Origin: an uncultured delta proteobacterium
GTDB lineage: Bacteria; Desulfobacterota; Binatia; DP-6
Length of the DNA stretch: 64,000 nt
Assembly: GCA_963815115.1 (NCBI GenBank)
Contig: CAWFFN010000012.1
Location: 285,174-349,173, forward strand
Reading direction: 5' to 3'
Shown here one piece after another: positions 1 through 64,000 of the stretch; the stretch's first letter is position 1, and each line of letters opens with the position of its first letter. The notes beneath the pieces are model-generated. The model ran no database searches, was not told the DNA's origin, and was given only the letters and a program-made list of their open reading frames with translations. Both the position numbers and the translations under genes were made by a program.

Positions 1-75
1 GGCGTGTCGCGGAGACACTGCCAGCCCGCTGGCGACGAACCCGGCGAGGACGATCAAGAGCCGGCGGCGCGTCAT
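1..75 (-). CDS. 5' end of an exported-protein gene that runs off the left edge (partial)
   Basis: The reverse-strand ATG at 75 reads MTRRRLLIVLAGFVASGLAVSPRHA. This has a basic n-region and hydrophobic core like a signal peptide. Only 25 codons are visible. Confidence 0.3.
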   Translation of the reverse strand, partial: MTRRRLLIVLAGFVASGLAVSPRHA

Positions 76-304
76 GCCACCGAGTCAAGCGCTCGTGCGA
101 CGATCGAAGTCCGTCTTGGCCATCATACGCATCACCCCCGTGATCCCCAGGATCGCTGGCCCGGAACAGGAAGCAGAAAAAGGCCCCGCTCGCTAGCGGA
201 GGCCGCTCTCCGGCAACGCCGCCCGCTGCGCGCCGGGGACGTTCGCGGGCGCGGGGGTGCCCGGCTTCTTGCACGGACGCTGCGCGCTCGGCTATCGCCG
301 GCAC

Positions 305-1393
305 ATGACCGACCGTCCGTACCGCTTCTACGCCAGCGAGATCTCCTACTTCTCCGGCAAGGTGCGGCCGGCGTTGCGCTCCAAGCGGGTCCCGTACGAC
401 GAGATCCTGCCGACGACCGCCGCGTATCGCGACGTGCTCGTGCCGCGCACCGGGCTCGCGATGATCCCGCTGGTGGTCACGCCCGAGGACGAGACCTGGC
501 AGGACTCGAGCGACATCCTGGACGCACTCGAGGCGCGCTTTCCGGAGCCGCCGCTGATTCCCGCGACGCCGGTTCAGCGTCTCGTCTGCCATCTCGTGGA
601 GCTCTACGCCGACGAGTTCCTGATCCTTCCCGGGCTGCACTACCGCTGGAGCTTTCCGGAGAGCGAGACCCGCGCGCGGCAGGATTTCGCGATCATGACC
701 GGCGACCCGCGGCGCGCCAACCGGTTCGCCGATCAGGTGAAGACGTTCGCCCAGCTCATCGGCGTGCGGCCCGAGACCGGCCCCGGGATCGAGTCGCACA
801 CCCGGGAGCTGCTCGCGCTCCTCGAGGCACTCCTCGAGACCCAGCCGTATCTCCTCGGGGGACGCCCGTCGCTCGCCGATTGCGCGCTCATGGGGCCGCT
901 CTACGCCCATCTCTACATGGATGCGGTGCCCGCCCGGCTGCTGCGGGAGACGGCGCCCCTCACCTGCCAGTGGATCGAGCGGATGAACCATCCCGATCCG
1001 GATGGGTTCTCGGCGTGGCTGCCGGGCGACGCCCTGGCGCCGGCGCTGCGCCGGATGCTCGAGCTGATCGGCCGCGATGCGGTCCCCCTCGTCCTCGACA
1101 CGGCGCGGGCGTTCGACGCCTGGGCCGACGGCGCGGCGCCGGGCGTGGAGGAGCTGCCGCGCGGCGTCGGCATGCACCGCACGGCGCTGCGCGGCATCGA
1201 ATTCGAGCGCTTCACGCTGTCGTACACCCTGTGGATGGTGCAGCGCGTGCAGGCGGCGCACATGGCCCTCGACGTCAGCGGGCGCACGGCGGTCCGCAGC
1301 GCGCTCACCGGGACGGGCTGCGCCGACCTCCTCGCCTGGGCGCCGCGCCACCGCGTCGTGCGGCGGCCGTTCAAGCTCTTCCTCGAGCGCTGA
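305..1393 (+). CDS. glutathione S-transferase-like protein (long C-terminal domain)
   Basis: ORF 257-1393. The ATG at 305 gives MTDRPYRFYASEISYFSGKVRPALRSKRVPYDEI. The GST N-terminal pattern is present (IPLVVTPEDETWQDSSDILDALE). G/C-ending codons are frequent. Confidence 0.75.
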   Translation: MTDRPYRFYASEISYFSGKVRPALRSKRVPYDEILPTTAAYRDVLVPRTGLAMIPLVVTPEDETWQDSSDILDALEARFPEPPLIPATPVQRLVCHLVELYADEFLILPGLHYRWSFPESETRARQDFAIMTGDPRRANRFADQVKTFAQLIGVRPETGPGIESHTRELLALLEALLETQPYLLGGRPSLADCALMGPLYAHLYMDAVPARLLRETAPLTCQWIERMNHPDPDGFSAWLPGDALAPALRRMLELIGRDAVPLVLDTARAFDAWADGAAPGVEELPRGVGMHRTALRGIEFERFTLSYTLWMVQRVQAAHMALDVSGRTAVRSALTGTGCADLLAWAPRHRVVRRPFKLFLER

Positions 1394-1445
1394 CCCTCCG
1401 GAAAGATTCTTGCATTGACAGTGCAAGAAGGGCTATCGTCCGTCC

Positions 1446-3014
1446 ATGGGACGGAAGATCCTCTTCATCACGACCGACCAGCAGCGCTACGATGCGCTCG
1501 GCTGCAACGGCGGCACGGTGGCGCGCACGCCGGTCGCCGATCGGCTGGCGGCGTCGGGCATCAACTACCGGCGCGCCCACAACCAGAACGTGGTCTGCAT
1601 GCCGGCGCGCTCGACGATGGTCACCGGGCAGTACGTCCGGACGCACGGCGTGGTCGCCAACGGCGTCGCCCTCCCGGCGGACGCGCCCAGCGTCGCGGCG
1701 CACCTGCACGCGCACGGCTATCGCACCGCGCTCCTCGGCAAGGCGCACTTCGAGCCCGCGATGGACATGCGCGGAAAGTGGACGGAGAACCGCCTCGGGC
1801 GCGAGGGCTCCTTCGGGCCGCACCGCGGCTTCGAGCACATGGAGCTCGCGATGCACGTCCCGCTCGGCGGCTGGCACTACTCGGTCTGGCTGCAGCGCGA
1901 GCATCCCGACGCCACCACGGGCTTCGCCCCGCTGCTGTCGGCGCAGGGCGGCGGTGAGACGGGGGCGCCGGAGGTGGCGTACAACCCGATCCCGCGCGAG
2001 TGGTACCACACCGACTGGGTGGCCGACCGCACCATCGCGTGGCTCGACTCGCTGCCCGCGGCTGCCGACTGGTTCTGCTGGATGAGCTTCCCCGACCCGC
2101 ACCATCCCTGGGACCCGCCCGCCTCGGAGGCGAAGCGGGTGCCGTGGCGCGAGCTCGACCTGCCGCCGGGCCATCCCGGGTCGCCGGAGAAGATCGTCGC
2201 CATCCTCGGACAGAAGCCGCGTCACTGGCTCGAGTGGTGGGAGGGACGCTGGCGCAACTACGAGGGCGGCCCGATGATGTTCATCCCGAAGGACCTGACC
2301 CACGATCAGATCCGGGAGGTCAACGCCCTCACCCACGTCGAGAACGAGCTCATCGACGAGGCGTGCGGCCGCGTCCTGCGCCGCATCGCCGAGCGGGGCT
2401 GGGACGCCGAGACCGACGTCTTCTTCACCACCGATCACGGCGAGCTGCAGGGTGACTTCGGGCTGCTCTACAAGGGCCCGTATCACACGGACGCGTTGAT
2501 GCGGATTCCGTTCATCTGGCACCCCGCTCCGGTCGCCGGTGTCGCGCCGGCCGTGATCGAGGAGCCCGTCGGACAGCTCGACCTCGCCCCCACCTTCTGC
2601 CGCATCGCCGGCGTCCCGGTGCCGGAGTGGATGCAGGGCGCGCCGTTGCCGACGTCGCCCGGCTCTGGACGCGAGCGCGTCCTCACCGAATGGGACAGCC
2701 AGTTCGCCCAGATCGGCATGCACCTGCGCACCATCTATCGCGACGGCTACATCTGCACGGTGTACGAGCAGACCACGCGCGGCGTGGGCTGGGATCTCGC
2801 CCGCATGATCGAGGGAGGGCCCGTCCCGCTGCCCGACCTCACGTACGACGGGACCGAGGGGGAGCTGTACGACGTGCGCGCCGACCCGCACCAGTGGCGC
2901 AACCTGTGGAGCGACCCCGGATATGCCGCGCTGCGCTCGGATCTGGTCGCCGATCTCCACGACCACTTGCCGCCGCCCCGGCCCCGGCCCCTGCCGGTGG
3001 AGGCGCCGGCATGA
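1446..3014 (+). CDS. sulfatase (formylglycine-dependent family), no signal peptide
   Basis: The N-terminus KILFITTDQQRYDALG is sulfatase-like. The sulfatase signature C-x-P-x-R is seen as VVCMPARSTMVTGQY. FFTTDHGE lies near the C-terminal metal site. Confidence 0.9.
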   Translation: MGRKILFITTDQQRYDALGCNGGTVARTPVADRLAASGINYRRAHNQNVVCMPARSTMVTGQYVRTHGVVANGVALPADAPSVAAHLHAHGYRTALLGKAHFEPAMDMRGKWTENRLGREGSFGPHRGFEHMELAMHVPLGGWHYSVWLQREHPDATTGFAPLLSAQGGGETGAPEVAYNPIPREWYHTDWVADRTIAWLDSLPAAADWFCWMSFPDPHHPWDPPASEAKRVPWRELDLPPGHPGSPEKIVAILGQKPRHWLEWWEGRWRNYEGGPMMFIPKDLTHDQIREVNALTHVENELIDEACGRVLRRIAERGWDAETDVFFTTDHGELQGDFGLLYKGPYHTDALMRIPFIWHPAPVAGVAPAVIEEPVGQLDLAPTFCRIAGVPVPEWMQGAPLPTSPGSGRERVLTEWDSQFAQIGMHLRTIYRDGYICTVYEQTTRGVGWDLARMIEGGPVPLPDLTYDGTEGELYDVRADPHQWRNLWSDPGYAALRSDLVADLHDHLPPPRPRPLPVEAPA

Positions 3015-3054
3015 CTCTTCTCCGACGGCCCGGATCGAGGTAAGGAGCACGGTC

Positions 3055-4242
3055 ATGCGCTTCGGTATCTTCCTCGCCCCCTTTCATCCCGTCGGTCAGA
3101 ACCCGACCCTTGCGCTCGAGCGCGACCTGGAGATGATCTGCCACCTCGATCGCCTCGGCTACGACGAGGCGTGGATCGGCGAGCACCACTCCGCCGGCTA
3201 CGAGATCATCCCGTCGCCCGAGGTCTTCATCGCCGTCGCCGCCGAGCGCACGCGCCACATCCGCCTCGGCACCGGGGTCAGCTCGCTTCCCTATCACCAC
3301 CCCCTCATGCTCGCGGACCGGATGGTGCTGCTCGATCATCTGACGCGCGGGCGGATCATGCTCGGTGCGGGTCCCGGCGCGCTCGCCTCCGACGCGCACC
3401 AGATGGGCATCCCGGTGGATCGCCAGCGCGAGCGCATGGAGCAGGCGCTCGACGCCATCATGCAGCTGCTCGCGGGCGAGGGGCCGGTCGACATGGAGAC
3501 CGACTGGTTCACGCTGCGCGACGCGCGGCTCCAGCTCCGGCCCTACACCCGGCCGCACTTCGAGATCGCCGTCGCCGCCATGGTGTCGCCCAGCGGACCG
3601 CGCGCGGCCGGCCGCTTCGGCATCGGGCTCCTCTCGATCGGCGCCACGCAGCGGGGCGGCTTCGACGCGCTCAAGACGGCGTGGGACATCTGCGAGTCCA
3701 AGGCGACCGAGCACGGCAAGTCGGTCGACCGCGCCGGCTGGCGCCTGGTCGGACCGATGCACCTCGCCAGGACCGAGGAGCAGGCGCGGCGCGACGTCGA
3801 GTTCGGTCTCGCCGACTGGGTCGACTACTTCCGGCGCGTCGCCGCGCTGCCGCTGGCGCCCGACACCGACGACACCGGCGAGCTGGTCGACGCCATGATC
3901 GAGTCCGGTCTCGCCGTCATCGGAACGCCGGAGATGGCCGTGGCGCAGATCGCGCGGCTCCAGGAGCAGTCCGGCGGCTTCGGCAGCTACCTGCTCATGG
4001 CCCACGACTGGGCGGATCGCGAGAACACGTTGCGCTCCTACGAGCTCTTCGCGCGCGAGGTCATGCCCCACTTCCAGGACTCCGCCGTCTCGCTGGCCGC
4101 CTCGCGCGACTGGGCCGCGGAGAACCACGAGCTCTTCGTCGGCCAGATGACCGGCGCCATCGCGAAGGCGATCTCCGAGCACTACGACGAGCAGTCGGCG
4201 CCGCCGCGCGACGAGGTCGCCGCAGGCGCACGGCGTCGCTGA
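3055..4242 (+). CDS. LLM-class (luciferase-like) flavin/F420-dependent oxidoreductase
   Basis: The internal ATG at 3055 is preceded by AAGGAG at 3042-3047. MRFGIFLAPFHPVG...LGYDEAWIGEHHS is typical of luciferase-like monooxygenases. Confidence 0.9.
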   Translation: MRFGIFLAPFHPVGQNPTLALERDLEMICHLDRLGYDEAWIGEHHSAGYEIIPSPEVFIAVAAERTRHIRLGTGVSSLPYHHPLMLADRMVLLDHLTRGRIMLGAGPGALASDAHQMGIPVDRQRERMEQALDAIMQLLAGEGPVDMETDWFTLRDARLQLRPYTRPHFEIAVAAMVSPSGPRAAGRFGIGLLSIGATQRGGFDALKTAWDICESKATEHGKSVDRAGWRLVGPMHLARTEEQARRDVEFGLADWVDYFRRVAALPLAPDTDDTGELVDAMIESGLAVIGTPEMAVAQIARLQEQSGGFGSYLLMAHDWADRENTLRSYELFAREVMPHFQDSAVSLAASRDWAAENHELFVGQMTGAIAKAISEHYDEQSAPPRDEVAAGARRR

Positions 4243-4258
4243 CCGCCGGCGACACGTC

Positions 4259-4867
4259 ATGAAGCTCTACGACGCGAGGACGGCTCCGAACCCGCGCCGG
4301 GTCCGCATCTTCCTCGCCGAGAAGGGCATCGAGGTGCCGGTCGAGCAGGTCGACATCGTGTCGGCGCAGAACCGCTCTCCCGAGTTCCGGACGAAGAACG
4401 CCATGGGCACGCTGCCGGTGCTCGAGCTCGACGACGGCACCACGATCGCGGAGAGCGTCGCGATCTGTCGCTACTTCGAGGAGGTCCACCGCGATCCGCC
4501 GCTCATGGGGACGGATGCGAAGGATCGCGCACTGGTCGAGATGTGGCAGCGCCGCATGGAGCTCGAGGTCTTCGTGCCGGTGACGCAGGTCTTCCGCAAT
4601 GCCCACGCCTTCTTCAGGGGCCGGATCCCGCAGGTGCCGGAGTACGGCGAAGTGTGCCGCACGCACGCGCAGCAGCGCCTCGCGTGGCTCGACGGGGTGC
4701 TGGCCGACCGCCCCTTCGTCGCCGGGGAGCGCTACACCATCGCCGACATCACCGCGCTCTGTGGCATCGACTTCGGCCGCGTCAGCGACATCCGCATCCT
4801 GCCCGAGCAGACCAACCTGACGCGCTGGCACAACGCCGTCTCGGCCCGTCCCAGCGCGAAGGCCTGA
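4259..4867 (+). CDS. glutathione S-transferase
   Basis: MKLYDARTAPNPRRVRIFLAEKGIEV...GTLPVLELDDGTTIAESVAICRYFEE shows a canonical GST N-domain with the ES..I..Y motif. Confidence 0.9.
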   Translation: MKLYDARTAPNPRRVRIFLAEKGIEVPVEQVDIVSAQNRSPEFRTKNAMGTLPVLELDDGTTIAESVAICRYFEEVHRDPPLMGTDAKDRALVEMWQRRMELEVFVPVTQVFRNAHAFFRGRIPQVPEYGEVCRTHAQQRLAWLDGVLADRPFVAGERYTIADITALCGIDFGRVSDIRILPEQTNLTRWHNAVSARPSAKA

Positions 4868-6256
4868 GTGGTCCGAGCGGCTCCGGAGCGGAGCGCGGCG
4901 GGACGGCTCGCGACCCGGGGTGCGGCGGCATTCCTGCTTCTCGGATGGCTCGCCGCGGCGGCGGCGCGCGCCGCAGACGGTCCCGACGCGGCGGCGTTCG
5001 CCGCCACTCTCGACGCGCTGGTCGCCGCCGAGCGTCCCCGGGGAGGCTGGACGTTCGCGCCGGCGGCGGACGGCGGGCGGCCGCAGCCCTTCACGCTGGT
5101 GATGCGGATGGCGGAGCGCGTCGCCCAGCCGCTCGGCCTCGCGCGCTGGGATCTGCTCGTGGTGCGCAGCCCCGGCACCCCGGCGGCCGGCTTGCTGCTG
5201 CTCGCCGGGAATCGGCTCACGGGCCGCGCGGACTATCTCGACGCCGCGCGCCGCGCGGGCGACCTGCTCGCCGCCGTGCAGCTTCCGTCCGGCGGCTGGT
5301 TCTCGGAGATGCCGGTGGAAGGCGAGCGGCTCGCCGCGTGGTTCCCGTGGGTGGCCGTGCGGACGACGCTCGACGACGACGTCACGCCGGGGGCGGTGCG
5401 CTTCCTGCTCGCGCTCTGGGAGCGCACCGGCGACCCGCGCTACCGTGACGCGGCCCGGCGCGGGATCGACCTGCTGGTGCGCGCCCAGCTTCCCTCCGGC
5501 GCGTGGCCGCACTGCTGGCGCCCGCGCTGGCTGCGGGCGGTGCACGCGTCACGCGAGGACCACCCCAGCCTGAACGACGGCATGACCCCGCTCGCGATCG
5601 AGACGTTGCTGGTGGCGGCGCGGAGCCTCGGCCGCCCGGAGCTGCTCGCGGCCGCACGGCGCGGCGGCGAGTGGCTGCTCGCCGCGCAGCTCGCGCCGCC
5701 CCGGGCGGGCTGGGCGCAGCAGTACGACGAGGGCGGGCGTCCCGCGGGCATGCGTCCGTTCGAGCCCCCGGCGCTGGCGTCCTGGGAGACGCGCCACGCG
5801 GTGGATGCGCTCGACGCGCTCGCGCGCACCACCGGTGAGGCGCGCTGGTGCCGCGCCGTGCGGGCCGCCGCCGGCTGGCTGCGCTCGTCCGCGGTCGCGC
5901 CCGGATGCTGGGCCCGGTTCTACGGTCTCGACGACGGCGCCCCGATCTACCTCGATGCGATCGGGGCGCGCGTGGCGACCGCCGCCGCGGCGCGCCCGGG
6001 CTACGACTGGCGCGGCGACTTCGGCATCGCCGCGCTGCTCGAGCGGCTGGCGCTGTCCGGGGCGCCGGCGCCGCCCGCGCCGCTCGCGGGCGATCCCGGC
6101 GCGTGTCCGGGCACGGTCGACGCGCTGCACGTGGGCCATGGAGCGCGCAGCCTGATGGCCGAGGCCGGCATGCAGCTCGCCGTGCTCGAGCCGCCGGGCA
6201 TCTCGCCGTGCGCCGGCACGCCGGCCGAGCTTGTTGCCGCGGACGCCCTTCGCTAG
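4868..6256 (+). CDS. secreted alpha/alpha-toroid protein, pectate-lyase PL10 (PelA/Pel-15E)-like
   Basis: The GTG start directly abuts the GST stop. The signal peptide is [17 protein letters not shown]. Repeated P-x-GGW / LPSGAWP / GWAQQYD / [15 protein letters not shown] motifs resemble the PL10 fold. The family assignment comes from memory only. Confidence 0.55.
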
Positions 6257-6267
6257 GGTCCCGCGGG

Positions 6268-6882
6268 ATGATCGCCTGCCTCGACCTCGAGGGCGTGCTG
6301 GTGCCCGAGATCTGGATCAACGTCGCCGAGCGCACCGGCATCGCCGCGCTCCGGCGCACGACGCGCGACGAGCCCGACTACGACGAGCTGATGCGCGGCC
6401 GGCTCGCCATCCTGGACGAGCACCGTCTCGGCCTGCCCGACATCCAGGCCGTGATCGGGAGCATGGAGCCGCTCGACGGCGCGCTCGAGTTCCTGGCCTG
6501 GCTGCGGAGCCGCACCCAGGTCATCATCCTGTCGGACACCTTCGTCCAGTTCGCGCAGCCGCTGCTCGGCAAGCTCGGCTGGCCGACGCTGTTCTGCAAC
6601 TCGCTCGAGGTCGAGGGCACGGGACGCATCGCGGGCTATCGGCTGCGGATCGCCGACGGCAAGCGCCGCGCGGTCGAGGCCCTGCGCGCGCTCAACTTCC
6701 GCGTCGTCGCCGCCGGCGACTCCTACAACGACACGACGATGCTGGGCGCCGCCGACGCGGGCATCCTCTTCCGGCCGCCCGCGAACGTCATCACCGACTT
6801 CCCGCAGTTTCCCGTGACGCGGACCTACGCCGAGCTGGCGGCGGCGATCGTGCGGCACGGCGGCGGCGAGATCGTGGCGTAG
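6268..6882 (+). CDS. thrH: bifunctional phosphoserine phosphatase / homoserine phosphotransferase ThrH
   Basis: [25 protein letters not shown]...ILSDTF...[12 protein letters not shown]...FPQFPV aligns almost motif-for-motif with Pseudomonas ThrH as I recall it. The HAD motifs DxD and GDSYND are present. Confidence 0.9.
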
Positions 6883-6891
6883 CAGAGCGGA

Positions 6892-8763
6892 GTGCCGGCT
6901 CTGGCGCGACGATCCCGGGCGCCGGTCGCCGTCGCGGTGGCACTCCTCGCCGCCGCCTGCTTCTGGCCGAGCATCCGGCTCGGGCTGGAATGGGTCGATC
7001 AGGGGCACATCGTCTATCCCATCTGGCTGGTCGCTCGCGGCGCGCTGCCCTATCGCGACTTCCACCAGCTCTACGGCCCCTCGCTCTTCTTCCTGAACGG
7101 CGCCCTGATGCGCTGGTTCGGCGAGGACCTGCTGGTGCTCCGCCTGGGCCTCCTCGCCGTGAAGGTCGCCCTGGCGGTTCTCGTCTTCCTGCTCTCCGGC
7201 AGGGTCGCGCGTCCGGCGATCGCGCTCGCCGTGACCGCGTGGCTGGTTGCCGTGTGGTGCTCCCCGCTGTGGCTGTTCTGGGCGCCCTACGGCGTGCACT
7301 ACACCCTCGTCCTCGGTCTCGCCGGTGTGGCGATCCTGCTCGGCCCGTCCGCGCCCGTGCTGCGCGCGCTCGCCGCCGGGCTGTGCTTCGGCGCGGCCGC
7401 GACCTTCAAGCAGACGACGGGTCTGCTCGGCGCGGTGGGCGTCGCGGTGGCGCTGACGTCGGCGGGCGCAGAGGGCGGAGAGACGGATACGCTCGCCGGT
7501 CCCGCGCGCTTGCTCCGCCTGGCGATCGTCGTCGCGGCGGCGCTCCTGGCGCTCGCCTATCCCGCCGGCGGGCGCGGGGCGGTCCGCGGGATCTGGACCA
7601 TGGCGCTGCTCGCCGCACCGCCCGTGCTCGCGCTGATCGCGGAGACGATGCGTGACCGCGGCAGCGAGCGCAGCCTGCGGGGCGGCCGCGGCCGGATCGC
7701 CCGGGTCCTGGCGTTCGGACTCGGCTTCGCCCTTCCGCTCGCCGCGTTCGCGGCGCTGTACGCGAGCCGGGGCGCGCTCGGCGACCTGATCCACGACACG
7801 CTGCTCGGCCTGCCCCAGCGCATCGACTGGTTCGTTCCCTTCGAGCGGCCCGCCACCTCGACCCTCGTGTTCGGCGCGGCCCTCGTCGCGGGCGCCGGCG
7901 CACTCGCGGCGCCGGCCGGACGCGCGCGCACCGCGCTGCTCGGACTCGCGACGCTCGCGGTGGCGCTGATCGTCGGCGCGGTGCTGACGCGCGCACCCTG
8001 GGGCATCGTCGCGTGGCAGGTCTCGGACTACCTGCCCGCGGCGCTGGTCTGGGTGTCGGCACCGCTGGCGCTGCGCCGGGGCGCGACGGCTCCCCGGCTC
8101 CTCTGGTGGTACGGCGCATTCACCTTCCTCTCGCTCTATCCGGCGGCCGACGTGCCGCACGGCCTGATGATCCTGCCGGTGGTGGTCCCGCTCCTCGCGC
8201 TCGTGCTCGAGCGCGCCCAGGTGGCCGCGGGAGAGGGCTGGCCGCCGCGACTGCTCGCCGCCGCACTGACCGGGCTGCCGCTGCTCATGCCCGCGGAGCA
8301 GGCGGTCGGGTTCCTCGCCGCGAGCGTCGCGTCGCGCCCGGCCGGCGTACTCACGTTCGCGCGCGCGTGCGGCATCTGGGGCGGTGACGCGCGCTCCGGC
8401 GAGATGCGCGAGGTGCTGGCGGCGCTCGACCGGACGGCGCCGCCGGGCGCCCCGGTGCTCGTGCTGCCGAGCGCGCAGCTCCTCTACTTCCTCGCCGACC
8501 GGCCGTCGCCACTGCCGCGGGCGGAGATGGTCCTCTACCTCCTGACCGCCGGCCTGCTGCATCCCGACGACGCGCGCGCGCTGGCGCCGGAAGACGACCT
8601 GCTCGCCCGCCTCCGGGCGGCCCCGCCGGTCATCGTCCGCGGCGACGGCGACGACTGGCGGCGGATCGCAGCGACCTATCCCGCGCTCGCGACGTGGATC
8701 GACGCCAGCTACGCCCCGGTCGCCCGCGTGGGCACGCGCGAGATCCTGCGGCCGCGGGGCTGA
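6892..8763 (+). CDS. polytopic membrane protein, GT-C-like (putative polyprenyl-phosphate-sugar dependent glycosyltransferase)
   Basis: This is a 623-aa ORF with more than 10 hydrophobic segments and a soluble C-terminal tail. It lies convergent to two GT2 genes. The function is inferred from topology and context only. Confidence 0.7.
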   Translation: MPALARRSRAPVAVAVALLAAACFWPSIRLGLEWVDQGHIVYPIWLVARGALPYRDFHQLYGPSLFFLNGALMRWFGEDLLVLRLGLLAVKVALAVLVFLLSGRVARPAIALAVTAWLVAVWCSPLWLFWAPYGVHYTLVLGLAGVAILLGPSAPVLRALAAGLCFGAAATFKQTTGLLGAVGVAVALTSAGAEGGETDTLAGPARLLRLAIVVAAALLALAYPAGGRGAVRGIWTMALLAAPPVLALIAETMRDRGSERSLRGGRGRIARVLAFGLGFALPLAAFAALYASRGALGDLIHDTLLGLPQRIDWFVPFERPATSTLVFGAALVAGAGALAAPAGRARTALLGLATLAVALIVGAVLTRAPWGIVAWQVSDYLPAALVWVSAPLALRRGATAPRLLWWYGAFTFLSLYPAADVPHGLMILPVVVPLLALVLERAQVAAGEGWPPRLLAAALTGLPLLMPAEQAVGFLAASVASRPAGVLTFARACGIWGGDARSGEMREVLAALDRTAPPGAPVLVLPSAQLLYFLADRPSPLPRAEMVLYLLTAGLLHPDDARALAPEDDLLARLRAAPPVIVRGDGDDWRRIAATYPALATWIDASYAPVARVGTREILRPRG

Positions 8764-8780
8764 GCGCGCCCTGGAGCCGG

Positions 8781-9479
8781 TCACGACGGCAGCGGTCGCC
8801 CGAGCACGATGCAGCGCACCCAGTAGCGCAGCAGGCAGGAGAGCAGCTTCGCCGTCTCGGGGATGTGACGCATCTTCGAGCGTCCGGCGGCACGCGGCCG
8901 GTACTCGACCGGCACGTCGTGGATGCGATGCCCGGCGAGCGTGATGAGCACGGCCAGCTCGGCGGCGTGCTCGAATCCCGGCTGCCGCAGCTGGGCGAGC
9001 GGCAGCGCGCCGCGCCGCAGGCCCTTCATGCCCGTGTACACGTCGGTCGTGTGCTGGCGGTAGAGGACGTCGAAGAGCGCGCTCGCCATGCGGTTGCCGA
9101 GCCGGCGCACCACGGGCATGGCGGGCGGCCGGGGTCCGAGGAAGCGAGACCCGTAGACGACCGGGTGCTCGCGCAGCGCGCGCACGATGTCCGGGATCGC
9201 CTCGGGCGGATACTCGAGGTCCGCGTCGGCGATCACCACCAGCTCGCCATCCGACGCCGCGATGCCGTCGCGGATCGAGGCGCCGTAGCCTTCGTTGCGG
9301 GCGTGGCGGATCAGGCGGCCGCCCCGGCGCTCGATGCGGCTCACGGTGCCGTCCGTCGAGGCGTTGTCGACGAAGAGGAGCGCGTCGGCGTAGCCCAATC
9401 GGGCGACCCGGTCGTAGAACTCGTCGATCGCCGCTTCCTCGTCGAGCACGGGGACGATGATGTCGAGCGGCCGGCTCAC
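8781..9479 (-). CDS. family 2 glycosyltransferase (Dpm1/ArnC-like polyprenyl-phosphate glycosyltransferase)
   Basis: The GTG at 9479 overlaps the upstream stop (GTGA). Motifs LDIIVPVLDEE, VDNASTDGT, the DxD motif ADADLEY and a C-terminal amphipathic tail are present. Confidence 0.85.
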   Translation of the reverse strand: MSRPLDIIVPVLDEEAAIDEFYDRVARLGYADALLFVDNASTDGTVSRIERRGGRLIRHARNEGYGASIRDGIAASDGELVVIADADLEYPPEAIPDIVRALREHPVVYGSRFLGPRPPAMPVVRRLGNRMASALFDVLYRQHTTDVYTGMKGLRRGALPLAQLRQPGFEHAAELAVLITLAGHRIHDVPVEYRPRAAGRSKMRHIPETAKLLSCLLRYWVRCIVLGRPLPS

Positions 9480-11032
9480 GCGCGCCGGCCGGGGTCGCGG
9501 GCTTCGCGCGCGGCCGGCGACTCGAGGGACGGCGGGACGACCGGGCCGACCCGGCCGCGAAGCCAGCGAGCGAGCGCCGTGTCGTCCAGGCGCTTGCGTG
9601 CGATGAGCCCGAGGATGCGGCCGAACGTGGCGGGCGTCTGGTAGACGGAGCGCACGTGCGGCTGCTCGACGTCGGGATTCCGGTAGTTGAGCGGGATCTC
9701 GACGATGCGCCGGCGGGAGCGCAGCACCTCGATGGCCATCTCCACCAGGACCTCGACGCCGGTCGCCGTGAGCTGCGGGCGGATGGTGCGATACGTCGAG
9801 CGCCAGAAGGCGCGGTACCAGCAGCCGAGATCGGTGAAGCGAGGCTCGAAGCGCCACCAGGCGACCTCGAGCAGCTTCGCCAGCAGGATGTGCGACGCCC
9901 GGACCACGCCGCGCATGTTGGTGCCCTGCTCGATCATCTGGCGCGTCGTGCGCGTCCCCAGCACGAGATCGGCGTCACGCAGGTAGACCAGCAGCTTGCC
10001 GACGTCACGCGGCGAGAACGTGCCGTCGCTGGTGCACAGGACGAGAATGTCGCCGCGCGCGCTGTCGAGGCCGAAGGTGACGAGCGCTCCGGTGGGCAGG
10101 TCGGGCGTCGCGGGGGTGGCCAGGCGGATCGTGGGATGGGCCGGCGCGGCCTCGAGCCCGGGCACGGGTCGCCGTGCGACCACCAGCACCTCGTCGAGCG
10201 ACTCGTCGCCGGCGAACTCCAGGATCGGCGCCAGGGTCGCTGCGTTCGCGTCGTCGACCACGTAGACCAGGCTGACGGTCCGGGTGGCGAAGGTGGCGTC
10301 ACGGGCGAGCGCGTTGGCCAGGTTCAAGTCGTCGCGCGAGTTGACGTTCACGTAGCGCCCGCGGAGGACGAAGGGCAGCACGGGGAGGCCGTCGTGGCAG
10401 AGCCCGCCCAGCCACGACGTCCAGTCGCGCGGGCCGTCGTCGGGGCGCGGCTCGAAGGCGCGCCGGAGCCGCTCCAGCACCTCGGGCGCCAGCAGGTAGG
10501 TCCCCGTCCCCATGCGCGTCCCGTGCACCACCCGCGGCTTCTCCTCGAGGTCGACGATGCGGCCGCCCTGGACGCTGGCGACGTAGTTCTTGCGGATCTG
10601 CTTCGCGGACTCGCTCTCGATGATGCCGCAGACCGCCGCCGCGGCACGCAGGTCGGGCGCGAGCAGATCGCGATGGTTCGAGCCGATGTAGCACTCGTCC
10701 GCCAGGATCATGCAGCAGGGACCGTCGATCGTGCGCGCGCCCAGGTAGACGGAGTAGGGCAGGTTCAGCTCGATGCGGTCGTTGGTGACGTAGCGGATGG
10801 CGACGCCGAGCTGGCGGCCGTCGCCGAGGTGCTCCCGGATCACCTCGCCGCGATAGCCGACCACCACCACGATCTCGCGCACGTCGAGCTGGTCGCGCAG
10901 CAGCTCGACGTTGCGCTGGACGAGGGGGACGCCGTCGACCTCGAGCATCGACTTGGGCACCCAGCGCGTGTACGGGTACGCCCGGACTCCCCTTCCTGCG
11001 GCGGGAATCAGGCCAACGAGTTCTGCCGACAT
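9476..11032 (-). CDS. fusion protein: sugar-1-phosphate nucleotidyltransferase domain + GT2-like domain
   Basis: The N-terminus GLIPAAGRGVRAYPYTRWVPKSMLEV carries the G-x-G-x-R NTP-transferase motif. The C-terminal half (VSLVYVVDDANA...VLCTSDGTF...) resembles GT2. Confidence 0.85.
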   Translation of the reverse strand: MSAELVGLIPAAGRGVRAYPYTRWVPKSMLEVDGVPLVQRNVELLRDQLDVREIVVVVGYRGEVIREHLGDGRQLGVAIRYVTNDRIELNLPYSVYLGARTIDGPCCMILADECYIGSNHRDLLAPDLRAAAAVCGIIESESAKQIRKNYVASVQGGRIVDLEEKPRVVHGTRMGTGTYLLAPEVLERLRRAFEPRPDDGPRDWTSWLGGLCHDGLPVLPFVLRGRYVNVNSRDDLNLANALARDATFATRTVSLVYVVDDANAATLAPILEFAGDESLDEVLVVARRPVPGLEAAPAHPTIRLATPATPDLPTGALVTFGLDSARGDILVLCTSDGTFSPRDVGKLLVYLRDADLVLGTRTTRQMIEQGTNMRGVVRASHILLAKLLEVAWWRFEPRFTDLGCWYRAFWRSTYRTIRPQLTATGVEVLVEMAIEVLRSRRRIVEIPLNYRNPDVEQPHVRSVYQTPATFGRILGLIARKRLDDTALARWLRGRVGPVVPPSLESPAAREARDPGRRA

Positions 11033-11181
11033 CGCCGCACGAGGCCCCGCCGTCGTCGAGACCGGCGATCGGGTGCGCTCGGCTTAGCACCCGCTCCTCC
11101 GGGACGTCAACGCGCGCCTCGTGCGGGTGCACCGGCCTCGACACGTCAACGCGTCCCGTCGCGTCGGACGCCCGGTCGAGC

Positions 11182-11868
11182 TCAGCGCCGGCAGACGAGA
11201 TTCTTGCCGCCGCCGAGCGGCGAGCAGATCGGCGCGAAGGCGGTCCAGCAGTCGTCCCCCACTCGCAGGGTGACGCCGAGGTGGTCGGCGTTCGCCGCCG
11301 ACAGATCGAGCGCGCGCGCCTTCGCCTTGAACGCGAAGAGGTCACCCTTGCGGGTGAGCTTGAGGGCCTTGATGCCGCTCGCGCTGACCGGCCTGGGCGG
11401 GCGCCACCGCCAGCTCTCGCGCAGGCCGCCGCCGCGGCGCGACCAGTACGGGCCGGCCACCGCCGGGTCGAGGGAGAGCCGCAGGATCTCGCCGTCGTGA
11501 TCGGCGAGCCGGAGCTCGACCGCTTCCGACTCGGGGTGGATGATCGCTCCTTCCAGGTCACGCACGTCGAGCAGGTCGAGACGGTCGTCTCCCGCCGGCG
11601 GGAGGAGCGCCGACAGCTTTGCCCGATGCACCATCCCGGTCGGGTGGTCGTCGAGACCGGGACAGAGATCGCACGCGTCGCCCACGCCATCACCGTCGGC
11701 GTCGGCCTGGTCGGCATCCGGGTCGGCGGGGCAGACGTCGCACAGGTCGGGACAGCCGTCACCGTCGTTGTCGGCGACCCCGCAGCCCGCCGGCAGGGTC
11801 GTGCACGCGGCACCCGCCAGGCGGACCAGGACGAACAGCAGGACGACGCCGAGCCCCCGACCGGTCAT
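11182..11868 (-). CDS. secreted protein with thrombospondin type 3 (calcium-binding Asp-rich) repeats
   Basis: The ATG at 11868 lies inside the longer ORF 11182-12408. The signal peptide is GVVLLFVLVRLAGAAC. It is followed by DNDGDGCPDLCDVCPADPDADQADADGDGVGDACDLCPG. Confidence 0.7.
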   Translation of the reverse strand: MTGRGLGVVLLFVLVRLAGAACTTLPAGCGVADNDGDGCPDLCDVCPADPDADQADADGDGVGDACDLCPGLDDHPTGMVHRAKLSALLPPAGDDRLDLLDVRDLEGAIIHPESEAVELRLADHDGEILRLSLDPAVAGPYWSRRGGGLRESWRWRPPRPVSASGIKALKLTRKGDLFAFKAKARALDLSAANADHLGVTLRVGDDCWTAFAPICSPLGGGKNLVCRR

Positions 11869-11921
11869 GGTGCCGACCCTACCCCGGGGGCCGGCTGGCG
11901 GTCGAGGGAAATCGCGCGGCC

Positions 11922-12299
11922 TCAGCCGCGGCCGAACGGATCGTCGATCGCGAAGCGCCAGCTGCCGTCCGCCTGACGACGCACGACCTCGACGGACTGG
12001 CCGCCCGCCTCGACGCGTGCGCCGTCGGGATCGGTGTAGTGGCCGTTCCAGTTTCCGTAGAGCACCGCGAGGTCGTCGCCCGCGCGCAGCACCTGGGCGA
12101 CCGTCAGGGTGAGCTGCGCCTTCTGGGCGATCAGGCCGCCCAGCGCCTCCCGGATCGCCGCCCGGCCCACGGACGGCTCGCCCGGGGCCATCAGCAGCGT
12201 GGCGCCGGGCTCGTAGAGATCGGCCAGCGCGTCGAGATCGCCAGCATTCAGATGGCGCTCGAACAACGCGTCGCACTCCTCGGGTGTGCGTGCAGGCAT
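11922..12299 (-). CDS. SnoaL-like / NTF2-fold protein (DUF4440-like)
   Basis: This 125-aa protein has CDALFERHLNAGDLDALADLYEPGATL...GRAAIREAL, typical of ketosteroid-isomerase-like small proteins. Confidence 0.8.
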   Translation of the reverse strand: MPARTPEECDALFERHLNAGDLDALADLYEPGATLLMAPGEPSVGRAAIREALGGLIAQKAQLTLTVAQVLRAGDDLAVLYGNWNGHYTDPDGARVEAGGQSVEVVRRQADGSWRFAIDDPFGRG

Positions 12300-12564
12300 C
12301 GCGTTCCTCCTCCTCTCTGCGACGTTGGTAGCAGAGCCGACGTTCGCCGGCCACCACGGGTGGGATCGTGATCGTACGAACGGCCACCGCCGTCGTGGGC
12401 GCGCGCAACGCCTTGCAGCCCGGTCAGGCGCACGCGCAATCCGGTTGTAGATTCACCGCGGGATTCACGGCGGTTTCCGTTGACACGCCTTGCGGTACGT
12501 TTCCTGCTCTTGCCAGGGCGACTCGTTCCAGGATCGATCCGTTCGGCAGGGGGAGGGAGAACAC

Positions 12565-13806
12565 ATGCGGGCTCCTAGGGGTCGGGTCTGCCTCGTGCTC
12601 GCGGCAGCGCTGCTGTGCGTCGCCGCCGCAGCGCGGCGATCGGATGCAGGTCCGCCGCTCAGGCGTGACCTGAGCGCGTACCTGTTCTTCGGCCTGCGCA
12701 GCGCCGGGCTCAAGAACATGACCGTGACCGGCGCCTGCAACTCCGGCGTCGACTGCGCGCAGCCGAATCCGAACAGCGACTGCGGAGTGATCACCCACGA
12801 AGACCCCGACTATGCCGACGGGAGCCAGATCGCCGGCGATCGCGCGCGCTTCACGACGGGCGGCGGGATCATCTTCCAGCTCTTCAGCAATTCGCCGACG
12901 GGGCTGGAGAACGTCTTCCTCAACTCGCCGCCGGTCGAGCCGCTGACCCCGCTGCCGATCCTCGGTGACGCGGACGCCGATGGCGTCCCGAGCTGCAGCA
13001 TCGCCAGCGGCTCGTGTGCCATCGACACGGGCGATCTGGCGGCCGCGTGCGGATTCGCCGTCCCGTTCCCGGCCTGCGATCCCTCCCGCCCGGTCACCGT
13101 CACCGCGCTCGGCGATTGCCCGTTCGACGATCAGTCGCCGGGAAACCAGCGCTGTGACCTGCCGCCCGGCGTGTACGGCGCTCTCGAGGTCAAGGACAAG
13201 AGCCTGCTCACGTTCACCGGCGGCTCCTACGTCTTCTGCGACTTCCAGTTCGGCAAGGCGACCGAGACGCTGGCCGATGCCAGCACGATCATCGCCGTGA
13301 ACGGCGCCGTGGCGATCAGCAACGACTCCAACTTCGGTCCCGCGGCCGGACAGAACTGCGGGCAGATCAAGGTGAACGTCGCCGGCCCCGGCGACTTCAG
13401 CTTCGGCCGCCAGGCCGCCATCAACGCCTACTTCTGCGCGCCCGAGCGCACCATGCTGCTCGGCCACGACAACAACCTCACCGGCCACTTCTTCGGGAAC
13501 GTGATCAGCGCCGACTCGAACAACCGCGGCTTCTGCTGCCTGGCCGAGCCCAAAGCGCTGTGCTCGGGGTTCGACAGCTTCGTGCCGGTGACGGCCGGCG
13601 TGGGCGCGACGGTCACGCTGTTCTCGACCTGCAGCCTTGCGCCGGTGACCGAGGTGCGCATCTGCGGGATCGCCGCACCGATCGTGTCGCAGGCCGACGA
13701 CAAGCTCGAGGCGACCATCCCGGCGGGCGCGTCCGGTGCTTGCCAGGTCCAGGTGATCAGCCCGGCGGGAATCTTCACCGGCGCCGCCACCCTGACGGTG
13801 AGCTGA
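12565..13806 (+). CDS. secreted cysteine-rich protein of unknown function with C-terminal IPT/TIG-like domain (paralogue 1)
   Basis: The ATG at 12565 follows GGGAGGGA. A signal peptide is present. Conserved blocks are shared with the next gene, and the C-terminus VTEVRICGIAAPIVSQADDKLEATIPAGASGACQVQVISPAG is IPT-like. Confidence 0.8.
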   Translation: MRAPRGRVCLVLAAALLCVAAAARRSDAGPPLRRDLSAYLFFGLRSAGLKNMTVTGACNSGVDCAQPNPNSDCGVITHEDPDYADGSQIAGDRARFTTGGGIIFQLFSNSPTGLENVFLNSPPVEPLTPLPILGDADADGVPSCSIASGSCAIDTGDLAAACGFAVPFPACDPSRPVTVTALGDCPFDDQSPGNQRCDLPPGVYGALEVKDKSLLTFTGGSYVFCDFQFGKATETLADASTIIAVNGAVAISNDSNFGPAAGQNCGQIKVNVAGPGDFSFGRQAAINAYFCAPERTMLLGHDNNLTGHFFGNVISADSNNRGFCCLAEPKALCSGFDSFVPVTAGVGATVTLFSTCSLAPVTEVRICGIAAPIVSQADDKLEATIPAGASGACQVQVISPAGIFTGAATLTVS

Positions 13807-13834
13807 CGTGGCAACCCGGAAGGAGAGTCGCGTG

Positions 13835-15040
13835 ATGCCCTCCCACCAGTCCGTCGTGAGGTGGTCCGTTGCGCTGGCCGTCACCGCGGCGCTCCTCGCC
13901 GTCGTGCCGAGCGCGTCGGCGCAGCCGCTCCGGCGCGATCTGTCGTCGTACCTGCTCCTCACCATGAAGCGGGCGTCGCTCAAGAACCTGCGCATCGGCA
14001 GCCCGTGCAACGTCGGCGTGAACTGCGGCTCGCCGACGCCCAAGTCGAAGTGCGGCGTGCTCGCGCTCGGCAACGTCACCGGCGTCGACGGCGGTCAGGT
14101 GGTGGGCGACCAGGTCTTCCTGCGCAGGCCGGGCAGCAAGCTCTGGGAGCTCTTCCGCAACAACGACTCGCCGCTCGACAACGTCCAGCTGGTCGCGCCC
14201 GCGCCCAACCCGCAGTCGTTCGTGCCGCCGGTCGTCCCGGGGACGTGCGACGACACGTGCACGCCGAACTACGCCGAGATGGAGAGGGCCTGCGGCTTCC
14301 CCGATCCCTTCCCGGCGTGCGATCCGACCAAGGACGTGAAGGTCGTGCGCGGCGGCGACTGCGCGCCGTTCGACACCGTGCCCGGCAACCAGCAGTGCGA
14401 CCTGCCGGTGGGCGCCTACGGACGGCTCGCGATGGAGGACGGCTCCCGGCTGAACCTCGAGCCCGGCGTCTACGTGACGTGTCTCTTCAAGGCCGGCCAG
14501 GACACCACCACGACCGCACACGGCACCACCATCTTGATCCCCGGCGACGCGCCGGCGAAGAGCGCACTGCGGGTGAACAACGGCTCCAACCTGGGAGCGG
14601 ACTGCGGCGACCTGCGCTTCCTGATCGGCGGCGTCACCAAGATCGCGTTCGGGCGCGGGGGGCTGGTCGCGGCGGAGGTGTGCGCGCCGCAGTCGAAGAT
14701 CTCGCTCGGGCACAACAACATCCTGATCGGACAGTTCGTGGCCGACTCCGTCAGCGCCGACCTGAACAACTTCGGCCGCTGCTGCGGAGGGACGTGCGCC
14801 TGCTACAACGAGCTCACGCCCTCGAGCGCGCATCCGGGCACCGTCGTGACGGGCACGAGCAACTGCGACCTCACCGCCCTCACCGGGGTCTCCGTGTGCG
14901 GCATCCCCGCCAACGTCGTCTCGGTGACGCCGACCGAGGTGCGATTCGAGGTCCCGCCGGGTGCGAGCGGCGCGTGCCCGGTCGAGTTCGTCAGCCCGGC
15001 GGGCACCTTCGTCGGCAACATCACCCTGACGGTGGGCTGA
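13835..15040 (+). CDS. secreted cysteine-rich protein of unknown function with C-terminal IPT/TIG-like domain (paralogue 2)
   Basis: The ATG at 13835 follows GGAAGGAGA. The signal peptide is ALAVTAALLAVVPSASA. It shares PLRRDLSxYL, CGFxxPFPACDP, GNQxCDLPxGxYG and LGHxNxLxGxF...SADxNNxGxCC with 12565-13806. Confidence 0.8.
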   Translation: MPSHQSVVRWSVALAVTAALLAVVPSASAQPLRRDLSSYLLLTMKRASLKNLRIGSPCNVGVNCGSPTPKSKCGVLALGNVTGVDGGQVVGDQVFLRRPGSKLWELFRNNDSPLDNVQLVAPAPNPQSFVPPVVPGTCDDTCTPNYAEMERACGFPDPFPACDPTKDVKVVRGGDCAPFDTVPGNQQCDLPVGAYGRLAMEDGSRLNLEPGVYVTCLFKAGQDTTTTAHGTTILIPGDAPAKSALRVNNGSNLGADCGDLRFLIGGVTKIAFGRGGLVAAEVCAPQSKISLGHNNILIGQFVADSVSADLNNFGRCCGGTCACYNELTPSSAHPGTVVTGTSNCDLTALTGVSVCGIPANVVSVTPTEVRFEVPPGASGACPVEFVSPAGTFVGNITLTVG

Positions 15041-15155
15041 GACTTCCTTCCCGCCGCGGCGCGATTGGCCGAACGGCGCTCGCGTGCGCGGGTCGGACCG
15101 GCAGCACCGTCGGCGTTGGCGGTCCGCCGGGGCCCAGGGATGCCGCTTGTGACCT

Positions 15156-15173
15156 GATGACCATCATGTCATC
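15156..15173. promoter_or_regulatory. inverted repeat GATGAC-N6-GTCATC, candidate VapB/VapBC operator
   Basis: A perfect 6-bp inverted repeat ends 9 nt upstream of the vapB ATG. It is embedded in three TGACC direct repeats. TA antitoxins usually autoregulate through such palindromes. Confidence 0.35.
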
Positions 15174-15182
15174 TTGACCAAC

Positions 15183-15485
15183 ATGGCGAGGACCCCGACG
15201 GCGAAGGCGCTCAGCGTCGCAGAGGCGAAGCGGCGGTTCTCCGACGTGCTCGGCGCCGTGAAGCACAGGGGGGAGCGCGTGGTCGTGGAACGCCGCGGCC
15301 GGCCGATCGCGGCCATCGTGCCGCTCGACGACCTCGCGCGGCTCGAAGGCGATGTTCAGCGCGGCTTCCTCGCCCTGGTGGGAGCCTTCGGCGATGTCCC
15401 CGCGTTCCCTCGGGTTCTCGATGACATCGTCCGGACCCGGCGGCTGCAGCGCAGCCGCCCGGCGCCGAAGCTGGGTAGACGGTGA
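15183..15485 (+). CDS. vapB: type II antitoxin, Phd/YefM (prevent-host-death) family
   Basis: MARTPTAKALSVAEAKRRFSDVLGAVKHRGERVVVERRGRPIAAIVPLDDLARLE matches the family pattern. The stop overlaps the PIN gene start (GTGA). The TTG at 15174 is an alternative start. Confidence 0.85.
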   Translation: MARTPTAKALSVAEAKRRFSDVLGAVKHRGERVVVERRGRPIAAIVPLDDLARLEGDVQRGFLALVGAFGDVPAFPRVLDDIVRTRRLQRSRPAPKLGRR

Positions 15486-15883
15486 TCGTGCTCGACACGG
15501 ACGCGGTGAGCGAGCTCATGCGTCCACGTCCTTCGGCGCGCCTGGTCAGCCGTCTCGAGCGATGGTCTCCGGCCGAGCAGGCCACGACGGCGATCACCCT
15601 CGGTGAGATCGCCTATGGCGCCCGCCGGGCCGAACGGCCCTCGCTGTACGACCGCGCGATCGGCCTGCTGGGCGGGGTGCGGATCCTGGACTTCGATCGA
15701 GCGGCCGCCGAGCGCTACGGCGAGATCCGGACTGCGCTCGAACGGGCAGGTGTGCGGCTGGCCGATCCGGACCTCCGGATCGCGGCCATCGCCGTGGCCT
15801 CCGATGGCCTGCTCGTCACCGGGAATCTCCGGCACTTTGCGCGAGTTCCGGGCCTGCGGGCCGAGGACTGGGTTCACGGCTGA
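15482..15883 (+). CDS. vapC: type II toxin, PIN-domain ribonuclease VapC
   Basis: MIVLDTDAVSEL...ITLGEI...DLRIAAIAVASDGLLVTGNLRHF shows the conserved PIN acidic residues in the usual order. Confidence 0.9.
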   Translation: MIVLDTDAVSELMRPRPSARLVSRLERWSPAEQATTAITLGEIAYGARRAERPSLYDRAIGLLGGVRILDFDRAAAERYGEIRTALERAGVRLADPDLRIAAIAVASDGLLVTGNLRHFARVPGLRAEDWVHG

Positions 15884-15915
15884 GCAACCGCGGCAGCCGA
15901 GCGGATCTCCGGATT

Positions 15916-15938
15916 CGAGCACACGTCCCGTGTGCTCG
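15916..15938 (+). terminator. hairpin downstream of vapC (9-bp perfect stem, 5-nt loop)
   Basis: The sequence is CGAGCACAC-gtccc-GTGTGCTCG. No U-tract follows, so terminator function is uncertain. Confidence 0.3.
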
Positions 15939-16074
15939 ACGAGGTCAGGGTATGACCGGGAGCTGCCAAGGGGATCAGGCTTGACTGTCGCGATCGGTCC
16001 GTCTATCGCGTCGCTTCGGGTCGTGAGGGCGCTCAGCCCTATGCCGGTCATCTCGGTCGAGAGGAGCGGAACCC

Positions 16075-16944
16075 ATGGCGCAGACGCCTGATGCCCTGGT
16101 GCTCGACGTGCTGGCTTCCTACGAAGCCGAGCTTGGCGAGCGTGAGGTCACGTATGGAAAGGTCGTCGTCCTGTCGCTGGGCGGGCGCATCCGCGGGGAA
16201 GAGCCGGTTCCCCAAGGTTCGGTCGTCGCGTACGTGGCACGCCGTGGAAATCCCGTGCTCCGCACGCTCGTCGCCGCCGCGCGAAAGGGCGACGTGCGGA
16301 CGATCGCCAAGATTCATACGGACGCGGGCCGGCGCATCGCCCAGCGTGTGACGGCGCCCTCTCCGAGGCCCAGGCCGCTGGCAGCGGTTCCGGTGCTCGC
16401 CGAGCTGCGCTACCGCAGCAAGACGATCGCGCGCGCCGTGATGCCGGATGGTCCCTCGGGCGTCGCCATCCGGATCTTTCCCTACAATGGCGGCAAGCTC
16501 TACGACGCGGATTTCCGTCTGGCGCAGTTCAAGCGCGGCGCGAGCGCCGGCGACCTCGAAGCGGTGCTGCTCAAGCGCGGCCCCCAGCTTTCCGCCCTCG
16601 AGCGCAGGGTGTTGGCGCAGGTGAGCGGCGACGCCACGGAAAACAACATCTCCGCCGAGCTGGCGTTCGTCGGCGCCATCGTCAACGCGATCGTCAACGC
16701 CGGCAAGGCCGTCTACGCCGCGACCAAGGCAGCCGTGAACTGGGCCGTCGATCACAAGGTCGGGTTGCTCTTCGCCGCGCAGGTCGTCACCTGGGCCGTG
16801 AGCGTCTTTCCGAAATTCTCGACGATTGCGCGGCAACCCGGAATCTCGGGCGCCGCGGGGCGAGTCCGCCGTGGAGCGTCGGCGCACGAGCTGCTCAAGG
16901 CTCGTCGGGAAGCGCTGCTGGGCGAGCTGAACCGGCGCGCCTGA
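16075..16944 (+). CDS. uncharacterised protein, first gene of the Sdp-like cassette, with a C-terminal Ala/Val/Gly/Lys-rich hydrophobic segment
   Basis: The ATG follows AGGAG. The stop is 6 nt before the next start. The opposite-strand 514-aa ORF has junk composition. No signal peptide or known motif was recognised. Confidence 0.65.
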   Translation: MAQTPDALVLDVLASYEAELGEREVTYGKVVVLSLGGRIRGEEPVPQGSVVAYVARRGNPVLRTLVAAARKGDVRTIAKIHTDAGRRIAQRVTAPSPRPRPLAAVPVLAELRYRSKTIARAVMPDGPSGVAIRIFPYNGGKLYDADFRLAQFKRGASAGDLEAVLLKRGPQLSALERRVLAQVSGDATENNISAELAFVGAIVNAIVNAGKAVYAATKAAVNWAVDHKVGLLFAAQVVTWAVSVFPKFSTIARQPGISGAAGRVRRGASAHELLKARREALLGELNRRA

Positions 16945-16950
16945 CCGGGG

Positions 16951-17607
16951 GTGGCGACCCACGCTGTCGCGCTCGTGTTCGCCCTCTGGTTCGGCGCGTC
17001 CGTGCTGAACCAGCTCGAGGCGACCGGGTATGCCCCGGCCAAGCGCCTGGCTCTCCTCGTCAAGTCGCTCGATCTCTTCTCGCTCATTCCGACCTGGAAC
17101 TTCTTCGCTCCGAACCCCGGGACGAACGACTACCACCTGCTCTATCGGGAGCGGCTGGATGCCGGCGGGTACGGCGTCTGGAGAGAGGTCCCCTTCCCGA
17201 AGCAGTCGGGTCTCCTCAAGGCCGTGTGGAACCCCCGCAAGCGCCGGGCCAAGGTCCTGTCGGACGTCGTGATCAGCCTCGGAAGCGCCGTCGCCGAGGC
17301 CCGCCTGACGGCTCTCGGGCGGCTCGCGCCTCGGGCCGATGCAGACACCGGAGCCGGGAGCCGAGGGCAGGACGCCGGCGATCGGCGGCGAGACTACGAA
17401 GCTCGCCTCTCCCGGCTGATCTCCGAAGAGCTCCGGCCGCTCAAGCTCTCGATTCCCTACCTGATCGTGCTGAACTATCTGAACGGGCTGCCGCACTCGC
17501 CGTTCAGCGACTCGATCCAGTTTCTCTTCGCGCAGACGGCCGGTTTCGATCCCCATGCCGAGCCCGAGATCCTCTACGTCTCCGAGCCGCACGAGCTCGC
17601 ATCCTAG
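16951..17607 (+). CDS. SdpA-like protein (single N-terminal TM helix, W-x-FF-x-x-x-P motif)
   Basis: The TM helix is VALVFALWFGASVL. About 25 residues later comes LIPTWNFFAPNPG, the same spacing as PQGWGFFSKDPR in B. subtilis SdpA as I recall it. The stop is 3 nt before the SdpB-like gene. Confidence 0.55.
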   Translation: MATHAVALVFALWFGASVLNQLEATGYAPAKRLALLVKSLDLFSLIPTWNFFAPNPGTNDYHLLYRERLDAGGYGVWREVPFPKQSGLLKAVWNPRKRRAKVLSDVVISLGSAVAEARLTALGRLAPRADADTGAGSRGQDAGDRRRDYEARLSRLISEELRPLKLSIPYLIVLNYLNGLPHSPFSDSIQFLFAQTAGFDPHAEPEILYVSEPHELAS

Positions 17608-17610
17608 ATC

Positions 17611-18429
17611 ATGAATGCGGTCACGGCGCTGCGCTTCTGTAACGGCCTCGTGCTGGTGGGCGTCGTGCTGACGGCGCTCGAGACGCTGGTCTCACGGCGC
17701 GACTATGCGCGCGGGCAGATGCTCGACTGGGAGGTGCTGAAGCATTCCTGGGGGTTTGCTCTGCGGCCTCCGCTCGGCCCCTTGCTCGACCGGGTTCTCG
17801 GCTATCCGGGCTTCATCCTCCTGGTCGGGGTTCAGCTGCTCGCGAGCGCGGCAGCGCTCTGGATGCTGCTGCACGGCGGCTGGCCGAGGGGACTCAACTG
17901 GGTGGTGTTCGGGCTCGTGCTGCTGTTCAATTTTCGCAGCGGGTACGGTCTGGACGGCGCCGATCAGATGACGGGCAACGTGCTCGGCGCGCTCTGTCTG
18001 GCGGGACTCCTGCCGCAAGATCCGGTCGCACTCGGGGCCGCCCTCTGGTTTCTCGGGCTGCAGGCGACGCTCTCCTATCTCACCGCCGGGCTCTACAAGA
18101 TCGCAGGCAAGGACTGGCGCAGCGGCACGGGCCTGCTCGGTGTGATCAGCACTCGGAGCTATGGGAGCCCTCGACTCTCGGCGTACCTCGAGAGACATCC
18201 GAGCCAGGCGCTGGCGGCGGCCTGGAGCGTCATCGCCTTCGAATCGCTTTTCCCGCTCGCCATCCTTGCCGGCCCGAAGTGCGCGCTCGTCTTGCTGGGA
18301 ATCGGCGTCGCGTTTCACCTCGGCAATGCCGCCGTCATGGGTCTGAACAACTTCGTGTGGGCCTTCACGGCCACCTACCCGGCGGTGCACTACTGCGCCG
18401 AACGCATGCAGACGCTGCTTCGCGGCTAG
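17611..18429 (+). CDS. SdpB-like / HTTM-domain polytopic membrane protein
   Basis: There are six or more hydrophobic segments. GYGLDGADQMTGNVLG and LYKIAGKDWRSGTGL match the DGGEQ and EWIDGTAVYY regions of B. subtilis SdpB / HTTM proteins. Confidence 0.7.
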   Translation: MNAVTALRFCNGLVLVGVVLTALETLVSRRDYARGQMLDWEVLKHSWGFALRPPLGPLLDRVLGYPGFILLVGVQLLASAAALWMLLHGGWPRGLNWVVFGLVLLFNFRSGYGLDGADQMTGNVLGALCLAGLLPQDPVALGAALWFLGLQATLSYLTAGLYKIAGKDWRSGTGLLGVISTRSYGSPRLSAYLERHPSQALAAAWSVIAFESLFPLAILAGPKCALVLLGIGVAFHLGNAAVMGLNNFVWAFTATYPAVHYCAERMQTLLRG

Positions 18430-18475
18430 GGACGGCGGGCTGGACGCCGGCCTGCTCGCGGGCGTCGAGCGACGG

Positions 18476-19342
18476 CTAGCCGGCGCGCGCCAGCTCCCAC
18501 ACCAGCGCTTCCGGCAGCCCCAGGAGCGCGTGCCGGAAGATGTCCGGCGCGAGGGGCATCAGACCGCCCGAAGCCATCGCGACCGCCTTCTCATCCAGGC
18601 GTGGCTCGAGGCACCGCCGGACGGTGAGGCCGGCGGCCGTGAAGGCCGCGAAGTAGTCCTCGTGCCGGTGCGCGTAGCTGTGCACGTGGCCCGCCCGGCC
18701 GTCCGCGTCGATGAAGAACGCGCTGCCGCCGATCATGAGCTGCAGCGGGTGGAAGTCCGAGATCACGAGCCGCCCGCCGGGGCGCACCACCCGCGCCAGC
18801 TCGGCGACCGGGGGGCCGAGGTCCTCGCAATGGGTGAGCGCGAGCGAGCACACCGCGAGATCCACGCTCGCCGTCTCGAGCGGCAGATCGGTGAGGTTGC
18901 CGATGCGCAGATCGGCATCCGGCAGCGCCTCGCGGGCGACGTCGAGCATCGCCGCGCTGGCGTCGACGCCGACGACGCGGTGGCCGCGGGCGTGCAGGTA
19001 GCGCGCGTGGCGGCCGGTGCCGCAGGCCGCGTCGAGCGCGCTTCCGGGCGGCAGCGCGTCGATGAGCGACCGCACGGCGGGCTGCTCGACGCGGATCAGG
19101 GGATTGGCGGCGGTGTCGTAGGCTCGCGCCCAGCGCGCGTAGCCCGACTGCACCTCCTCGCCCGGCACGTCGAGCCGCATCGCGAGCGGCGGCGCGTCGG
19201 GATGTGCCAGGAAGCCTGCCAGCTCGTCGAAGCGCGCGGCCGCGACGTCCGGCGCCCCGAGCCAGTTCCGCAGGATGGACAGTCCGGCCATCCCGACGAG
19301 GAAGTTTCCGACGCTCGCCTGCCCCATGTCGCTGTGTCGCAC
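18476..19342 (-). CDS. class I SAM-dependent methyltransferase
   Basis: Motif I is LDAACGTGRHARYL. It is followed by VVGVDAS and DLAVCSLALTH. The gene is divergent from the radical SAM gene. Confidence 0.9.
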   Translation of the reverse strand: MRHSDMGQASVGNFLVGMAGLSILRNWLGAPDVAAARFDELAGFLAHPDAPPLAMRLDVPGEEVQSGYARWARAYDTAANPLIRVEQPAVRSLIDALPPGSALDAACGTGRHARYLHARGHRVVGVDASAAMLDVAREALPDADLRIGNLTDLPLETASVDLAVCSLALTHCEDLGPPVAELARVVRPGGRLVISDFHPLQLMIGGSAFFIDADGRAGHVHSYAHRHEDYFAAFTAAGLTVRRCLEPRLDEKAVAMASGGLMPLAPDIFRHALLGLPEALVWELARAG

Positions 19343-19422
19343 GCCCGAGGAATCGTCTCAAGGCGCTGGCATCGACGAGAAAGTGCGTTGACAGGAACCC
19401 GTGGCGGGCGGATTGGAGGCTG

Positions 19423-20850
19423 GTGCGCATCCTGCTCCTCGCCATGCCGGACACGGCATCGTCGCTGGATGCCGTGATGAAGTTCCCGAACCTCGGGCTG
19501 TGCTCGCTCGCGGCCCAGGTGCCCGAGCACGACGTGCGCATTCTCGACCTCGTCCTGCGGCCGCGTGGCGTGCGCGCGCGCGTCCTCGACGAGCTGCGGC
19601 GCTTCCAGCCCGACCTGGTCGGCTACTCGGCCATGTCGTTCCAGTACGAGACCGCGCGGACGCTGGCCGCCGCGGTGCGCGCCGCGGCGCCGCACGCCGT
19701 GCACGTGCTGGGCGGCTACCACGCCACGGTGGTCGCCGACGAGGTCGCGGCTCGCGACGGCGATCGCTTCGATTTCGTCGTGCGCGGCGAGGGCGAGATC
19801 GCGTTCCGCCAGCTGGTGGACGGGCTGGCGGGCGCGACGCTCGATCCGGAGCGGATTCCCGGGCTGTCGTGGCGGAGCCCGGCCGGCTGGCGTCACAACC
19901 CCGACGGAGCGCTCCTCGCGCTCGATTCGCTGCCGCTGCCGCGGCGCGAGGCCCGCACGCTCGACGGAGCCTTCTACTTCGACCGCAGCTTCGACGTCGC
20001 GGAGACCTCGCGCGGCTGCCCGCTCCCGTGCACCTTCTGCTCGATCCGCCGCATGTACGGGCGCACCTTCCGGCGCTTTCCTCTCCCGCGCGTCCTCGCC
20101 GACCTGCGCGTCCTCGACCGCCGCGGCGTGCGCGGCGTCTTCTTCGTGGACGACAACATCACGATCGACGTGTCGCGGTTCAAGGAGCTGTGCGAGGAGA
20201 TCGCCGCCGCCGGGCTGTCACACCTGCGCTACATCGTGCAGGCGTCGGTACACGGCATCGCCAAGGATCCGACCCTGGCGCCCGCGATGGCACGCGCCGG
20301 CTTCGACACCGTCTTCATGGGCATCGAGAACGCCGAGGATGCCAACGTCGAGGCCCTCGACATCGCCCCGAAGCGCGGCCGGCGCGAGGACGAGACGCCA
20401 CGCGCCGTGCGCCTGCTGCAGGACAGCGGCATCAAGGCCGTGGGCGGCTTCATCGTGGGCAATCCCGGCGACGACCGGGCGGCGATCGCGCGCACCTTCC
20501 GCTATGCCAGCCGGCTCGGCCTCGACTTCCCGATCGTGCAGGCCCTCACGCCCTATCCCCGGACCGAGATGCGGGACGCGCTGGTGGCGGAAGGGCTGGT
20601 GACCAACCCGGACGACCTGACGCGCTACAACGGCTACATGGTGAACGTGCGCACGCGGCATCTCTCGAGCGCGGCGATCGCGCGCGCCATGGTCTGGGAA
20701 GGCGCGAAGCTCTACCTGGACCCGCGCGCCGCGCTCCGGAGCCGCTTCGTGCGCGACTACCCCGCCTTTCGTGGCGCCATGCTGCGCAACAACCTCGCGC
20801 TCTTCGGCGGGCTGCGGAACCGGATGTTCCACTCGACGCACACGCTGTGA
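19423..20850 (+). CDS. B12-binding-domain radical SAM protein
   Basis: The GTG at 19423 follows GGAGGC. The N-terminus VRILLLAMPD...GYSAMSF...LGGYHAT is cobalamin-domain-like. The radical SAM cluster motif is GCPLPCTFC (C-x3-C-x2-C). Confidence 0.9.
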   Translation: MRILLLAMPDTASSLDAVMKFPNLGLCSLAAQVPEHDVRILDLVLRPRGVRARVLDELRRFQPDLVGYSAMSFQYETARTLAAAVRAAAPHAVHVLGGYHATVVADEVAARDGDRFDFVVRGEGEIAFRQLVDGLAGATLDPERIPGLSWRSPAGWRHNPDGALLALDSLPLPRREARTLDGAFYFDRSFDVAETSRGCPLPCTFCSIRRMYGRTFRRFPLPRVLADLRVLDRRGVRGVFFVDDNITIDVSRFKELCEEIAAAGLSHLRYIVQASVHGIAKDPTLAPAMARAGFDTVFMGIENAEDANVEALDIAPKRGRREDETPRAVRLLQDSGIKAVGGFIVGNPGDDRAAIARTFRYASRLGLDFPIVQALTPYPRTEMRDALVAEGLVTNPDDLTRYNGYMVNVRTRHLSSAAIARAMVWEGAKLYLDPRAALRSRFVRDYPAFRGAMLRNNLALFGGLRNRMFHSTHTL

Positions 20851-21293
20851 CCGGCGATCGCGTGCGTGCTGGCCTGGTGCTGGCGCTGCTCGCCGCGGCG
20901 CCCGCCGGGACGAGCGCCGACTGGAATCCGCCGCTCCGGTTGAAGCCGCTCATCCTGCACCTCGAGGGGACGATGGCGGCCGACCGGCAGGCCGCCGAGC
21001 GCTTCGGCTTCGCGGCGGTGTCCTTCGGCATCAAGGGCCAGGATCCCCGCCTCCGCTGCTGGCTCGGGGTCGACGTGGCCTACCCGCTCGGCGACTATCC
21101 CGTCCTGGGCAAGGACATCCTCGAGGACGTCCGCATGTACGACCCGAACTTCTTCGCCGTGGGCACGCCGGATCTGGTCACGAAGCTGATGGACGTCCGC
21201 CCCGGGACCCGCGTCGTGCTCGAAGCGCTGGCCGACCGCGCCTCGCGGACCTTCTACCTGCGTCACGTCGACCTCGTCGAGCCCAGGACCTGA
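20847..21293 (+). CDS. small exported protein of unknown function
   Basis: The GTG overlaps the radical SAM stop (GTGA). The signal-like segment is GLVLALLAAAPAGTSA. G/C-ending codons are strongly favoured. No motif was recognised. Confidence 0.6.
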   Translation: MTGDRVRAGLVLALLAAAPAGTSADWNPPLRLKPLILHLEGTMAADRQAAERFGFAAVSFGIKGQDPRLRCWLGVDVAYPLGDYPVLGKDILEDVRMYDPNFFAVGTPDLVTKLMDVRPGTRVVLEALADRASRTFYLRHVDLVEPRT

Positions 21294-21344
21294 CCTCGGC
21301 TTCCCAGCGGCGGCACTCCGGTGCTACCTCTGGCGGGAACGGCG

Positions 21345-22220
21345 ATGGCGATCGATCTTCCCCTCGGCACGCGCTTCACGCTCGGTGCCAGCATCACGCC
21401 CGAGCAGCGCGCGTTCCTCCGCGAGCACGGGTTCCTGCTGTTCTCGCGCGTCGCCACGCCCGACGAGGTGGCGATGCTCGCCTCCGAGATGGAGCGCATC
21501 GAGGCGCGCTGGCTCGCCGAGGGGCGTTCGCGGGTGTTCGGCATCCCGCTCTTCTTCGGCACCGACGAGCAGGGTCGTCCGTTCCTGCAGCGCCTGGCCT
21601 TCACCTCGGTCTTCTCGGAGAAGGTGCACGCCTTCGTGCGCGACCCGCGCTTCACGCCCATCCTCGGGCTCATCGGCGAGGGCGCGCGTGTCGGCGACCA
21701 GGAGAAGGACGGCGTCGTCTTCAACCGGTACCTGAACGTTCCCGGCAGCGTGTACCCGAGGCTCGGCTGGCACACGGACGGCCTGCGCGATCTCTTCTAC
21801 GGCCGCATGCCGCAGGAGCAGCTCAACATCGGGCTGCACCTCGACCGCTGCATGCGTGACAACGGCGGCCTGCGTCTGATTCCCGGCAGCCACCGCCAGG
21901 GTTTCTGGTCGATGTGCTTCCGCAAGCCCTACTTCGTCTGGCACCGTGACGATCCGGCGGAAGTCGTGGTCGAGACCGAACCCGGCGACCTCACCGTGCA
22001 CGACGGCCGCCTCTGGCACCGCGTCGCCCGCTCCCGTTATACCGGCGCCGCCAGCCTGCGGCGGTCGATGTACCTGCCGTACCTGACCGGTCCCTACGAG
22101 CCCAAGAGCGAGGACAGCCCGACCCCTGCCTATCACCGGCTGGGCGAGTGGCTTCGCGGACGACGACACGCCCGCCCGGCGAGACAACCGCCTGCGAGTG
22201 AGGTACGAGAGCTGCCATGA
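21345..22220 (+). CDS. phytanoyl-CoA dioxygenase (PhyH) family Fe(II)/2-oxoglutarate oxygenase
   Basis: GFLLFSRVATPDEV...GWHTDG (the H-x-D motif)...DLTVHDGRLWHRV (the distal His). The stop overlaps the next start (ATGA). Confidence 0.85.
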   Translation: MAIDLPLGTRFTLGASITPEQRAFLREHGFLLFSRVATPDEVAMLASEMERIEARWLAEGRSRVFGIPLFFGTDEQGRPFLQRLAFTSVFSEKVHAFVRDPRFTPILGLIGEGARVGDQEKDGVVFNRYLNVPGSVYPRLGWHTDGLRDLFYGRMPQEQLNIGLHLDRCMRDNGGLRLIPGSHRQGFWSMCFRKPYFVWHRDDPAEVVVETEPGDLTVHDGRLWHRVARSRYTGAASLRRSMYLPYLTGPYEPKSEDSPTPAYHRLGEWLRGRRHARPARQPPASEVRELP

Positions 22221-23152
22221 CGCGACCCGTGCGCTTCGGCGTGACCCTTCCCCAGATCAAGCGGACGTGGGCCGAGGCCCGTGAAGCGGCGATCGAGTTC
22301 GACCGGCTGGGATTCCATTCCGTGTGGGTGTGCGACCACCTCTACGGCGTGCCGATGCCGTCGCTTCCGATCCTCGAAGGGTGGAGCGAGCTTGCCGCCG
22401 TCGCGGCGATCACCGAGCGCGTCGAGCTCGGAACGCTGGTGACGCCGCCGTTCTTCCGCAACCCGGCCGTGCTCGCCAAGCAGGTCGCGACCATCGACCA
22501 GATCTCGCGCGGCCGCACCATCGTCGGGCTCGGCAGCGGATGGTTCGCGTCCGAGTACGAGGCCTACGGCGTACCCTTCCCGCCGGTCGGCGAACGGCTG
22601 CAAGCGCTGGACGAGACCTGCGAGGTGCTGAAGCGCCTGTGGACCGAGGAGCAGGCGACCTTCGCGGGCAAGCACGCGCGCGTCGACCAGGCCTGGTGCG
22701 AGCCCAAGCCGGTGCGGCGGCCGCCGATCCTGATCGGCGGGGGCGGCGAGCGGAAGCTCATGCGGATCGCCGCGAAGCACGCGGACATCTGGAACAACCT
22801 GGCGGTCTCGCAGGCCCAGCTCGGCGCCAAGGTCGAGGTGCTGCGGCGGCGCTGCGACGAGGTGCGGCGCGACCCGGCGTCGCTCGAGATCTCGCAGCAG
22901 TGCCTGGTGGTGATCGCGGCCGACGAGGCCGGGGCGCGCGACGCGCTCGCCAAGGCGGTGCGCATCTACGGCGGCCACATGGGGGGCGGTCTCGAGGAGC
23001 ACGGCATCTGGGGCACGCCCGAGCAGGTGATCGAGCGCATCGAGCGCCACCGCCGTCTCGGCTGCACGCTCTTCGTGATGGAGTTCTTCGGCCGCGACAC
23101 GCGCGAGCCGGCGCGGCTGTTCGCGGAGCAGGTGCTGCCGGCGTTCCGCTGA
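22217..23152 (+). CDS. LLM-class F420/flavin-dependent oxidoreductase
   Basis: MTRPVRFGVTLPQ...LGFHSVWVCDHL...GRTIVGLGSGW...PPILIGGGGER is typical of the LLM family. Confidence 0.9.
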   Translation: MTRPVRFGVTLPQIKRTWAEAREAAIEFDRLGFHSVWVCDHLYGVPMPSLPILEGWSELAAVAAITERVELGTLVTPPFFRNPAVLAKQVATIDQISRGRTIVGLGSGWFASEYEAYGVPFPPVGERLQALDETCEVLKRLWTEEQATFAGKHARVDQAWCEPKPVRRPPILIGGGGERKLMRIAAKHADIWNNLAVSQAQLGAKVEVLRRRCDEVRRDPASLEISQQCLVVIAADEAGARDALAKAVRIYGGHMGGGLEEHGIWGTPEQVIERIERHRRLGCTLFVMEFFGRDTREPARLFAEQVLPAFR

Positions 23153-23189
23153 GACTGAAGTTTGACACCACCAGCGCGCGGGTGTGTAA

Positions 23190-24389
<1,200 letters not shown>

Positions 24390-24398
24390 ACCGGTCTC

Positions 24399-25208
24399 TC
24401 AGGTGCGCGCGCCGCCGAGGCGGTCCAGCGCGACGGCGCACGCGGTGGCGAGGTTGAGCGAGTCGATCCCGGGCCTCATCGGGATGCGCAGGGTCACGTC
24501 GGCGGCGGCGAGGGTCGCCGGGCGGAGCCCGTCGCCCTCTGCGCCGACCAGCAGGGCGGCGCGAGCGGGCAGGGGATGCGTGACGCCGAGGGCGGCGACG
24601 TCGAGCGCGCCCGCCGTGGTGAGCGCGATGCGGAGGTAGCCCGCCGATCCCAGACGCTCCAGCGTCTGCTCCCACTCGACGATCCGTGCCCACGGGAGCT
24701 GGAGCGCCGCTCCGAGTGAGACGCGGATCGTCTTGCGATAGAGCGGATCGCCCGAGCCCGGCGACAGCAGCACGGCGTCGCCGCCGAGCGCGCGCGCGAC
24801 GCGCAGCACGCCGCCGACGTTGTCGGGGTTGCTGACCTCGTCGAGAAGGATCAGCCGGCGCGGCCCGGCCTCGAGGATCTCTGCAAGGCTGGGCTCCGGT
24901 CCCCGCTCGCCAAGGCCGAGACAGCCGCGGTGGAAGTCGAACCCGACGACGGCCTTCAGGACCTCCGGCGGCGCCAGGTACACCGTGACGTCGTCGCGAC
25001 CGGCGAGGACGTCGGCCAGCTGGTCGGCTGCGTGCCGCGTGAGCAGCAGCGAGCGGGTCCGGAAGCGCCGGCTCGCGAGCAGCTCGCGGACGACCGCCCG
25101 CGTCTCCGCCACGAAGAGCCCGTCGTGCCGGCCCCCGACCCGAGCGCGGAGGTGCCGGAAGGCGAGGAGCCGAGGATCCTCGACCGTTTCGATCCGCTCC
25201 ACGGGCAT
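24399..25208 (-). CDS. TrmH/SpoU-family RNA 2'-O-methyltransferase
   Basis: The SpoU motifs NPDNVGGVLRVARALG, LLVGAEGDGL and IPMRPGIDSLNLATACAVAL are present. Confidence 0.9.
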   Translation of the reverse strand: MPVERIETVEDPRLLAFRHLRARVGGRHDGLFVAETRAVVRELLASRRFRTRSLLLTRHAADQLADVLAGRDDVTVYLAPPEVLKAVVGFDFHRGCLGLGERGPEPSLAEILEAGPRRLILLDEVSNPDNVGGVLRVARALGGDAVLLSPGSGDPLYRKTIRVSLGAALQLPWARIVEWEQTLERLGSAGYLRIALTTAGALDVAALGVTHPLPARAALLVGAEGDGLRPATLAAADVTLRIPMRPGIDSLNLATACAVALDRLGGART

Positions 25209-25302
25209 TCAACCCTCCACCCGAATGGCAGCCGTCATGCGCGATTTCCTTGCCAAGCCGAGGCAGCCTGCGGTACCCCCCTCGTCCAGAGGGGAGGATA
25301 CC

Positions 25303-27822
25303 ATGCACTTTCGCAATGCCTTGACCGCCGCCGTCCTGCTGCTCGCGGCGGCGACGTCGGTCCGCGCGGCCAGCGTGGACATCGTCCGCGACAAGTGGGG
25401 CGTGCCTCACATCTTCGTTCCGGCAACGCTCGGCGGCAAGACGGCGCAGCTGCGGGCGCTCGGCTTCGCCCAGGGCTACGCGACCGCCCAGGACCGCATG
25501 GTGCAGCTCGAATTCTTCCGCCGCGCCGGCAAGGGCCGCCTGTCCGAGATCGCGTTCCTCGGGCCGGGCTTTCTGCCCGCCGACATCGCCGCCCGCCGCG
25601 ACGGCTTCACGGACGCCGAGTACCGCGCCCAGCTGAAGCGTCTGCCGGCGAAGTCGCGGCGAGCGCTGCAGGACTTCACCGACGGCGTCAACCAGTTCCT
25701 CACCGAGGTGGCGGCCGATCCGAGCAAGGCACCGATCGAGTTCCCGCTCATCGGCCTCGATCCCGAGCCCTGGGACGTGACCGACTCGCTCGCCATCGCC
25801 ATGCTCCAGATCCGGCGCTTCGGACAGAACGGCGGCGGTGAGCTCGGCAACGCGCGCCTGCTCCTGGATCTCCTCGACGCGTTTCCGGTGGCGGAGGCGA
25901 AGGGCATCTTCAACGATCTCGTCTGGGGTGAGGATCCGACGGCGCCCACGACGATCGATCCGATCGAGCAGACCTTCGCGAGCGATGCGACAGCTCCGCT
26001 GAACGACGTGCAGGTCGCGCTCGTGACCGCGCACCGGGCCGCGATCCGTGGAGAGATCATGGCGATGGCGGAGGAGCGCACGATGGTCGCGTCGCTCCTG
26101 CGCAGCGTCGGCTGGCCGGCGGAGTATCCCGCGACCGCCAGCAACGCCATGGTGGTCTCGGGCGCGCTCACCGCGAGCGGCTCGCCGATCCTGCTCGGCG
26201 GTCCGCAGACGGGCATGGCGCTGCCGAGCTTCTTCTACCAGATCGGCCTGCACGGCGGCGGCTACGATGCCAGCGGCGTGACCGTGCCCGGCGGCACGGG
26301 GATCGTGATCGGGCGGACGAAGAACGCGGCCTGGACCATCACCTCCGGCATCACCGACAACACCGACACCTTCATCGAGCAGCTGAACCCGAGCAACCCC
26401 AAGCAGTACGTCTACCGCGGCGGCTTCCGTGACATGACCTGCCGCAGCGAGACGTTCCTGCCGGCGGGACAGCCGCCGCAGACCATCGAGTTCTGCCGCA
26501 CGGTGCACGGCCCGGTCATCGCGAGCTATCCCTCGGAGGGCATCGCGTTCTCGCAGCAGCTCTACTTCTTCGGCAAGGAGGGCGACAGCGCCACCCGGCT
26601 GCTGAGCCTCGGCTTCGCAACGAACCTGAAGCGCTTCCAGCGCACGCTCGACAAGGTGCAGGCGTCGCTCAACCTCATGTACGCGGACAACTCGAAGAAC
26701 ATCGCCTACTTCCATCGTGGCGTCCTGCCGCGGCGGCGGAACACGGTGGACCCGCGCCTGCCGCTGCCCGGCACCGGCGAGGCGGAGACGCTGAAGCTCA
26801 CCCAGGGCCGGCACATGCCAACCACGATCAATCCGCCCCTCGGCTACATCGCGCAGTGGAACAACAAGCCCATCAAGGGCTGGCCCGCGGACGACCAGCG
26901 CGAGCTGTGGGGCGGCGTCGACCGGGTCCACGTCCTGCTGGATCTGCTGGCGGCGGCCAAGGCGACGCATCAGATCACCGCGGCCGACGTCAAGGGCTAC
27001 ATGAAGACCGCCGCCACGACCGACATCTTCGCGGCGCGCATCCTCCCGTTCCTGCGCGCGGCCGTGGACGCCCTGCCGCCCGCGACGCCCGACCTGGCGC
27101 AGCTCGACGCCGCGACCGACCTGATCGGGGACTGGCTCACCGCCGGCACGCCTCTCGTGGCGGACGGCTCGGGGAAGATCCCGTACCCCGGCGCGACCAT
27201 CTACCGTGCCTGGCGGACGCAGGTGCAGCACGACACCTTCGACGACGAGCTCGACGGGAACAACCGGCTTCCCGACTACACCGTCACGCGCACGGGCGGG
27301 GACAACCAGGACAGCTCGGCCGACCTCTTCAGCATCGACGCGCTCTTCGTACGCGCGCTCGAGTATCCGGCGGCGGCGTTCCCGACCAGCCGGGACTACT
27401 TCCAGGACGTCGTCCACGCGACCAATCCGGGACGCGATGCGACCCTGATTGCGTCGCTGCGCGCCGCCATCACGAAGCTCACCACGGACTACGGTACCAC
27501 CGACCCGACGCAGTGGCTGACGCCGAAGATCACGGTGCAGTTCGACACCACCTCGGCCGCGCCGTTCCTCTACGGCCAGACCATCATCGAGCGCGAGGAC
27601 CGCGGGACCATGAACGAGGTCATCGAGCTGGCACCCACGCTGGCGGCGGAGATCATCGTGCCGCCGGGCGAGACCGGCCACATTCCCGTGACGGCCATGA
27701 GCGAGCCGCCGCACCTGCGGGATCAGGTTCCGGTCTACGAGAGCTTCCAGTACCACTCGCTGCCGTTCACGCCGGGCGAGCTCGAGGGGCCGACGACCAC
27801 CCAGACCATCACCGTCCCGTGA
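25303..27822 (+). CDS. penicillin-acylase-family Ntn hydrolase (possible acyl-homoserine-lactone / beta-lactam acylase)
   Basis: The ATG follows GGGAGGAT. The signal peptide is AAVLLLAAATSVRA. IVRDKWGVPHIF is present. The predicted beta-subunit nucleophile lies in ATASNAMVVSG. Confidence 0.9.
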   Translation: MHFRNALTAAVLLLAAATSVRAASVDIVRDKWGVPHIFVPATLGGKTAQLRALGFAQGYATAQDRMVQLEFFRRAGKGRLSEIAFLGPGFLPADIAARRDGFTDAEYRAQLKRLPAKSRRALQDFTDGVNQFLTEVAADPSKAPIEFPLIGLDPEPWDVTDSLAIAMLQIRRFGQNGGGELGNARLLLDLLDAFPVAEAKGIFNDLVWGEDPTAPTTIDPIEQTFASDATAPLNDVQVALVTAHRAAIRGEIMAMAEERTMVASLLRSVGWPAEYPATASNAMVVSGALTASGSPILLGGPQTGMALPSFFYQIGLHGGGYDASGVTVPGGTGIVIGRTKNAAWTITSGITDNTDTFIEQLNPSNPKQYVYRGGFRDMTCRSETFLPAGQPPQTIEFCRTVHGPVIASYPSEGIAFSQQLYFFGKEGDSATRLLSLGFATNLKRFQRTLDKVQASLNLMYADNSKNIAYFHRGVLPRRRNTVDPRLPLPGTGEAETLKLTQGRHMPTTINPPLGYIAQWNNKPIKGWPADDQRELWGGVDRVHVLLDLLAAAKATHQITAADVKGYMKTAATTDIFAARILPFLRAAVDALPPATPDLAQLDAATDLIGDWLTAGTPLVADGSGKIPYPGATIYRAWRTQVQHDTFDDELDGNNRLPDYTVTRTGGDNQDSSADLFSIDALFVRALEYPAAAFPTSRDYFQDVVHATNPGRDATLIASLRAAITKLTTDYGTTDPTQWLTPKITVQFDTTSAAPFLYGQTIIEREDRGTMNEVIELAPTLAAEIIVPPGETGHIPVTAMSEPPHLRDQVPVYESFQYHSLPFTPGELEGPTTTQTITVP

Positions 27823-27829
27823 CCCCGCA

Positions 27830-27857
27830 CGGCCGGGCGGTGCATGCCGCCCGGCCG
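27830..27857 (+). terminator. GC-rich hairpin 8 nt after the acylase stop (11-bp perfect stem, 6-nt loop)
   Basis: The sequence is CGGCCGGGCGG-tgcatg-CCGCCCGGCCG. No U-tract follows. Confidence 0.4.
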
Positions 27858-27907
27858 CGCCTCCAGGTTGCGCGCCACGGCGCCATCCCGCAGAAGAACG
27901 TCTCACC

Positions 27908-28531
27908 ATGCCCGATGGCTTCTGGCACGCCGTCCTCGATCCCAGCGCCCCGCTTCCCGCGGGGTGGCCGATGGGTGCGCTGGGCGCGTTCATGCTCTTC
28001 TGCGTCCCGATCGGCGGCGGCATCCCTGCGGGCGTGCTGATGGCGCGCACGGCGGGCGTGTCGCCGCCCGTGATGGCGGTCCTCTACTTCCTCTCCGACG
28101 TCGTGCTGGCGGTCACCTTCGAGCCGTTCCTGCGGATCGCCAGATGGCTCGGCCGCTTCCTGCCGCCGCTCGCGTGGCTCGCCCGGACGATGCGCGCGCT
28201 GGCGACACGCAGCGGAGCGTCGGCGAGCGGCGCCAAGGGGCCGCTGGGGCTCATCCTCGTCAGCTTCGGAGTCGATCCGATGACCGGGCGCGCCGCGGCG
28301 GCCGCGGCGGGTCACGGCTTCGTTCCTGGCTGGGCCCTCGCCATCGCAGGCGACATGCTCTACTTCGTCGTCCTCATGGCGTCGACGCTGTGGCTCGAGG
28401 GCGTGCTCGGCGACCAGCGCCTCACCGTGTTCGCGGTTCTCGTCCTCATGCTCGTCCTGCCATCGCTCGTTCGACGGCTCTCGAACCGCGCAGGATGGAC
28501 CGGTCAGCCTTCGGAACGGCGTCGAGCGTGA
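27908..28531 (+). CDS. small membrane protein (small multidrug export protein-like)
   Basis: This 207-aa protein has 4-5 hydrophobic segments. The family call is weak and rests on overall pattern only. Confidence 0.6.
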   Translation: MPDGFWHAVLDPSAPLPAGWPMGALGAFMLFCVPIGGGIPAGVLMARTAGVSPPVMAVLYFLSDVVLAVTFEPFLRIARWLGRFLPPLAWLARTMRALATRSGASASGAKGPLGLILVSFGVDPMTGRAAAAAAGHGFVPGWALAIAGDMLYFVVLMASTLWLEGVLGDQRLTVFAVLVLMLVLPSLVRRLSNRAGWTGQPSERRRA

Positions 28532-28549
28532 CTCGCTCGGCGTCGACGC

Positions 28550-29644
28550 TCACCGCGCACCGGGTGGCAGCAGGTAGAGCGTCAGGGCGAAGATCAGATA
28601 CACCATCAGCACGAGGACCCCGACGAACCAGGCGGAGCGTCCGCTGTTGGTCACCAGCGCCGCGGTCATCGTGGCGATGAGCATCATCGCCACCGCGCCC
28701 GGCCAGAACTGCAGGGTCATCGGCGTCGGGCCGACGACATAGCTGACAAGCACCAGCACCGGGGCGACGAAGAGCGCGATCTGCGACGCGCTCCCGAGCG
28801 CGATCCCCACGCTCAGGTCGAGGCGGTTCTTGCGCGCGGCGGAGAACGCCGCGACCATCTCCGCCGCCCCGCCGACTAGCGCCACCACCACGAACCCGAC
28901 GAACGCAGGCGTCATCCCGAGCGCCGTGGCAGCCACCTGCACCGATTCGACGAACACCTCGCTCACCAGCGCGACCACCACCGTGACCACCGCCAGCGTG
29001 GCCAGCGCGGTGGCGAGCGGCCAGGGCGCCTCGCCGTCCTCCGCGGATGCCGTGCTGGCGAAGAGCTCGCGGTGGGTCTGCAGCGAGAACACCAGACCCA
29101 GGCCGTAGGCGGCGATGAGCAACACGGACAGTCCCACGCTGACCTGCCCCGTGAAGGTCGCCCCCGCCACCGAGTCGACGTTCGAGACCGTCGACGGCAC
29201 CAGCAGCGCGACCGTGGCGAGGAAGAGCATGCTCGCCTGCACGCGAGCGCTGACACGGTTGTACTCCTGCACGTGGTAGCGGAGTCCGCCGATGAGGAAC
29301 GCCGCGCCGAGCATGAACAGCGTATTGGTGACGATCGCGCCGGCGATGGTCGCCTTCACCAGCGTGTGTTGTCCGGCCCGCAAGGCGGCGAGCGCGATGA
29401 CGAGCTCGGTCAGGTTCCCCAGCGTGGCGTTGAGCAGACCGCCCACCGTGTCGCCCGTCTTCGCGGCCACGGACTCCGTCGCGTGACTGAGGAGCGCCGC
29501 CAGCGGCACGATGGCCAGGACGGACAGCACGAAGAGCAGGGTGGACGCCTCGGGCTCGAGCCGTTGCGCGGCGAACACCACGGGCACGAAGACCAGCAGC
29601 CACAGCAGGGGGTCGTGGCGGATCTGCTGCGCGAGAGGGTGCAT
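28550..29644 (-). CDS. calcium/proton exchanger (CAX / ChaA family)
   Basis: The ATG at 29644 follows GGAGGA. Two alpha-repeats are present, LGNLTELVIAL and GGAAEMVAAF. There are about 11 TM segments. Confidence 0.9.
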   Translation of the reverse strand: MHPLAQQIRHDPLLWLLVFVPVVFAAQRLEPEASTLLFVLSVLAIVPLAALLSHATESVAAKTGDTVGGLLNATLGNLTELVIALAALRAGQHTLVKATIAGAIVTNTLFMLGAAFLIGGLRYHVQEYNRVSARVQASMLFLATVALLVPSTVSNVDSVAGATFTGQVSVGLSVLLIAAYGLGLVFSLQTHRELFASTASAEDGEAPWPLATALATLAVVTVVVALVSEVFVESVQVAATALGMTPAFVGFVVVALVGGAAEMVAAFSAARKNRLDLSVGIALGSASQIALFVAPVLVLVSYVVGPTPMTLQFWPGAVAMMLIATMTAALVTNSGRSAWFVGVLVLMVYLIFALTLYLLPPGAR

Positions 29645-29792
29645 GACGTCCTCCGGTCGTGCGTAGCCGGGATCGTTCCATGGCGCCAGGGACGTCGCGT
29701 CGCCCTGGCTTGACGGCAACGCAGGGGGGCCGTATCGCCTTCCCGAGTCCACGCCAGCGCTGCGACGCGCCTCGTCGAGCGGAGGAGGCATC

Positions 29793-30605
29793 ATGGAACG
29801 ATCCCGTCGTCTCGTCATGGGGGCGCTGCTCGTGGCGCTGGTCCCCGCGCTTCTCGCCTCGTCGCCCGCGACCGCCACGGAGCACGACGGGCCCGACGAG
29901 CGCGCCGCCGCCCGGCTCGATGCCATGGTCGCTGCTCTCTCCAAGGCCACGCGACTGCGAGCCACCATCGACGCGAACTGGGACGTCACGCAGCCGACCG
30001 GCGAGAAGATCGAGTTCGGCGAGACGCGCGTCATGACGATCCGCCGCCCGGATCGCGTGCGTGTCGAGACCACGCGGCGGGACGGAACTCGGCGCGTGTT
30101 CCTGTTCGACGGCACACAGCTCGCGGTCTTCGACGTCGATCTCAAGGTCTACGCGACGGCGCCCCGGCCCGGCACGCTCGACGCCGCGCTCGACTATCTG
30201 ACCCAGGACCTGCACATGCGCATGCCGCTCAGCGAGTTGTTCGCCGCCGATCTGCCGAAGACGCTGGCTCCCCTCCGCCACACCGCCCGCTGGGTCGATG
30301 CCGACACGATCGCGGGCGTCGCCACGGACCACGTGTTCCTCCGGGGGAACGGCACCGACCTGCAGATGTGGATCGCGAGCCAGGGCGATCCGCTGCCCCG
30401 GCGCATCGTGATCACGTACCGCCAGGAGGAAGGTCAGCCGCAGTTCCGCGCGACCTTCACCGAGTGGAACCTGTCACCCGAGGTGCCTGATGGCCTGTTC
30501 GCGTTCTCGCCGGCGGAAGGCGCGGAGAAGATCCCGTTCGCGGTACCGGGCGTCGCGACGCCGAGCCCGGCTACCGGCGCCACGCCGGAGAAGGAAGGAC
30601 CATGA
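29793..30605 (+). CDS. periplasmic LolA-like protein (DUF2092-like)
   Basis: A signal peptide is followed by a beta-rich domain. The stop overlaps the next start (ATGA). The family call comes from memory. Confidence 0.7.
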   Translation: MERSRRLVMGALLVALVPALLASSPATATEHDGPDERAAARLDAMVAALSKATRLRATIDANWDVTQPTGEKIEFGETRVMTIRRPDRVRVETTRRDGTRRVFLFDGTQLAVFDVDLKVYATAPRPGTLDAALDYLTQDLHMRMPLSELFAADLPKTLAPLRHTARWVDADTIAGVATDHVFLRGNGTDLQMWIASQGDPLPRRIVITYRQEEGQPQFRATFTEWNLSPEVPDGLFAFSPAEGAEKIPFAVPGVATPSPATGATPEKEGP

Positions 30606-31375
30606 GGGCACGACGTGGACTGGCCCTCGTCGCCGCGCTCGTGGTCACCGTCCTGACCGTGGATGCCTTCGCGCGGGGAGGCGGCGGCGGAGGCAGGGGA
30701 GGCGGCGGCGGAGGTAGGGGAGGCGGCGGCTTTGCTCGCGGCGGGGGTGCGAGCCGGGGATCTTTCGGCGGGTCTGGCGGCCGCCCCAACGCGGGCGCCG
30801 GATACGGGGGCGGGTATCGTACCGGCGGACCCGCTGCCGGGGGGTCGTTCAGCGGGCGGCCGCCTGGCGGCAGCTACGCGGGTCGGGGCAACTACCCCGC
30901 CGGCATGGCCGGAGGAAACGTCCAGCAACGTCCTGCTCCCACCCGCAACACCGGCGGGCTGCGACAGCCCGAGGCCGCACAGCAACGGCAAGCGCAGCGG
31001 CAGGACCAGCGCGGCCAGAACCTGGGCCAGCGGCAGGACCAGCGGGATCAGGCCCGCGAGGACTGGCAGAAGTACGGCAAGAACCAACAACAGAATCGGC
31101 AGGAGTTCGCCGACGACTACTACGACGACCACGGGAGATACTACGGCGGAGACTATTACGGCGGCTACGCGGGCGCCGTCGCCGCCGGCGCCGCCGTCGG
31201 CGCCGTCGCGGGTGCTGCCGCCGCCAACCCGCCGGGCTGGATGCTGGCCTGCACGCCGACGGTGGTCACCGTCGGCACGACGACCTACTACCAATGCGGC
31301 TCGGCCTGGTACATGCGGGCGTACCGCAACGGCGAGGTGGCCTACCTCATGAGCAATCCGCCTCCGGGCTACTGA
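30602..31375 (+). CDS. secreted glycine/glutamine-rich low-complexity protein with a Cys-containing aromatic C-terminal module
   Basis: The signal peptide is LALVAALVVTVLTVDAFA. It is followed by (GGGGGGR)n, a Q/R-rich stretch, and CTPTVVTVGTTTYYQCGSAWYMRAYRNGEVAY. Confidence 0.75.
   Translation: MRARRGLALVAALVVTVLTVDAFARGGGGGGRGGGGGGRGGGGFARGGGASRGSFGGSGGRPNAGAGYGGGYRTGGPAAGGSFSGRPPGGSYAGRGNYPAGMAGGNVQQRPAPTRNTGGLRQPEAAQQRQAQRQDQRGQNLGQRQDQRDQAREDWQKYGKNQQQNRQEFADDYYDDHGRYYGGDYYGGYAGAVAAGAAVGAVAGAAAANPPGWMLACTPTVVTVGTTTYYQCGSAWYMRAYRNGEVAYLMSNPPPGY
30677..30730 (+). repeat. in-frame 21-bp tandem repeat, about 2.5 copies, encoding GGGGGGR
   Basis: The copies are GGAGGCGGCGGCGGAGGCAGG / GGAGGCGGCGGCGGAGGTAGG / GGAGGCGGCGGC, read directly from the sequence. 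Confidence 0.85.
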
Positions 31376-31402
31376 GCGAGCAGAGCCGTTCTTGCCCCGG
31401 GC

Positions 31403-32050
31403 ATGCTGACGACCCTCGCCGACGGCTATCGGCGCCATCGCTTCGTCTGGCTCTTCTGCTCGCTCCTCCTCACCATCATCGCCTCGCCCGCGCTCCACGC
31501 GATCGCCCCGGGTATCAACGTCGTCGAGCTCCTGCTGGCGGTGAACCTCGTCGCGGTCGTCGCCACCGTCGCGCGCGAGCACGGCATGGGATGGTTGTTC
31601 TGGATCGGGGGCGCCTTCCTCGTCCTGCGCTCCGTGGAGGCCGTGAGCGGTATCCCCGCGCTCCTCCCGTTCACTCACGGCCTCTGGCTCGTCGGCTGCC
31701 TGCTCGGGATGCTTGCGACCGGCCGCCACGCCCTGCGGAGCGGCTCGGTCGACGCCGAACGCATCTTCGCCGCGCTCGACGCCTACCTCCTTGCGGGCCT
31801 GCTGTTCGGCGTGTGCTACTGGCTGGTCGGCCACCTCGACGCCACGGCGTTCAACGAGACCGACCTGTCCCTTGCCCGCGCCACCTACTTGAGCTTCGTG
31901 ACCATCGCGACGCTCGGGTATGGCGACGTGGTGCCGAAGAGCGAGCTGGCGCAGAGCCTGACGATCGTCGAGGCAGTCGGTGGCCAGATGTACCTCGCCG
32001 TCCTGATCGCGCGGCTGGTCAGCCTCTACTCACGGCAGGCGGATACGTGA
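31403..32050 (+). CDS. potassium-channel family protein (pore domain with TLGYGD filter)
   Basis: The selectivity-filter sequence is FVTIATLGYGDVVP. It is preceded by several TM helices. Confidence 0.8.
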   Translation: MLTTLADGYRRHRFVWLFCSLLLTIIASPALHAIAPGINVVELLLAVNLVAVVATVAREHGMGWLFWIGGAFLVLRSVEAVSGIPALLPFTHGLWLVGCLLGMLATGRHALRSGSVDAERIFAALDAYLLAGLLFGVCYWLVGHLDATAFNETDLSLARATYLSFVTIATLGYGDVVPKSELAQSLTIVEAVGGQMYLAVLIARLVSLYSRQADT

Positions 32051-32101
32051 CCACGCCCCGGTGGCGGGAGTGCGGGCAGGCGGCGGGCGGCGCAGGGCGG
32101 G

Positions 32102-33424
32102 TCAGCTCCCAGCGGGGATGCGCCAGAACGGCCGCCGGATCTCCTCGAGCGGTCGGCCCGGCTCGCCCGGCTTGAGTCCGTAGCGGACGAGCGCGACCAC
32201 GTCCGAGCTCACCGCCGGATCGGAGGTGAAATAGCTGTGCCCGAGGAAGTCGCGCGTTCTCTTTACCTCGATGAAGTCGACGAGATAGGCGAGACGCACG
32301 GCCTTCGCGGCCTGCTCCGTGCGGAGCCCCGCCACGTCGACCCGTCCGAGCCGTACGAGGCTCCCGAAGAGGAACTGGGAGAGCGTCAGCGCCTTGTCGT
32401 GCGAGGACACGTAGGCCGTGATGCGCACGCCCGGATCGGAGAAGACCTTGCGCGACTGCGGAGCGGCCCCGTAGGCCAGATCGGGATCAGAGACGACGCC
32501 GAAGATCTTCGACGCCGCGACGTCGGCGTCGATGTCCGGCGCCAGCAGCACGATGTTCTTCAGCTTGAAGCGGCCGGCGACGGAATCCCCGGAGAGATAG
32601 GCCTCGATGTTGAGCTCGCGCACTGCCGACGCGAGCACGTCCGTGCCGCGGCTGTGTGCCATCAGGTGGATGCGCTCGACGCCGGGAGTCTGCGCAATCA
32701 GGCGGATGGCCTGCTTCAGATGCTGCACGGCGAACTCGCCGGATTCGCGGTCGACGTTGTAGCCCGCCATGAGCCCGCGCGATCCGCCGGCCGGCCAGCT
32801 GAAGATCCCGCATACGAACTCGCGGCCGAAGAAGTGGCAGAGATCGGCCATGCTGAAGGCGGCATCCTCAAAGGTGTTGGCGTAGCCGTGCACGAAGAGG
32901 ACGACTTCCTTCCGGGGCGCGGCCGCGATGCGCCGCGCCACCTCTGCCTGGAGGCCCGCGGCGGCCCGCTGGTGGGCGTCGACCGTCGCCGGAGACCGCG
33001 TGATGCCGCCCGCCACAGGGTCGACGTCGTAGGGGATCGGCGGGAAGCGCCCGAGCTCCCTCACCGCGCCGAGCCGCAGCTCGAGCGGCAGCGCGCGCTT
33101 GCTCTCCGTGCTCTGCTGAGCGAGGACAGCCCAGGGGACCTGCTCGCCGATGTCGACCGTGACCGATCCGAACGCCATCGAGCGCGAACGATCGGAGCTG
33201 TAGGCGAGCGAACCGTCCGGCGTCATCTCGGGTACGCGGTCCGTGACATAGAGCAGATCGACCGACGTCGTCGGAGGTGGAGGCCCCGTGAAGAGCGGCC
33301 GCGCGCCGGCGCCGGTGTAGATCCTCGGAGTCGGCATCAAGCCGGGTCGACCCGCGCACCCCGCGAGCAGGACGGCGGCTCCGAGGACACGAAGGATGCG
33401 GGCTCGCTTCAGGGAGTGAGGCAC
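32102..33424 (-). CDS. alpha/beta-hydrolase lipoprotein (DUF900-like esterase)
   Basis: The lipobox is LLAGC. VVLFVHGYANTFEDA and the nucleophile elbow MAHSRGTDV are present. The ORF is open to 33511. The GTG at 33424 gives a normal-length lipoprotein signal, so the start remains uncertain. Confidence 0.8.
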   Translation of the reverse strand: MPHSLKRARILRVLGAAVLLAGCAGRPGLMPTPRIYTGAGARPLFTGPPPPTTSVDLLYVTDRVPEMTPDGSLAYSSDRSRSMAFGSVTVDIGEQVPWAVLAQQSTESKRALPLELRLGAVRELGRFPPIPYDVDPVAGGITRSPATVDAHQRAAAGLQAEVARRIAAAPRKEVVLFVHGYANTFEDAAFSMADLCHFFGREFVCGIFSWPAGGSRGLMAGYNVDRESGEFAVQHLKQAIRLIAQTPGVERIHLMAHSRGTDVLASAVRELNIEAYLSGDSVAGRFKLKNIVLLAPDIDADVAASKIFGVVSDPDLAYGAAPQSRKVFSDPGVRITAYVSSHDKALTLSQFLFGSLVRLGRVDVAGLRTEQAAKAVRLAYLVDFIEVKRTRDFLGHSYFTSDPAVSSDVVALVRYGLKPGEPGRPLEEIRRPFWRIPAGS

Positions 33425-33449
33425 AACGCGGCCTAGAGCCGTCGAGCAA

Positions 33450-33600
33450 TTGGCTGCCAGCAAGGGCAGAAGGTGGAAGCCTCTACTTTTTGCCTTCGGC
33501 GAGCACGACACCTATACGATCCTGGACATACTGAGCAACGCCGATATGGCGGCATTCGCAGCCACCACCAGCGCCACCGGAGCGGTGGAGATGGGTGGGC
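33450..33600 (+). pseudogene. 5'-truncated GYD-domain gene remnant
   Basis: LLFAFGEHDTYTILDILSNADMAAFAATTSATGAVEM matches the central FAFGEYD...A...SG.V block of GYD-family proteins. The roughly 45 N-terminal residues are missing and the C-terminal end does not continue the family pattern. The stretch is locally lower in GC. Confidence 0.35.
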
Positions 33601-33771
33601 CACTTGACGGGACCGCCGCGAGGCACGGAGATCGTGGAACCGGAGGGCCAACCTTGACTCGCGATCATCGCGACGTATCCCGTGCTACGGCTATCCGGTC
33701 GTCCTGCCGGCGCCGGCGGTCCAGCAGCGTACTCTGTAACGCCTACGAGCCAGCACGGAAGTGATCAGCAA

Positions 33772-34620
33772 ATGGGGATTCTGAGTAGCGCAGTCCCGGT
33801 GACGATGTTCGTGTTCGTGGTCTCTAGCATGCTGGCAGTGGGGTTGAGTCTCACCGTGGGGCAGATCGTCGTCCCTCTGCGCAATGGCAAGGTGGTCGCC
33901 CTCGCACTGCTCGGGAACTTCGTCCTCATGCCACTCGGAGCCTTCGTCGTCGCGAGGGTGCTCTGGCTCGGCGAGTCGCTGCGCGTCGCTCTGCTGTTGC
34001 TGAGCACGGCAGCCGGTGCACCCTTTCTCCCCAAGCTGGCGGGAATCGCCAAAGGGAACCTCGCCTTCGCGGTCGGCCTGATGGTGCTGCTGATGGTCCT
34101 GACGGTGGGCTACATGCCACTCGTCCTGCCGCTGCTGCTCGAGGGCGTCGCTGTCGATCCCACGAAGATTGCCCGGTCGCTCGTTCTCCTCATGCTGCTG
34201 CCTCTGGCCCTGGGGCTTGGAGTCAAAGCGGGCTACGCGCCCGTCGCTGCGCGCGTGCAGCCCTTCCTCGACCGGGTCTCCACGCTGAGCCTCGCCGTCC
34301 TGACGGTCCTGATCCTTGCGGCGAACATCAATAACCTGGTGGCGTTGTTCGGCACGCGCGGCCTCTTGGCGAGTATCCTCTTTCTCTGCGTGGGGGCCAG
34401 TATCGGCTGGTTTCTCGGCGGGTCAGTCCCGGATACCCGGGGAGTGATGGCACTGGGCACCGCGCAGCGAAATATCGCGGCCGCGCTGGTGGTCGGCGGG
34501 CAAAACTTCGACGATCCGCAGGTGGTCGTCATGGTGGTCGTGGTCGCGATTGTCGGCCTGCTCGTCCTGTTTCCGTTCGCGCGCGCGTTGGCCGTGCGGA
34601 GCGAGGCGCGCGCACCGTAG
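33772..34620 (+). CDS. bile acid:sodium symporter (BASS)-family transporter
   Basis: The ATG at 33772 lies within ORF 33682-34620. There are about 9 TM segments. LLLSTAAGAPFLPKLA and MALGTAQRNIAAAL are typical of the SBF/BASS fold. Confidence 0.75.
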   Translation: MGILSSAVPVTMFVFVVSSMLAVGLSLTVGQIVVPLRNGKVVALALLGNFVLMPLGAFVVARVLWLGESLRVALLLLSTAAGAPFLPKLAGIAKGNLAFAVGLMVLLMVLTVGYMPLVLPLLLEGVAVDPTKIARSLVLLMLLPLALGLGVKAGYAPVAARVQPFLDRVSTLSLAVLTVLILAANINNLVALFGTRGLLASILFLCVGASIGWFLGGSVPDTRGVMALGTAQRNIAAALVVGGQNFDDPQVVVMVVVVAIVGLLVLFPFARALAVRSEARAP

Positions 34621-34663
34621 CCAGCTACGCAACCGGCGCAACAGATGCGAGGACGGAGACTCC

Positions 34664-35602
34664 GTGCGAAAGGACCTTGCACGCTCGTGGTTGACCTCGG
34701 TTGGTCTGGCCGGAGCCCTTGTCGCATCTGTCGTGCCTGGCCAGGCGCAGGTCAGGGGTGTGTACCCGCTGGGCATGAATGCGACGAACTCCGGGGTCAC
34801 GCCGGGCGCGGGATTCACCTACGCCAATGCGCTTCTGTTCTACTCTCGCGACCAGGTGAGGGGGGCCAATGGCGAGGTCCTCGCCACCGGGCGGCAGTAT
34901 GTGCTGATGGACCTGAACACCCTCGTCTGGGTGGGCGACAAGAAGCTTTGGTTCCTGGGGGGTGCGGTCCCTTCCGCCTCGGCTACGCTGCCGGTCGCCA
35001 ACAACTCGCTTACGTCCAGCGCGCAGGGCGAAATCAGTGGAGGAGGCGGACTGGCGGACTCGTACTATCAGCCGCTCATCCTTGCCTGGAGGGAACCCCG
35101 CGCCGACGTCCGGGCCGTCCTCGGGTTCTTGGCGCCCACCGGGAGATTCAAAGCCGGCGCGAGCGACAACGTCGGCTCCGGCTACTGGACTCCCACCATC
35201 TCGGCGGGCCAGACGTTCTACCTGACCGCGAACAGAGCGACGGCGCTCTCAGCCTTCCAGATGTACGAATTCCACGGCCGTCAACAGGGAACGAACATCC
35301 AACCGGGCCAGACTCTCGACCTCGACTATTCGCTGACGCAGCTTCTCCCGTTGCACGAGAAGTTGCAGCTTCAGCTCGGGATAGTCGGCTACAATCAATG
35401 GCAGACCACAGACAAGACGGGGCCAACCATCACGCCGGCACAGGCAGCGGCACGCTACCGGGTCAACGCGCTCGGCGTTGCGGCAAACATGCTCTTGCCC
35501 GTGCAGAACGTGAGCGTGGGCTTCAAGTATTTCAAGGAATTCGCGAACCGGTCGACCTTCCAGGGCTACTCGCTGCAGCTCGCGGCCGCGCTGAGCTTCT
35601 AG
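34664..35602 (+). CDS. outer-membrane beta-barrel channel, MetA/phenol-degradation-pathway type (paralogue A)
   Basis: The GTG at 34664 follows GGACGGAGA. A signal peptide ends in AQV. APTGRFKAGASDNVGSGYWT is present, along with an alternating beta-strand pattern and a C-terminal Phe. Confidence 0.75.
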   Translation: MRKDLARSWLTSVGLAGALVASVVPGQAQVRGVYPLGMNATNSGVTPGAGFTYANALLFYSRDQVRGANGEVLATGRQYVLMDLNTLVWVGDKKLWFLGGAVPSASATLPVANNSLTSSAQGEISGGGGLADSYYQPLILAWREPRADVRAVLGFLAPTGRFKAGASDNVGSGYWTPTISAGQTFYLTANRATALSAFQMYEFHGRQQGTNIQPGQTLDLDYSLTQLLPLHEKLQLQLGIVGYNQWQTTDKTGPTITPAQAAARYRVNALGVAANMLLPVQNVSVGFKYFKEFANRSTFQGYSLQLAAALSF

Positions 35603-35703
35603 TTGCCGAGTGCGACGAAAAGGAGGACGAACATGGTGACGAAGGGTCCGAACCGCTCCCCGCGTTCTTTGACGCGACAGGGAGCTGGAGGTACGTGCTC
35701 ACG

Positions 35704-36237
35704 ATGAAAATCGAACCGAAGGCCATGGCGATCCCCAAGTCGACCGATCACCTCGAGAAGGGGCGGTACGGGCCGATTTTCCCGAAGACGCCCGCTTGTT
35801 ACGGGTTCACCATCGTGGCGACCCTCAAGCCGGGCAGGGCCGACGCGATGCGCGCCTACGGCGAAGCGGTGGTGAAGGCGCTCGACGCAGATCCCCACTA
35901 CCTCGCTCCCCTCAAGCTCCACTACCTGCGCTGGGTTCTCTTCGACAACGACACGCGGTTCATGTACCAGGGTATCTTCGACACGGACTTCGACAAGTAC
36001 ACCGAAGACGCCGTCATGCTGTTCGGAAAGGCGGGGCTGAACACCGCGTTCGAGAACCTCGAGGGTTTTCCGGACGACTGGAAGACGAATCCGGAGGCGT
36101 TCGTCAAGTTCGTTCGTGACCACCAGTGCAACAGCTTCCTGGAGTACGCGGAGTACCCGTACTTCACGAGCGACGAGATCAAGAAGGCCCTGGCGATGAA
36201 GGCGGCGTTCACGGAGATGCTCGAACAGATGCAGTAG
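35704..36237 (+). CDS. uncharacterised cytoplasmic protein (about 177 aa), DyP-cassette gene 1
   Basis: ATG at 35704 (GTG at 35696 is an alternative) follows GGAGG. The stop is 6 nt before the next start. LHYLRWVLFDNDTRFMYQGIFDTDFDKYTEDAV suggests an alpha+beta ferredoxin-like half-domain. No family was assigned. Confidence 0.7.
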   Translation: MKIEPKAMAIPKSTDHLEKGRYGPIFPKTPACYGFTIVATLKPGRADAMRAYGEAVVKALDADPHYLAPLKLHYLRWVLFDNDTRFMYQGIFDTDFDKYTEDAVMLFGKAGLNTAFENLEGFPDDWKTNPEAFVKFVRDHQCNSFLEYAEYPYFTSDEIKKALAMKAAFTEMLEQMQ

Positions 36238-36243
36238 GGGGCC

Positions 36244-37257
36244 GTGATGGGCGAAGCGACCACCGCGCGGACGTACAACCAGGACCACGCGTCGCGGAAG
36301 TACTCGCGTGGCCACAGGAGGGTGAGCGTCTACGTCGCGTGGAGCTATCCCGCCGAGGCCAACCGGGATCCGACGGTGCTCGACAACCGGTTCTCGACGA
36401 TGACCGAGGTCCGGCGGGTGTTCTGGCCCGCCTACGAGGAACCTCAATGGTCGGACCCGTCGAGGTTCCAGCAGGGGATCGCCGGGTCGCTCGAGCTGTT
36501 CTTCTGGGCTTGGGTGAAGTTCCAGCGTCTCGTCGGAGAGCTCACGGGGAACGTCGTTCCGATGTTCCAGCGCGTGGACCAGGCGGGCTTCGCGTTGCCG
36601 CTCGACGAGCGGGTCCTCGCCGACACGGACACCCTGTTCGTCTTCGGTCTCGATCACCTGGTCACCCAGCAGGTGCCGCTTCCGGAGGAGATCGAAGCCG
36701 TGCGCGAGTTCCTGGGGCGCGAGGGGACCTGCCTCGTCCTCTGTCCGCACCACGAGGTCGGGCGGTCCGACGACAGGAAGGAACGCGACCTCGAGTACCA
36801 TCACCACGGCGACGCGCTCGTGCCCCGACAGCAACGGTTCGGCGGGTACACGCGGGCGTTGATGAAGGGACTCGGGATCCCCGTCGAGAACCGGTGGGGG
36901 CTTCGTCCTGCCGTCGTCGCCGGGAAGATCGCGCCGCTGACGATCCGGGCGGACCTCGACGAGCGCGGATGGCTCACCGGAGTCCGCAACTTCAACTTCC
37001 ACATGCACCTGCCGCACTACGCGCTGACGACGGACGACACACGCGCCATCCACGCCCTGGCCCGACAGCCGATCGAGCTGTCCAGGCCGCATCCCTTCAC
37101 GGAGGCGGGGAACCAGGAGTTCAACGCGCTGGTCTGGATGCCGCCGGGCGACCAAAGGGCCGGCGACGTGCTGGTCGTCGACTCCACCGTGTTCAGCACG
37201 CTGTTCGGCAGCGACGCGAGCCTGGAGCGTTTCTGGAAGAACCTTGCCACCCAATAG
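36244..37257 (+). CDS. uncharacterised cytoplasmic protein (337 aa), DyP-cassette gene 2
   Basis: The gene overlaps the DyP start by 14 nt. TLFVFGLDHLV...CLVLCPHHEVG...EYHHHGD suggests a flavodoxin/GATase1-like fold with a His cluster. No family was assigned. Confidence 0.7.
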   Translation: MMGEATTARTYNQDHASRKYSRGHRRVSVYVAWSYPAEANRDPTVLDNRFSTMTEVRRVFWPAYEEPQWSDPSRFQQGIAGSLELFFWAWVKFQRLVGELTGNVVPMFQRVDQAGFALPLDERVLADTDTLFVFGLDHLVTQQVPLPEEIEAVREFLGREGTCLVLCPHHEVGRSDDRKERDLEYHHHGDALVPRQQRFGGYTRALMKGLGIPVENRWGLRPAVVAGKIAPLTIRADLDERGWLTGVRNFNFHMHLPHYALTTDDTRAIHALARQPIELSRPHPFTEAGNQEFNALVWMPPGDQRAGDVLVVDSTVFSTLFGSDASLERFWKNLATQ

Positions 37258-38575
37258 CGAACTCGAGCTGAACGACATCCAGAGTGGTGTCCTGCGCCCC
37301 AGGCCGTCTCCGTACGCGGCGACCTACATCCTGATGCGCATCGACGACCGACGAGCGGGGCGGGAGTTGATGAGGCGCCTCGCGGGTGTCGTGGCCTCGG
37401 CCGCTCACACCACGAGCCCGGCGGCGGCCGACACCTGGGTTAGCGTCTCGCTCACGTACCAGGGCCTGCGTGCGCTGGGCGTCCCGCCGGACTCGCTCGA
37501 CAGCTTCGCGTGGGAGTTCCAGCAGGGTATGGCGGCGCGCGCGAAGGCGCTCGGGGATGTCGGCGAAGCCAGCCCCGAGAACTGGGAACGGCCCCTCGGG
37601 ACGAACGACGTCCACGTCGTCGTGACGGCGCTCTCGCCGGACCAGCAGGGGCTCGAAGCCGCGATCGGGCGCGCCCGCGCGGCGTTCTCGGACCTCCCGG
37701 GTGTCCAGCCGATCTGGCGCCAGGACTGTCATGCGCTGGCGACCGAAAGAGAACCCTTCGGGTTCAGGGACGGGATCGGGCATCCGGCCGTCGAAGGGAG
37801 CGGCATCCCCGGGAGCAACTCCAAGGAGGCGCCGTTCAAGGCCGGCGAGTTCGTGCTCGGCTACCTGGACGAGACCGGCGCCCTGCCGCCCATGCCTCGA
37901 CCGGAGGTCCTGGGTCGCAACGGCACCTACGTGGTGTTCCGCAAGCTGCACCAGCGGGTGGCGGCGTTCCGCCAGTACTTGAAGGAGAACGCGGGCAGCC
38001 CCGACGAACAGGAGCTGCTGGCGGCCAAGATGATGGGGCGGTGGCGCAGCGGCGCGCCCCTGGCGCTGAGCCCCGCGCGTGACGACCCGGAGCTGGGTGC
38101 TGACAGGACTCGCAACAACGACTTCACGTACTCGGACGACGCGACCGGGTACAAGACGCCTCCCGGGTCGCACGTCCGGCGAGCGAATCCGCGCGATGCG
38201 CAGGTGGCCGGTGTGGTCCGGCTGCACCGGATGATCCGCCGGGGGACCGCGTACGGCCCCGAGCTTCCGGAGGGTGCGCTCGAGGACGACGGCGTCGATC
38301 GCGGGCTGATGTTCGCATTCGTCGGTGCACATCTCGGGCGGCAGTTCGAGTTCGTCCAATCCGAGTGGATGAATGGCGGAGACTTTCTCGGCCTGGGCGA
38401 CGTGAAGGATCCGATCGCGGGCGTCCAGGATGCCGCCGGCGCGTACTCCTTCCCGCGGAAGCCGATTCCGAGGATGTTGCGTGGTCTGCCGCAGTTCGTG
38501 CTCACACGCGGCGGCGAGTACTGCTTCATGCCATCGCTCCGTGCGCTGCGCTGGCTCGCCGAGCTCGAGACATGA
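37244..38575 (+). CDS. DyP-type haem peroxidase (no export signal seen)
   Basis: The N-terminus LELNDIQSGVL is conserved in DyPs. The GxxDG motif is seen as FGFRDGIGHP, and the proximal His lies in GSHVRRANPRD, with RMIRRGTAYG also present. A TTG start at 37244 is required to include the conserved N-terminus. Confidence 0.9.
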   Translation: MPPNSELELNDIQSGVLRPRPSPYAATYILMRIDDRRAGRELMRRLAGVVASAAHTTSPAAADTWVSVSLTYQGLRALGVPPDSLDSFAWEFQQGMAARAKALGDVGEASPENWERPLGTNDVHVVVTALSPDQQGLEAAIGRARAAFSDLPGVQPIWRQDCHALATEREPFGFRDGIGHPAVEGSGIPGSNSKEAPFKAGEFVLGYLDETGALPPMPRPEVLGRNGTYVVFRKLHQRVAAFRQYLKENAGSPDEQELLAAKMMGRWRSGAPLALSPARDDPELGADRTRNNDFTYSDDATGYKTPPGSHVRRANPRDAQVAGVVRLHRMIRRGTAYGPELPEGALEDDGVDRGLMFAFVGAHLGRQFEFVQSEWMNGGDFLGLGDVKDPIAGVQDAAGAYSFPRKPIPRMLRGLPQFVLTRGGEYCFMPSLRALRWLAELET

Positions 38576-39996
38576 CCCCCGACACGGTGGACGTGCTCGT
38601 GCTGGGCGGCGGACCGGCTGGTCTGGTTGCTGCGATCCGGGCGGGAGATCTGGGTGCCCGCACCGCCCTGGTGACGCGCGACGCGTTCGGCGGCATGGCC
38701 GCCCTCGACGGACCGGTCCCCGTGCGGACGCTCGCCCATGCTGCCCGGCTGGTGCGCGACGCCCGGCAGCTCGGCCGGTATGGCATCGCGGTTTCCGATC
38801 CGGTGCTCGACTACCCGCGGCTGCTGGCGCGCGTGCGCGAGGTGGTGGACGACGCGCGCGCCCACGCCGTGTTCCGCCGCCAGGTCGATGCCGCGGGCGT
38901 CGCCGTCCACGAGCACGCGGGCATCGCGCGCTTCGCGGACGCGCACACGGTCGAGACCGAGAGCGGATCGCGCTTCCGCGCCGAGAAGATCATCGTCTGC
39001 ACGGGCGGCGTCAGCCGGCGCCTCGCGGTGCCCGGATTCGAGCTGACCGCGACACACAGCGATGCGTGGGGCCTGACGTCGGCTCCGCCGACGATGCTGG
39101 TCATCGGCGCCGGAGCCACCGGCGCCCAGGTCGCGTCGATCTTCAACGCGTTCGGCACGCGGGTCGAGCTCTTCCAGGCGGCCCCCCGCATCCTGCCGAG
39201 CGAGGACGAGGACGTGTCCACGGCGGTCGCCGCTGCGTTTCGCGCTGCCGGGATCGCCGTGCACGAGGACTTCGGATCGATCGAGTCCTTCGAGGAGGCG
39301 CCGGGCGGCGTGAGGATGAAGTTCTCGAAGGACGGCGTGCGCGGCAGCGCCGAGGCGGCGGTGGTCGTCGTCGCGGTCGGCTGGACGGCGGGCACGGCCG
39401 GACTCGCCCTCGCGAAGGCTGGCGTCGACACCGATCCCCGCGGCTTCGTGAGCGTCGACTCCGCGTTGCGCACCACCGCGCCGCACATCTTCGCCGCCGG
39501 GGACGTGACCGGTCGTCTGATGCTCGTCCCGCAAGCGATACAGGACGGCTTCGTGGCCGCGACGAATGCCGTGCGCGGGCCCCTGCTGGTGAACGACGAC
39601 GTGGTGGCGCCGATCGGGAGTTTCACCGAGCCCGAATACGCGCAGGTCGGCATGACCGAGGCGAAGGCGCGTGAGTCGCATGATGTCCTGGTCACGGTCG
39701 TGCGGTTCGACGAGACGACGCGCACGATCGTCGACGGACGCACGACGGGGTTCTGCAAGCTGATCATCGACCGCGCGACACACACGATCCTCGGTTGTCA
39801 CATCGTCGGGGAGCGGGCGGTGGACATCGTGCAGACGGCCGCGATCGCCCTCGCCACGGGCTTGCGCGTGGACGACCTCGCGCGCGTTCCTCTGTCGTTC
39901 CCGACCTACACCGGAATCTTGGGTCGCGCCGCGGCGATCTCCGCGCGCGCGCTCGGTCGCGACAGCGGGGAAACCCGATTCGCGGAGTGGATGTAA
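38572..39996 (+). CDS. FAD/NAD(P)-binding pyridine nucleotide-disulfide-oxidoreductase-family protein lacking the redox-active cysteines
   Basis: The start overlaps the DyP stop (ATGA). DVLVLGGGPAGLVAA (FAD) and MLVIGAGATGAQVA (NAD(P)) are present. The position of GGTCLNVGCIPSK reads GGMAALDGPVPVR. The C-terminal HPT..E position reads FPTYTG. Confidence 0.9.
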   Translation: MTPDTVDVLVLGGGPAGLVAAIRAGDLGARTALVTRDAFGGMAALDGPVPVRTLAHAARLVRDARQLGRYGIAVSDPVLDYPRLLARVREVVDDARAHAVFRRQVDAAGVAVHEHAGIARFADAHTVETESGSRFRAEKIIVCTGGVSRRLAVPGFELTATHSDAWGLTSAPPTMLVIGAGATGAQVASIFNAFGTRVELFQAAPRILPSEDEDVSTAVAAAFRAAGIAVHEDFGSIESFEEAPGGVRMKFSKDGVRGSAEAAVVVVAVGWTAGTAGLALAKAGVDTDPRGFVSVDSALRTTAPHIFAAGDVTGRLMLVPQAIQDGFVAATNAVRGPLLVNDDVVAPIGSFTEPEYAQVGMTEAKARESHDVLVTVVRFDETTRTIVDGRTTGFCKLIIDRATHTILGCHIVGERAVDIVQTAAIALATGLRVDDLARVPLSFPTYTGILGRAAAISARALGRDSGETRFAEWM

Positions 39997-40267
39997 GCGT
40001 TCGCCGGACCGTCGCGGAACTACTTCGATCGCCTCCAGCATCATCGCCTGCTGCGCTACCACAGCCGGCGGCTCGCCGACCTTGGCTACCCGGTCGCTCT
40101 CACCCCCTTGCCGCCGCCGGCCAGCGCATCGCCTTCGTAGGATGTCGGTTTCAGGAGCGTGCCTGGACGTCGCCGATCTGGTACACGCCGTGACGCGGCC
40201 CGAGTTTCTCGTCCGTCGCGTCGTGCGGTAGGGCACCGGCGACCGGAATGGGATCACGGAGTGAGGC

Positions 40268-41299
40268 ATGCAGGAGGCACGCGGAAGCGGCGAGCGAGAC
40301 GCCGGCAGGTGCCTGAAGATCGCATATCTCGGCGTGGTGGTAGTGGCCCTCCTCGTACCGCGCGCGGCGCCTGCCATCATCGGGCACTATACGGCCGGGG
40401 CGCAGGACGTGCGCGACTTCTTCCTCCCCCCCGAGGAGGGACTCTACTTCGCGCAGTACACCTACTTCTATCAGTCGGACTCGTTCCGGGACCGCAACGG
40501 GAACCCGGTGGACCACCTGATCGTCCCACCCCGCCTGCGTCCACCGCGCACGCTGCCGCTCGACGTCAACCTGAACCAGGTCACGCTCTCCCCGTCCATC
40601 CTGTGGGCGCCGCACTTCAGCCTGCTCGGCGCCCGGTACGGCGCCGAGATCAGCCTCACTGGTGCCAACGCGAACGTCGCCGCGGCGGTGGAGCAGATCA
40701 ACAAGGGGACCGAGTTCGGGACGGGGTGGGGCTTCGCCGACCTCTTCGTGCAACCGCTCTGGCTGCAGTGGAGCCTCTGGCGCCTCGACCTCGTGGCGGC
40801 CTACGGCTTCTACGCGCCGACGGGACGGTTCTCGCCTGGCGCCACCGACAACATCGGGCTCGGCTTCTGGACGCAGCAGCTGCAGACCGCTGGGGCGTTC
40901 AACTTCGACGAGGCACGCACGTTCTCGCTCATCATGGTGGAGACCTGGGAGTTCAACTCCGACGTGCGGCACCAGGACCTCCATCCCGGCAGCCGGTTGT
41001 CGTTCAACTGGGCGCTCGACAAGATCTGGCTCGGCGGCATGCTCGAGACCGCCGTGCTGGGCTACGATCAGTGGCAGGTGAGCGAGGACACCGGAGCGGA
41101 CCAGGTGCGGGCGCTGGCCGGCGTGCTCGATTCGGTGCACGCCGCTGGCCTGGAGCTCGGCATCCCGAAGTGGGGCGTCTCGTTCAAGTACATGCACGAG
41201 TTCGAGGCGCGACAGCGCTTCCAGGGCCAGCTAGTGACGTTCACCTTCGGGCTCCCGCTGGACCCCGTCGTCGATCGGGTGAGAGGGCTCGTGCAGTGA
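40268..41299 (+). CDS. outer-membrane beta-barrel channel, MetA/phenol-degradation-pathway type (paralogue B)
   Basis: It shares APTGRFSPGATDNIGLGFWT and the overall strand pattern with 34664-35602. The exact start is uncertain. Confidence 0.75.
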   Translation: MQEARGSGERDAGRCLKIAYLGVVVVALLVPRAAPAIIGHYTAGAQDVRDFFLPPEEGLYFAQYTYFYQSDSFRDRNGNPVDHLIVPPRLRPPRTLPLDVNLNQVTLSPSILWAPHFSLLGARYGAEISLTGANANVAAAVEQINKGTEFGTGWGFADLFVQPLWLQWSLWRLDLVAAYGFYAPTGRFSPGATDNIGLGFWTQQLQTAGAFNFDEARTFSLIMVETWEFNSDVRHQDLHPGSRLSFNWALDKIWLGGMLETAVLGYDQWQVSEDTGADQVRALAGVLDSVHAAGLELGIPKWGVSFKYMHEFEARQRFQGQLVTFTFGLPLDPVVDRVRGLVQ

Positions 41300-41559
41300 C
41301 GCTCCCATCCGACACCCCGCACACGAGTGTTGTGCCCATTTCACTTCTCGATGTCCTACAATGCCCAGAAAGGAGACGGACATGAGTCGTGCGGATTCCG
41401 GGTGAAGCCGAACGACCCGTCCGATTGATGGCGAACACCGATTCCGACGTGTGGCGTCTCACGAGCTTCCCCCGGGCCATCTCACGAGCATGCCCCCAGG
41501 GCGTCCCACCGACGCCACGGGTTAGAGGATACCCGCGAGCTGGCCGATCGCGCGCTCAT

Positions 41560-41798
41560 CGCGGTGCCCCGGGGGAAGCACGCATCCTCCTCAGCGCAGA
41601 GCACGCGTTCTTCGACGTGGATGGCTCGCTGCGACGTGTCGATCGTCTGGACACCACCAGGTCCCGGTGGGGCTTCGTGCACCGAATATCCTGCCGCGCC
41701 AGCGCGTGCACTGGGTCGACGTACCCGTCACCGAGGCGGTCGCCGTGATCACGCGCTGGGGTACGGGCACGAGCAAACTCCTCAAAGCGATGCGCTGA
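41560..41798 (+). pseudogene. frameshifted 3' fragment of a DUF502-family gene
   Basis: The last 113 nt (41688-41800) are 105/113 identical, in inverted orientation, to 58262-58374 by my manual alignment. This block encodes ILPRQRVHWVDVPVTEAVAVITRWGTGTSKLLKAMR*. Upstream similarity (AFFDVDG.. versus AFIVEEID.., then VWTPPGPGGASCTEY versus VLVPSVPTPAAGSLY) can only be followed by switching frame twice. No N-terminal half is present. Confidence 0.55.
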
Positions 41799-41845
41799 GG
41801 ACGCCGCGGCCGCCTGTTCGGGGTCAGAGTGGAGCTAGCGGTTCC

Positions 41846-43399
41846 TCAGAGCAAGGGGGCGATGGGCAGGAACCGCTCGATCGACCGGATGAAGCGCCGC
41901 CACGCGCTGGCCGGATCGTGCGGCTCGACGAGCGGCCGCGCGGGCTGCTGGGTGATCCAGGCGACGTCGTCGCGCTTGCCGACGACGTCGGCGATGCGCC
42001 AGGCGTTCTCGGGCGCGAAGTCGGTGGCGAAGGCGTCGAGGAACTGCGCCGCCAGCTGTGGGCTCTGCACGACCAGCACGATCTCGGTGTCGAGGTTCAT
42101 CGAGCGCGGGTCGAGGTTGAACGATCCGATGAACACCGTCTTGCGGTCGAACACCGCCGCCTTTCCGTGCAGCGCCAGGTGCGCCTTGGAGGTGGCCGGG
42201 CGCGCGCAGTACAGGTGGCGCGAGGCGGCGTCGGGCTTCATCTCGTAGAGCTCCACGCCCAGATCGACCAGCTCCGGGCGCGAGTTGGCGTAGTGCGCGT
42301 TGACCGGAACCTCGTCCGTGGTGGCGAGCGAGTTGGTGAGCATGCGGAGCTGCACGCCGCGCCCGCGCAACGAGCGAACTGCGGGCATCTTCGGGTTCGG
42401 CAGCAGGTAGGCGTTCTCGAGGACGAGCTCGTGCTCGGCGTGGTTGGCCAGGTAGGCCATCTTGTTCCAGACCATGCCGGGCGGCGCGTCGGCCGGGTTC
42501 GCCACGCTGTTTGGATCGTCGTAGACCAGCTCTGCCGAGCCCCAGACCACCTTGCCGCGGAACTGCTCCAGCCAGGCCAGCGCGGCGTCCCGGTCGTGCG
42601 GCAGTGCGTAGGGGAAGGTGGCGCGCTCGGCCGCCACCCGCTCTGAGAAGCGGGCGAGCGCCCGATCCCGCTCCGCCTGCGAGGCCGGCTTCACCAACGA
42701 GCTGATCGGATAGGTCCACTGGCTGTTCCAGTAGCGGTCGAAGCCAGCCTCCGCCTCCGACACCACCGGGCCGATCGCCAGGAGGTCGAAGTCGCGATAG
42801 CAGATCTCCTTCCCCAGGCCGAAGTATTCGTCCATGAGGTTGCGTCCGCCGACGACCGCCGCCTGGCCGTCGGCGACGAACAGCTTGTTGTGCATGCGGC
42901 GGTTGAGCTCTGTGAAGCGCCCCAGGAGCTGCGTTACGCGCATCCTCCCGCGCGAGAACGGGTTGAAGACGCGTACCTCGAAGTTGGGGTGGGCGTCGAT
43001 CGCCTGGAAGGCGGGGTCGTGGCCGGTGGCCCAATAGTCGTCGATGAGCAGGCGCACGCGCACGCCGCGATCGGCGGCGGCGATCAACCGTTCGAGCAGC
43101 ACGCGGCCGACCGTGTCGCGACCCCACATGAAATACTGAGCGTCGATGCTCGACTGCGCCGCATCAGCCATCGCCACCCGCGCCTGGATGCCGCCCTCGC
43201 CCGTGTTGAAGAGGAGGAAGCCCGACTGGCCCTGGTGCTTCGCCACGGCCGGGGTGATCAGCTCACCGAGCGTCGTATGGCGCGTGTCCACCAGCGCGCT
43301 CGACGGCGGACGGCCGACGTTCTTGGGCAGCCCGCACCCGACCACGGCCAGGGTGACGAGGAGCCATCGAAGTTGACGCATAGCTCTGGGGGCGCCCAT
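41846..43399 (-). CDS. phospholipase D-family lipoprotein (two HKD motifs, ClsC-like)
   Basis: The lipobox is LAVVGCG. HKD motif 1 is MHNKLFVADGQAAVVGGRNL. HKD motif 2 is LHGKAAVFDRKTVFIGSFNLDPRS. Confidence 0.9.
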   Translation of the reverse strand: MGAPRAMRQLRWLLVTLAVVGCGLPKNVGRPPSSALVDTRHTTLGELITPAVAKHQGQSGFLLFNTGEGGIQARVAMADAAQSSIDAQYFMWGRDTVGRVLLERLIAAADRGVRVRLLIDDYWATGHDPAFQAIDAHPNFEVRVFNPFSRGRMRVTQLLGRFTELNRRMHNKLFVADGQAAVVGGRNLMDEYFGLGKEICYRDFDLLAIGPVVSEAEAGFDRYWNSQWTYPISSLVKPASQAERDRALARFSERVAAERATFPYALPHDRDAALAWLEQFRGKVVWGSAELVYDDPNSVANPADAPPGMVWNKMAYLANHAEHELVLENAYLLPNPKMPAVRSLRGRGVQLRMLTNSLATTDEVPVNAHYANSRPELVDLGVELYEMKPDAASRHLYCARPATSKAHLALHGKAAVFDRKTVFIGSFNLDPRSMNLDTEIVLVVQSPQLAAQFLDAFATDFAPENAWRIADVVGKRDDVAWITQQPARPLVEPHDPASAWRRFIRSIERFLPIAPLL

Positions 43400-43415
43400 C
43401 TGGTTCCCACCCTAG

Positions 43416-43430
43416 CCCGGATCATTCATG
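43416..43430. repeat. IS terminal inverted repeat (tnpA 3' side)
   Basis: CCCGGATCATTCATG is compared with the reverse complement of the other end, CCCGGATAATTCACG. Confidence 0.75.
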
Positions 43431-43631
43431 AAGTGCCAGTCACCCAGGGCGGATGACGGGCTGATCGCCCGCGACGGATTCGGGTGCCGTGACCGCGGGC
43501 CTCGCGAGCGGCGACGCGGCTCGTGGCGGGCTCAAGCGGCGTGCACTGGCGGGCGGCAACCACACCGCGGCGCAGCGGGGTCGGATACCGCGGCGAGGAG
43601 CAGCTCCGAGGTGTGCGGCGCGCCCAAGCCG

Positions 43632-44966
43632 TCAGGGCGACGCACGCAGCATGCGGAGCCGGCGATGGACGACGAGGAAGAGGGGCTGCCCCGGCCAGCC
43701 GGAGGCGCAGTGGAACCACCAGCGCCGGACGGAGCGCACGACGCGCGCGCCGAGCTTGAGCAGCCGCAGGCGCACCGTGCCCAGCGTCGCGCTCGCGAGC
43801 GCGGTCCCGGCGAGCACGCGCTGGCGGAAGAGCTGGAGCAGGTCGTAGGCGAGCGCGTGCAGCAGGAGGCGAAACGCGTTGGCGCGGAAGGCGTGGCACG
43901 ACAGTCGATCGGCGGCGAGATCGCGCTTGAGTTCCTTGATGAAGTTCTCGGCCTGCCCGCGCTGGTGGTACCAGTGAAAGATCTCGGCCGCCCGGCCGCG
44001 GCGGTTGGTGACCACGTAGCGGACGTTCGGGCCCTGGGCGGTGTGCTCGATCATCGCGAGCACGCGCCGTGGCCGTGCCCAGCTGCGCGTCTGGTAGTGA
44101 ACGCTCGTAAACCACCGCACCGGGCGGCCGGTGCGTTCATACGTGACGTGGGCGTGGACGCGGTGGAGCGCGACGGCCGCGTCCAGCCTGGGGTTGGGGG
44201 CCATGCCGATCGCGTAGGTGAGCCCCGCCCGCTCCGCCGCATCGAGCAGGTCGGGGTTGCAGAAGCCGCCATCGGCCCGCAGGGCGAGCCCGGTGGTCGG
44301 CAGCTGCGCGCGCAGATGCGCGATGATCGGCTCGAGCAGCGGCCAGGCATGCGTCGCACCGCCGACGTCGCCGGGGCGCAACCGCGCGCCGAGCAGATAG
44401 CCGTCGGCGAAGACGAGCAGCGGGTGGTACATGTGCTCGTCGTAGTGGCCATTGAAGAAGCTGAGCTGCTGCTGCCCGTGCGTCGGGTCGTCGGTGGAGT
44501 CGAGGTCCAGGATCACCTCCCCGGGCGGCTCGAGGTGCGAGACCCCGTGCCGGGTGAACCACTGGCGCAGGACGGTGCCCAGGCGTCGGATCGTGTCCCA
44601 CTCCACCGCGTTCTCGAGGCGCGAGAGCGTCGGCTGCGACGCGAGCGGCGTCCCGAGCCGGTGGACGACACTCTGCAGCGCGGGATCGTGCCGCAGGGTC
44701 GTGGCGTCGTTGGCGTCCTCGTAGCCGGCCACGATTTGGTAGAGGCGCTGGCGCAGGAGCGTGAGGACGTCGTGCGTCACGTAGCGCCGGTCCCGCTCAT
44801 CCGCCACCGCGTCGCGGAGGGCCGCCGTCAGCCCCAACCGCTCGTCGAACTCCCGAACAAGGAGCAGCCCCGCCTCGGTCGTGATCTCGCCGCCGTCGAA
44901 CGCAGCCGTGAGCTTCCGTTGGAAAGCGAAGCCGAATCGACTATGACACTCTGCAGCCACCGCCAC
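43632..44966 (-). CDS. tnpA: IS1380-family DDE transposase
   Basis: This 444-aa protein has FDGGEITTEAGLLLVREFDERLGL...LDLDSTDDPTHGQQ...RADGGF...YHQRGQAENFIKELK, the hallmark pattern of IS1380 / DDE group 1 transposases. Confidence 0.9.
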   Translation of the reverse strand: MAVAAECHSRFGFAFQRKLTAAFDGGEITTEAGLLLVREFDERLGLTAALRDAVADERDRRYVTHDVLTLLRQRLYQIVAGYEDANDATTLRHDPALQSVVHRLGTPLASQPTLSRLENAVEWDTIRRLGTVLRQWFTRHGVSHLEPPGEVILDLDSTDDPTHGQQQLSFFNGHYDEHMYHPLLVFADGYLLGARLRPGDVGGATHAWPLLEPIIAHLRAQLPTTGLALRADGGFCNPDLLDAAERAGLTYAIGMAPNPRLDAAVALHRVHAHVTYERTGRPVRWFTSVHYQTRSWARPRRVLAMIEHTAQGPNVRYVVTNRRGRAAEIFHWYHQRGQAENFIKELKRDLAADRLSCHAFRANAFRLLLHALAYDLLQLFRQRVLAGTALASATLGTVRLRLLKLGARVVRSVRRWWFHCASGWPGQPLFLVVHRRLRMLRASP

Positions 44967-45052
44967 CCCTCCTCAGCGTGCTCGACGCTGGCCTCGACAA
45001 CCGCGTCAATAGCACACTTCGAGGGGTCCGGTGGCTTCTTCACGCTGGCGGG

Positions 45053-45067
45053 CGTGAATTATCCGGG
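45053..45067. repeat. IS terminal inverted repeat (tnpA 5' side)
   Basis: The sequence is CGTGAATTATCCGGG, followed by CTAG. Confidence 0.75.
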
Positions 45068-45081
45068 CTAGCCGACCCGCC

Positions 45082-46629
45082 TCACAACATCGAGTGAATC
45101 GGCAGGAGGCCCAGCGCATCGGCCTTGACGCGCCTCCACCAGCTGGTCTCGGGCTCCTTCGTGTACACTCGAACCGTTCCGCCGTCGCTGGTCGTCCACT
45201 TGAGCCGTCCCCCCTCCAGCGTGACCCGGTAGCTGTTCTCCGGCTTGACCCCCTCCGCGAAGAACTCGGCGACCATCTCGGCGAACTTGGGACTGTCGAC
45301 GAGCAGCGCGAGCTCGGTGTTGATGTCGGCCGAGCGCGGGTCGAGATTGTAGCTCCCGACCACGACGTACCGGCGATCGACGACCATCGCCTTGGCGTGC
45401 AGCCCGGCGCGCGACTTCCATGACAACCCCGACCAGCGCAGCTGCTCCATCCTGGAGTCCGGTCGCACCTCGTAGATCTCCACCCCGTTCTCGAGCAGGT
45501 CGTCCCGGTACTTCTGGTACCCCGAGTGGACGGCGAGAACGTCGTTCGAGGCCAGGGAGTTGGTGAGCACGCGGACCTTGACCCCCCGGGCGTGCAGCGC
45601 ACGGGTGAGCTCGACCCCGTGGTCGCGGGGGACGAAGTAGGCGTTCTCGATCAGGACCTCCTGCTGTGCATTGGAGACCAGCGCGTCCAGCGCGCTGAAG
45701 ATCCTGTGGCTGGGATCCCGGGCCTTCTCGGGGGGATCGTAGAGGACCCGCACCGGCGCCCAGGTGAGCCTGTCGCGGACGGCCTTCATATTGCCCGTGA
45801 GGGCGTCCACCTCTTCGTCAACGGGGTAGGGGAGCCGCTCGCTCGCCATCTTCGCGCGCATCTCCGCGATAGCGGCGTCGGCCTCCGCGCGGGTCGGCGG
45901 CGTGGCGACGAAGGCCGCGTAGGGGACGGCGAACGGGCTGTTCCAGAAATCGTCGAAGACCGCCGAGGCGTCACGAACCACCGGGCCCACGGCCACGGTG
46001 TCGAGGTCCCGGTAGTTCGACTCGCCGTGCACGCCGAAGTAGTGGTCGGCGATGTTGCGCCCGCCCACGATCATGATCGCGCTGTCGGCGATCATGAGCT
46101 TGTTGTGAGAACGCCGGTTGGCGCGCGACGGGTCGGTGAGGAAGTCCTGCCAGCGGTTGCCGCGGTAGCGAAAGGGGTTGAAGGCACGGATCTCGATGTT
46201 GGGATGCGCCGACAGCCTCGCGATCGCGGTATCGCGATCGACGATGCTGTTGTCGTCGAGCAGCACGCGCACGCGCACCCCGCGGTCGGCGGCCCGGATG
46301 ACGCGGTCGGCCAGCAGGTGCCCGCTGACGTCGGCGTCCCAGATGTAGTACTGCAGATCGAGCGACCGCTCCGCGAGATCGGCCAAGGCGAGCCGCGCTT
46401 CCAGCGCCGTGCGCCCGTAGCGCATGTAGAAGACACCCGACTCCCCGGGATGCTTGGCCGCCGCCGGCTCGAAGAGGCGGCCCAGCGTCGTCGCCTGGTA
46501 CTCCCGAAACGCAGTCGACGGGGCACGAGGGTATTTCGGATTGTAGGTCGAGCAGCTCGTCGCGAGGACGAGCGCGACCAATACGCCGGTCCCGCGTCCG
46601 AGCCATGACACCGGATCAAAGAGTCTCAC
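45082..46629 (-). CDS. phospholipase D-family lipoprotein (two HKD motifs), paralogue of 41846-43399
   Basis: The lipobox is LVLATSC. The HKD motifs are SHNKLMIADSAIMIVGGRNI and LHAKAMVVDRRYVVVGSYNLDPRS. The ORF is open to 46755. The GTG at 46629 gives a normal-length signal peptide. Confidence 0.85.
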   Translation of the reverse strand: MRLFDPVSWLGRGTGVLVALVLATSCSTYNPKYPRAPSTAFREYQATTLGRLFEPAAAKHPGESGVFYMRYGRTALEARLALADLAERSLDLQYYIWDADVSGHLLADRVIRAADRGVRVRVLLDDNSIVDRDTAIARLSAHPNIEIRAFNPFRYRGNRWQDFLTDPSRANRRSHNKLMIADSAIMIVGGRNIADHYFGVHGESNYRDLDTVAVGPVVRDASAVFDDFWNSPFAVPYAAFVATPPTRAEADAAIAEMRAKMASERLPYPVDEEVDALTGNMKAVRDRLTWAPVRVLYDPPEKARDPSHRIFSALDALVSNAQQEVLIENAYFVPRDHGVELTRALHARGVKVRVLTNSLASNDVLAVHSGYQKYRDDLLENGVEIYEVRPDSRMEQLRWSGLSWKSRAGLHAKAMVVDRRYVVVGSYNLDPRSADINTELALLVDSPKFAEMVAEFFAEGVKPENSYRVTLEGGRLKWTTSDGGTVRVYTKEPETSWWRRVKADALGLLPIHSML

Positions 46630-46766
46630 GATGCACCCCGGGTGCGCCGTGTGCCGGGCAGCTATCGCGCTCCGGCCCGCTCGGCGGCGGCACGCGCGTA
46701 CCACCGATGCCGGCATCGTTGAACGCTCGATGGACTCGGTATCGAAGGCGTTCATGGCCAGGTAGC

Positions 46767-46790
46767 GAGGCTTCGGTCGGCCGAAGCCTC
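46767..46790. terminator. perfect 10-bp stem / 4-nt loop hairpin between two minus-strand genes
   Basis: The sequence is GAGGCTTCGG-tcgg-CCGAAGCCTC. No U-tract follows, so its function is uncertain. Confidence 0.3.
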
Positions 46791-46917
46791 ACTACCCGCG
46801 CCCGTAGGATGTGAACGTCGCAGCCGGGCCCGACTCAGCAAACCGAGTCCCTGATCGCCCCGACTCTGGCGCGCTGATCGCGGCCAACTCCCCGGCTGGT
46901 CGGCGTTTGCATCACGC

Positions 46918-47325
46918 TCAGTCGTATCCCCAAATCTTGACCTTGGCCGTCGGTGCACCACCAAGGATTTTGTAGTTGATCGTCACCGCCTGGAGGGTCC
47001 CCTCGTGTCCTGGTGCGGACTTCGCAGCCGTTTGTCCTCCCGCCTTCACGGTTCCGACATTCCATTCGGTTTCGTCTTTGCGATTGTTCCAGTGGAGGAC
47101 GGCTTTGCTGATGTCCACGTCAGCGCCCTCGACGGAGAGCCTCACGTCCTTGACGTCCTCCTTGACCCATTTCCCGCCTTCGGCAGTGATCCTCACGCTT
47201 GGGTCGGTGGCCTTGATCGTCTGCTCGGAGAGCACGAACCACTCGTCTGCTCCGGCCGTGCGAACGGCGCCCATCAAGACCACCGCAACTCCAAGAGCTC
47301 CCATAAAGTATCCGGTCTTTGTCAT
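46918..47325 (-). CDS. small secreted beta-rich protein of unknown function
   Basis: The ATG at 47325 lies 8 nt after AAGGA. The signal peptide is FMGALGVAVVLMGAVRTAGA. The region is visibly lower in GC. An alternative ATG is at 47334. Confidence 0.6.
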   Translation of the reverse strand: MTKTGYFMGALGVAVVLMGAVRTAGADEWFVLSEQTIKATDPSVRITAEGGKWVKEDVKDVRLSVEGADVDISKAVLHWNNRKDETEWNVGTVKAGGQTAAKSAPGHEGTLQAVTINYKILGGAPTAKVKIWGYD

Positions 47326-47596
47326 TCTCCCCATCCTTTCTGATCCCCGTCGACGGAGATCGTCGCGCCTACCGCGTGAGCCAGGTCGCACAGCGGTGGA
47401 ACCTCCCTAGGTGGAACCTCCTATCCCGAAGGCGGATGGGTTGCTAGTGCGCGAGGTCCGGGCCTCCGGCGATCGATCGGATCCGCCGGCCGCGCCGGTC
47501 CACGGTTCGGAACGCCTTTTCACTCTTCCGAACAACCCCGGACAACGATCGCTGGATCGCGAGGCCGCGCGTTTGACGAGGTGTCAGCGTCGCCGC

Positions 47597-47995
47597 TCAC
47601 GGGGACTTGACGGCTGAAGGCGGCCGGCGTTCCAGCTCGCGCCGGAACCAGTCCGCGCTCGTCATCGCGTCAGACCCCGGGCAGCGGACGCGGTACGGCT
47701 CGCCACTCATGCTGCTCCGTGTGCCGACCCAGTCGATGAAGTCCTGAACCGAGCGTACGGGTCGCTTCTTGTCCGCCTGGCGATACTTGCTGGCGAGATG
47801 CGATCGGGCGTCCGCAGCCGCATACCAGCTGCCGTTGCGATAGAACTCGCAGCCGGATCGTTCGATGGCGTCCAGCAGGTACTGGATGTCCTCGGGCGCG
47901 CTCGCCGATGGCTCGGCCCTCGCCGGAGCGCCCACCAGCACGATGCACGCGATCACGACCCGAGCGACGAGACGTCTGACTGTGACGAAAGGCAT
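47597..47995 (-). CDS. secreted DUF5329-like protein
   Basis: A signal peptide is followed by IQYLLDAIERSGCEFYRNGSWYAAADARSHLASKY, which matches my recollection of the DUF5329 core. Confidence 0.65.
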   Translation of the reverse strand: MPFVTVRRLVARVVIACIVLVGAPARAEPSASAPEDIQYLLDAIERSGCEFYRNGSWYAAADARSHLASKYRQADKKRPVRSVQDFIDWVGTRSSMSGEPYRVRCPGSDAMTSADWFRRELERRPPSAVKSP

Positions 47996-48346
47996 TTCGT
48001 TTTCCTTCGAAGCCTCGACTCGTGAAACGGCCCGCCTCGCCTCCCGCTCTACAGCGGAGGTGTATCGCCGCTCATTGCGGTGTCTGGCAAGTGGGAACTT
48101 TGATCATCCGATCCTGCGCCCGATCCTCCTCGAAGACGGTCGCGGGGGATGAGCTCGGCGCGCAGTGGCGTGCGCACGACCCACCGCCTCCGCTCGCCGT
48201 TCCTTGACGACGCCGGTGGCCGCAGCGTAGGTGGCGCCGCACATCGGACGATGGGTGGGAGCCTCAGAGGGATTCGTGACGTGCTGCAGCGACCGAGGCG
48301 GTCCACCGTTGCCGTGTGGCGTGGCACCGGCGGGGCATCGCGGGTG

Positions 48347-49183
48347 ATGCCCCTCCTGGCAGCGCTGCTCGCGGTCGCGGCCCCGGCGGCGTTTGCGCAG
48401 GACGAGGAACCCCCGCCCAGCGTCACACAGCTCGCCGAGGAGTTCTCCGACCCGCTGACGACGCTGCCCCAGCTGTTCCTTCAGGATGCCTACACGCCGT
48501 CGAACTACGGCATCGACGCATCCACCAACCGGGTGATCGCTCGCCTCATCGTGCCGCGCCTGCCCAGGTACTCGCTCTTTCCGTTCGTGCAGCTCGTGCG
48601 GCCGAGCTTGTCGCTCGTCACGGTGCCCCAGCCGGGAGGCGGAACGCGAACCGACTTCGGCGACATGCAGCTCTTCGACCTCGCCGTCATCCCGTGGCCC
48701 GGCAAGGAAAGCGGCCTCTTCATGGGGGTCGGCCCGGTCTTCGTCTTCCCGACTGCCACCAACCGCGTCGCCGGCCAGGGTGCCTGGCAGGTCGGCCCGG
48801 CCTTCGGCGCGGTCTACAAGGGCCTGCCGGAATGGCTGTTCGGCTGCCTGATCCAGGATCCCATCTCGTTCGCCTACACGTCCCCACACCGTCCGCGCGT
48901 CGGCGTCCTGACGGTCCAGCCGATCCTGTACCGCCACGTCTGGCGCGGGCTCTACGTCAAGTCGGGGGACGCGAGCTGGGCGTTCAGCTGGCGCCAGGAC
49001 TCCTCGATCACCCTGCCGCTCAGCTTCGGGGTCGGCTGGGTGATCGTCCGCGAAGGGTGGTCGCCGATCAACCTGTTCGTCAGCGGCGAGTGGATGGCGT
49101 ATCGCCACGACGCCCCCGTGGCTCCGCAGACGACCGTCCGGTTCGGCATGACGGTCGCCTTCCCGCAGTGGCGGCCGTGGTAG
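48347..49183 (+). CDS. putative outer-membrane beta-barrel protein
   Basis: The ATG at 48347 lies within ORF 48149-49183. The signal peptide is LLAALLAVAAPAAFAQ. The beta-strand pattern alternates. The C-terminus is aromatic (QWRPW). Confidence 0.6.
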   Translation: MPLLAALLAVAAPAAFAQDEEPPPSVTQLAEEFSDPLTTLPQLFLQDAYTPSNYGIDASTNRVIARLIVPRLPRYSLFPFVQLVRPSLSLVTVPQPGGGTRTDFGDMQLFDLAVIPWPGKESGLFMGVGPVFVFPTATNRVAGQGAWQVGPAFGAVYKGLPEWLFGCLIQDPISFAYTSPHRPRVGVLTVQPILYRHVWRGLYVKSGDASWAFSWRQDSSITLPLSFGVGWVIVREGWSPINLFVSGEWMAYRHDAPVAPQTTVRFGMTVAFPQWRPW

Positions 49184-49379
49184 TGCGGCTCGCTACGGAT
49201 CGTGCCGGGGTCCGGGTCGAGGGGTCCGGCAGCGGGTCGTCTCGACCCGCGCGGATCCTTTCGCGCCACTAGAGGAAGATAGGCTCCCGATTTCCCGAGG
49301 TGCGCGCGCTAACCGGCGACACCGTCTGCCTGCTCGTTCCGGCTGCCCGACCTCACCCGCACGGGCCTGAGCGGCTGGC

Positions 49380-49835
49380 ATGCGCCTTGCGATCTCGGTC
49401 GGCATGATGAAGGGTCTGGCGTCCGACAAGCTCGTCAAGCTGCGCGTCGCTCCCCATCGTTCCGCGCTCCTGGCGGCGCTGGCGCTCGGCCTCGTACTCG
49501 GCCTGCCGGCCGCGGCGCGCAGCGACGGTGACGCGCTCGACGTCGCCACCCTGCGCGTCCGCTTGAAGGACACCCCCGCCATCGGGCCCGTCGCGAAGCT
49601 CCGTTTGAAGAGCGAGATCGAGGACCTCGTGGACGAGCTGGCGGCGTTCCACGCCGGGCGCGCTACCGAGACGCTCGATGAGCTGCACGCGCGGTACCGC
49701 GACCTCGTCCTCCGGATCATCGCGCTCCTCGAGCAGGGCGATGCCTCGCTTGCGCACGACCTCACTGCGGCCAGCGATCATCTCTGGGCGACGCTCGCCG
49801 ACCCCGGACAGTTCGCCTCGCTGGCGAAAAGCTGA
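49380..49835 (+). CDS. exported helical protein of unknown function
   Basis: G/C-ending codons are favoured in this frame. The signal-like segment is ALLAALALGLVLGLPAAA. The start is uncertain (49380, 49404 or 49407). Confidence 0.5.
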   Translation: MRLAISVGMMKGLASDKLVKLRVAPHRSALLAALALGLVLGLPAAARSDGDALDVATLRVRLKDTPAIGPVAKLRLKSEIEDLVDELAAFHAGRATETLDELHARYRDLVLRIIALLEQGDASLAHDLTAASDHLWATLADPGQFASLAKS

Positions 49836-50195
49836 CCGCCCCAACGTTGCAGCGGCGCGGCGTAAGCAAGGAAGGCAACCGGCTGTTGCGCTGGGCGTTG
49901 GTCATCGCACGACTTGACCCGGCCAACGCGCTTGGAGATGTCTACTCGGGCGGGGCAAGACCAACGGTGCTCGTCGCCTAGATCAGCGAAATCCCAGTCC
50001 GCGCGATCGAGCCGACGGCGCACGAGTTTGGCCTCAGCAACGTCTTCGTGGGAGTGTTCGTCGTGGCATCCCTCGGCAACGCGGCCGGGCATGCCATGGT
50101 AGTATCCTCGGGCTGGCCTTCTTTTTCGTCACGCCGGCGGGCCCACACCGTGATCCTGGCGCCCCGTTGTGCCGCACCCCCGATCCGGCCGTCGT

Positions 50196-51965
50196 ATGAA
50201 CAGCGAAACTCCGTCCTTGCCGCAACCTGAACCCGGCCGCCTGGCACGGCCACTGACGTCCGATGCGTCGGGCTGGGAGCGCTGGCTCCCCGGGCTCCAG
50301 ACGCTGCGCCGGTACGACCTCACCTGGCTCCCCAGCGACCTGGTTGCCGGCCTCGTGTTGACCACGATGCTGGTGCCGGTCGGCATCGCCTACGCCGTGG
50401 CATCCGGCGTCCCCGGCATCTACGGCCTGTACGCCACCATCATCCCGCTCCTGGCATACGCGCTGTTCGGTCCCAGCCGCATCCTGGTGCTGGGGCCGGA
50501 TTCTTCCCTGGCCGCGCTGATTCTGGCGGTCGTCCTGCCGCGGGCAGCGGGAGATCCGGCGCGGGCCGTCGCGCTGGCCGGCATGATGGCGGTGGTGTCG
50601 GGTCTGGTGTGCATCGTCGCAGGTCTGCTCCGACTGGGGTTCATCACAGAGCTGCTCTCCAAGCCGATCCGCTACGGCTACATGAACGGCATTGCGCTCA
50701 CCGTGCTGATCAGCCAGCTGCCCAAGGTGTTCCAGGTCTCGATCGAGACTGGCGGGCCGCTGCGCGACCTCTGGCGGATCGCCACCTCGGTGGTGGGCGG
50801 GGGTGCCAACTGGACCGCGTTTGTCGTCGGCGCGGGCACGCTCGCGGTGATCCTGCCGCTCAAGCGCTTCAAGCGCATCCCCGGCCTCCTGATCGCGGTG
50901 GTGGCAGCCACGGTCGCGGTCGGCATGCTCGACCTCGGCCAGAGCGCCGGCGTGAAGGTGCTCGGTCCACTCCCGCAGGGCCTACCCTCGTTCGCCGTGC
51001 CGTGGATCGGTCTCGCCGACGTCGGCTCCGTGGTGATCGGCGGCTGTGTCGTGGCCCTGGTATCGTTCGCCGACACCAGTGTCCTCTCCCGTGCCTATGC
51101 GGCGAAGACCCGCCACTACGTCGACCCGAATCAGGAGATGATCGGCCTGGGCGCCGCCAACCTTGCCACCGGGTTCTTCCAGGGCTTTCCGATCAGCAGC
51201 AGCTCCTCGCGCACGCCGGTTGCCGAAGCCTCGGGCGCCAGGACTCAACTCACCGGTGTCGTCGGTGCGGCGGCGGTCGCGCTGCTGCTGCTCGTGGCGC
51301 CCGATCTGATGAGGAACCTGCCCACCAGCGCGCTGGCGGGGGTGGTGATTTCGTCAGCGATCGGCCTGTTCGAGTTCGACGACCTGCGCCGCATCTTTCG
51401 CATCGAGCGCTGGGAATTCTGGCTGTCCATCGTCTGCTTCGTCGGCGTGGCCGTCCTCGGCGCGATTCCCGGCATCGGCCTGGCGATCGTCATCGCCATC
51501 ATCGAATTCCTGTGGGACGGCTGGCGGCCGCACTCCGCGGTGCTGGGCCGTGTGGACGGTATCCGCGGCTACCACGACATCACACGCTATCCCGATGCGC
51601 GGCTCGTCCCCGGCCTGGTCCTGTTCCGCTGGGATGCACCGCTGTTCTTCGCCAATGCCGAGCTGTTCCAGCAACGCGTGCTGGCCGCCGTGGCGAGCTC
51701 GCCGACGCCGGTGCGACGGATCATCGTGGCCGCCGAACCGGTCACCGGCGTCGACGTGACGTCCGCGGATGCTCTTGCGGAGCTCGATCAGACCCTGCGC
51801 GCGTCGAGTATCGAGCTGCACTTTGCCGAGATGAAGGATCCGGTGAAGGACAAGCTGAAGCGGTTCGAGCTGCTCGGGCGTTTCGGCAGCGGCGGCTTCC
51901 ATCCGACCATCGGTGCAGCCGTCGACGCCTACCTCGAAGAGCACGCGGTGAACTGGAAACCCTGA
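50196..51965 (+). CDS. SulP-family anion transporter with C-terminal STAS domain
   Basis: WLPGLQTLRRYDLTWLPSDLVAGLVLTTMLVPVGIAYAVASGVPGIYGLY is the canonical SulP N-terminus. The STAS tail is LVLFRWDAPLFFANAE. Confidence 0.9.
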   Translation: MNSETPSLPQPEPGRLARPLTSDASGWERWLPGLQTLRRYDLTWLPSDLVAGLVLTTMLVPVGIAYAVASGVPGIYGLYATIIPLLAYALFGPSRILVLGPDSSLAALILAVVLPRAAGDPARAVALAGMMAVVSGLVCIVAGLLRLGFITELLSKPIRYGYMNGIALTVLISQLPKVFQVSIETGGPLRDLWRIATSVVGGGANWTAFVVGAGTLAVILPLKRFKRIPGLLIAVVAATVAVGMLDLGQSAGVKVLGPLPQGLPSFAVPWIGLADVGSVVIGGCVVALVSFADTSVLSRAYAAKTRHYVDPNQEMIGLGAANLATGFFQGFPISSSSSRTPVAEASGARTQLTGVVGAAAVALLLLVAPDLMRNLPTSALAGVVISSAIGLFEFDDLRRIFRIERWEFWLSIVCFVGVAVLGAIPGIGLAIVIAIIEFLWDGWRPHSAVLGRVDGIRGYHDITRYPDARLVPGLVLFRWDAPLFFANAELFQQRVLAAVASSPTPVRRIIVAAEPVTGVDVTSADALAELDQTLRASSIELHFAEMKDPVKDKLKRFELLGRFGSGGFHPTIGAAVDAYLEEHAVNWKP

Positions 51966-52370
51966 GCTCGCCCCGATCGGCCTGCTCCTCAGACACTCTC
52001 ATCCTCCCGCAAGGTGTCGGCCCGATGCCTACCGAGGGGCACACGATGGGGGTTCTCTCGTAGAGTGGCGAGTCGCCAAAAAGGGCCGCGCGGGATGCGC
52101 CCCCCCGCGTTCGTCGCCGGCCCAGGGCGTTGGGTCGTCGGGGACGCGATGGCCGGGAAACCCGTTTGGGGGGAGCCCGTTGCCGCTGGCTTGGCTCTGC
52201 GCCGTCACCTCGCCGCTGCCCGTGCCTCTTGAGGGTACGGATCTGGTCGTGCTACCCGCTGCGCGACCATGAAGATCTCGGTGCCATCTAGATTCGGTCA
52301 ACCCCGCGCGATGTGATAGACGACTTTGGCCGCGTTCGTATCACAAAACCATCAATGACGGGGGCACCTT

Positions 52371-53495
52371 ATGAGCACACTGCACGATCCCGATCCCGAG
52401 TTCGAAAGACGACTCGCCGCCCTCCTTCTCGATGTCCTCATTCGCGCCGGTCTCCTCCTGGCCCTGGCCGTGCTCTGCTTTCAGGTGTTCTCTCCGTTCC
52501 TGAGCCTGATGACCTGGGCTCTGATTCTGGCAGTCACGCTCTATCCCCTGCACCAGTCGGTGGCCGCGAGGATCGGCGGCCGCCAGGGACTGGCCGCGAC
52601 GCTGCTCGTTCTGCTCGGAGTTGTAGTGGTCATCGTGCCGACCGTGGCGCTGATGAACTCGCTCGGCGACTCAGTGCACCGACTGATCAACGACGTGCAG
52701 AACAACACGCTCCAGGTGCCACCGCCAAGAGAAGGCGTCGCCGAGTGGCCGCTGGTCGGCGAGAAGGTGCACGCGCTCTGGACGAAGGCGCACACTGATC
52801 TGCCCGCACTGGTGCAGAGCATGCAGCCGAAGATCGGCAACCTGGCCAAGGCGGCGCTCGGTTTCGTCGCCGGCATCGGTGGCGGGCTGTTGCGGTTCCT
52901 CGCGTCTCTCGCTGTCGCCGGTATCATGATGGCCTATGGCGAGGGCGGCGCGCGCGCGATCCGCTCGATCTTCGAGAGAGTCGCCGACCGCGGAGGGGAG
53001 TTCGTCGACCTGTCCACGGCGACCATCCGCGCGGTCGCCAAGGGCGTGCTCGGCGTCGCGTTCCTGCAGGCCATCATCGTCGGCATCTGCCTGCTCATCG
53101 CCGGCATACCGTGGGCAGGCGTGCTGGCAGCCATCGTCCTCGTGCTCGGCATCGCCCAGGTGCCGGCGCTGATCGTCACGCTGCCGGCCATCGGCTACCT
53201 CTGGTCGAGCGGCAACTACGGCACCGGCGCTGCCGTCCTTTACACGGTCCTCCTTGTCGTCGCCGGCATGGCCGACAACGTGCTGAAGCCGTTGATGCTC
53301 GGTCGTGGCGTGGATGCGCCGATGCCGGTCATCCTTCTCGGCGCTCTCGGCGGCATGGCCGCGGGAGGCATCCTCGGCATGTTCGTCGGCGGCACGCTTC
53401 TCGCGCTCGGCTACCAGATCTTCATGGGATGGGTCGCGACGAATCCCGACGCGCCTCGAGCACATCCGGAAGGCGGAGCGTCCCAGGCCGACTGA
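52371..53495 (+). CDS. AI-2E (PerM/UPF0118) family transporter
   Basis: There are 7-8 TM helices. The C-terminal block is LVVAGMADNVLKPLMLGRGVDAPMPVILLGALGG. Confidence 0.9.
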   Translation: MSTLHDPDPEFERRLAALLLDVLIRAGLLLALAVLCFQVFSPFLSLMTWALILAVTLYPLHQSVAARIGGRQGLAATLLVLLGVVVVIVPTVALMNSLGDSVHRLINDVQNNTLQVPPPREGVAEWPLVGEKVHALWTKAHTDLPALVQSMQPKIGNLAKAALGFVAGIGGGLLRFLASLAVAGIMMAYGEGGARAIRSIFERVADRGGEFVDLSTATIRAVAKGVLGVAFLQAIIVGICLLIAGIPWAGVLAAIVLVLGIAQVPALIVTLPAIGYLWSSGNYGTGAAVLYTVLLVVAGMADNVLKPLMLGRGVDAPMPVILLGALGGMAAGGILGMFVGGTLLALGYQIFMGWVATNPDAPRAHPEGGASQAD

Positions 53496-53499
53496 ACCG

Positions 53500-55065
53500 A
53501 TGCAGGCCGTCCAGCCGAGGTCTGCGACGACGCGCGCGCTCGTCCTGCTCGCTCCCGTGCTTCTCGCCTCGTGCATGGTCGGGCCCGACTTCAAGCGCCC
53601 GGTGGTGCCGTGGCTCGACGGCTGGTCCGCCGACGCGCTGCGGTCGGCGGAGGCGGAGTCGCAGGAGGTCGGGGGGCCTCCGGTGCGGCACGACGAGTGG
53701 TGGCGCAACTTCGACGACCCGGTTCTCGAGGAGCTGGTGGAGGAAGCCCAGCGCCTCAACCCCGGAGTGCGCACCGCGGGCATGCGCATCCTCGAGGCGC
53801 GCGCGCAGCTCGGCATCGCCGGCAGCGGGCTGTACCCCCAACTGCAGCAGCTCAATGGCCAGGGCCTGTTCGTCGGAAAGGCGCGGAGCGACCAGCACGA
53901 TCGCCACTTCTGGAGCGGCGCCATCGGGCTCGACGTTGGCTGGGAGCTGGACTTCTGGGGCAAGTTCCGCCGCGGCATCGAGTCGGCGGACGCCGGCTAT
54001 TTCGCGAGCATCGCGCAGTACGACGATCTGCAGGTCCTGGTCGCGGCGCAAGCCGCGATCTCATACTCCACGATTCGCACCATCGAACAGCGGCTGCGCA
54101 TCGCCCACGAGAACGCCGCCCTGCAGAAGCGCAGCCTCGAGATCACCGAGCGCCTGTTCCGCAGCGGCAACGAGTCCGAGCTCGACGTGCAGCAGGCGCG
54201 CACGCTCTACCTGAGCACGCTCGCGACGATTCCGGATCTCGAGAGCAGCCTGCGCCAGGCGCAGAACGCGCTGGCGATTCTGCTGGCGCGACCGCCGGGG
54301 CCGCTGCCCGAGATGGAGGCCGGACGGGAGCGGATTCCCGAGGCGGAACTCGGCATCATCGCGGAGCTTCCCGCCGACCTGCTGCGCCGTCGGCCCGACG
54401 TGCGCGCGGCCGAGCTGCAGATGGCCGCGCAGTCGGCGCTGATCGGAGTGAGCAAGTCGGCGCTCTATCCTGCGATCCTGCTCACGGGCTCGCTCGTCTT
54501 GTCGGCCAGGTCGGCCACGACTTCGCCGTACCATGTCGACGGGGGACTCGGCCCCGCCCTCGTCTGGAACATCTTCGATTGGGGCCGCCTGACGAATCAG
54601 GTGCTCGTCCAGGATGCCCTCTTCCAGCAGCTCTACGAGCAGTACCAGGACACTGTGCTACACGCGGCCAGTGAAGTCGAAGACGCCGCCATCGGGTTCA
54701 CGGAGCTCCATACACAGGTGGTGATCCTCGCAGAATCGGTGCAGGCAGCGAGACGCTCCCTCGACATCGCCGACGTGCAGTACCGCGAGGGCCTGGTCGA
54801 CTTCGAGAGAGTTCTCGATTCGCAGCGCGCGCTCTTCAGCCAGCAGGAGCAGCTCGTGGCGGCGAAGGGCGGCATCACGCAGGACCTGATCAGCCTCTAC
54901 AAGGCGATGGGCGGTGGGTGGCAAGCGGGCCGCGCAAGGCCCATTGTCGACCCCGCGACCAGCGCAACGATGGGCGAGCGCAGCAACTGGAAGCGGCTGC
55001 TCGACGCTCCGCTCCCGCCAGCTACGGAAGATGCCCAACCGTACCCGCCGACGGACACACCATGA
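53500..55065 (+). CDS. efflux outer-membrane factor lipoprotein (NodT family)
   Basis: The lipobox LLASC is followed by MVGPDFKRP. Two TolC-like repeats are present, with LDFWGKFRR and FDWGRL. Confidence 0.9.
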   Translation: MQAVQPRSATTRALVLLAPVLLASCMVGPDFKRPVVPWLDGWSADALRSAEAESQEVGGPPVRHDEWWRNFDDPVLEELVEEAQRLNPGVRTAGMRILEARAQLGIAGSGLYPQLQQLNGQGLFVGKARSDQHDRHFWSGAIGLDVGWELDFWGKFRRGIESADAGYFASIAQYDDLQVLVAAQAAISYSTIRTIEQRLRIAHENAALQKRSLEITERLFRSGNESELDVQQARTLYLSTLATIPDLESSLRQAQNALAILLARPPGPLPEMEAGRERIPEAELGIIAELPADLLRRRPDVRAAELQMAAQSALIGVSKSALYPAILLTGSLVLSARSATTSPYHVDGGLGPALVWNIFDWGRLTNQVLVQDALFQQLYEQYQDTVLHAASEVEDAAIGFTELHTQVVILAESVQAARRSLDIADVQYREGLVDFERVLDSQRALFSQQEQLVAAKGGITQDLISLYKAMGGGWQAGRARPIVDPATSATMGERSNWKRLLDAPLPPATEDAQPYPPTDTP

Positions 55066-56183
55066 ACGACGAAGCTGATTCGACGCCTGCTGCGCCGGTC
55101 GATTCCGAAGCCGGCAGCGGCACCCGCAAGGGCGCCATTGTTCTCGGCGTGCTCATCGTGACGAGCCTCGGCCTGTACGTCGTCGGCGACCGGCTCACGC
55201 CGAGCACGTCTCAGGCGCGCATCAAGGCATTCGTGGTGCCGGTCGCCGCCGAAGTGGCAGGCGACGTCGTCAAGGTTCACATCCGCGACAACGACGAAGT
55301 GCAGGCCGGTCAGCCACTTTTCGACATCGATCCCAAACCGTACGAGATCGCTCTTCAGAGCGCCCGCGCCAACTACGCCATCGCGCGCCACTCCGTCGAC
55401 GCAGCCCGCGCCGGTGTCGACGGAGCGCGCGCGGCGCTCGAGGCGGCCAAAGCCAATCGCGACATGGCCGAGCGCGACGCCGGGCGTCAGGAACGGCTGT
55501 ACCGGGAGGACCCCGGCGCGATCTCGGTGCGCCGCCTCGAAATCGCGCAGGCGTCACGCGAGGAGGCGCGCAGCAAGGTTCGCGGAGCCGAAGCCGAGCT
55601 GCGAGCGGCGGTGGAAGCTGCCGGCGAACCCGGTGACGACAACGCGCAGATCAAAGCCGCTCGCGCCGCGCTCGACAAAGCCGAGCTCGACCGCGGCAAC
55701 ACCCGCGTGCTCGCCCCGGCGCGCGGCATGGTCACCGACCTGCGCACTGACGTCGGACATTTCGTCCAGGCTGGCGCGCCGGTGATGACGCTGATCGCCA
55801 TCCACGACCTGTGGATCAGCGCCGACATGACCGAGAACAACCTCGGCCACATCGACGTCGGTGACGAAGCCGCGATCGTCCTCGACGTGCTTCCCGGCGA
55901 GGTGCTCAAGGGCCGCGTCCGCAGCGTGGGCCGCGGTGTGGACAGCGGCCAGCAGTCGTCGTCGGGCTCGCTGCCGACGGTGCAGAATAGCCGCGACTGG
56001 CTGAGGCAGGCCCAGCGCATTCCGGTCTCGATCGAATTCGACCCGGACGAGGTCCCGCGCCTGAAGCTCGCGCGCGTCGGCGGCCAGGCCGACGTCCTCG
56101 TCTACGCGAGCGGGAACCCGGTGATGAACCTGCTCGGCGCGATCTACATCCGCGTCGCGAGCTGGCTGAGTTACCTTTACTGA
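55062..56183 (+). CDS. HlyD-family membrane fusion / periplasmic adaptor protein
   Basis: The start overlaps the OMF stop (ATGA). An N-terminal TM helix is followed by the lipoyl-like block VKVHIRDNDEVQAGQPLFDIDP, a long coiled coil and a beta-barrel tail. Confidence 0.9.
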   Translation: MNDEADSTPAAPVDSEAGSGTRKGAIVLGVLIVTSLGLYVVGDRLTPSTSQARIKAFVVPVAAEVAGDVVKVHIRDNDEVQAGQPLFDIDPKPYEIALQSARANYAIARHSVDAARAGVDGARAALEAAKANRDMAERDAGRQERLYREDPGAISVRRLEIAQASREEARSKVRGAEAELRAAVEAAGEPGDDNAQIKAARAALDKAELDRGNTRVLAPARGMVTDLRTDVGHFVQAGAPVMTLIAIHDLWISADMTENNLGHIDVGDEAAIVLDVLPGEVLKGRVRSVGRGVDSGQQSSSGSLPTVQNSRDWLRQAQRIPVSIEFDPDEVPRLKLARVGGQADVLVYASGNPVMNLLGAIYIRVASWLSYLY

Positions 56184-56192
56184 GAGCGGGCC

Positions 56193-57239
56193 GTGAATCG
56201 GGGCGACAAGGCGGCTCTGCGACTGGCGATCGGGCTCGGCCTTGCCGTTCTCGTCGCATACGGGATGGCGCTGCCCGTTCCGTACGTCGTCTGCGTGATG
56301 TCGGTGCTCGTGCTGAGCAGACCGGGTCCACCGCTGCCGCTCGTCAAAGGCCTCGTCGTCGCGCTGCTGATCGCGGTGCTGGTGGCGGCGGGGATCGTGA
56401 TGGTCCCGCTGCTCGAGCACTATGCGTTTGCCGCCGTGTTGATGACGGCAGTCGTGCTCCACTCGATCTTCTTCCTGGGCTTGACCAGCGGCAATCCGCT
56501 GACTGCGATCCTCGTACTGTCGTTCACGCTGATCCCGGTGGCCGGCGTCGCGGAGCAGGCGCTGGTCGGAAGGCTCAGCGTAACTCTCGCGGTTGGCGTC
56601 AGTGTCGGCGTGCTGGTGAGCGCCGTTTCTCACTCTCTGTTCCCCGATCCGCCGGCGCCGGCTGCAGCAGCTGGCGCCGCGGCGCGCGTTTCGCCGGACG
56701 AAGCCGCCTGGATCGCCCTGCGTGCCACGCTGATCGTCATGCCCGTCTTCGTCCTCGCGCTGACCGATCCGTCGTTCTATCTCGCCGCGGTGATGAAGAC
56801 CGTTGCGCTCGCGCAGCAGGCCGGCGAGACCGACGCGCGCTCGGCCGGCCGCGAGCTTGTCGGCGCAACGCTGATGGGCGCCGCGATTGCGGCGGCAGTG
56901 TGGACGGGACTGTCCATCTGGCCCAGCCTCTGGATGCTGATGCTGTGGCTGATGGCGGCGTCCCTGTGGATCGGTTCGGCGATGTTCGGTGTCCGGCGCA
57001 CGAGGTGGCGGCCGTCGTTCTGGAGCAACGCGCTGATCACCACCTTCCTGCTCCTCGGCCCGGCGATCGAAGACAGCGCCAGCGGCAAGAGCGTCGTCGA
57101 GGGCTCCGTCGTGCGCGTCTGCCTCTTCGTGGGCGTCGCGCTCTACGCGTGGAGCACGATCCGGCTGCTCGAGCGCTTCCGTCCCGGCCATCCCCCCGGA
57201 CCTCCCGTGCTGCATCGGCAACAGGAGGAAACGACATGA
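56193..57239 (+). CDS. inner-membrane FUSC/AaeB-like (DUF2955-like) efflux component
   Basis: The start is GTG. Two clusters of TM helices are separated by a short loop. Its position after the OMF and HlyD genes matches AaeAB-type systems. The family call has moderate support. Confidence 0.7.
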   Translation: MNRGDKAALRLAIGLGLAVLVAYGMALPVPYVVCVMSVLVLSRPGPPLPLVKGLVVALLIAVLVAAGIVMVPLLEHYAFAAVLMTAVVLHSIFFLGLTSGNPLTAILVLSFTLIPVAGVAEQALVGRLSVTLAVGVSVGVLVSAVSHSLFPDPPAPAAAAGAAARVSPDEAAWIALRATLIVMPVFVLALTDPSFYLAAVMKTVALAQQAGETDARSAGRELVGATLMGAAIAAAVWTGLSIWPSLWMLMLWLMAASLWIGSAMFGVRRTRWRPSFWSNALITTFLLLGPAIEDSASGKSVVEGSVVRVCLFVGVALYAWSTIRLLERFRPGHPPGPPVLHRQQEETT

Positions 57240-57706
57240 CGCTCAGGAACCTCGTCGTCGGTGTGCCTGCCATGCTGCTCTGTCTCATCGTGCAGGTCGC
57301 GGTCGTCTTCTGGTGCGTCCGGTATTGCGTACGGCAGACCGACCACGACCCGAGCCGCCTCGGCTGGCTGAAGGCGATCCGGCCGCTGGCCGTTTCCATG
57401 CTGGCGATGCTGGTCGCCAACGTGGTTCAGATCGCGCTGTGGGGGGGCCTGTTCGTCTGGCTGGGCGAGTTCGAGGAGCTCTATCCGGCGATCTACCACT
57501 CGGCGGTGAACTTCACGTCGCTCGGCTACGGCGACGTCGTGATGAAAGAGGAGTGGAAGCTGCTCGGTCCGCTCGAAGCGGCCAACGGCGTACTGATGAT
57601 GTCGATGACCGCGGCGGCCCTGACGGCCATCCTGCAGAGCATCATTCGATCGCAGGCCGGCGCGATCGTCGCGGGGCAAAATCGACGTCGCGATTCCGGC
57701 GAATGA
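57236..57706 (+). CDS. minimal two-TM potassium-channel-like pore protein
   Basis: The start overlaps the upstream stop (ATGA) and follows AGGAGGA. The filter sequence is NFTSLGYGDVV, flanked by TM helices. Confidence 0.75.
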   Translation: MTLRNLVVGVPAMLLCLIVQVAVVFWCVRYCVRQTDHDPSRLGWLKAIRPLAVSMLAMLVANVVQIALWGGLFVWLGEFEELYPAIYHSAVNFTSLGYGDVVMKEEWKLLGPLEAANGVLMMSMTAAALTAILQSIIRSQAGAIVAGQNRRRDSGE

Positions 57707-57912
57707 ATCGCTCGCTCGGCGAGGCGCCGGATGCATGCCGCTGGGGGTAGGTAGCGGCCGGCGCGAGACCCGCCCGCTGTCGGACCGTTTGGCGAACGCG
57801 CGTCCCGCGTCGGCCAGGCGCATCACGTCGCCGGCAACGTCCGTTTGCACCACGGGGACTTCTTGCTCTACGGTGTGTCGACCGAACGATCGCTGCACCA
57901 AAGGAGAACAGC

Positions 57913-58179
57913 ATGCAACGAAGTTCTCGGCGAGGCATGGGCGTGTTGGCTGGCATCGTGATGCTCGCTGTCGTCGTACCGGCGTACGCGGAGACGCAAG
58001 GCATGGGGCGGCGCGACGATCGCCGCGACGACCGTGCCGGGGGACGGGCCGCGAAGCAGGCGTGCAAAGCGGGCGACGAAAAGACCCGCGCGGAATGCCG
58101 GCAGACGAAGCGCACCACCAAGCACGGTGAAGGCGGGGGCACGGCCAACCAGGCACCCGCGGCGAACCCGGCGCAGTGA
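57913..58179 (+). CDS. small secreted highly basic protein (88 aa)
   Basis: The ATG follows AAAGGAGA. The signal peptide is VLAGIVMLAVVVPAYA. The mature part is rich in R/K/D and has two Cys. Confidence 0.5.
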   Translation: MQRSSRRGMGVLAGIVMLAVVVPAYAETQGMGRRDDRRDDRAGGRAAKQACKAGDEKTRAECRQTKRTTKHGEGGGTANQAPAANPAQ

Positions 58180-58185
58180 CGGCCC

Positions 58186-58223
58186 GAGCGGGGGCGACGT
58201 CCGACCGGCACGTCGCCCCGCTC
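58186..58223. terminator. bidirectional hairpin between convergent genes (about 14-bp stem with one bulged G, 9-nt loop)
   Basis: The sequence is GAGCGGGGGCGACGT-ccgaccggc-ACGTCGCCCCGCTC. It lies between the 58179 and 58264 stop codons. Confidence 0.5.
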
Positions 58224-58263
58224 GCCGCACGCTAGCTGCCGCAAGCAGGCGCCGGCGACACCC

Positions 58264-58848
58264 TCAGCGCATCGCTTTGAGGAGCTTGCTCGTTCCGGCA
58301 CCCCAGCGCGTGATCACGGCGACCGCCTCGGTGACCGGAATGTCGACCCAGTGCACGCGCCGGCGCGGCAGGATGTAGAGGGAACCCGCGGCGGGTGTAG
58401 GCACCGATGGTACCAGCACCACGAAGCGGTCGTCGTCGATCTCCTCGACGATGAACGCGGGCGTGAGCGCCTCCTCGATCTCGACCAGCACGGGCTGAAA
58501 CTGCGCGTCGTCGCTACGGCCGGAGACGCGACGCGCGACGCTGCGTAGCATGGCGAAGCCGGGCATCCTTTCGAGCACGTGCCGCTCGAAGACCTCGATC
58601 GCTCGCCTACCGAGGCCCGTGCGTGCGATGAGCCCGAGTATGAAGCAAATCAGCAGCGCGAGCAGGATCGCCAGGATCTGACCGAAGTGGTGGACCCGCT
58701 CGGGGAGAAGCGCCACGATCGGACCGAGCAGGGCGACGATCCCCTTGAGCGCCTTCCCCAGGAGCAGCAGGGTCAGGTACATCGGGACCACGATCAGCAG
58801 GCCGCCGATCAACGTGGTCTTCAGGAACTCGACGAGCGCCTTCATCAT
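58264..58848 (-). CDS. DUF502-domain membrane protein
   Basis: MMKALVEFLKTTLIGGLLIVVPMYLTLLLL is followed by a second TM helix and a soluble C-domain, which is the typical DUF502 layout. Confidence 0.85.
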   Translation of the reverse strand: MMKALVEFLKTTLIGGLLIVVPMYLTLLLLGKALKGIVALLGPIVALLPERVHHFGQILAILLALLICFILGLIARTGLGRRAIEVFERHVLERMPGFAMLRSVARRVSGRSDDAQFQPVLVEIEEALTPAFIVEEIDDDRFVVLVPSVPTPAAGSLYILPRRRVHWVDIPVTEAVAVITRWGAGTSKLLKAMR

Positions 58849-58935
58849 CGCCCCTTCCGGCGCAGCATGCTTCGGGTCACGCGCCTGCGCCCGACGCGTC
58901 AGCTCTTCGCACGGTGCAGTGGCCGGCTCGCGGGA

Positions 58936-60657
58936 TCACGACGGCGCGCTCTGCGTGGGCTGCACACCGAGCGCGTCCACCACGTCGGCCACGGACGTGA
59001 AGCGATCGACGGGTCCCGCGGTGGACTCCAGCCCTTCCTCCCGGAGCAGGTCGCGCGTCGTGGAGCGCGCGTCGGTGATCCGCAGTCCGACGCCGTCCTT
59101 CGCCAGCTCGTGACCCAGGGCCCGCAGCATGCGCGCTCCGGCGAGATCCACGGTGGGCGAGGTCGAGAGGTCGCAGATCACCAGCCGGACGCCGGTTTCC
59201 TGGCTGCGCAGACGCTCGAGGACCGTCGCCAGGACGTTCTCCACGTTGAAGTACAGGAGAGACGACTCGACGCGGAACGCGAGGATGCCGCGGATGCGCT
59301 CGTTGTCGGGATGGCGGGCGAGATCGGAGAACCGGCGCGTGCCCGGAATCCGACCGAGGAACGCCACGTGGGGATTCGCGGCTCGCCGCAGCAGCAGGAG
59401 GATCGACGCCACCGCCGCGAGCAGGACCCCCTTCAGGATACCCAGGAACAGCACGCCGACGAACGCGACCGCCGCGACGTGGAATTCGAGGCGGCTGACT
59501 CGCCTGAGCCGCGCCATCTCGCGCACGTCCACCAGTCCCTTCACCGCTACGAGCACGACTGCGGCGAGCACTGCCTTGGGCAGGTTCTGCACGAGGCCGG
59601 TGAGGAAGACGAGGCAGAGCGCGAGGGTCGCAGAGGCGAAGATCAGGGCCAGGGGGGTCTTCGCACCCGCCTTCTCGTTCACGGCCGACTGGGACAGACC
59701 GCCGGCCACGGGATAGCCGCCGACCAGGCCGACCGCCAGGTTGGCGGCGCTCAGACCGAGCAGCTCCTGGCGCACGTCCAGCGGGTACTCGTGCTTCGCC
59801 GCGAAGGTTCGAGCCGCCGACACGCCCTCGATGTACGCGAGGAGCAGGCAGGCGAGTGCGAGCGGGATGACGCCGTCGACGTCGCGTGGGCGAAGACCCG
59901 GGAGCGCGATTCCCGGCAAGCCGCTCGGCACGCGCCCGACGAGCGTCAGGCCGCTCTCGCCCAGCGGGGTCAAGGAGACCACGACGATGGACAGAGCGAC
60001 CACGAGCAGGGCTACCGGACGGCCCGGGAGCAGCCGTTCACCGGCGATCAGCATCGCGATCGCCAGGAAGCCGACGGCCGTCGCGACGGGGTTCAGATGC
60101 CCGAGCTGGCCGCCGACCGCTGCCAGACGGGTGAAGAACCCGTCGCCGCCTCCGGGTACCCCGAGGAGCGCCGGCAGCTGCGTGGAGGCGATGCTGAGCG
60201 CCGCGCCCGCCTTGAACCCGACGAGGATCGTCTCGCTGATGAAGCTCGTCAGCGTGCTCAACCGCAGCATCCACGCCAGGGCGCTGAGGAGCGCCACGAG
60301 CAGGGCGGTCAGGGTGGCGACCTGCGCGTACCGTGCCGCATCGCCGCCGGCGATCTCGGCCAGGGTGACACCGACCATCAACGAGATCGCCGAGGTCGGC
60401 CCCACTGCCAGCTGACGCGACGACCCGAAGAGGGCGTAGCCGACACCGCCCAGGAGGTAGCCATACAGCCCGATCTGAGGCGGCAGCCCGGCCAGACCCG
60501 CATAGGCCAGCGAGACGGGAATGGCATACGCGGCGAGGGTGATGCCGGCGATCAGATCCGCGGCCAGCCAGTCGCGACGATACCCCGGCAGCCATCGGGC
60601 AGGCGGGAACATCGAGCCTCGATCGACCGGCGGCGAGGCCTGCGCGTGCGCGGGCAT
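58936..60657 (-). CDS. SulP-family anion transporter with STAS domain
   Basis: WLPGYRRDWLAADLIAGITLAAYAIPVSLAYAGLAGLPPQIGLYGY is the SulP N-terminus. The STAS tail is ILAFRVESSLLYFNVENV. Confidence 0.9.
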   Translation of the reverse strand: MPAHAQASPPVDRGSMFPPARWLPGYRRDWLAADLIAGITLAAYAIPVSLAYAGLAGLPPQIGLYGYLLGGVGYALFGSSRQLAVGPTSAISLMVGVTLAEIAGGDAARYAQVATLTALLVALLSALAWMLRLSTLTSFISETILVGFKAGAALSIASTQLPALLGVPGGGDGFFTRLAAVGGQLGHLNPVATAVGFLAIAMLIAGERLLPGRPVALLVVALSIVVVSLTPLGESGLTLVGRVPSGLPGIALPGLRPRDVDGVIPLALACLLLAYIEGVSAARTFAAKHEYPLDVRQELLGLSAANLAVGLVGGYPVAGGLSQSAVNEKAGAKTPLALIFASATLALCLVFLTGLVQNLPKAVLAAVVLVAVKGLVDVREMARLRRVSRLEFHVAAVAFVGVLFLGILKGVLLAAVASILLLLRRAANPHVAFLGRIPGTRRFSDLARHPDNERIRGILAFRVESSLLYFNVENVLATVLERLRSQETGVRLVICDLSTSPTVDLAGARMLRALGHELAKDGVGLRITDARSTTRDLLREEGLESTAGPVDRFTSVADVVDALGVQPTQSAPS

Positions 60658-60760
60658 CGACTCAGACGACAGGTGGGCCGGCTGGGCCCGTCATGCGCGT
60701 GTGAGCTCCATCGACCCCGTGACTGCCTCCCTGCCGTCCGCTGCGGGTTGTCGCGCCCGA

Positions 60761-63700
60761 TCAACCGGCAGCCCTGGCGCCGTGCGACGGGCTCTCCGGC
60801 GCCGCAGCGCTCTGCTTCGCCGCTGCGCGGCGATCGACGGCGCCGCGGATCACCTCGTAGAAGATGGGGGTGAAGAACAACCCGAAGAGGGTGACGCCGA
60901 GCATGCCGCTGAACACCGCGATGCCGAGCGCGAACCGCATCTCGGCCCCGGCCCCGGCCGTCGTCACCAGCGGGACGACCCCGAGGATGAACGCGAGTGA
61001 CGTCATGATGATCGGCCGCAGCCGGGTCCGGCAGGCTTCGATGATCGACTCGTGGCGTGTCTTCCCTTGCTCCTGGAGCTGCTTGGCGAACTCGACGATC
61101 AGGATGGCGTTCTTGGCGGCGAGTCCGATCAGCACGACCAGACCGATCTGCGTGAAGATGTTGTTGTCGGAGCCCACGACCCAGACGCCGGTGATGGCGG
61201 CCAGCAGGCACATGGGTACGATCAGGATGATGGCGCCCGGCAGCGACCAGCTCTCGTACTGCCCGGCCAGCACCATGAAGACCAGGAGCGCGCCGAAGGC
61301 GAACACGAACACGGCGGTGTTGCCGGCGAGGATCTGCTGGAGCGTCAGCTCGGTCCACTCGAAGCCCATGCCCGTCGGAAGCTCGCGCTGGGCGACCGCC
61401 TCCATGAGGCCGATCGCCGTTCCCGAGCTGACGCCGGGTGCAGTCCCTCCGGACACCTCTGCGGACGGGAACATGTTGTAGTGGTTCACGATGGCGGGGC
61501 CCGTGGTGTCGCGCACCGCGAGCAGCGTCGCCAGCGGAACCATCTTGCCGTCGCGGGAACGCACCTTGAGCGCCCCGATGTCCTCCGGTCGTATGCGGAA
61601 CGAAGCGTCCGCCTGCACGTTCACCTGCCAGTTGCGACCGAAGCGGGTGAAGTCGTTCACGTACGCCGAGCCGAGGTACACCTGCAGGGTGGCGAAGACG
61701 TCGTCGAGCGCCACGCCGAGCGCCTTCGCCTTGGTGCGGTCGATGTCGACGTAGAGCTGCGGCTGCGAGGCGCGGAAGCTGGAGAACAGGCCGACGAGAC
61801 CCGGCTGCGCCTCGCCGCCCCGGATGACGTTCTCGACCGCACCCTGGAGCGCCTCGAACCCGGCGTCGGCACGGTCCTGCACCTGCAGCTTGAAGCCGCC
61901 CGTGCTGCCGAGCCCGTCCACGGGCGGTGCTCCGAACGCCACCACGATCGCGTCCTGCACCTTCCGGAACTTCTGGCGCAGATCGCCGATCACCACGTCG
62001 GCGGAGCGACCGGACGCGACGCGCTCCTCGAACGGATCGAGGATGACGAACATCCCTCCCACGTTCGAGACGTTCGTGGCGGTCAGCACCGAGTAACCGG
62101 GCACGGCGATCGTGTGCTGGACGCCTGGCGTCTCCCGGACGATCGCATCGACCCGCTGCGTCACCTCCTCGCTGCGCTCGAGGCTGGCCCCGTCGGGGAG
62201 CTGGAGATTGACGACGAGGTAGCCCTTGTCCTGCTGCGGGATGAACCCCACCGGCACCCGGTGGAAGCCGAACCAGGTGAGCGCCATCAGCGCGGCATAG
62301 AGCACCAGCGAGATCAGCGGTGCCCGGACGAGGAGGCCCACGAGACGCCCGTAGGCGGTAGCCAGCCAGTCGAAGAACCGGTTGAACTGCTTGAAGAAAG
62401 CGAGGAGGGCGCGGTTCACCGGCCCGTTCACGGCCGCGCCGAGCACCCCGCCCGCCGCGAAGAGCGCCGCGCGCAGCAGCCAGAGCCACGCGCCTCCACC
62501 GCCCGCGCCGTGCCCCTCGTGGCCGTGCCCGCCACCGCCGAGCCCCATGAGGTGCGCCACACGGCCCTCGAGCAGGAAGTCGACCAGAAGCGCCCCGAGC
62601 ACGATCACGGCGACGCGCGGGAGCGCCTCGCGACGCTCCTCGCCGTGCGCATGGGGCTTGATGAGCGTCACGGCACGCGCCGGGGCCATGGTCATCGCGT
62701 TGATCGCCGAGATGATGGTCGCGGCGGCGATGGTCAGCGCGAACTGGCGGTAGAACTGGCCGCTGATGCCGGGAATGAAGGCGGTCGGGATGAACACGGC
62801 GCTCAGCACCAGCGTGATCGCGATCACCGGGCCGGTGATCTCGTCGAGCGCCTTGATGGTCGCCTCGCGGGGCGGGAGGCCCTGCGCCATCCAGCGCTCC
62901 ACGTTCTCGACCACCACGATGGCGTCGTCCACGACGATGCCGATGGCGAGCACGAGGCCGAAGAGCGAGAGGTTGTTGAGCGAGAAGCCGAGGACGCTCA
63001 TCACGGCGAGCGTCCCGACGAGCGACACCGGCACGTCGATCATCGGCAGCAGCGTCGCCCGCCAGTCCTGGAGGAAGATCAGGACGACGAGGAACACCAG
63101 GATGAACGCCTCGGTGAGCGTCTTGTAGACCTCGTGCACCGACTCGTTCACGAACACCGTGGTGTCGTAGACGATCCGGTACTCCATGCCCTGGGGAAAG
63201 CGCGCGGCGAGCCGATCCATCTCGGCGCGGATGCTCTGGGCGGTGGCGAGCGCGTTGGCGCCGGGGAGCTGGTAGAGCGCGAGCGTGACCGACGGCTTGC
63301 CGTCGAGGTAGCTCGACACGTCGTAGCTCTTGGAGCCCAGCTCGACCCGTCCGACGTCGGCCAGTCGCGTGATCTGGCCCTGCTCACCGGTCTTGAGGAC
63401 GATCTGCGCGAACTGCTCGGGGTCGAGGAGCCGCCCGAGCGTGTTGATGGTGTACTGGAAGTCGAGCCCCGCGGGGGCGGGCGGCTGGCCGATGCGCCCG
63501 GCGGCCACCTGCACGTTCTGCTCGCGCAGCGCGTTGACGACGTCGCTGGCCGTCATGCTGCGCGCGGCCAGCTGCGTCGGGTCGAGCCACACGCGCATGC
63601 TGTAGTCGCGCGCGCCGAGGAAGCTCACGTCGCCCACGCCGGGCAGGCGCGCGAGGGCGTCCTTCACCTGGATGGTGGCGTAGTTGCTCAGGTAGAGCTG

Positions 63701-64000
63701 GTCGTAGCGCCCGTCGGGCGACAGCAGGTTCACGCACAGGAGGATCATCGGCGACTTCTTCTTCACCGTGACGCCCTGCCGCTTCACCTCCTCGGGCAGC
63801 TTGGCCTCCGCGATCGCGACGCGGTTCTGCGTCAGCACCTGGGCGAAGTCGAGGTTGGTGCCCGTCCGGAACGTGACGTCCAGCGTCATCGAGCCGTCGT
63901 TGCCGCTCTTCGAGAGCATGTAGAGCATGCCCTCGACGCCGTTCACCTCCTGCTCGATCGGGGCGGCGACGGTATCGGCCACGACCTTGGCGCTGGCGCC
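60761..64000 (-). CDS. RND (HAE1/AcrB-type) efflux permease, 5' end beyond the right edge (partial)
   Basis: The reading frame is open to the window end. VAAPIEQEVNGVEGMLYM, VVDDAIVVVENVER and IGLVVLIGLAAKNAILIVEFA are hallmark RND blocks. Confidence 0.95.
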   Translation of the reverse strand, partial: GASAKVVADTVAAPIEQEVNGVEGMLYMLSKSGNDGSMTLDVTFRTGTNLDFAQVLTQNRVAIAEAKLPEEVKRQGVTVKKKSPMILLCVNLLSPDGRYDQLYLSNYATIQVKDALARLPGVGDVSFLGARDYSMRVWLDPTQLAARSMTASDVVNALREQNVQVAAGRIGQPPAPAGLDFQYTINTLGRLLDPEQFAQIVLKTGEQGQITRLADVGRVELGSKSYDVSSYLDGKPSVTLALYQLPGANALATAQSIRAEMDRLAARFPQGMEYRIVYDTTVFVNESVHEVYKTLTEAFILVFLVVLIFLQDWRATLLPMIDVPVSLVGTLAVMSVLGFSLNNLSLFGLVLAIGIVVDDAIVVVENVERWMAQGLPPREATIKALDEITGPVIAITLVLSAVFIPTAFIPGISGQFYRQFALTIAAATIISAINAMTMAPARAVTLIKPHAHGEERREALPRVAVIVLGALLVDFLLEGRVAHLMGLGGGGHGHEGHGAGGGGAWLWLLRAALFAAGGVLGAAVNGPVNRALLAFFKQFNRFFDWLATAYGRLVGLLVRAPLISLVLYAALMALTWFGFHRVPVGFIPQQDKGYLVVNLQLPDGASLERSEEVTQRVDAIVRETPGVQHTIAVPGYSVLTATNVSNVGGMFVILDPFEERVASGRSADVVIGDLRQKFRKVQDAIVVAFGAPPVDGLGSTGGFKLQVQDRADAGFEALQGAVENVIRGGEAQPGLVGLFSSFRASQPQLYVDIDRTKAKALGVALDDVFATLQVYLGSAYVNDFTRFGRNWQVNVQADASFRIRPEDIGALKVRSRDGKMVPLATLLAVRDTTGPAIVNHYNMFPSAEVSGGTAPGVSSGTAIGLMEAVAQRELPTGMGFEWTELTLQQILAGNTAVFVFAFGALLVFMVLAGQYESWSLPGAIILIVPMCLLAAITGVWVVGSDNNIFTQIGLVVLIGLAAKNAILIVEFAKQLQEQGKTRHESIIEACRTRLRPIIMTSLAFILGVVPLVTTAGAGAEMRFALGIAVFSGMLGVTLFGLFFTPIFYEVIRGAVDRRAAAKQSAAAPESPSHGARAAG

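Follow-up and report, generated by a model that had tools for sequence, protein, structure and literature searches.

The locus raises the question of what two membrane proteins, encoded in tandem, do for the 289-aa protein encoded in front of them. The original prediction, for a locus in the 64-kb window (the whole stretch of DNA analysed), described a toxin-type maturation cassette next to vapBC, in which an SdpA/SdpB-like pair is joined by a new partner with neither a signal peptide nor a recognisable motif. The arrangement itself was reproduced: gene 1 (G1; 16075..16944, +, 289 aa, ATG start), gene 2 (16951..17607, +, 218 aa, GTG start) and gene 3 (17611..18429, +, 272 aa, ATG start) follow one another with spacers of 6 and 3 nt, and a Phd/YefM antitoxin and PIN/VapC toxin pair lies 5' of the trio. 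The scanned flanks comprise this Phd/YefM and PIN pair, a methyltransferase, a B12-radical SAM enzyme, PhyH and LLM. A Shine-Dalgarno sequence, AGGAG, can be read at 16062..16066 (+), 8 nt 5' of the gene 1 ATG. No clear Shine-Dalgarno sequence precedes gene 2 or gene 3, and as they begin 6 and 3 nt past the preceding stop codon, respectively, each may be translationally coupled to the gene before it. All three are real genes with conserved homologues, and the gene 1-2-3 trio is syntenic across many phyla.

By its profile matches, gene 3 encodes a polytopic protein, probably of the HTTM superfamily, with about eight hydrophobic segments, homologous to LinG and more distantly to SdpB. Its score against Pfam HTTM (PF05090) is 27.1 bits (E 3.9e-6; gathering score 27.7 bits), and five homologues that are 32–88% identical to it carry a precomputed PF05090 match. 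SdpB homology, as originally predicted, was recovered by hhalign with a single SdpB (probability 95.1%, E 3.3e-8) and, for the gene 3 family, with a 7-sequence SdpB profile (97.7%, E 2.4e-12), as well as by a search of the gene 3 profile against SdpB (E 1.2e-15). Three conserved sites were aligned: DGADQM (residues 115-120, 17953..17970, +; G116 invariant, D115, D118, Q119 and M120 nearly invariant) with SdpB DGGEQV, KIAGKDW (K163-W169, 18097..18117, +; K163 and W169 invariant) with the SdpB segment AKLFNAEW, and the invariant F235-H236 (18313..18318, +) with SdpB FH. The two blocks proposed to line up with SdpB do so, as the pairs LDGADQM/LDGGEQV and K..DWRSGTG/AKLFNAEWVDGTAVYY. Gene 2 encodes, by sequence comparison, a single-pass membrane protein, a homologue of LinL (CypL) and a remote relative of DUF5819, from a family of 1,753 clusters at 50% identity. 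Its N-terminal transmembrane helix (residues 2-25, 16954..17025, +) is predicted in an AF2 model with a mean pLDDT of 86.2, and is followed by the signature IPTWNFFAPNPGTNDYHLLYR (residues 46-66, 17086..17148, +), which contains the motif IPTWNFFAPNPG at residues 46-57 and in which P47, F51, F52, A53, P54, N55, P56, G57 and R66 are invariant across 37 sequences. This region aligns weakly with SdpA PQGWGFFSKxPR and with DUF5819 positions 22-76.

Whether the cassette is a genuine Sdp system, with genes 2 and 3 as orthologues of SdpA and SdpB for the processing and export of a cannibalism or antimicrobial toxin precursor and gene 1 in the place of SdpC, can be judged from these and further comparisons. 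SdpA and SdpB are reportedly required for the SDP cannibalism toxin, as Perez Morales and colleagues are said to have found in 2013. The window shares with such systems an HTTM protein and a small single-pass partner with a P.W.FF motif soon after the transmembrane helix; the order of genes, since actinobacterial Sdp loci also run toxin precursor-SdpA-SdpB; and a precursor layout with a pro-region, a hydrophobic Ala/Val/Gly-rich core and a short polar tail. DCC-family oxidoreductases, a frequent accessory of Sdp loci, lie beside 24/58 of the loci of the window's class described below. However, both proteins fall short of the Sdp family models. Gene 3 reaches only 37.6 bits (E 1.8e-9, C-terminal half only) against NCBIfam SdpB TIGR04033, whose cut-off is 178.4 bits, and the SdpA model TIGR04034 matches neither gene 2 nor any of 36 relatives, even at E<=10. 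The transmembrane helix of gene 2 and the position of its motif agree with the original prediction, and TWNFFAPNPGT aligns with GWGFYSKSPRD in the best local alignment, but the similarity is not significant with a single SdpA (E 0.87) and is marginal with a 7-sequence SdpA profile (hhalign P 7e-4, 26% probability, 67 columns covering the helix and the P.W.FF..P..Y motif). G1 has no match to SdpC TIGR04032, and its hhalign alignment with an SdpC profile falls short of significance (E 0.007-0.05). The 8/8 SdpC-family or SdpC-position proteins fetched start, by inspection, like a signal peptide; G1 does not, and an N-terminal hydrophobic stretch was found in 0/72 G1-like open reading frames. The absence of SdpC, SdpI and SdpR homologues noted at the outset was borne out, the last two for the flanking genes scanned. 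Genes 2 and 3 are, moreover, much closer to LinL and LinG than to their Sdp counterparts, and we consider an Sdp assignment improbable. The part of the original prediction that concerned peptide or protein maturation with a co-occurring partner is very probably right, whereas membership of the Sdp family was not reached.

The nearest characterised relatives of genes 2 and 3, which the original prediction did not name, are by profile comparison the linaridin proteins LinL and LinG. As a reference we used the Streptomyces atratus biosynthetic gene cluster of Georgiou et al., a LanB/LanC and LinE/LinG/LinL hybrid, from which the identity of LinG and LinL was taken (bioRxiv 10.1101/2020.07.09.196543). 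The gene 3 profile matches its HTTM protein LinG with E 2.3e-82 (tblastn identity 35.8%), and the gene 2 profile its LinL (177 aa) with E 7.5e-32. LinG corresponds to the transmembrane HTTM part of LinH, CypH or LegG, and LinL to CypL. Deletion of cypH, cypL, legE or legG abolishes linaridin production, and 559/561 linaridin clusters described are actinobacterial (bioRxiv 10.1101/2020.07.09.196543). Enzymes of the LinG/LinL type are genetically essential for linaridins; in combination with LinE, they are needed for linaridin formation and have been credited with the L-to-D epimerisation of peptides. LinHL has been classed among peptide epimerase systems (PMC10406935).

In a survey of 86 related loci and the window, genes 2 and 3 adjoin in 87/87 loci and form an obligate pair. 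Two classes can be distinguished. Twenty-eight actinomycete loci are canonical linaridin-type loci with the LinE alpha/beta hydrolase, fused or adjacent, in 28/28; their LinL proteins match the gene 2 family HMM with E of about 1e-45 (1e-42 to 1e-54), and several have PxxxTP precursors. The other class, essentially without LinE, consists of 58 loci, namely the window and 57 from Bacteroidota, Acidobacteriota, Verrucomicrobiota, Chloroflexota and others; a jackhmmer search seeded with LinE yielded no hit in the 64-kb window and one in the 58 loci. The window resembles linaridin loci in that a ribosomal precursor-like gene adjoins the homologous gene pair, and an ATP motif and a C-terminal tail of the SVDELLxxR type are common to the G1 family and the precursors of some LinE loci. 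It differs in lacking LinE, in its gene order (precursor-LinL-LinG instead of LinG/LinH followed by LinL), in a G1 that by inspection has no PxxxTP motif and is not Thr-rich, in a precursor of 289 aa with an additional N-terminal domain and a conserved C-terminal follower, in the mostly non-actinobacterial hosts of its class, and in the absence of LinD and LinT, a class-I methyltransferase adjoining on the opposite strand.

G1 has no Pfam, NCBIfam or PADLOC match, in agreement with the original prediction, and is a long-form member of an uncatalogued family that adjoins the gene 2-gene 3 pair. An HMM built from its close homologues retrieved relatives directly upstream of gene 2 homologues in many phyla, and long and short forms are united by iterated HMM and jackhmmer searches. 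One to five tandem copies are present in 53/58 of the loci without LinE, nearly all directly upstream and on the same strand; in the remaining five, inspection showed either a truncated upstream sequence or an upstream open reading frame in which the motifs are visible. Open reading frames upstream of the pair are enriched for G1 motifs (24/129 versus 7/3537, p 3e-30). In the reciprocal search seeded with G1, gene 2 was found in 4/4 contigs long enough to test, downstream of G1, and gene 3 in 2/2, so that the neighbourhood association envisaged by the original prediction holds in both search directions. The family layout comprises an LSxLE-type N motif, then a variable core rich in Ala and Val in which a Thr is conserved, and finally an ELLxxR helix at the C terminus. 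In G1 of the window, these are the N motif LKRGPQLSALERRVLAQVSGD (residues 166-186, 16570..16632, +), a conserved amphipathic helix in which L172 and E176 are invariant among 19 long forms; the variable core (residues 187-262, 16633..16860, +); and the C-terminal motif GRVRRGASAHELLKARREALLGE (residues 263-285, 16861..16929, +) with the invariant L273 and R277. Core length and sequence vary across the family (Ala 13.7%, Val 11.6%, Cys 0.2%), and the best conserved core position is an AT(P) column, present in about 19/27 sequences, at which the window has YAATK with Thr217 (16723-16725, +) in place of the ATP of its relatives. Short forms of 90-165 aa begin with an equivalent L[ST]xxELxxLDxxI motif, matched at the corresponding position by the motif HMM, and end in the same hSh[DE]xLIxLR tail. 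In linaridin-type loci of actinomycetes, precursor-like open reading frames that precede LinG likewise end in an ELLxxR-type tail (GSVDELLGMR). The precursor-less picture of the original prediction is therefore to be replaced by one in which gene 1 itself has precursor anatomy, and G1 is probably a ribosomal precursor or substrate.

An alternative is that G1 is not a substrate but a structural, regulatory or immunity partner, such as a membrane-tethered adaptor, while the LinL/LinG-like pair acts on a lipid, a quinone or another small molecule. The long forms have a folded-looking N-terminal domain (residues 1-165 in G1, 16075..16569, +; motifs ELRYRSKTI and FPYNGGKL; G48, Y113 and G139 invariant in the alignments), and several of them contain a genuine TM-like helix and poly-Q linkers; the AF2 model of G1 was unusable (pLDDT 40.8). 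The module is not accompanied by any conserved protease, transporter or immunity gene, and the predicted carboxylase MloH shows that HTTM enzymes can use non-ribosomal substrates (10.64898/2026.08.19.745780). However, this domain is missing from the short forms and is therefore dispensable for the module, the tandem arrays of two to five divergent copies, conserved at both ends and variable in between, resemble RiPP precursor arrays rather than a subunit, and PxxxTP-type precursors from loci with LinE carry the same C-terminal motif. We regard a non-substrate role as rather unlikely.

Considering these observations together, we propose, with a probability of about 0.55, that the trio is one operon for a ribosomal precursor and a LinL/LinG-type membrane maturase, according to the following hypothetical scheme: (i) the LinL-like single-pass protein of gene 2 and the LinG-like HTTM protein of gene 3 would form a two-subunit integral-membrane enzyme; (ii) G1, the substrate, has no signal peptide and would therefore encounter this enzyme on the cytoplasmic side of the membrane; (iii) it would dock by two conserved amphipathic helices, LSALERRVLAQV and ASAHELLKARREALL, which flank the Ala/Val-rich segment with the conserved Thr; (iv) this segment would be modified, most likely, to judge by analogy, through alpha-carbon chemistry (epimerisation and/or dehydration), which (v) would probably yield a hydrophobic membrane-active peptide or a membrane-inserted protein. 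The Lys/Arg residues that trail the transmembrane helix of gene 2 (judged by eye, uncounted) suggest that its domain is cytoplasmic. Similarly, a cytoplasm-facing gene 3 active site would fit the 13.4 Lys+Arg in its conserved loops versus 1.3 on the opposite side, a charge bias that is the sole basis for this topology, which is the opposite of that predicted from homology to the vitamin K-dependent carboxylase GGCX. The literature assigns a hydrolase-type epimerase fold to LinE; with this component absent, the reaction may not be that of linaridins. Several features speak against the proposed scheme: G1, with 289 aa and an N-terminal domain of about 165 aa, is far larger than typical RiPP precursors; the TM-like helix and poly-Q linkers of some long forms are more suggestive of a membrane protein than of a released peptide; G1 of the window lacks PxxxTP; and neither a protease nor a transporter or immunity gene is conserved beside the module.

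A possible relationship to GGCX would suggest yet another chemistry, that of a split vitamin-K-dependent-carboxylase-like enzyme in which the gene 3 protein would use reduced quinone and O2 to generate a strong base, the gene 2 protein would stand in for the lumenal clamp of GGCX, and the pair would carboxylate an acidic side chain in G1, such as that of Glu176. Gene 3 appears to belong to the same HTTM fold family, and its K163, W169 and F235-H236 align with GGCX K218, W223 and F286-H287, conserved Lys, Trp and His positions (GGCX sequence checked against the PDB). The hhalign alignment, in which the Lys and Trp are in register, nevertheless has a probability of only 7% (E 0.005), and a PDB profile search with the gene 3 family found nothing. 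The Glu-binding residues of GGCX are N159/H160 and Y395 (PMC12647623); N159/H160 have no confident counterpart in gene 3, where the site reads DGADQM. In a 2026 preprint, MloH is predicted to be a bacterial carboxylase in fused form, and complexes of DUF5819 and HTTM-DCC proteins to resemble whole GGCX (10.64898/2026.08.19.745780). Weak similarity to DUF5819 (PF19136) is seen for the small single-pass partner, with matches below the gathering score of 27.1 bits in 30/37 and 9/10 gene 2 relatives, always over the same region (13-21 bits in the ten listed individually), and DCC1-like genes occur in many sister loci. In contrast, gene 2 of the window does not match PF19136, Foldseek with its confident AF2 model did not recover GGCX (best E 1.2), and the 64-kb window contains no DCC or VKOR gene. 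Glu176 is invariant in long forms, but the short forms have D, Q, T, K or N at this position of the N motif. A carboxylase of this kind therefore seems very doubtful to us.

The version of the system that combines a precursor with LinL and LinG in the absence of the hydrolase is widespread and is undescribed in the literature and libraries searched. As an extension of the maturase scheme, we hypothesise that G1, LinL and LinG define a widespread, unrecognised class of ribosomal peptides or proteins from Bacteroidota, Acidobacteriota, Verrucomicrobiota, Chloroflexota and their relatives. Here the HTTM and LinL proteins alone would carry out the alpha-carbon chemistry that defines the family (epimerisation or dehydration), and the substrate would be recognised via a C-terminal follower helix and not a classical leader. 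We hold this fuller proposal to be unlikely, though by no means far-fetched; its chemistry might draw on quinol oxidation in the manner of vitamin K-dependent carboxylase. If the proposal is correct, the core linaridin activity would have to be credited to the HTTM/LinL pair instead of the alpha/beta hydrolase, and linaridin, Sdp and GGCX-type enzymes would be mechanistically unified. The mechanism of the membrane proteins LinG/LinL/LinE and SdpA/SdpB is poorly understood, and the loci with precursor, LinL and LinG (58/87, many phyla) are a natural minimal system that would allow the contribution of HTTM/LinL to be tested alone. The G1 family may also be an untapped source of membrane-active peptides from soil and marine Gram-negative bacteria. 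Genome mining could use the ELLxxR follower at the C terminus and the partner with FFAPNPG as handles for such loci, which linaridin tools requiring LinE exclude.

The class-I methyltransferase next to the trio is encoded at 18476-19342 on the minus strand, convergent to gene 3, and matches PF13649, the Pfam family of the linaridin N-methyltransferase LinM, with E 1.2e-20. Similar genes occur in three other loci only. In one surveyed locus (L001), a methyltransferase with a PF08241 match lies upstream in the same orientation.

The three plus-strand ORFs of the cassette, gene 1 (16075-16944, 289 aa), gene 2 (16951-17607, 218 aa, with a GTG start) and gene 3 (17611-18429, 272 aa), are separated by 6 nt (gene 1/gene 2) and 3 nt (gene 2/gene 3), and this anatomy had been given correctly in the original prediction. 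An AGGAG lies 8 nt 5' of the gene 1 ATG. The GC content is approximately 68–70% across the window, with no compositional break, and a promoter and terminator scan of the cassette DNA (70% GC) gave nothing informative. The cassette finding is real; the description that suits the cassette best is a maturation module of LinL and LinG (HTTM) that lacks LinE and has a precursor-like partner family of its own, not catalogued before. We propose that the LinL/LinG pair would act on the gene 1 protein as its ribosomal precursor-like partner; the reaction carried out, what becomes of the product and its biological role are inferred only.

The original prediction had read the cassette as an Sdp-type toxin maturation system with an unrecognisable first gene. 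In family scans, gene 3 matched the Pfam HTTM model with 27.1 bits (cut-off 27.7) and the NCBIfam SdpB model with 37.6 bits (cut-off 178.4), in both cases over its C-terminal half only, while gene 2 had no Pfam or NCBIfam family match and the SdpA model found none of 37 aligned gene 2 relatives, even at E<=10. DUF5819 gave sub-threshold matches in 30 of these 37 relatives, always over the P.W.FFAPNPG..DY.LLYR region. The gene 2 family is large (1,753 clusters at 50% identity), a size upheld by a representative-library search, in which the best 150 matches were all close relatives and included no bridge to SdpA or DUF5819. Gene 1 matched nothing in Pfam, NCBIfam or PADLOC, no member of its family matches a Pfam or NCBIfam family, and only 8 word-sharing relatives were found among 5.8 billion clusters searched. 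A defence-system reading was dropped because the PADLOC defence models gave no match. Against PDB sequences, the gene 3 family profile returned nothing at E<=1 and the gene 1 family profile only poly-Q artefacts, such as huntingtin.

For a direct comparison, authentic Sdp loci were taken from plasmids of Bacillus, Niallia, Streptomyces, Tsukamurella, Rhodococcus and Curtobacterium. With hhalign, the gene 3 family scored 95.1% against one SdpB sequence and 97.7% (E 2.4e-12) against an SdpB profile, and the two gene 3 blocks singled out in the original prediction aligned with SdpB as foreseen; the gene 3 family is homologous to SdpB. For the gene 2 family, comparison with one SdpA gave an E value of 0.87, the sole aligned stretch being the motif named in the original prediction, and comparison with a 7-sequence SdpA profile gave P 7e-4 over the TM helix and that motif, which is suggestive of a relationship with SdpA but does not establish it. 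The gene 1 family showed no significant similarity to an SdpC profile (hhalign), and a signal-peptide-like N-terminal segment, seen on inspection in each of the eight proteins compared that belong to the SdpC family or occupy the SdpC position, is never present in gene 1 proteins. The toxin-SdpA-SdpB order of actinobacterial Sdp loci is the same as the gene order here, and DCC-family oxidoreductases occur both in Sdp loci and in many sister loci of the cassette. The cassette is a superfamily-level relative of SdpA/SdpB but lies outside the Sdp system.

A closer relative was found in linaridin biosynthesis. The closest plasmid match of gene 3 lies in a Streptomyces atratus locus with the order precursor-LanB-LanC-HTTM protein-alpha/beta hydrolase-177 aa protein, whose gene layout matches the hybrid cluster with LinE, LinG and LinL described by Georgiou et al. 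(bioRxiv 10.1101/2020.07.09.196543). Its HTTM protein matches the gene 3 family HMM with an E value of 2.3e-82 and its 177-aa protein the gene 2 family HMM with 7.5e-32, whereas SdpB reaches only 1.2e-15 against the former and SdpA scores nothing against the latter. By this sequence comparison, gene 3 is therefore a LinG homologue and gene 2 a LinL homologue. Linaridin production is lost on deletion of cypH, cypL, legE or legG (bioRxiv 10.1101/2020.07.09.196543), PMC10406935, with reference to Xiao 2022 and Xue 2023, lists LinHL as a system for peptide epimerisation, and the finding of D-amino acids in salinipeptins led to a revision of the cypemycin structure (PMC10849128). Among the features that define linaridins, the cassette has LinG and LinL and lacks LinE and a PxxxTP precursor; with two present and two absent, we file it as a variant and not as a linaridin cluster.

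A genome scan with the gene 2 alignment yielded 80 loci, and together with individual homologue look-ups and the window the census, based on our own ORF calling and HMMs, comprised 87 loci, in all of which gene 2 and gene 3 homologues are adjacent. Two classes of loci can be told apart. In type B (28 loci; Streptomyces, Amycolatopsis, Prauserella, Actinopolyspora, Nonomuraea and others), LinL comes after LinG or after a fusion of LinG with the hydrolase, 28/28 loci have a LinE-like alpha/beta hydrolase, and several have PxxxTP precursors upstream. This class represents the canonical linaridin-type clusters. Type A (58 loci), to which the window belongs, has gene 2 followed by gene 3 and a LinE-like gene in a single locus; none is present in the 64-kb window. 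Its hosts include Dokdonia, Kordia, Pedobacter, Mucilaginibacter, Dyadobacter, Hymenobacter and Saprospiraceae, several Acidobacteriota, Verrucomicrobiota, Planctomycetota, Chloroflexota, Solirubrobacterales and others. All-against-all clustering of the type A loci recovered only genes 2 and 3, gene 1-type genes and DCC genes (in 24/58 loci) as recurrent, and no gene for a protease, a transporter or immunity is conserved. Beside HTTM-partner pairs, DCC/DUF393 thiol-disulfide oxidoreductase genes are found repeatedly in all three settings, namely Sdp loci (three Bacillus and Niallia plasmid loci, L087, L089 and L095), linaridin-type loci (16/28 type B) and LinE-less loci; the 64-kb window contains none.

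Gene 1 is a conserved third partner of the gene 2-gene 3 pair. An HMM of its close homologues found relatives directly upstream of gene 2 in another 16 loci, spanning at least six phyla, and iteration added Dokdonia forms of 116-200 aa in 2-3 tandem copies. A Saprospiraceae locus has a 97-aa upstream ORF that looks unrelated; a jackhmmer search started from it converged on 47 ORFs that take in the Dokdonia forms and one long form, so that all belong to one family. One to five copies are present in 53 of the 58 type A loci; on inspection, in the other five a contig end cuts the upstream region or the upstream ORF is visibly motif-bearing. A reciprocal metagenome scan seeded with gene 1 (a narrower alignment) gave five loci, one with two tandem gene 1 copies, and on contigs long enough to tell gene 2 follows in 4/4 and gene 3 in 2/2. 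The co-occurrence of gene 1 with such pairs, named in the original prediction as a point to check, was thus borne out from both sides. A Mucilaginibacter MAG locus (L040, 3868-8195) carries five gene 1-like genes, of which four lie 3' of the HTTM gene and some encode 220-233 aa, and a Thermoanaerobaculia MAG locus (L009) has, besides a long gene 1 upstream, a 134-aa ORF with the C-terminal motif between the gene 2 and gene 3 homologues (6531-6935).

Members of the family share their ends. Long forms begin with an optional N-terminal domain of approximately 165 aa, followed by a conserved amphipathic N motif (LSALERRVLAQV in the window), which in short forms is L[ST]xxELxxLDxxI at the extreme N-terminus. 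The core is variable in length and sequence, Ala- and Val-rich and nearly Cys-free, in some lineages interrupted by poly-Q or containing a TM-like helix; within it, a Thr (Thr217 in the window), in many cases with Pro next to it, is conserved best. The protein ends in a conserved helix, hSh[DE]xLIxLR (ASAHELLKARREALL in the window), and long forms invariably have L172, E176, L273 and R277. ORFs with both motifs are strongly enriched immediately upstream of gene 2 (24/129 versus 7/3537, p 3e-30). The combination of conserved ends with variable middles and amplification in tandem is the pattern expected of ribosomal precursors. The C-terminal motif also occurs, together with an ATP motif, in actinomycete loci that contain LinE, within precursor-like ORFs (...LATPAYAGY...GSVDELLGMRVASIN), and profile comparison gave a weak, positionally exact match (E 0.009 versus 0.22 for a reversed decoy). 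Upstream of LinG in six Prauserella and Amycolatopsis linaridin-type loci (L030, L033, L039, L043, L052 and L053), 86-aa precursor-like ORFs have the linaridin PxxxTP motif and also, at the C-terminus, a GSVDELLGMRVASIN tail; the match of this tail to the gene 1 C-terminal motif suggests a follower recognition element common to LinE-containing and LinE-less systems.

The long forms of Saprospiraceae, Chloroflexota and Verrucomicrobiota loci (L022, L032 and L036, respectively) carry 60-150 aa of low-complexity poly-Q or QQG sequence between core and C-terminal motif, those of Solirubrobacterales (L056, L065, L067 and L071) have Q/E-rich low-complexity linkers instead, and the Solirubrobacterales forms and L036 contain a clear TM-like segment (NWGLAAAGLVFVVVVVAGVLL); a TM-like segment with low-complexity linkers does not sit easily with the idea of a simple released peptide. 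The AlphaFold2 model of gene 1, built on a shallow alignment, was unusable (pLDDT 40.8). The first 27 residues of one long form, L018, weakly match the Nif11 domain (E 0.013, L018 only), recalling Nif11-type RiPP leaders, and those of L016 are approximately 80% identical to them; the window protein has no such match. The N motif (LSxxELxxLD) bears a likeness to double-glycine leaders (LSxxELxxIxGG), but no GG follows and a C39 peptidase is absent.

For the enzyme pair, a possibility by analogy is that genes 2 and 3 encode a split GGCX-like enzyme, as a 2026 preprint proposes for DUF5819-HTTM pairs (10.64898/2026.08.19.745780). The invariant K163, W169 and F235-H236 of the gene 3 family are, at low confidence, in register with GGCX K218, W223 and F286-H287, and they have aligned counterparts in SdpB as well; extension of the GGCX alignment to the N-terminal half had zero confidence. 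The GGCX glutamate-binding residues (defined in PMC12647623) have no recognisable counterpart in the gene 3 family, which carries at this site a DG[AGS][DE]Q motif in common with SdpB. Comparison of the gene 2 family with GGCX (hhalign) found nothing, and the confident AlphaFold model of gene 2 (pLDDT 86) had no Foldseek neighbour in the PDB, GGCX included (best E 1.2). Charge bias (13.4 Lys+Arg versus 1.3 on the other side) predicts that the conserved gene 3 loops face the cytoplasm, opposite to the orientation of GGCX. Lys/Arg residues after the gene 2 TM helix, noted by eye, point to a cytoplasmic domain there too. For the LinL/LinG module, cytoplasmic placement fits the leaderless gene 1 protein and would also suit linaridin pathways, whose co-enzymes are cytoplasmic. 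Gene 2 further carries an Ala/Arg/Asp-rich insertion of approximately 45 aa (17287-17424, residues ~113-158), part of long helices in the AF2 model, which only close relatives and Bryobacterales-type homologues have and most family members lack.

Downstream of the cassette, within 18476-23152, lie a convergent class-I SAM methyltransferase gene (PF08241/PF13649) and genes for a B12-binding radical SAM enzyme, a PhyH-family dioxygenase and a luciferase-like monooxygenase, which have the look of tailoring enzymes, yet are not conserved beside related cassettes. Methyltransferase-like genes occur in only 3 other loci, and since no family beyond genes 1 to 3 and DCC recurs in the LinE-less loci, these enzymes were excluded from the system. 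Upstream, a Phd/YefM-family antitoxin gene (15174-15485) overlaps by 4 nt the gene for a PIN-domain VapC-like toxin (15482-15883), which has sub-cut-off matches to tRNA(fMet)-endonuclease VapC models. At 12490-15040, two paralogues in tandem (438 and 410 aa; Pfam match for neither) encode proteins with signal-peptide-like N-termini and the common motifs LRRDLS.YL, CDLP.G.YG and SPAG.F.G..TLTV.
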